Shown: piece by piece, positions 1 through 10,066 of the stretch
Layout: the number at the start of each line of letters is the position of its first letter
Position numbering within the stretch: the first letter of the stretch is position 1
Translations under genes and position numbers: made by a program
The notes under the pieces: generated by a model
The model's database searches: none
Seen by the model: the letters and a program-made list of their open reading frames with translations, nothing else
What the model was told of the DNA's origin: nothing
From: Hyalangium minutum
GTDB taxonomy: Bacteria; Myxococcota; Myxococcia; Myxococcales; Myxococcaceae
Assembly (NCBI RefSeq): GCF_000737315.1
Contig: NZ_JMCB01000036.1
Span: 1-10,066, forward strand
Length of the DNA stretch: 10,066 nucleotides
Direction of reading: 5' to 3'

Positions 1-154
1 CTCACTCAGCAGGTAGAACACGGCACGGCCTACCTGCTCAATAGGGTTCTACTCCGGCTGCTCTCTCCCCAACCAAGTCCCTCCCGGTGAACGGTTACCG
101 CGGAATATGGAGCCTCTTGGTCATGGCTCCCGCGCGTCAGGAGCACAACAGAGA

Positions 155-340
155 TTACAGGACCGCCATGAGCAACGCTTCGGCCTCCACCATGACGACA
201 TGCTCCGTGTTCTCCCCCCAGGACAACGGGCTCCTCCTGCCACACCGGCAGCTGACGGGCACACTGGGGGCACATGCGGCCCAACAGGGGCAATCTGCTT
301 GGAGGCAAGCGGCCTGAGTTCCCCGGTCTCCCAGGGCTCA
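155..340 (-). pseudogene. Possible frameshifted remnant of a small hypothetical gene, divergent from the transposase
   Basis: Removing one G near position 280 and one from the G6 run (plus-strand C6 at 214-219) joins three frames into ...LASKQIAPVGRMCPQCARQLPVWQEEPVVLGENTEHVVMVEAEALLMAVL*, with TAA at 157..155. The product looks protein-like and has a CxxC, but no family was recognised and the reconstruction is manual. Confidence 0.2.
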
Positions 341-404
341 CGAGAACCCCGTGGGAGGCGGACAGGAGCGTGTGCCCTGGCAAGGTGTGGCAGGGGAGGA
401 GCGG

Positions 405-1312
405 GTGGAGGAGCGCGGGTGGGCGTACCGGCGGAGGCAGCCGGAGGGGACGGTGCTGTACGAGGCGGTGAGGGATAACCTGGCCACGCTGCTGGAAGAG
501 GCGAGCGAGGTGGGGCGCGGCCTGCCCCGGTACGTGGAGCGGGACGTAAGCCCGGTACCTGGAGTGCGGAGTGCTGGCGCACGGCTTCGCGCGGGTGCGC
601 TGCGAGAGTGGCAAGGACGAGTTTCTCGTCGCCTTCTGGTGCAAGGGACGAGGGGTGTACCCCTCCTGCAACGCGAAGCGGGCGCATGTGACGGCAGTGC
701 ATCTGGTGGAGCGGGTGCTGCCGCATGTGCCCTACCGGCAGTGGACGCGGTCCTTTCCGCATCGGGTGCGGTGGGTGCTGCTCAAGGACGTGGGGCCCCT
801 CTCGGACGTCCTCACCGTTTTCCTGCGCGCGGGGCACGCCCTGCTGCGGCGGAGGGCACGGCGGCAGAGCCTACGTGGCGGGCAGGTTGGGGCCGTGTCG
901 TTCATCCCGTTCTTCGGCTCCGCCTTGCAGGTGACTCCTCATTTCCACTCGCTGGTACCGGACGGCGTCTTCGTGCCGTGAGAGGGCGGCGTGCGCTTCG
1001 AGCCGTTGCCGCCGCCCACGCAAGCAGAGGTGGAGAAGTTGCTGAAGGGGGTGCGGCACCGGGTGCTGCAGCTGGTGGAGAACGGAGCGGATGAAGCAGA
1101 GGAGGCCGCGAGAGGACTTTTGCCGAGTAGCTGAGGAGGACGTTGGACTTCGACGTGTTGGCCTGCGTGAGGTGTGGAGGCAGGCTTAAGGGTGTTGGCG
1201 GGCCGTGAAGGGAGCACGAGGGGTGCGCGCGATTGTGAAGCACCTGGGCCTGGCCACAGCAGGTGCGAGGCGAGCCCCGGCGCGAGGGCCACCCCAGGCA
1301 GCGTGGTGTTGA
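405..1312 (+). pseudogene. IS91-family transposase pseudogene (zinc-binding domain plus HUH domain)
   Basis: GTG at 405 follows GGAGG. It reads [25 protein letters not shown], has a +1 frameshift at ~546-555, and continues [48 protein letters not shown] (HUH motif). There is a premature TGA at 979-981 and an internal deletion at ~1080. Frameshifted C-terminal pieces follow ([17 protein letters not shown]; ARGPPQAAWC*, stop 1310-1312). Confidence 0.88.
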
Positions 1313-1515
1313 GGCGCTCAAGACAACCCACAGGCCCAGCTCAGGCTCTTGCCGCGCCCTGATGGGAGGGGGGCCTGGGCAGCAGTGTGCCCTATGGGGT
1401 GCTCGGCCCCCTCCACGGGCCTGGCACACAGCTCGGGCGGCTCCCGTCCGCGGCCCTCCTCGGCCCCTGCGCTCCAGCCCTCTCCTTCAACCGGCCTCCC
1501 ATTTTTCTGATGCTC
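1079..1515 (+). repeat. Direct repeat copy 1 (437 bp), 3' end of the IS91-like element
   Basis: Aligned by eye to 8305..8742: identical except for one G indel (G4 vs G5 near 1396) and three substitutions (1443, 1473, 1483). Confidence 0.97.
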
Positions 1516-1538
1516 CCCCCAAGCCTGAGTTCGAAGCA

Positions 1539-4247
1539 CTACCGCGGAGGGGGCTGCAGTCCTTCTATCGGCCGGAGCTTCGATCTGGGAGGCAAGAGTT
1601 GCCGCAGTACGTCGGGGCGGGTGCTGGCGGCGAGGGTAAAGCGGGAGCGCCAGCCGTTTTCTCGGAGCTGGTCGAGCCACCGCAGCGCTTCGTGGGCGGA
1701 CAGGCCTCTCCGCATCAGGGCGAAGTAGAGGTGGGCATACTCGTCCGCCAGCGAGGTGGCGAAGGTCACCGGGTCATCCGAGTTGATGGAGACGAGCAGC
1801 GGAGGAGGGGCCTCGGGAGGGCGAGCGGCTGGGGCTGCTTCATGTGCCACGGGCAGGTGCGGCCCCAGCGCCATCGCGGGGTGGTGCTCCAGCCCGAGCA
1901 TGTTCAGGACGAGCAGGTTGCTGGAGGGGTTCGACTCGACAGTGATCTCCCGCTCACGCAGCAGGGACCGCAGCCAGGCCTGCGCCTCCGCAGCCATGGC
2001 GGTCTCGGCGGGGTGGTTATGCACCTCGACGAGGCGCTGGCCCCGGCGGAACACGCCTGCATCCGTCAGGTGCTGCCAGACGAGGCGCAGGACGCGATCC
2101 ATCCGGGCCCTGGGCTCGGGCTCGTCGGGGAAACGCAGGTACTCCAGCACCTGAGTGTCATGGCGATAGCGTCTGGCGAGGAGAAGGAGGTCGAGCTCGA
2201 CGCGCGAGAGGCCCAGCAACTCGCGCGCGAGGGCGGTGGCTTCGCTGCGCACGCGTTCGACTCGCGCGGGCTGGGTGGGCAGCTGGCCCTGGCCATAGCG
2301 ATCCAGCTCCCAAAGCAGATCGTCCAGGCGCTCTTCCGCGGGCTGGACAGCGACGGGGTGCAGCTCGGCCAGCCGTGGGGCGTCCGGGCCGAGTGCGAGC
2401 CCATGTCCGATGCGGTCCCCGGTCTGGAGGATTTCGGACTCGAGCAGCTCGTGGATCCGACGCAGGCCCTCCACGAGCCGGCGGAACTCCTCTCCCGCGT
2501 GGTAGGTGATGTGGAGTTCCGTCGCCTCCCATTGGGGGGCGAGCCGGCGCAGGCGCGAGGCTGTCGTCCGGGACTGACGCCGGACCTGTTGCAGGAGCGG
2601 TACGGTGACCCAGGTGGGCGTGGCGAGCTCGGCGCTGGCGACATCCAACCCTCGAACGACGAGCAGCAACTCGGGGTGATGACTGAGCGCGGTGCGGATG
2701 GCCAGGGCCTGCCTTCGTCGGCCCAGGAACCAATCGCCGAAGCGGAAGCCGGAGCTGTTACCGGAAGGATCCGCGTGGAGGCGTGCGTGCCCGCCACGGC
2801 CCTGGGAGAGTTCCCGCTCCTTGATGAAGTGGAAGAGCAGGGCGCTCTCCGGGCGCTCCGGAGCCGCCATGTGGGCCTGGGCGAGGTTGCGCGCTTGGTC
2901 ACGGATGGAGACCCAGTCCGGCTCGGGCGTCGCGCGCATTTCGAGGGAGCCGAGGTGCAGTCCTCGGCGCGTGTGCCGCAGAGCACTCTCGGCGAGGTGC
3001 TCTTCCAGGGGCCCCCGCAGGGCGGAGAGCCGGTTGAAGTGGACCTGGAACCAGTCGAGCCCCGCTGTCCCCGGCTCTTCGATGAGAAAGGCATGGGCCT
3101 GACAGCGGACGCGCTGGTACTGCCAGAAGAGGAGTGCGAAGCCTGAGTCTTCTTGGCCCTCTCGCAGCAGATAGCGAAGCGCGCGGGTGGTGAAGCGCGT
3201 CTCGGTGAAGGGACGCCCCTCGATGGAGGGCAGCCAGGCATGGAGCGGATCCTGCGCGAAGAGGGCCGACAGTGAGGAATCGCGGGCCTCCCGGCGCGAG
3301 CCAGTGGGAGGCGCGCCCGTCAGCGCTCGGTAGACCCGCTGGAGGACGCCGGGCGACGGCGAAGGATCCTGCCTGCGGCCGGAGGGGCGCTGGAGGTAAT
3401 CGAGGGCGTGCGAGTACTCACGCTGGAGCGCGGCGGCGCCAGAGGGCCAGGAAGCGAGGCGGGCAAGCCGGGGCCCTGTGCTCGCCAGGAAGGCGCGCAG
3501 GTCTCCGCGCTCTCCATGGAGTTCGCGTGCGCGCAAGAAGGCCGCGAGGAAGAGTCGGGCGATGGCCGCCGCGAGGAGCTTGGATGCAAAGCCCATCGCG
3601 TCGCCAAAGGGATACGTGTCCTTGGGCCGCAGCTTTTCGGGCCAGGCGTCGCGGAACCACCCCATCCAGACGCTCCAGAGGGTGGGAAAGGAGTAGGCGG
3701 CACCTCCATGGAGGTGGGTTTCGGAGACAGGCCGGCCGAGCACATCGCGCAGGTGGGAGGTGGGCAGATGCACCTCGTCCCCGGAGGGCTCGTCCTCGCT
3801 CGGCGCGTGGAGGCCGGCAATGAGTAGATCCGCAGGGACGCGGAGGGAGAGCCACCGCCAGTGGGCGGCGCGTTCAGCCCGTGTGATGCCGTCACCGGCG
3901 GGATCGGGCCTCAACTGAGGATGATGACCATCGCTCGCCAGATACCGCTCCGCGAGGCGGCGAAGGTACTCGGCGAGGGAGAGCCCCGATGCAATCGGAG
4001 GGCTTCCGGGCTCCACCGCGAACCATGAGTGCTCGCGCAGGGCCCGGAGCGCCTCCAGGGAGAGCCCCTCCGAGCGAGTGCGCAGGTGTGCCTCCAGGTC
4101 CGAGGCCAGCTTCTGGGTTGGCCCATCGAGGACTCCCGCGGCGGCGTGTCCCAGTTGGAGCGTTCGGTGAGCATGGGCGGACAGCGAGGCGAGAGGCCAG
4201 GCCTCGGCCTCCGCCACGAGCCGCTGGTAGCGCCCGTCCCGACCCAT
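1539..4247 (-). CDS. rdrB: Adenosine deaminase-fold (amidohydrolase) protein, RADAR RdrB-like, ~902 aa
   Basis: Complete set of ADA motifs: ETHLH (H178/H180), YHAGEE (H583/E586), RIGHG (H615), ESNPSSN and SINSDDP (D824/D825), with a ~400-aa insertion after HxH. The start was moved from 4343 to ATG 4247, which lies 1 nt after the upstream stop and has GGAG 7 nt upstream. The rdrB label rests on motifs, size and the neighbouring ATPase. Confidence 0.85.
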   Translation of the reverse strand: MGRDGRYQRLVAEAEAWPLASLSAHAHRTLQLGHAAAGVLDGPTQKLASDLEAHLRTRSEGLSLEALRALREHSWFAVEPGSPPIASGLSLAEYLRRLAERYLASDGHHPQLRPDPAGDGITRAERAAHWRWLSLRVPADLLIAGLHAPSEDEPSGDEVHLPTSHLRDVLGRPVSETHLHGGAAYSFPTLWSVWMGWFRDAWPEKLRPKDTYPFGDAMGFASKLLAAAIARLFLAAFLRARELHGERGDLRAFLASTGPRLARLASWPSGAAALQREYSHALDYLQRPSGRRQDPSPSPGVLQRVYRALTGAPPTGSRREARDSSLSALFAQDPLHAWLPSIEGRPFTETRFTTRALRYLLREGQEDSGFALLFWQYQRVRCQAHAFLIEEPGTAGLDWFQVHFNRLSALRGPLEEHLAESALRHTRRGLHLGSLEMRATPEPDWVSIRDQARNLAQAHMAAPERPESALLFHFIKERELSQGRGGHARLHADPSGNSSGFRFGDWFLGRRRQALAIRTALSHHPELLLVVRGLDVASAELATPTWVTVPLLQQVRRQSRTTASRLRRLAPQWEATELHITYHAGEEFRRLVEGLRRIHELLESEILQTGDRIGHGLALGPDAPRLAELHPVAVQPAEERLDDLLWELDRYGQGQLPTQPARVERVRSEATALARELLGLSRVELDLLLLARRYRHDTQVLEYLRFPDEPEPRARMDRVLRLVWQHLTDAGVFRRGQRLVEVHNHPAETAMAAEAQAWLRSLLREREITVESNPSSNLLVLNMLGLEHHPAMALGPHLPVAHEAAPAARPPEAPPPLLVSINSDDPVTFATSLADEYAHLYFALMRRGLSAHEALRWLDQLRENGWRSRFTLAASTRPDVLRQLLPPRSKLRPIEGLQPPPR

Positions 4248-4248
4248 G

Positions 4249-7200
4249 TCACTTCTCCGAGTTGGCCAAGCCCATATGCACGAGCCAGGGGTGCCGAGGC
4301 TCCTGGAACGCAGCATCAATCTCGTTGAGCATCTGCCGAGCATGCTCTGGTGAGTGCCCAGAGTCCGTCAGCCGAGCGAGCCGGTGTGCCTGCAGTGCCT
4401 GCGTGTCGATGCCGAAGTTCCGGTCCCACTGGGTGAGGATGAGGTCGGCAAACGTGACGGGCAAGCCAGACTCGGGCGCGGCGAGCAGGGGGAGTCGCGC
4501 GGCCCAGTCCCGGAGTTCCTTCGTCCGGGGCTCTTGTGTGGGAAGGGCCTTGAGCAGCGTGTGGAGCGACTCCACCTGCTGCACCCAGCGGTCTTGGGAG
4601 AAGGGTTCGCTGATGGGGGGGGCCAGATACGCACGGTGGAAGCACATGAGGGAGCCTTCGATCAGCCACAGGGCGCGTGGCACGAGCTGATCCGAGACAG
4701 GGAGTTCCCGGTTCATGTTCGGCTGCGCATGTCCCGACAGCCAGCTCTCTTCGAGTACCTCCCACTCCCACAGCGTCCGCCATGCGATGGTGGGGAAGAC
4801 CCAGAACTCACTCTTTTTCCAGGAGCCCTTGAGCAGGTGCCACCAGCGGGGAGCTGGAGAGGGGGACGCGGCGGCGTCGGGTTGCTCCATGGCGAGGTCA
4901 TGGGCCACACGCAAAAAAGGCTCGGCGTCATTGGGAACGCCCGCAACCAAGCCGGCTCCTGTTTGACGAACCTGGGTGAAAGCCAGGTAGAGATTCTCGG
5001 TGATGGCGGAGTCGCGCCATCGCGCTTTCGTGAAGGACTCGTCCACACTCTTACGGAAGCGCTCAATGAACGGGGTCTCTTGCAGGACCACCCGGCCCTC
5101 GCGGAGCTGGAGCTTGGGCTCGAGGTCGCGCCTATCCCTCTCGTGGGTCCAGGTCTTCCAGAGCAAGGACAGGACCTGCGCTGCCTCTGGGGGCTTGGGT
5201 GCGAGCCGGACCTTCTCGCTTAGAGTCTTCAACAGCCAGAGCGGACTGAGCGCGAGCAGGCCCTGTCGGAAATTCGTGAAGTAGGTCGCAAGGGATGCGA
5301 AGGGAGTTCGAACGGAGCGGAGTTCCTTGAGCAGGTTGTGGACTTCGGGTTCCCGTAGTCCGCTCGGAGCGCGGAATTCTCTCTGGATGCGCTGGATGAA
5401 GGGGTGTGTCTCGAAGGCATCGTCAAGCTTGCGGAGCAGGGTCTCCAGTTCGCCAGGACCGATGGTGGATGAGTTGTACAAAGGTGTCTGGGACAAGGCC
5501 TCCTGCAGGCGCCTGCGTCGCTCCCAGCGCAATCCATTCGTGATGTCGTTCCAGCTCGCGCTGAAGATCCCCTCCAGGCAGTTGATCAGTCCATCGCTGA
5601 AGAGGAGCGAAAGGCCGCTTTCCGGGGCAGCGAGCAGTCCGAGGTGTTGCACCCACGTGGATATGGCGTTGTCGCGAGCAGTGCCCGTCATCTCCCGAAG
5701 CGCTCCAAGTTCTCGCTCCAGCCAAGTCCAACTCTGCTTCTCACCCAGATGAACGCTCTCGACAGGCTGGCGACGCGAGACGTGGATGGCGAGTCGCAAG
5801 AACAGCCACGCGAAGTCATCCGGGCGGTGGGTGGGGGGGGCGGGCCATGAGGTCGGAGTGGGCGCGTCTTCCAGTTCCTGGCGCCAGGCCTGTATGAATT
5901 GGGTCAGCTCCTGGTGCGTTCCCCAGTCCGGCAAGGGCCAATGCACCATGAAGGCCGCAGCCAGATCGTCGATGCGCGCTTCCGATCCCGAGGATTGAGT
6001 GCGGGCAACGAGCGAGGACATCGCAGGGAAGGCGGAGAACAGTGTCTCGCGAGATTCCGGCTCTTTGGTAGGGATGCGCTTCCACCGGATACGGGTGAGC
6101 GCACGTTCCACTTCTCGGCTGCTGATGGTGGGACCCGTGGAGTGGCCGTGAGGAGCGGCGGTGCGGGCAAAGTCGTTCGCGAGTCCATATGCCACCACGA
6201 GTCCATCGGACAGCCAGGCCATTTCATCAATGCCGCGTGTCTCAGGGTTCCACTCCGGCATGTACATCCTTAGGCGCGTCGGGTAGCCCAGGGAGATCAA
6301 GAAGTCCTCACCGATGGACCAGGGCAGGAACTGGGTTTCCAATTCGGTGTTGAACTTCTGAGCGTCGACGTGGAGGGCTGCTTCCCCCGTCTCGGTCTCC
6401 TCCAACCAGATGAGGTTGCGGAGCAATGCCCTGTCGGAGCCACTGCGCTCCGAAGCTTCGACAGCAAGCTCCCAGAGCTTCATGAGGGCGCGGGCGGTTC
6501 GGGGAAATTCTGTCCCGCTGCTGGTGAGGAGCTCATTCAGTGTGGACTTCAAGGACACCAGGTCCCGGAGCCTGTCGGGGAGGACCTGCGCGAGGCCGAG
6601 AGACCCCTCCAGGAGCAGCTTGGAGTCGAGGAGGCCTGTACCTCCTGGCATCTTGAACTGCTTCAACTGCTCCTGAATAGGCTCGCTGCGAGGGAAGGAG
6701 AGCCTCCGGCGCACCGAGATGGGAGGCAGCTCACACCGCTGTGGCGGCGGAATGACCTTGTCGTAGATGGCCCTGGGAAGGTTCCTGAGGGTTTGGGGTA
6801 GCGACTGCTCGGGGATCCTCTCCCTACGCGAGAGGTCGAGCAGGAGCGAGTCCTCGAAGAGCGTACTATCGCCGGTCATGAGGAAGGCCAGTCGCGGGTG
6901 ATGGATCTTGCGCACCAGCGACAGCAACTCCGGCGTCCTTCGCGGGTTCATGTCCGCGTCATCAATGGCGAGCAGAAAGAGGGGGTAGTGGCCCTTGTCC
7001 CAGCGGCGCCAGCGTCGATAGTCATCCGCGAGCGCGTCGAGGAAGTCCCGGAAGGCTCCGGCCATCCGCATCCGATGCCGCTCCCCATGCTCGGCCTCCA
7101 GCGCATAGGCCTCGGGGTCGAGCCGAGTCTTTCGGATGTCCGGTCCATCCCAGCCCAGGGTCGTGACGCGGACGAACTCCCGCCACTTCTTGCGCGAGGG

Positions 7201-7722
7201 CTTCTCCTGAGCCTCTTCCCCTTGCCATGGCGCCGACGAGGAGGGGAGCGCCACGTCCTCCCCACCCTCCAGCGCGGCGACCACCCGCTCCAGGTGCCCG
7301 ACGAGGTGGAGAAGCAGGTTGGTGGTCTCGGGCAGGGGCTCGAGGTCGACCAGACCCACTGGCACGATGGGGTAGCCCGGCTCGATGTCCCAGGATTCGG
7401 GCCGGAAGTCGCGCAGAGTCTTCACCTTGTTCGTCGCGGCCTTGTTGTAAAGGTTCAACAAGGTGACGAGCAGGGCGGACTTCCCAGAGCCCCGGCGCCC
7501 ATCAATGAGGACCGTGGGGTTGAGGCGCTTCTTCTCGATGAGAGGCAGATAACCGTGGGCCCTGCTGCCCTTGGCGGGGGAGAAGGGCGCCTCGGCTAAC
7601 TCGCGGAGGAAGCCGGTGGCACGCGTCCCCGCCTTGAGCTGATCTTCGGTGAGCTCCTTGGGCAGCAGGATGCGTGCTTCGGTGCGTGGCTGGAAGGGAG
7701 ACTTGGGGTTCGTGTTGGACAT
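4249..7722 (-). CDS. rdrA: Large P-loop ATPase, RADAR RdrA-like, 1157 aa
   Basis: Walker A in VLIDGRRGSGKS, Walker B in FLLAIDDAD, then FLMTGD and YDKVIPP..R motifs and a long helical C-terminal region. The ORF is uninterrupted and sits directly upstream of the deaminase. No clear RBS precedes ATG 7722. Confidence 0.82.
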   Translation of the reverse strand: MSNTNPKSPFQPRTEARILLPKELTEDQLKAGTRATGFLRELAEAPFSPAKGSRAHGYLPLIEKKRLNPTVLIDGRRGSGKSALLVTLLNLYNKAATNKVKTLRDFRPESWDIEPGYPIVPVGLVDLEPLPETTNLLLHLVGHLERVVAALEGGEDVALPSSSAPWQGEEAQEKPSRKKWREFVRVTTLGWDGPDIRKTRLDPEAYALEAEHGERHRMRMAGAFRDFLDALADDYRRWRRWDKGHYPLFLLAIDDADMNPRRTPELLSLVRKIHHPRLAFLMTGDSTLFEDSLLLDLSRRERIPEQSLPQTLRNLPRAIYDKVIPPPQRCELPPISVRRRLSFPRSEPIQEQLKQFKMPGGTGLLDSKLLLEGSLGLAQVLPDRLRDLVSLKSTLNELLTSSGTEFPRTARALMKLWELAVEASERSGSDRALLRNLIWLEETETGEAALHVDAQKFNTELETQFLPWSIGEDFLISLGYPTRLRMYMPEWNPETRGIDEMAWLSDGLVVAYGLANDFARTAAPHGHSTGPTISSREVERALTRIRWKRIPTKEPESRETLFSAFPAMSSLVARTQSSGSEARIDDLAAAFMVHWPLPDWGTHQELTQFIQAWRQELEDAPTPTSWPAPPTHRPDDFAWLFLRLAIHVSRRQPVESVHLGEKQSWTWLERELGALREMTGTARDNAISTWVQHLGLLAAPESGLSLLFSDGLINCLEGIFSASWNDITNGLRWERRRRLQEALSQTPLYNSSTIGPGELETLLRKLDDAFETHPFIQRIQREFRAPSGLREPEVHNLLKELRSVRTPFASLATYFTNFRQGLLALSPLWLLKTLSEKVRLAPKPPEAAQVLSLLWKTWTHERDRRDLEPKLQLREGRVVLQETPFIERFRKSVDESFTKARWRDSAITENLYLAFTQVRQTGAGLVAGVPNDAEPFLRVAHDLAMEQPDAAASPSPAPRWWHLLKGSWKKSEFWVFPTIAWRTLWEWEVLEESWLSGHAQPNMNRELPVSDQLVPRALWLIEGSLMCFHRAYLAPPISEPFSQDRWVQQVESLHTLLKALPTQEPRTKELRDWAARLPLLAAPESGLPVTFADLILTQWDRNFGIDTQALQAHRLARLTDSGHSPEHARQMLNEIDAAFQEPRHPWLVHMGLANSEK
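4255..4258 (-). promoter_or_regulatory. Shine-Dalgarno site for the deaminase, embedded in the last codons of the ATPase
   Basis: Minus strand reads ...tcGGAGaagTGAcATG: stop, 1 nt, start. This suggests translational coupling. Confidence 0.65.
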
Positions 7723-7849
7723 GGCCCGGGTCGGTCAGACAGCACGGGCACGGACTGAAGCCGTGCTCTAGGTGTGGCGTGGCCCGGATTCTGGGCGCAG
7801 GCGAGCAGGGGCGGAAGTTTCTGGTGGGCGCGGTGGGTGACACTGGAAC

Positions 7850-8071
7850 TCAGTAGCCGGGCGGCACCTCGTTCCCGCTAAGCCGTGCGAAGCCGTGCGC
7901 CAGCACCCCGCACTCCAGGTACCCGGCGAAGTCCCGCTCCATATACCGGGGCAGGCCTCTTCCCACCTCGTTCGCCTCCGCTAGCAGCGTGGTGAGGTTG
8001 TCCCTCACCGCCTCGTACAGCACCGGCCCCTCCGGCTGCCTCCTCCGGTACGCCCACCAGCGCTCCTCCAC
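7850..8071 (-). pseudogene. 5' fragment of a second IS91-family transposase, inverted relative to the left copy
   Basis: GTG at 8071 follows GGAGG and reads [62 protein letters not shown]. Homology stops at ~7884 and the frame closes at TGA 7852..7850. About 89% identical to 405..593 (about 20 differences in ~188 nt, counted by hand). Confidence 0.9.
7880..7899. repeat. Perfect 10-bp tandem duplication (aagccgtgcg x2) at the truncation point of the inverted transposase fragment
   Basis: 7880-7889 is identical to 7890-7899. Confidence 0.85.
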
Positions 8072-8136
8072 CTGCCCCTCCCCAGCTACACCTGTGCTCC
8101 CACGAACCTCCCTGGAGCACCGTGCGCCCCTGGTTC

Positions 8137-8188
8137 TGTCTCCAAAATGTCTCCAGGATTGGAGGGGACTCGGAGGGACAGGTGGGAC
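8137..8188. repeat. Helically phased short direct repeats
   Basis: tgtctcca at 8137-8144 and 8148-8155 (11-bp period); gggac at 8165, 8175 and 8184 (10- and 9-bp spacing). Confidence 0.6.
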
Positions 8189-8256
8189 TGCCGGGGATTC
8201 CCCCGTGGACTCGAAGTGCCCGGATTCACTCGCGATTCCTCGAAAGGCGTGTGCTC

Positions 8257-8742
8257 CCCCAAGCAGGAGAGGAGGAGGCGAGAGAGGGGAAGGAGGCAGC
8301 GGGCAGAACGGAGCGGATGAAGCAGAGGAGGCCGCGAGAGGACTTTTGCCGAGTAGCTGAGGAGGACGTTGGACTTCGACGTGTTGGCCTGCGTGAGGTG
8401 TGGAGGCAGGCTTAAGGGTGTTGGCGGGCCGTGAAGGGAGCACGAGGGGTGCGCGCGATTGTGAAGCACCTGGGCCTGGCCACAGCAGGTGCGAGGCGAG
8501 CCCCGGCGCGAGGGCCACCCCAGGCAGCGTGGTGTTGAGGCGCTCAAGACAACCCACAGGCCCAGCTCAGGCTCTTGCCGCGCCCTGATGGGAGGGGGGC
8601 CTGGGCAGCAGTGTGCCCTATGGGGGTGCTCGGCCCCCTCCACGGGCCTGGCACACAGCTCGGGCGGCTTCCGTCCGCGGCCCTCCTCGGCCCCTGCGCC
8701 CCAGCCCTCACCTTCAACCGGCCTCCCATTTTTCTGATGCTC
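8257..8742 (+). mobile_element. 3' remnant of the IS91-like element, right copy
   Basis: Reads [18 protein letters not shown] / [17 protein letters not shown] / VKGARGVRAIVKHLGLATAGARRAPARGPPQAAWC* (stop 8536-8538) across three +1 frameshifts and a TAG at 8354-8356, then the same noncoding end as the left copy. It keeps ~48 bp more transposase-like sequence (8257-8304) than the left copy. Confidence 0.85.
8305..8742 (+). repeat. Direct repeat copy 2 (438 bp)
   Basis: About 99% identical to 1079..1515; offset 7226-7227 bp. Confidence 0.97.
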
Positions 8743-8810
8743 ACGTGGCCTTGTACGCCCAGCAGATGGAGGACGGGTCGGCCCAGTGGCGGAAGAAGCT
8801 CGGCCTCTGA
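8742..8810 (+). pseudogene. 3' tail of a gene truncated at the IS end (HVALYAQQMEDGSAQWRKKLGL*)
   Basis: Starts exactly at the repeat boundary. All 22 codons end in G or C. The TGA at 8808-8810 converges on the monooxygenase stop with a 27-bp gap. Confidence 0.6.
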
Positions 8811-8837
8811 GCACGCCTCACGGGGACGTTCCAGCGC

Positions 8838-10064
8838 CTACGGCACCATCCCCTCCAGGGCACTCTGCATGATCGCATCATGCCCGTAGTCAGGAAGGTG
8901 GATCCTGTCTGCGGGCGGCGATAGCAGCTTGCCCGCAAGCCTGCTCAAGCCGGGTTTTGTCGCGAGGCTGAGCGCGGCCTGCTGAAGCGCGATACCGGTG
9001 CGAGTCTGCGGCTGGGCAATGCGCGGGCCGAGCTTGGGCACGTCCTGCGCCTGATCCACGTAGGGCCGCATGATCCGCTCGTAGGCGGCGAAGGCTTCGG
9101 CATGATCCTCGTGTCGGCCAAGCTCGCCGGCGAGCACATAGGCACCGACAAGGGCCAAGCTGGTCCCCATGCCGCTAATGGGGGAGGCGCACCAGGCAGC
9201 ATCGCCGGTCAGGACGACGCGGCCGATGGACCACCGATCCATCTTCACCTGGCCAATCGCCTCGAAGTAGAAGTCCCTCGCATCGTCGAGGCCGGCGAGT
9301 ACGCGCGGTGTTTCCCAGCCCGCGTCGGCGAACTTCTCCTTCAGCATCGCCTTCTGCTCGTCGCGGGACAGATCCTCGTAGCCCACGGGCTTCTCTTGCA
9401 GCCCCAGAAGGGCGCGCGTGGTGCCGACATGGTCTGGGCGCAAGAAGACGCTGCGCCCTCCCGGCGCGTTGAACCAGCGGGCGACCTTCCCGTCGTTTGA
9501 GCCCTTCGGGATTGTGAAGTAGGCCGTATAGAGGTCGAGCGGTCGGCGTTTCACCGCGTCTCCGAACGCCAGCTTTCGCGTCGACGAGCCGATTCCCTCG
9601 GCGGCGATGACGAGGTCGAAGCGGCGGGTGCCGCCCTTGTCGAACGTGACTTCGACCCTGTCGCCCTTGTCGTCCAGCACGGTGATGCGATCGCCGAAGA
9701 TATATTCAGCGCGGTCGTGGCTGTGCTCAACGAGCAACCGCGCAAGCTCGCCGCGGAGGATCTCAAGCTCCGCGGTCGGTCCGTTGCCACCGAACTGCGC
9801 CGCGTCGAACTCGGCCTTGACCCTGTTCTCCTCGTCCACGAAAGCGATCGCCACCTCACCCGTTGACCGCTGCCGCACCTCATCCTCGAGCCCCATGCGC
9901 CGGATCACCTCCCGGCCCGCGCCACGGACGTCAATGTTCTGCCCACCGTCGCGGAACTCAGGTGCGCGTTCGACCACCGTGACGCTCATGCCAAAGCGGG
10001 TGAGCCACCAGGCCAGCGTGGGCCCCGCGATGCTCGCCCCAGTCACCAAGACATGCCGCTTCAT
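8838..10064 (-). CDS. FAD-dependent monooxygenase/oxidoreductase (UbiH / FAD_binding_3-like), 408 aa
   Basis: N-terminal VLVTGASIAG dinucleotide-binding motif, DLVIAAEGIGS (variant of the DG motif) and RVVLTGDAAWCASPISGMGTSLA (GD motif). The start is 2 nt from the window edge, so the upstream context is not visible. Confidence 0.92.
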   Translation of the reverse strand: MKRHVLVTGASIAGPTLAWWLTRFGMSVTVVERAPEFRDGGQNIDVRGAGREVIRRMGLEDEVRQRSTGEVAIAFVDEENRVKAEFDAAQFGGNGPTAELEILRGELARLLVEHSHDRAEYIFGDRITVLDDKGDRVEVTFDKGGTRRFDLVIAAEGIGSSTRKLAFGDAVKRRPLDLYTAYFTIPKGSNDGKVARWFNAPGGRSVFLRPDHVGTTRALLGLQEKPVGYEDLSRDEQKAMLKEKFADAGWETPRVLAGLDDARDFYFEAIGQVKMDRWSIGRVVLTGDAAWCASPISGMGTSLALVGAYVLAGELGRHEDHAEAFAAYERIMRPYVDQAQDVPKLGPRIAQPQTRTGIALQQAALSLATKPGLSRLAGKLLSPPADRIHLPDYGHDAIMQSALEGMVP

Positions 10065-10066
10065 CG

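Follow-up and report, generated by a model that had tools for sequence, protein, structure and literature searches.

Mobile elements are known carriers of defence systems; in the literature that we searched, no case was found of an IS91-type rolling-circle element carrying one. The question of whether this has happened is raised by a contig of the Hyalangium minutum DSM 14724 draft assembly, JMCB01000036.1, which was analysed over its whole length of 10,066 bp and is called the window here. A two-gene operon in the window lies between direct repeats, and a preliminary description proposed that a defence system had been bracketed by near-identical IS91/ISCR ends and could be lost, circularised or amplified as a unit of about 7.2 kb, or moved by an intact transposase acting in trans. 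The analysis below bears this interpretation out in part.

The direct repeats are the ori-side ends of two defective IS91-family copies

A repeat search and pairwise alignment confirmed direct repeats on either side of the operon, at 1079-1515 (437 nt) and 8305-8742 (438 nt) of the forward strand, with a start-to-start distance of 7226 bp. The first 317 nt of the two copies are identical and the overall identity is ~99%. They differ at four positions, an indel at 1396/8622 and substitutions at 1443, 1473 and 1483, all of which fall in the final 120 nt, with two derived changes in each copy. Since 437 nt are repeated at 99% identity within 10 kb, a chance origin is impossible. Each repeat comprises the final ~230 nt of a frameshifted transposase gene, which translates as a decayed IS91-type transposase C-terminus (...LDFDVLACVRCGGRLK...VKHLGL...), followed by ~205 nt of non-coding sequence that form a conserved ori-side terminus.

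On their right the repeats stop, at 1515 and 8742, at a genuine IS end whose conserved terminus reads ...CCTATGCTC, or a variant of this in some lineages; in about 17 other copies, from other genomes, unrelated DNA comes after this terminus. On the left, both repeats begin (1079/8305) where the left IS copy has lost 480 nt internally, at a junction with AGAACGG microhomology; the common homology ends there, and the repeat is thus merely the stretch that both defective copies still share. Each repeat is the 3' (oriIS-side) end of a defective copy, and both copies belong to one IS91-family element that is common in Myxococcota. The earlier attribution to IS91/ISCR therefore holds for the IS91 family, to which the transposase remnant and the conserved ori-side terminus belong, but nothing links these sequences to ISCRs specifically.

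Species-representative genomes were scanned with the N-terminal part of the transposase, which yielded 110 relatives, 80 of them kept and nearly all from Myxococcota. Intact copies encode proteins of ~450-470 aa with Zn_Tnp_IS91 (PF14319) and Y2_Tnp (PF04986) domains, scoring 61.2 and 93.5 bits respectively in the intact relative L019. About 17-35 copies share the terminus ...CCTAT(GCTC/ACGC/GCGT), with unrelated flanks straight after it, and a CTTG or GTTC tetranucleotide beside the element end was not seen in the copies compared. The final four nucleotides of the end differ from one sub-lineage to another and may take the place of the target tetranucleotide. That GCTC is itself a target-derived tetranucleotide is unsupported, since the last four nucleotides are constant within a sub-lineage whatever the flank. 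A search for a subterminal hairpin or palindrome likewise detected none: the ends fold no better than shuffled sequences, and RNAalifold on 19 ends gave no supported helix.

Both transposase genes in the window are dead

The left copy, which we term IS-L, spans 254-1515 on the forward strand, homology to other group-A copies beginning at 254-261. It consists of a left-end region, the N-terminal zinc-binding and HUH part of the transposase, the 480-nt deletion, a 3' coding remnant and the ori-side end, and it retains the region upstream of the transposase gene that is common to other copies. An open reading frame at 571-981 (136 aa) matches Zn_Tnp_IS91 with 34.0 bits and Y2_Tnp with 26.0 bits, both over the Pfam cut-offs, and is 84-92% identical to sequences at about 80 loci. 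By comparison with the intact relatives L005 and L019, IS-L has a +1 frameshift at 546, an in-frame stop codon at 982-984 and further 1-nt indels, and the 480-nt deletion, at 1079-1090, takes out the catalytic-tyrosine region (...LCRYGARG... in intact relatives). The pair of catalytic tyrosines of an autonomous copy is thus absent from IS-L, and the right copy holds only the last ~490 nt of the element. Judged from these lesions, both transposase genes in the window are dead. The preliminary description had invoked an intact IS91 transposase; none is present in the window, and the other H. minutum copies that were recovered are broken too, the search having yielded only a 389-aa fused fragment that is present twice.

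To the left of IS-L, positions 1-253 are unique sequence without a recognised gene and without homology to any fetched locus. At its other side, the ori end of IS-L adjoins the 3' end of rdrB, the nearer gene of the operon. The right flank of the window contains a gene for a FAD-dependent monooxygenase (8838-10064, reverse strand; Pfam FAD_binding_3), which lies outside the element and the orthologues of which are at most 80% identical at the protein level and stand in unrelated neighbourhoods.

The right side of the operon is a mosaic

The sequence to the right of the operon had been taken for a simple IS end. It is instead a mosaic, in which an inverted IS fragment (IS-B, 7883-8254, reverse strand) abuts a solo 3' module of the IS91 element (R, 8253-8742, forward strand). 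Junction comparison places the joint between the operon segment and IS-B at 7880-7899, where AAGCCGTGCG occurs twice in tandem with AAGCC microhomology. In the Corallococcus relative described below (L002) AAGCCGTGCG is single copy, the extra 10-nt tandem copy being found in the window, and the sequence of H. rubrum departs from the window directly after ...TAAGCC.

IS-B is a 372-nt 5' fragment of a second IS91 lineage, cut at both sides, and comprises the region upstream of the transposase gene together with ~70 codons. It is 88-93% complementary to IS-L 383-594 and 91% identical to L040 across 7883-8254, and it also matches L043, L009, L048 and L022. Position 8254 was rejected as the true left terminus of IS-B because IS sequence runs on beyond the equivalent point in other loci, and the stretch 8094-8304 was rejected as a "spacer", being made up of the IS-B upstream region and the first 53 nt of R.

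R is ~490 nt long and extends from an internal site, between GC and TCCCCCAAGC, to the conserved ori-side end; matches from many intact copies begin at 8252-8256. It is joined to IS-B without a spacer and has the orientation of IS-L, and the IS-B sequence is not continued to the right of it.

Solo modules with the same start site recur in other genomes

The 10-mer TCCCYCAAGC at which such modules begin occurs 44 times in the 637 kb of fetched loci, with 27 of the occurrences inside contiguous IS copies. At ~14 independent loci, R included, a 3' module starts with it and the DNA upstream is unrelated; in 12 of these it is preceded by GC. The solo modules are scattered over the module tree, often beside their nearest relative. 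Descent from a single propagated MITE family was rejected, because the tree mixes them with modules from contiguous copies.

The same architecture is present in Myxococcus sp. Y35, whose complete genome (NZ_CP143624.1) has, 1.5 kb beyond an IS copy, a 99.4%-identical solo module with the same start site and orientation. On contig 8 of H. minutum, a related layout has a repeat of 90 nt. Recurrence of this kind speaks for a transposase-linked origin of R and against an artefact of assembly. The DNA enclosed in these other arrangements has neither a defence theme nor any other theme in common. The solo modules, together with the Myxococcus sp. Y35 architecture, point to a recurrent mechanism, and no description of an internal breakpoint of this kind was found for IS91 in the literature searched. 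IS91 debris is also abundant in these genomes, clustered and in both orientations, so that some of the juxtaposition could be accidental.

The enclosed genes encode a divergent RADAR-like pair

RADAR is an anti-phage system composed of the ATPase RdrA and the adenosine deaminase RdrB (PMC9994260). The segment enclosed by the IS sequences, referred to as the cargo (1516-7883, reverse strand; 6.4 kb), consists of a RADAR-like operon together with 161 nt of upstream and 23 nt of downstream sequence, and is exactly the segment common to H. rubrum. Its two genes are intact and co-directional, with 1 nt between the stop codon of rdrA and the start of rdrB.

The rdrB-like gene (1539-4247, reverse strand) encodes a divergent adenosine deaminase of 902 aa, which matches the PADLOC RdrB model (E=7e-22) and, over residues 506-870, the RdrB structures 8FNW/8FNV in the PDB (E=3.6e-18). 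The deaminase motifs (HAGE-type, GDRxGH and SDDP) are kept. The rdrA-like gene (4249-7722, reverse strand) encodes a P-loop ATPase of 1157 aa, which alone falls below detection with the PADLOC RdrA models (E=0.035). A profile of its family, however, matches the RdrA structures 8HR7/8FNT in the PDB (E=7e-4), and 10 of the 28 family members match PADLOC RdrA, the best at 3.6e-8. An AF2 model of the protein (pLDDT 80) was compared with the PDB by Foldseek. The top 15 matches were all RdrA, with E values of 5e-7 to 7e-4 and a probability of 1.0, yet with TM scores of just 0.2-0.33, and RdrA structures were the sole significant structural matches. The 1157-aa protein is therefore predicted to be a very divergent RdrA, for which the evidence from sequence is weak and that from the modelled fold stronger. 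On this basis we assign the cargo as a divergent RADAR operon, in which the homology of RdrB is clear and the identity of RdrA is supported by its predicted fold, in agreement with the defence pair originally proposed.

The rdrA-rdrB pair is also found at L002, L003 and L089-L091, and dN/dS is 0.35-0.51 for rdrA and 0.13-0.17 for rdrB. More distant members of the family are two-gene operons in ordinary chromosomal settings without flanking IS91, an observation to be set against a composite reading of the present locus.

The block is shared with Corallococcus and the naked cargo with H. rubrum

Among 5.8 billion proteins, only two close relatives of the operon were found. In H. rubrum (L003), the operon is at a different locus and the homology covers window 1516-7884 only, at 90.5% identity and with no IS sequence. 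The preliminary description would have been weakened by a relative with the operon at this locus free of IS ends, and the H. rubrum copy, being elsewhere, is not such a case. In Corallococcus sp. AB049A (L002), window 1259-8508 is shared at ~95% identity, together with 344-604, and the genomic context is again different. The Corallococcus block has the same IS-L/cargo, cargo/IS-B and IS-B/R joints and the same +1 frameshift in IS-L, and its operon is flanked on both sides by IS91 3' sequences of one orientation. Its outer flanks differ from those of H. minutum. On the left, BLAST homology begins at 344 and not at 254; on the right, where the contig ends, an IS3/IS481-like element breaks into the remnant and the boundary is hidden.

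The limits of the cargo coincide with the IS joints to the nucleotide, and the joints common to Corallococcus, together with the naked cargo in H. rubrum, indicate that the operon was relocated with IS pieces, as had been suggested. For the operon, dS between Hyalangium and Corallococcus, genera of different families, is 0.055-0.083; this low value implies that the block was exchanged recently, as a unit that included IS-L. The moved unit was therefore larger than the 7.2 kb first proposed, because the block that Corallococcus shares takes in IS-L, from at least 344.

Searches for an empty site by way of the flanking monooxygenase orthologues found none, the nearest orthologues being too distant, and window 1-253 gave no match. 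The IS-B/R joint, scanned for exactly, had no hit in metagenome or viral contigs, an 18-mer from the end of the cargo gave chance matches only, and megablast of 254-8742 returned no plasmid or phage match.

Recombination at the repeats

Unique intergenic DNA of the block is ~97% identical between H. minutum and Corallococcus, and the IS-derived parts are 87-88% identical. The two repeats are 99% identical to each other, as against 87-88% between the same segments and their Corallococcus counterparts, which points to recombination between them or to their recent duplication. The pattern, as far as sequence comparison can tell, fits repeated gene conversion, both between the two repeat copies and with other genomic copies, and would mean that recombination at these repeats does happen. 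A crossover between them could plausibly delete or amplify the 7.2-kb interval by way of RecA.

Origin of the arrangement

IS91 transposition starts at oriIS, downstream of tnpA, and ends at terIS, where termination often fails (PMC13181058, PMC5714925); circular intermediates with juxtaposed ends exist (PMC13181058), as does one-ended transposition (PMC13181058, PMC5714925). With moderate confidence, we regard the locus as the fossil of a non-autonomous composite of IS91 type, by which a divergent RADAR operon was captured and to which two defective copies contributed their ori-side ends. A truncated product, extending from the internal site to the ori end, would have inserted at the side of the operon opposite to IS-L. 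Given a transposase in trans, transposition could then have begun at the end of R (8742) and carried R, IS-B, the operon and IS-L leftwards to the ter region of IS-L (~254). The copies would later have decayed, while gene conversion or recombination kept the repeats near-identical. The relocation of the module, the mobilisation in trans and the termination at the left end of IS-L are steps that we infer. Initiation at 8742 would explain both why IS-B is not continued to the right of R and why the block is common to two myxobacterial families. What counts against the composite is that no intact transposase, empty site, end hairpin or canonical tetranucleotide was found.

A broader proposal, which we put forward only tentatively, is that an internal secondary terminus (between GC and TCCCYCAAGC, ~490 nt from the ori end) frees, through premature termination, a portable ori module that re-inserts a short distance away, beyond the ori end of its parent. 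The ter of the parent and the new ori would then enclose the intervening DNA, making of it a new transposable unit, and the RADAR operon would here have been captured and spread in this manner.

Other explanations were weighed against the composite. The unit may have been the 7.2-kb interval itself, as in the stronger form of the preliminary description: rolling-circle transposition from the ori of R would have read past R and stopped at a ter-like site just downstream of rdrB, and the product, a circle or a strand, would have been inserted at the ori nick site of IS-L or rescued by recombination in the 437-nt segment. We think this doubtful. The period of the repeats is that of a 7.2-kb unit, IS91 circles with juxtaposed ends are known (PMC13181058), and the same interplay of transposition and recombination has been invoked for ISCR2-tet(X) arrays (PMC7722449). 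The IS-L/cargo joint, GATGCTC followed by CCCCCAAGCC, moreover resembles the start of R, GCTCCCCCAAGCA, as a head-to-tail ori-ter joint would. The resemblance is weak, however, when the relatives are considered, Corallococcus having CCCCCTCGCC and H. rubrum CCCCCGAGCC, and the exact 12-mer, which occurs once in the window, was matched by chance in 39 of 200 shuffles. The likeness was accordingly downgraded to suggestive. The Corallococcus block, furthermore, already holds IS-L with the same frameshift.

It is also unlikely, in our view, that the IS pieces are passive debris, left on both sides of the operon by independent insertions and deletions, in a block that moved between genera within a larger segment by transformation, a conjugative element or a phage, with concerted evolution keeping the 3' ends alike. 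Such an origin is consistent with the great number of IS91 fragments, their clustering and their occurrence in both orientations, with a cargo/IS-B joint that is plain AAGCC microhomology and not an IS end, and with the signs of ectopic conversion in the IS parts and the death of both transposases. Against it, homology between the genomes ends on the left side at or within the IS remnants, with no larger shared island; the outer edge of R is an exact IS terminus, after which IS-B is not resumed; the layout of IS, cargo and solo module recurs elsewhere, with 99.4% identical modules; and known plasmids and phages give no match. Very improbable indeed is an artefact of assembly, by which the second repeat copy would have been created in a short draft contig. 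The window is an entire 10-kb draft contig, and the same assembly has two 9.17-kb stretches that are 100% identical. The repeat copies, however, are told apart by four differences, some derived in the one copy and some in the other, and are set in different unique sequence; in Corallococcus, which was assembled independently, IS91 3' sequence also lies to either side of the operon. The mutations private to each copy, the Corallococcus assembly and the complete Myxococcus genome are together the reason for setting the artefact aside. We conclude that the locus is a real but fossil instance of IS-borne defence-gene traffic and not a demonstrably active element.

Comparison with known systems

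As in IS91, IS801 and IS1294, a HUH/Y2 transposase with an N-terminal zinc-binding domain is combined with distinct ends, of which the one downstream of the transposase gene is strongly conserved, and there are no obvious terminal inverted repeats. The DNA upstream of the transposase gene is variable, as read-through of the terminator predicts, and neighbouring genes are carried. Unlike in those elements, both copies here are non-autonomous, and the cargo lies on the ori side of the fuller copy, where it is closed off by a second, solo ori end. The absence of CTTG or GTTC beside the end, the lack of a detectable subterminal palindrome and the recurrent internal breakpoint are further differences.

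The ISCR subgroup has an IS91-like transposase without a terIS and is linked to integrons or resistance genes. The present layout, with genes beside an ori end and then a partial second copy in direct orientation, is that of ISCR1 in complex class 1 integrons and of ISCR2 with tet(X), sul2 and floR. In ISCRs the layout of captured genes has been ascribed to rolling-circle transposition together with homologous recombination, and duplications of it arise readily (PMC7722449, PMC7707992). The H. minutum locus differs in that the cargo is a defence operon, with no resistance gene or integron, on the chromosome of a soil myxobacterium; the element also retains the region upstream of its transposase gene and gives no sign of current activity.

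IS-derived direct repeats flank the cargo as they do in composite transposons and IS26 translocatable units, permitting RecA-dependent loss, circle formation and amplification. Here, however, the repeats are the terminal 437 nt of dead copies, and the chemistry would be that of rolling-circle (HUH) and not of DDE transposition. With RADAR, the operon has in common its two genes in the order rdrA-rdrB, an RdrB homologue with the deaminase motifs and a predicted RdrA-like fold that matches RdrA only. Compared with the solved RADAR systems it is very divergent and known from sequence and a model; its proteins are of 1157 and 902 aa as against ~800-950 aa, and it has no accessory gene.

Implications

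The boundaries of the cargo are fixed to the nucleotide by a three-way comparison, of the naked cargo, the IS-flanked block and its counterpart in a second family. The solo ori modules and the second example in Myxococcus suggest a testable route by which rolling-circle IS elements could capture DNA on their ori side, a route that would bear on how ISCRs assemble resistance regions. If true, such a "leapfrog" by way of an internal terminus would be a general means of ori-side gene capture, a puzzle long attached to ISCR elements. As for the defence system itself, the operon adds to RADAR a very divergent branch centred on myxobacteria, of which the current PADLOC models detect only half.

Internal breakpoint and upstream regions of the IS91 group

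The arrangement seen in the window has a counterpart in the complete genome of Myxococcus sp. Y35 (NZ_CP143624.1; locus L063, 4648-7148), where an IS91 copy is followed by a 1.5-kb interval encoding two unknown ORFs and then by a solo 3' module. This module is in the same orientation as its IS91 copy, is 99.4% identical to it over 495 nt, and starts at the internal site at which R, the solo module of the window, starts; the architecture of the two loci is the same. The breakpoint is recurrent in the window's IS91 group. At about 14 loci a 3' module of ~490 nt begins at TCCCYCAAGC, usually with GC directly before it, and the DNA upstream is unrelated. Examples are window position 8255 and, among the fetched relative loci, L028:4302, L042:7186, L051:4271, L055:495 (minus strand) and L084:8231. 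In a neighbour-joining tree the solo modules were mixed among intact IS91 copies.

Comparison of the left, transposase-upstream regions at L004, L005, L007, L010, L011, L016, L017, L025, L033, L035, L038, L047 and L050 showed that they fall into several mutually unrelated types. Many upstream regions of the group carry a stretch resembling the 3' half of a tRNA, GGCGGCGGGAATCGAACCCGCCGC, at which ARAGORN predicted no tRNA gene. This stretch may be flanking DNA picked up through terminator read-through.

Rearrangements at related loci

IS-B is the inverted 5' fragment of a second IS91. Its joint with the cargo, at window 7880-7899, consists of two tandem copies of the 10-nt unit AAGCCGTGCG; the Corallococcus sp. 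AB049A block has this unit once. An IS3/IS481-like element interrupts the right IS91 remnant of AB049A at the position that corresponds to window 8508, and the left remnant of AB049A carries a deletion equivalent to window 605-1271 (L002:1-230 and L002:7468-7481). In repeat coordinates, the end of this deletion lies only ~10 nt from the insertion point.

On H. minutum contig JMCB01000008.1, two stretches of 9170 bp each (L084, 352597-361766, and L085, 452254-461423), ~100 kb apart, are 100% identical; the segment is either truly duplicated in the genome or was duplicated by mis-assembly. In each stretch an IS91 copy is split by 3.3 kb of DNA that holds a LanC-like gene and an unknown ORF of 692 aa, and IS sequence directly repeated over 90 nt flanks the split.

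Among distant RADAR-like relatives, Corallococcus interemptor (CP102579.1, L091) retains ~150 nt of the 3' coding part of an IS91 (14324-14471) ~130 nt downstream of a distantly related rdrB-like gene and, after another 3 kb, a 53-nt piece of an upstream region of the IS-B type (17322-17374). Since IS91 debris is so common, this proximity may be coincidence. In a JGI metagenome contig (L089:8001-19102), a DDE_Tnp_1 insertion sequence separates an rdrA-like gene (46% identical) from its rdrB-like partner, and another rdrA-like gene lies downstream.

Divergence of the rdrA-like gene

G+C content drops to 0.60-0.65 in the rdrA-like gene, over window 4250-7250, compared with 0.68-0.70 in rdrB and the flanks. 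Identity of this gene (4249-7722) to its H. rubrum counterpart (L003) is strongly mosaic, at 73% around 6000-6250 and 96-99% at 7000-7500, and dN/dS is higher for rdrA (0.35-0.51) than for rdrB (0.13-0.17). Together, the mosaic divergence and the dN/dS values suggest recombination or diversifying pressure on the predicted ATPase.

Follow-up and report, generated by a model that had tools for sequence, protein, structure and literature searches.

A probable, highly divergent RADAR operon in Hyalangium minutum

A two-gene operon of Hyalangium minutum, with an rdrA-like ATPase gene followed by an rdrB-like deaminase gene, is probably a functional, highly divergent RADAR system. It lies in the window analysed here, a stretch of 10,066 nt (GCF_000737315.1, contig NZ_JMCB01000036.1, positions 1-10,066 of the forward strand). 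We regard the pair as a divergent form of a system already known, in a large myxobacterial clade whose standard annotation is "hypothetical protein". The RADAR-type ATPase/deaminase identity proposed in the initial annotation was supported by profile, profile-profile and structure comparison. The features are collected in Table 1.

Table 1. Features of the window. Walker A invariance covers 44 family members and the B. cereus and Aliivibrio RdrA; deaminase invariance covers the family alignment and the B. cereus and Aliivibrio RdrB.
Feature	Position	Strand	Details and basis
Decayed IS91-family element (frameshifted, internally deleted tnpA and 3' tail)	351..1515	+	Pfam and three-frame reading
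Left copy of 437-nt direct repeat (3' end of IS91-like element)	1079..1515	.	Repeat search and self-BLAST
rdrB-like gene	1539..4247	-	902 aa; ORF and translation
D824-D825 in INSDDP, deaminase Asp pair	1773..1778	-	D824 invariant
H615 in GDRIGHG, last catalytic histidine	2403..2405	-	Aligns with E. coli RdrB H530; invariant
HAGE motif (H583 metal ligand, E586 catalytic)	2490..2501	-	Aligns with E. coli RdrB H498/E501; invariant
HxH metal-binding motif H178-L-H180	3708..3716	-	Corresponds to E. coli RdrB H152/H154; invariant
rdrA-like gene	4249..7722	-	1157 aa, ATG start; ORF and translation
C-terminal module copy 2, residues 847-1154	4261..5184	-	hhalign; dN/dS 0.50-0.63
C-terminal module copy 1, residues 409-784 (motifs WPLPDW and LLAAPESGL)	5371..6498	-	hhalign; dN/dS 0.34-0.77
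Predicted AAA+ ATPase domain, residues 1-400, containing the two RdrA-type helical insertions	6523..7722	-	AF2 model; dN/dS 0.14-0.21
Sensor 1 TGD, residues 283-285	6868..6876	-	Aligns with E. coli RdrA ATGD; G284 and D285 invariant
Walker B LLAIDDADM, residues 250-258 (D254, D255)	6949..6975	-	Aligns with E. coli RdrA D221/D222; invariant
Walker A GRRGSGKS, residues 75-82	7477..7500	-	G75, R77, G78, G80 and K81 invariant
Native 5' leader, presumed promoter-bearing; upstream border of shared cassette	7723..7884	-	H. rubrum homology stops at 7884
Inverted copy of IS91 tnpA N-terminal fragment	7883..8093	-	88% identical to 383-594; repeat search, self-BLAST, ORF translation
Right copy of 437-nt direct repeat	8305..8742	.	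Repeat search and self-BLAST

The gene junction reads ...gagaagTGAcATGggt... (TGAcATG). Because only 1 nt separates the ATPase stop from the deaminase start, the two genes are almost certainly co-transcribed. Homologue alignments placed the deaminase start at the ATG at 4247, compared with 4343 in the program-made ORF list. The adjacent ORFs, their coordinates and the 1-nt gap, which was read directly, agreed with the initial annotation, and its word "intact" held for the open frames and for all P-loop and deaminase catalytic residues. Both gene frames showed GC3 of 0.80-0.82 against GC2 of 0.47-0.51, and an antisense ORF (1263..3146, 627 aa) showed the mirrored GC pattern expected of a shadow ORF. 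Homologues covered both proteins over their full length, and dN/dS across both genes was 0.13-0.52. Because of the GC3/GC2 signature, the full-length homologues and these dN/dS values, both ORFs can be taken as real genes and not chance frames of GC-rich DNA; both are under purifying selection. No sigma-70 consensus was found in the leader, which is uninformative at such GC content. Promoter and terminator consensus sequences were searched for and not found, and this was counted against a functional RADAR system.

The deaminase gave the stronger matches. It hit NCBIfam RdrB at 6e-29 (101 bits, below the cutoff of 800, which counts against the RADAR reading), PADLOC RdrB at 7e-22 (75 bits) and E. 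coli RdrB in the PDB (8fnw/8hr7) at 3.6e-18 over residues 506-870. Its AF2 model (pLDDT 89, pTM 0.90) matched E. coli RdrB in Foldseek at 1e-25 to 7.5e-22, with TM 0.60-0.74 over ~950 aligned columns, and this full-length match of the predicted structure included the RdrB-specific insertions. Ordinary adenosine deaminases reached 2e-5 at best (TMq 0.25). D825 was variable, being N in the Sandaracinus homologue, and dN/dS for the deaminase was 0.13-0.17. By its predicted structure the downstream protein is an RdrB homologue over its full length, with a complete adenosine-deaminase active site and the large insertions that set RdrB apart from ordinary deaminases.

A housekeeping purine-salvage adenosine deaminase beside an unrelated P-loop NTPase, suggested by weak Pfam A_deaminase and NCBIfam adenosine-deaminase matches in the C-terminal ~90 residues, is the least credible reading and is effectively refuted: those matches scored 20-26 bits against cutoffs of 216-530, the protein is ~2.5x the size of Add, its RdrB E-values are ~20 orders of magnitude smaller than those of any ADA, it is strictly coupled to an RdrA-like gene, and the apparent confinement to Myxococcota (in the one-pattern scan described below) and unrelated neighbourhoods fit a mobile cassette.

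For the ATPase, single-sequence searches counted against the RADAR reading. It was unrecognised by PADLOC RdrA (10.4 bits, E 0.035) and by NCBIfam RdrA (24 bits, cutoff 600). The PADLOC search proposed in the initial annotation recovered RdrB and missed RdrA, and the annotation's term "divergent" was right and, if anything, understated for this protein. The family profile of 44 homologues, however, had RdrA (8hr7/8fnt) as its sole PDB matches (6e-4), the Walker A, Walker B and sensor-1 motifs being collinear, and hhalign of the family against a PGAP-annotated Aliivibrio RdrA gave 94% probability (E 1.2e-7, 231 columns). In the family alignments D257 was likewise invariant. Sensor 1 of E. coli RdrA is D253, and insertions 1 and 2 are described features of RdrA (PMC9994260). 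In the AF2 model (pLDDT 82), four helices (136-238) separate strand 119-126 from the Walker B strand 248-254, and three helices (286-323) separate the sensor-1 strand 278-284 from strand 329-332; these modelled insertions match RdrA insertions 1 and 2. With this model, Foldseek ranks 1-15 were all RdrA chains (3e-7 to 1e-4) and the first non-RdrA match was Cdc6 (0.06). TM-scores were low (0.2-0.36) because just ~400-500 residues superpose, which counts against the reading. The upstream protein has an AAA+ domain of the RdrA type, which includes the Walker A, Walker B and sensor-1 motifs and, in the model, the two helical insertions specific to RdrA.

At the C-terminus of the ATPase a ~375-aa module is duplicated in tandem, an arrangement unreported for RADAR. 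The two copies aligned by hhalign at 99.8% (E 8e-30, 299 columns), and copy 2 is absent from family members of ~730-800 aa. The modules evolve faster than other parts of the ATPase (dN/dS 0.34-0.77 versus 0.14-0.21 for the AAA+ domain). No sequence similarity was detectable between this ~750-aa part and the C-termini of Aliivibrio and B. cereus RdrA, a result against the RADAR reading.

Decayed IS DNA surrounds the genes, as had been proposed. Zn_Tnp_IS91 and the start of Y2_Tnp matched 571-981 (+), and three-frame reading revealed frameshifts, stops and a C-terminal CxRCGG motif. The element terminates exactly at the cassette border (1515), and Hyalangium rubrum homology (90.5% nt) spans from 1516 to 7884. 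The direct repeat copies were 99.1% identical over 438 nt by self-BLAST. The cassette showed 95% nt identity with a Corallococcus locus; it seems to have passed between Hyalangium and Corallococcus recently, a feature unreported for RADAR.

The pair spans Myxococcota as a self-contained cassette and forms at least 857 clusters at the 50% identity level. Wherever a related locus offered sufficient sequence, the deaminase followed the ATPase match in the same orientation, at one-ATPase-gene spacing. The initial annotation had noted no accessory rdrC/rdrD-type gene in the window; this was confirmed, and none was conserved beside 28 related loci. The flanks of these loci were unrelated, any similarity being limited to 12 of 378 pairs upstream and 2 of 300 downstream. 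Seven related loci with Pfam-annotated neighbours lay mostly among housekeeping genes, and recognisable defence islands were not evident around these seven, which speaks against the RADAR reading. In a scan with one peptide pattern the family was apparently confined to Myxococcota; this confinement and the unrelated neighbourhoods are consistent with a mobile cassette.

By analogy with characterised RADAR (PMC9994260), RdrB would assemble into a multimeric shell onto which RdrA rings would dock via the 'crown' insertion. Upon phage infection the complex would deaminate ATP/dATP to ITP/dITP, so that adenine nucleotides would be depleted, inosine nucleotides would flood the cell and phage replication would be halted (PMC9994260). 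The ATPase may act as sensor and gate, and its fast-evolving duplicated C-terminal modules would be the likeliest recogniser of the phage cue. We infer anti-phage activity and ATP-to-ITP conversion for the H. minutum pair. Its earlier designation as "active" receives indirect support from purifying selection and the conserved catalytic residues.

Common ancestry with RADAR combined with another role is unlikely. Such a pair could use a different adenine substrate, make a signalling nucleotide in the manner of Kongming, which we take to be the adenosine-deaminase system with nucleobase-modification signalling, or serve myxobacterial predation, development or inter-strain conflict in place of phage defence. 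Extreme divergence (the ATPase is ~13-18% identical to characterised RADAR in the aligned part), the clade-specific duplicated C-terminal module and loci outside evident defence islands would suit such a role. Other adenosine-deaminase immune systems also use their product differently, one of them by nucleobase-modification signalling (bioRxiv 10.1101/2024.12.20.629578). However, the whole RdrB architecture is conserved, assembly insertions and active-site residues included, and a third effector gene is absent, so a signal would have no target. A defence cassette typically shows the traits seen here: two genes strictly paired, neighbourhoods that vary, association with IS elements and apparent lateral transfer.

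That the operon is a decaying relic, with ORFs open yet unused and carried along with IS debris, is very improbable. Broken IS91 copies do lie on both sides of the cassette, comparison with the closest relative gives the C-terminal modules dN/dS values of up to 0.63-0.77, and long chance frames are likelier at high GC, as the 627-aa antisense ORF illustrates. The frames, however, run uninterrupted for 3.5 and 2.7 kb and bear a coding GC3 signature, every catalytic residue is intact, dN/dS for the deaminase and AAA+ domain is well below 1 in two independent comparisons, and intact orthologues occur in two other genomes.

We compared the probable RADAR pair with known systems. Cad1, the type III CRISPR CARF-adenosine deaminase (PDB 9c67, 8z3k), shares the adenosine-deaminase fold and is an immune effector converting ATP to ITP; the H. 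minutum deaminase weakly matched its deaminase part in PADLOC (0.0018). Unlike Cad1, the pair has neither a CARF domain nor a CRISPR context, and the structural match (E 0.01-0.03) is far weaker than that to RdrB (1e-25).

Characterised RADAR was represented by E. coli P0304799.3, Citrobacter rodentium DBS100 and Streptococcus suis SS993 (PMC9994260), with structures 8fnt, 8fnu, 8fnv, 8fnw and 8hr7-8hrc. Shared features are the two-gene operon with rdrA first and rdrB second and no accessory gene needed, both helical insertions in the ATPase model, the aligned Walker B/sensor-1 region of E. coli RdrA, and the His tetrad, catalytic Glu, three large insertions and full-length fold (TM 0.60-0.74) of RdrB. 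When RdrA of B. cereus and of Aliivibrio is aligned with the ATPase, the residues GxRGxGK[ST] of Walker A, DDxD of Walker B and GD of sensor 1 are invariant. In contrast, sequence identity of ~18-25% is confined to the ATPase core and deaminase C-terminal half, curated RdrA HMMs fail on the ATPase, and the C-terminus was compared with E. coli RdrA by structure only, with the same ~400-500 residues superposing. The ATPase is ~250-300 aa longer than characterised RdrA, and both proteins exceed the enterobacterial ones (C. rodentium 851/856 aa), as the initial annotation had suggested. Myxococcota are not among the host phyla of the 270-system RADAR catalogue.

The sizes of 1157/902 aa still fall within the catalogued range, for example those of Bacillus cereus RADAR (RdrA 1178 aa, RdrB 907 aa; Table S1, PMC9994260). 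A same-sized pair (1178 and 907 aa), annotated 'hypothetical', occurs on B. cereus plasmid NZ_CP125990.1 and may form a bridge from the H. minutum pair to catalogued RADAR. Protein sizes are similar. The alignment of the deaminases extends along 790 residues (24% identity, 2e-52), that of the ATPases along the N-terminal 350 residues (24%, 3e-16). PADLOC recognition of the B. cereus pair is also weak (RdrA 39.9 bits, RdrB 121 bits), whereas the myxobacterial scores are lower still (10.4 and 75 bits) and the B. cereus ATPase C-terminal region does not detectably resemble the myxobacterial module. Known RADAR systems share 22-28% mutual identity, confined to parts of each protein, and divergence of this order thus already exists among them.

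The window makes up the entire 10,066-bp contig JMCB01000036.1 (assembly GCA_000737315.1), whose JMCB accession prefix is that of Hyalangium minutum DSM 14724T (PMC5441343). The ATPase and deaminase genes lie on the same strand, with rdrA directly 5′ of rdrB as in RADAR, and the ATPase stop and the deaminase start meet in the junction TGAcATG. The GC content of the window is 62-70%, and such sequence yields chance open frames. In both gene frames GC3 was 0.80-0.82 against a GC2 of 0.47-0.51, both proteins were covered end to end by homologues, and dN/dS against two orthologous loci was well below 1 for the gene pair (deaminase: 0.13-0.17; AAA+ domain: 0.14-0.21; ATPase C-terminal modules: 0.34-0.77). 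By analyzing these three results it is clear that the ORFs are genuine genes and not chance frames. Both genes are under purifying selection. A 627-aa open frame antisense to the deaminase gene (1263..3146, +) was rejected as a gene, as its GC1-high, GC3-lower mirror pattern is that of a shadow ORF. The initial annotation had named a set of ATPase and deaminase motifs, and in the checked translations all of them were found at the residues it gave. The catalytic sites are intact, and every named motif residue was invariant across the 44-45 family members except D825, which is replaced by Asn in the Sandaracinus deaminase homologue. No RNA genes were detected in the window, either with Rfam at gathering thresholds or by tRNA scanning. 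Promoter and terminator scans at both cassette ends returned nothing, a result that is uninformative at 68% GC. A hairpin-capable inverted repeat (GCACGG-7 nt-CCGTGC, 7748-7770, −) was observed about 30-50 nt 5′ of the ATPase start codon, which may serve as an operator or have arisen by chance.

Features of the window, with motif positions in the two translated proteins
Feature	Position	Strand	Remarks
ATPase ORF (rdrA-like)	4249..7722	−	1157 aa; ORF and translation
Deaminase ORF (rdrB-like)	1539..4247	−	902 aa; mechanical ORF extends to 4343, homologues begin at ATG 4247
Tandem C-terminal modules of the ATPase	4261-6498 (residues 409-1154; copies 409-784 and 847-1154)	−	hhalign copy versus copy 99.8%, E 8e-30
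Walker A, GRRGSGKS	ATPase residues 75-82	−	translation
Walker B, LLAIDDADM	ATPase, D254/D255	−	translation
Deaminase metal and catalytic motifs	H178-x-H180; H583-AGE586; H615; D824-D825	−	translation
Decayed IS91-family element, left flank	351-1515	+	Zn_Tnp_IS91, start of Y2_Tnp, C-terminal CxRCGG motif, ~225-nt tail
Direct repeat, 437 nt	1079-1515 and 8305-8742		99% identical; brackets cassette and IS fragment
Inverted tnpA N-terminal fragment	7883-8093	−	88% identical to 383-594; 160 nt 5′ of ATPase start
FAD-dependent monooxygenase gene, right flank	8838-10064	−	intact, 408 aa; FAD_binding_3 1.2e-18

The deaminase was recognizable from its sequence. The PADLOC RdrB model matched it partially (7e-22), the NCBIfam RdrB model gave 6e-29, and phmmer against the PDB aligned residues 506-870 with E. 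coli RdrB (8fnw/8hr7) at 3.6e-18, whereas ordinary adenosine deaminases in the PDB showed E ≥ 0.06. The predicted structure model (AF2, from 45 homologues) had a pLDDT of 89 and a pTM of 0.90. In a Foldseek search of the PDB, this model matched eight E. coli RdrB chains over ~950 columns (1e-25 to 7.5e-22, TM 0.60-0.74), and the next matches were plain ADAs at 2e-5 and TMq 0.25. Three large insertions set RdrB apart from ordinary deaminases and build the dodecameric shell (PMC9994260); a full-length fold match of this quality to E. coli RdrB indicates that insertions 1-3 are conserved in the window deaminase. The spacing from HxH to HAGE was 402 residues, compared with 343 in E. coli RdrB. His178, His180, His583, His615, and Glu586 were invariant and correspond to His152, His154, His498, His530, and Glu501 of E. 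coli RdrB. The His tetrad and catalytic Glu, together with the GDRIGH loop, ExxPxSN, and N-x-D, were likewise invariant when the window deaminase was aligned with a B. cereus RdrB and with the Aliivibrio salmonicida RdrB annotated by PGAP. The deaminase is an RdrB.

The ATPase gave no such result in single-sequence searches. With phmmer against the PDB, the best hit was a P-loop match to RsgA (E 0.44); PADLOC returned nothing at E ≤ 0.01, its RdrA model giving 10.4 bits and E 0.035; Pfam gave AAA_16 alone, below threshold; and the NCBIfam RdrA match was confined to the P-loop. Recognition of the ATPase took a family profile and a structure model. The profile of 44 ATPase homologues had E. coli RdrA as its sole significant match in the PDB (6e-4), with Walker A, Walker B, and the TGD sensor-1 collinear, and against Aliivibrio RdrA hhalign gave 94% probability (E 1.2e-7, 231 columns). 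The ATPase model (AF2) showed a pLDDT of 82 and a pTM of 0.60. Its best 15 PDB matches by Foldseek were all RdrA (E. coli and S. suis chains, 3e-7 to 1e-4), followed by Cdc6 at 0.06. RdrA is distinguished from other AAA+ clades by a 'crown' of four helices that precedes the Walker B strand and touches RdrB, and by three helices after the sensor-1 strand (PMC9994260). In the window ATPase both RdrA-specific insertions are predicted by the model. The crown helices (136-153, 175-190, 194-197, and 203-238) lie between strands 119-126 and 248-254, and the second insertion (helices 286-301, 310-313, and 315-323) lies between strands 278-284 (sensor 1) and 329-332. GxRGxGK[ST], DDxD, ExLxxxR, GD, and PxxxR were invariant in the window, Sandaracinus, Stigmatella, B. 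cereus, and Aliivibrio ATPases. The ATPase is an RdrA, visible through profiles and structure alone. The initial annotation had called the pair RADAR-like, and this identity is supported, since the best profile and structure matches of both proteins were RdrA and RdrB, ahead of other families.

Beyond residue ~400 the ATPase is built from a ~375-aa module that occurs twice in tandem, each copy carrying the motifs WPLPxW and LLAAPESGL. Copy number followed protein length: family members of 1060-1230 aa have two modules and those of ~710-800 aa have one, and the short one-module forms are complete genes (related loci L018 and L021). For neither module did hhalign detect similarity to the C-terminus of Aliivibrio or B. 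cereus RdrA (probability <1%), and Foldseek alignments that reached into the ATPase C-terminus had an rmsd of 17-19 Å. The non-synonymous rate in the modules was several-fold above that of the AAA+ domain, and the non-synonymous excess in the C-terminal part was significant (Fisher p = 0.001 and 6e-6). Such fast evolution is compatible with a recognition surface caught up in an arms race as well as with relaxed constraint, and it falls short of proof of positive selection. We infer that the duplicated module is the sensor. A more far-reaching proposal, which we regard as doubtful, is that the myxobacterial clade is a distinct RADAR subtype in which a clade-specific RdrA C-terminal sensor module, in one copy (forms of ~730-800 aa) or two (forms of ~1100-1230 aa), sets which myxophages are recognised; duplication would then widen or combine recognition specificities within one RADAR complex.

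In an exhaustive profile search, 2698 clusters (50% identity) scored E ≤ 1e-3, and 857 of these reached E ≤ 1e-30. The named relatives all belong to Myxococcota (Corallococcus, Hyalangium, Archangium, Stigmatella, Myxococcus, Pyxidicoccus, Sorangium, Polyangium, and Sandaracinus, with MAGs of Nannocystaceae and Kofleriaceae), and the members examined from named sources are labelled 'hypothetical protein', 'ATP-binding protein', or 'adenosine deaminase'. RADAR is catalogued in <1% of genomes, and the 270 systems in Table S1 of PMC9994260 include no myxobacterial one. Our literature search found no paper connecting RADAR with myxobacteria, and RADAR goes unmentioned in the main text of a DefenseFinder survey from 2026 that covered 3,229 myxobacterial genomes. 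The pairing of the two genes is obligate: wherever a related locus included enough sequence 3′ of the ATPase match, a deaminase followed on the same strand. All-against-all tblastx of the 3-kb flanks of 28 loci found no conserved third gene of the rdrC/rdrD type; of the flank pairs compared, 12 out of 378 on the upstream side and 2 out of 300 on the downstream side showed any similarity. The pair is a self-contained two-gene cassette, and the absence of an rdrC/rdrD-type gene, noted at first for the window, is matched by the lack of a conserved one in these flanks. Three myxobacterial MAGs carried two distinct ATPase-family copies each, on separate contigs (L016/L032, L018/L033, and L028/L034). 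In L018/L033 both copies are followed by a deaminase on the same strand, and contigs L016 and L034 end too early to show one.

The cassette (1516-7884) has a mobile context. On its left, the IS91-family tnpA pseudogene (351-1290, +) is broken by several frameshifts and by a stop near 979, and an internal deletion has removed most of its Y2 catalytic domain. The 437-nt repeat is the 3′ end of this decayed element, comprising the last ~70 codons of tnpA and the ~225-nt tail, and it holds no coding potential beyond the decayed tnpA 3′ end. Recombination between the two repeats would excise the RADAR-like operon. The monooxygenase gene beyond the right-hand repeat is unrelated to the cassette. Homology with Hyalangium rubrum (90.5% nt) covered exactly 1516-7884, from the IS end to the IS fragment, with different flanks, and homology with Corallococcus sp. 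AB049A (95% nt) covered 1259-8508, reaching into the IS remnants; dS against the Corallococcus copy was 0.05-0.09. Corallococcus sp. AB049A belongs to Myxococcaceae and H. minutum to Archangiaceae (both Myxococcota). Since the Corallococcus copy, with its IS remnants and low dS, is closer than that of the congener H. rubrum, sequence comparison suggests that the cassette was recently transferred from one family to another, perhaps with the IS91-like element as its vehicle.

Defence-island context was not found in the seven related loci with Pfam-annotated neighbours. Their neighbours were mostly ordinary metabolic or regulatory genes and so provide no guilt-by-association support; in one of the seven, genes for a PIN toxin and for an AAA_15/DUF3696 protein were close by. 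Three other readings were weighed: that the pair acts on a different substrate or in a different role, that it is a relic, or that it is a housekeeping enzyme. Even taken jointly, we consider them improbable. A housekeeping adenosine deaminase (Add) was rejected, with TIGR01430/PRK09358 scores of 18-22.5 bits against cutoffs of 216-530 and a length of 902 aa against ~330 aa. Cad1/CARF-ADA was also rejected: the weak PADLOC match (0.0018) concerned the deaminase part alone, Pfam showed no CARF domain, and the window contains no CRISPR genes. If the pair works as characterised RADAR does (PMC9994260), the RdrB-type deaminase would assemble into a dodecameric shell, heptameric RdrA rings would dock on it via the crown, and infection would trigger deamination of ATP/dATP to ITP/dITP, which would arrest phage replication; protection would depend on the active sites of both proteins. 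Because the expected biochemistry is the same as that of known RADAR, which is already known to be diverse, the conceptual gain is modest. The large unannotated myxobacterial clade is worth recording, as are the one- and two-module RdrA forms. A profile built for this clade would extend by one system the defence inventory of a phylum about whose phages little is known, and the one- and two-module forms, together with the fast C-terminus, provide a ready-made series for locating the part of RdrA that senses the phage.

The initial annotation had also called the operon divergent, and the curated models bear this out. The window pair fell short of the NCBIfam equivalogs NF041743/NF041744 (RdrA: 24.3 bits against 600; RdrB: 101 bits against 800), and its PADLOC scores were low (RdrA: 10.4 bits, RdrB: 75 bits) beside those of Aliivibrio (775 and 965 bits) and B. 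cereus (39.9 and 121 bits). The PADLOC scores therefore place the window locus at the outer edge of the RADAR family. The thresholds mark close equivalogs and not the outer limit of the family, as the catalogued B. cereus RADAR also has low scores. Using tblastn against plasmids, we found the B. cereus pair (1178 and 907 aa) on plasmid NZ_CP125990.1 (locus L007, 1815-8086), where RefSeq labels both 'hypothetical protein'; the two proteins of a B. cereus RADAR in Table S1 of PMC9994260 have exactly the same lengths. Its label and low PADLOC scores indicate that long-form RADAR is under-annotated outside Myxococcota too. The window deaminase aligned with the 907-aa protein over 790 residues (2e-52), and the window ATPase N-terminus matched the 1178-aa protein at 3e-16. 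Among validated RADAR systems, identity is itself no more than 22-28%, and it is confined to the ATPase domain and to the C-terminal portion of RdrB. We class the locus as a divergent RADAR variant, which shows all the tested structural and organisational features of RADAR outside the RdrA C-terminus while missing the curated equivalog thresholds. Compared with known RADAR, the window pair, both parts of which are homologous to it, shares the RdrA-type core with its insertions, the RdrB fold with its insertions, and the rdrA-rdrB order, whereas its ATPase differs by a duplicated C-terminal module for which no counterpart was detected at the sequence level in the C-terminus of Aliivibrio or B. 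cereus RdrA.

Follow-up and report, generated by a model that had tools for sequence, protein, structure and literature searches.

The window, i.e., the whole stretch of 10,066 nt of Hyalangium minutum DNA that was analysed, carries on its minus strand an operon of two genes. Gene A encodes an RdrA-like ATPase; the product of gene B is an adenosine deaminase resembling RdrB. Their features are as follows:

4249..7722, minus strand: gene A, RdrA-like AAA+ ATPase, 1157 aa; open reading frame with an ATPase domain and, behind it, two paralogous modules
6688..7722, minus strand: ATPase domain of gene A, aa 1-345, from hhalign to canonical RdrA and Foldseek
7477-7500, minus strand: Walker A, GRRGSGKS, aligned to PDB RdrA chains 8hr7 and 8fnt
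6949-6969, minus strand: Walker B, AIDDADM, aligned to 8hr7 and 8fnt
6865-6882, minus strand: sensor-1 region, LMTGDS, the TGD stretch of which aligns to 8hr7 and 8fnt
1539..4247, minus strand: gene B, RdrB-like adenosine deaminase, 902 aa, from PADLOC, PDB and NCBIfam RdrB matches
3702-3719, minus strand: deaminase motif THLHGG of gene B (HxH)
2487-2504, minus strand: deaminase motif YHAGEE of gene B (HAGE)
2394-2411, minus strand: deaminase motif IGHGLA of gene B (H)
1770-1790, minus strand: deaminase motif SINSDDP of gene B (DD)

The ATG of gene B at 4247 lies 1 nt past the TGA of gene A and corresponds to M33 of a longer ORF, the residue from which homologues align. Gene B matched the PADLOC RdrB model (8e-22), the PDB RdrB chains 8fnw and 8fnv (E=3.5e-18, aa 538-902) and the NCBIfam RdrB model NF041744 (7e-29). 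It resembles RADAR RdrB (PDB 8FNV, 8FNW) in its deaminase motifs, all four of which (HxH, HAGE, H and DD) are intact, in a length of about 900 aa and in gene order, but it scores far under the curated cut-off (101 vs 800 bits) and its N-terminal half has no detectable RdrB similarity.

The preliminary description had called gene A RdrA-like, and this assignment held, with gene A supported as a distant relative of RdrA. Its closest homologues, from Corallococcus (91% identity) and Hyalangium (82%), equal it in length. RdrA was reached solely by the profile of the gene A family, which has RdrA as its best PDB sequence matches; searches of PDB, Pfam and PADLOC with the single gene A sequence returned nothing useful. 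The N-terminal 340 aa aligned to canonical RdrA by hhalign (98.8%, E=4e-17), the top 16 Foldseek matches of the full-length AlphaFold model (mean pLDDT 81.9) in PDB were all RdrA (E=1.5e-7 to 1.4e-4), and an RdrB-like gene adjoins. Residues G75, G78, G80, K81, D254, D255, D257 and G284 of the ATPase domain are invariant in the 51-sequence family. RdrA-specific insertions have been described as a "crown" between beta2 and beta3 and as three helices between beta4 and beta5 (PMC9994260). In the predicted structure of gene A, strands 119-126 and 248-254 are separated by four helices, and strands 278-284 and 329-332 by three; in the model these are the positions of both insertions. The NCBIfam RdrA model (NF041743), which has a cut-off of 600 bits, scored gene A at 24.3 bits with a match confined to the P-loop region, and the PADLOC RdrA models gave no match. 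STAND NTPase models gave no significant match to gene A either (best nSTAND_NTPase5, E=0.15, and Avs5, E=0.38).

The C-terminal two-thirds of gene A resolve into two modules, termed position-1 and position-2 types after their order behind the ATPase domain:

5368..6687, minus strand: module 1 (position-1 type), aa 346-785, from hhalign against module 2
5923-5940, minus strand: WPLPDW of module 1
5611..5637, minus strand: LLAAPESGL copy 1, aa 696-704; E701 invariant
5344..5367, minus strand: linker between the modules, aa 786-793, from the hhalign boundaries
4252..5343, minus strand: module 2 (position-2 type), aa 794-1157, from hhalign against module 1
4780-4797, minus strand: FPTIAW of module 2
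4462..4488, minus strand: LLAAPESGL copy 2, aa 1079-1087; E1084 invariant

Model confidence drops below pLDDT 50 at aa 782-787, a segment that reaches into the linker, and is also low in an insert of module 1 (aa 550-577); module 2 modelled by itself reached pLDDT 87.3 and pTM 0.88. R386 of module 1 is invariant and may be the AAA+ sensor-2 arginine. The repeated unit had been described as a helical, W-rich module. Trp enrichment stood (3.6% and 4.6% in the modules, 1.7% in the ATPase domain), whereas a purely helical character did not, since both modules are alpha/beta in the AlphaFold model.

The preliminary description had read the double occurrence of LLAAPESGL, in different synonymous codons and between collinear flanking blocks, as the trace of an ancient tandem duplication of the C-terminal module. 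The motif does occur at both places, 9 of the 27 nt and 6 of the 9 codons are different between its copies, and hhalign aligned all five listed pairs of flanking blocks. The chance expectation for identical 9-mer pairs in gene A is 2.9e-5. BLASTP of one half against the other yielded one significant HSP (aa 679-776 vs 1062-1147, 29% identity, E=3e-6). Such a single-sequence alignment of just ~100 residues, at a GC content of about 62-70%, is what could speak for a resemblance due to chance or to the composition of a GC-rich protein with much Trp, Leu, Ala and Arg, or for an assembly artefact. This explanation is refuted, and we give it practically no credence. When the 51-sequence family alignment was split into halves, hhalign aligned aa 346-785 with aa 794-1156 at 99.9% probability (E=3.4e-31) over 354 columns, well past the 9-aa motif, and the match survived a shifted split point. 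The ATPase domain, used as a control against either module, gave E=0.2-0.4, so composition does not account for the match. Among 2000 shuffles of the gene A protein none had an exact repeat of at least 8 residues, the longest having 7, and both copies are kept in dozens of independent genomes. The modules are 17.5% identical and no similarity was found between them at the DNA level, so that a recent duplication and an assembly artefact are both ruled out.

Structure and conservation point the same way. At 74% of aligned positions the AlphaFold model assigns the modules the same secondary structure, whereas shifted registers reach 37-52%, and 24 of 24 jointly conserved positions hold the identical residue in both modules. 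The common signature comprises six Trp, A-A-P-E-x-G-L, two Arg, an Asp and a His. With a mean pairwise identity across the family of 0.24 in module 1 and 0.23 in module 2, the two modules are equally constrained. The modules are therefore homologous, and the duplication is real and ancient.

The single C-terminal lobe of canonical RdrA is alpha-helical, lacks known homologues and has been proposed as a sensor (PMC9994260). The claim that the gene A architecture is new relative to described RdrA proteins is supported as far as it is testable. A two-module repeat was sought in canonical RdrA itself: no internal repeat emerged when the RdrAs of Pantoea, Rhizobium and Bacillus cereus (1178 aa) were each compared with themselves by BLAST, nor when the C-terminal half was divided at five different points and the parts compared by hhalign, in an alignment so shallow (Neff 2.8) that a very old repeat is possible. 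The module profiles gave no match to canonical RdrA in hhalign and hmmsearch --max (E of about 0.7 or worse), and the confident model of the lone module had no Foldseek match in PDB, RdrA included (best E=2). Comparisons with viral structures and Pfam returned no match either. The modules define a domain family that Pfam lacks and that has no counterpart among solved structures. Since no relation to the canonical lobe is detectable, the sensor role proposed for that lobe is not automatically transferable to the modules. Myxobacterial genus names are absent from the supplementary tables of the RADAR structure paper, which is weak evidence, as the tables are possibly incomplete.

These comparisons place gene A beside RADAR RdrA of Escherichia coli and Streptococcus suis (PDB 8FNT, 8FNU, 8HR7-8HRB; NF041743), with which it has in common an AAA+ core containing the Walker A, Walker B and sensor-1 motifs, predicted helices at both RdrA-specific insertion sites, a large non-ATPase C-terminal region and a position immediately upstream of an RdrB-type deaminase. 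Detectable relation is confined to the ATPase domain, and one alpha-helical lobe in RdrA contrasts with one to three alpha/beta, Trp-rich modules in the clade of gene A.

The module profile matched 407 clusters (50% identity) in a clade that is mostly myxobacterial. ATPases of this clade carry one to three modules, and the two-module form is the majority in a sampling biased towards module-2-matching proteins. A position-1-type module is always present immediately after the ATPase domain; the position-2 type is absent, single or doubled, and the lone module of single-module relatives matches the position-1 type. Of 41 loci taken from species-representative genomes, 33 have the deaminase gene immediately downstream; in most of the remaining 8, the contig or flank stops just past gene A. 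One-, two- and three-module forms alike are directly followed by a deaminase gene. One-module proteins are not truncated gene calls, a possibility ruled out by deaminase genes that start within 12-26 nt. In neighbour-joining trees calculated without support values, the deepest split among modules parts position-1 from position-2 types, and the midpoint-rooted ATPase tree scatters single-module proteins among two-module proteins and groups the three-module proteins as monophyletic. That scatter suggests secondary loss, and a one-module ancestor is not favoured by it. On these trees, the duplication appears to be older than the radiation of this clade. In the three-module proteins, which lack the AAPESG motif, the second and third modules are 24% identical (E=5e-11), a likeness indicating that tandem duplication happens in this family.

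The module is not restricted to ATPases. Position-2-type modules also occur singly behind TIR (TIR_2), SEFIR, HNH, PNP (PNP_UDP_1), kinase (Pkinase), GGDEF and EAD5 domains, and AAPESGL is kept in all Pfam-verified effector fusions. One effector-module gene sits in a defence-island neighbourhood.

In situ tandem duplication is the simplest origin of the two modules of gene A but not the sole possible one. Module 2 could be a pre-existing paralogous module of the effector-fused type that was added to a one-module ATPase, an accretion of domains that would leave the modules homologous. In favour of this origin, the module tree at its deepest split leaves all 7 effector-fused modules on the position-2 side, effector-fused modules score higher with the module-2 profile (136-177 bits) than with the module-1 profile (38-72 bits), and one-module ATPases with a deaminase partner exist. 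We nevertheless judge accretion unlikely. The effector-fused modules are monophyletic and nested among position-2 modules, a topology that export from ATPases fits at least equally well, and both the secondary loss suggested by scattered one-module ATPases and the likeness of second and third modules count against it.

The same fusions raise another possibility concerning function, namely that the module, instead of sensing, is a homotypic adaptor or oligomerisation domain that recruits TIR-, HNH-, PNP- or kinase-module proteins to the ATPase ring, much as effector-associated domains do in other conflict systems of multicellular bacteria, a second module adding docking sites. Its occurrence on an NTPase and on unrelated effector proteins, one of them with EAD5, would agree with such a role, as would the identity of a surface-type signature in both copies and the presence, in one metagenome-assembled genome (prefix CAZETM01), of the RdrA-like locus L022 together with the TIR/SEFIR-module gene L052. 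However, at none of three loci examined does an RdrA-like gene adjoin the effector-module gene, and the system already has an effector of its own, the deaminase. Described effector-associated domains are moreover small (the Pfam EAD5 model has 135 positions) and reportedly usually N-terminal, whereas the module is C-terminal and about 370 aa long. An adaptor role is therefore doubtful in our estimation. Effector-associated domains of NTP-dependent conflict systems (Kaur et al. 2020, PMC7159879) do resemble the module in that one domain is found on an NTPase and on diverse effectors and in their enrichment in myxobacteria, and EAD5 is itself one of the fusion partners; the module differs from them in its size, its C-terminal position, its tandem copies and its lack of a Pfam model. 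The term "adenosine deaminase" is absent from that paper.

STAND/NLR-like NTPases such as Avs offer a further parallel, in that an NTPase is followed by large C-terminal domains. In Avs-like STAND NTPases these domains are thought to recognise the invader and are shuffled between systems. Their effector is fused at the N terminus, whereas gene A is an RdrA-type ATPase whose effector would be a separate deaminase.

On balance, we consider it fairly probable that the locus represents a divergent, RADAR-type two-gene system of myxobacteria, in which two paralogous alpha/beta modules of ~370-440 residues replace the canonical lobe of gene A, arose by a duplication that preceded the clade and, as we propose, serve in sensing. 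A RADAR function of genes A and B is extrapolated from distant relatives, because the curated RdrA and RdrB models reject both proteins and PADLOC misses gene A. Canonical RdrA forms a two-layered heptameric ring that sits on a dodecamer of RdrB. By analogy with E. coli RADAR, the ATPase probably assembles into a ring that binds the deaminase by way of the helical insertion of the ATPase domain. The modules would then form one or more distal layers that perceive infection and license the ATPase to switch on gene B, which would convert (d)ATP into (d)ITP and thereby halt phage replication. Module 1 might act as a fixed coupling layer and module 2 as a portable sensor or regulatory unit, the copy number of which would tune recognition. 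Two copies might amount to a doubled sensor or an extra ring layer, as the preliminary description had supposed. A domain that is duplicable and exported to effectors behaves as expected of a sensor or regulatory unit, which makes the module a good candidate for the infection-sensing part of RADAR-type systems; this sensor role is one that we infer. The conserved E, R, R, D and H, which in module 1 are E701, R735, R738, D767 and H773, might just as well form a network that stabilises the fold, belong to an interface or make up a ligand site.

A more far-reaching reading, which we put forward tentatively as a possibility, holds that the repeated unit is a portable domain, so far undescribed, that senses infection or binds a ligand in myxobacterial immunity. 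Recognisable by the signature W...LLAAPESGL...R..R...D.....H, it would be placed behind TIR, HNH, PNP or kinase domains or stacked one to three times on a RADAR-type ring, its copy number setting the signals that are read. If true, this would provide the first tractable handle on phage detection by RADAR-type systems. The clade itself amounts to a sizeable, mostly myxobacterial RADAR-like branch that is missed by the PADLOC RdrA models and lies under the NCBI curated cut-offs.

The operon of genes A and B is bracketed by near-identical direct repeats:

1079..1515, unstranded: left copy, ~437 nt, near-identical to the right copy
8305..8742, unstranded: right copy, near-identical to the left copy

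Positions 1079-1378 equal 8305-8604 at 100%, and 1396-1515 match 8623-8742 at 98%.

The protein encoded by gene A, an RdrA-like AAA+ ATPase, ends in two homologous modules (module 1, aa 346 to 785; module 2, aa 794 to 1157) that follow its ATPase domain. Gene A and the deaminase gene B are the two long minus-strand ORFs at the center of the window (GC content, 62 to 70%), which has the following features:

383 to 594 and 7883 to 8093: inverted repeats further out, 163 nt (88%) plus 45 nt (93%)
571 to 981, plus strand: truncated IS91-family transposase matching Zn_Tnp_IS91 and the first 28 positions of Y2_Tnp
1079 to 1515 and 8305 to 8742: direct repeat that brackets the operon, its copies about 437 nt long, nearly identical (100% and 98%), and spaced 7226 nt apart
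1539 to 4247, minus strand: gene B, directly downstream of gene A, its start set by homologue alignment and junction reading
4249 to 7722, minus strand: gene A, a long ORF in the window center, 1157 aa
about 7883 to 8093, minus strand: related N-terminal transposase fragment, inverted, on the opposite side of the operon
8838 to 10064, minus strand: protein of the FAD-dependent monooxygenase type (FAD_binding_3, E=1e-18), with no bearing on the module finding

The mechanical ORF of gene B starts at 4343 and overlaps gene A by 95 nt, its homologues align only from Met33, and the junction reads ...GAGAAG TGA C ATG GGT.... Alignment and junction thus place the start 1 nt past the gene A stop, and the longer version is probably not the real one. 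The resulting TGAcATG arrangement (4245 to 4251) suggests translational coupling, and the flanking repeats suggest that the gene pair sits in, or came by, a mobile or recombining element. Long ORFs antisense to both genes (e.g., 1263 to 3146, plus strand; up to 627 aa) had no match in a Pfam search; such ORFs are a usual by-product of high GC content.

The preliminary description had proposed an ancient tandem duplication of the C-terminal module from the motif LLAAPESGL, which indeed occurs twice, at aa 696 to 704 (5611 to 5637) and aa 1079 to 1087 (4462 to 4488), in different synonymous codons (9 of 27 nucleotides and 6 of 9 codons differ). The number of identical 9-mer pairs expected in this protein is 3e-5, and the longest exact repeat over 2000 shuffles never exceeded 7 residues. 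BLASTP of aa 341 to 800 against 801 to 1157 yielded a single significant segment (679 to 776 versus 1062 to 1147; 29% identity, E=3e-6), so that likeness within the single sequence is demonstrable only for the last quarter of each module. Comparison by hhalign of the two column blocks (aa 345 to 790 and 791 to 1156) of an alignment of 51 full-length family members extended the match far beyond the 9-aa motif, to 354 columns (346 to 785 versus 794 to 1156; 99.9% probability, E=3.4e-31). All five collinear block pairs listed in that description fall into register in this alignment: ALMKLWELA/VLSLLWKTW, AYGLANDFA/FLRVAHDLA, WPLPDWGT/FPTIAWRT, the LLAAPESGL blocks, and LRKLDDAFETHPF/LNEIDAAFQEPRHPW. 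The match persists when the split point is shifted (E=3e-18 to 4e-29), and it is not explained by composition, since the ATPase domain against either module gave only E=0.2 to 0.4. All 24 positions conserved at ≥70% in both modules carry the same residue in each, including six tryptophans, A-A-P-E-x-G-L, R735/R1114, R738/R1117, D767/D1136, and H773/H1144. Secondary structure in the AlphaFold model of gene A (pLDDT 81.9) agrees at 74% of aligned positions versus 37 to 52% in shifted registers. The modules share 17.5% identity, no DNA-level similarity was detected between their coding regions, and DNA repeats in the window are confined to the flanks. Taken together, these results show a genuine and ancient duplication.

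Gene A is most closely related to hypothetical proteins from Corallococcus sp. AB049A (91% identity, likewise 1157 aa) and Hyalangium rubrum (82%). Pfam returned just a weak AAA_16 match for gene A, and neither PADLOC nor phmmer against the PDB gave any. Profile and structural methods establish the ATPase as a distant relative of RdrA, in line with its first assignment. The best PDB matches of the family profile were the RdrA chains 8hr7 and 8fnt, covering Walker A, Walker B, and the TGD sensor-1 stretch. Canonical RdrAs, collected from plasmids of Pantoea, Rhizobium, and Bacillus cereus and by a protein search, matched aa 1 to 340 by hhalign (98.8% probability, E=4e-17) and the ATPase-domain HMM (1e-15 to 9e-23). 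The 16 best Foldseek PDB matches of the full-length model were all RdrA chains (E=1.5e-7 to 1.4e-4), with TM-scores of 0.17 to 0.35 indicating that only part of each chain superposes, presumably the ATPase domain. Gene B matches RdrB (PADLOC, 8e-22; PDB 8fnw, 3.5e-18; NCBIfam, 7e-29) with intact deaminase motifs (HxH, HAGE, H, DD). Both proteins fall far below the NCBI curated cutoffs (24 versus 600 bits for gene A, 101 versus 800 bits for gene B), so the genes are a distant RADAR-like pair outside curated RADAR membership.

In line with the initial reading, the two-module architecture was not found in the canonical RdrA proteins compared. Canonical RdrAs showed no self-similarity by BLAST or between profiles of split C-terminal halves (E=0.4 to 0.7) and no match to the module profiles, and in the RADAR structure paper the C-terminal lobe is single and alpha-helical, lacks known homologues, and is suggested as the possible sensor (PMC9994260). 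The gene A model places helical insertions at the sites of the two RdrA-specific insertions of that paper. Modeled alone, module 2 is a compact, confident domain (pLDDT 87.3, pTM 0.88) with no match among PDB (best E=2; RdrA absent from the list) or viral structures. Pfam as searched holds no model for the module, and we found neither this family nor a repeated module in RdrA described in the literature. We regard the pair as a variant of RADAR carrying a new domain family. One RdrA homologue from Bacillus cereus plasmid NZ_CP125990.1 (L003, 5311 to 8847) has 1178 aa, about 230 aa more than the E. coli type, with no BLAST self-repeat and no match to the module HMMs.

At E≤1e-3, an exhaustive module-2 profile search retrieved 407 clusters (50% identity). 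Among the best 150, most proteins range from 1050 to 1230 aa and contain two matched stretches, and 124 of 179 fetched proteins have the ATPase-module 1-module 2 architecture. Species-representative genomes hold 41 loci, two in Thermoanaerobaculia and nearly all in Myxococcota (Archangium, Myxococcus, Pyxidicoccus, Corallococcus, Hyalangium, Sorangium, Polyangiaceae, Nannocystaceae, Kofleriaceae, and Sandaracinaceae). The operon is tight and conserved: the deaminase gene lies directly downstream in 33 loci, and in most others the contig or fetched flank ends first. Copy number varies. One-module proteins (about 730 to 800 aa; 5 of the 41 loci) precede the deaminase gene by 12 to 26 nt, and three-module proteins (about 1450 to 1480 aa) also have it downstream.

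The module of these one-module proteins belongs to the position-1 type (module-1 HMM, E=1e-61 to 1e-87, versus module-2 HMM, 1e-15 to 1e-31). In an ATPase-domain tree, three-module proteins are monophyletic and one-module proteins scatter among two-module ones; position-1 and position-2 types lie on opposite sides of the deepest split in a tree built from 121 modules (both trees neighbor-joining, without support values). Modules 2 and 3 of the three-module protein P0257 share 24% identity (E=5e-11). These results favor a two-module ancestor, followed by repeated loss of module 2 and one further duplication.

Several matches of 490 to 700 aa carry one C-terminal module behind another N-terminal domain, Pfam-confirmed as TIR_2 (twice, once also SEFIR), EAD5, HNH, PNP_UDP_1, Pkinase, or GGDEF; AAPESGL lies about 70 residues from the C terminus in 6 of 7 (P0282 lacks it). 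All of these effector-fused modules are nearer module 2, and they group as a single clade inside the position-2 type. In being tied to many different effectors and to an NTPase, the module resembles the sensor, regulatory, or adaptor units of conflict systems. Alternatively to tandem duplication, module 2 may have been gained by fusion. The three effector-module genes looked up stand alone, and one of them, the HNH-module gene of locus L053, lies in a defense-island-like run (114 to 11303) of GmrSD_N, HEPN_RiboL-PSP, HNH_5, and a 1597-aa EAD1-trypsin protein.

By analogy with E. coli RADAR structures, the ATPase would form a ring docking on the deaminase through an ATPase-domain insertion, and the modules may make up distal layers, sensing infection and licensing (d)ATP-to-(d)ITP conversion. 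The module could instead be a homotypic adaptor recruiting effector-module proteins, a reading on which bears a Polyangium MAG (prefix CAZETM01) that holds both an RdrA-like/RdrB-like locus (L022) and a stand-alone TIR/SEFIR-module gene (L052).

Two or three paralogous RdrA-like loci occur side by side in the genomes of several myxobacteria (L048 and L049 on contig JAAFIF010000055.1; L033, L042, and L045 in one MAG; L021 and L041 in another), and one genome combines one-module and two-module versions. AAPESG has been lost from all modules of the three-module clade (P0257, P0261, P0266, P0280, and P0289), in which profile matches persist. The 46% identical homologue P0003 (1099 aa) has a divergent C-terminal tail without an AAPESG-like pattern, which may reflect a frameshift. 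The one-module protein P0050 (710 aa; L007, 7001 to 9133) adjoins no intact deaminase gene, and its locus is possibly decaying.
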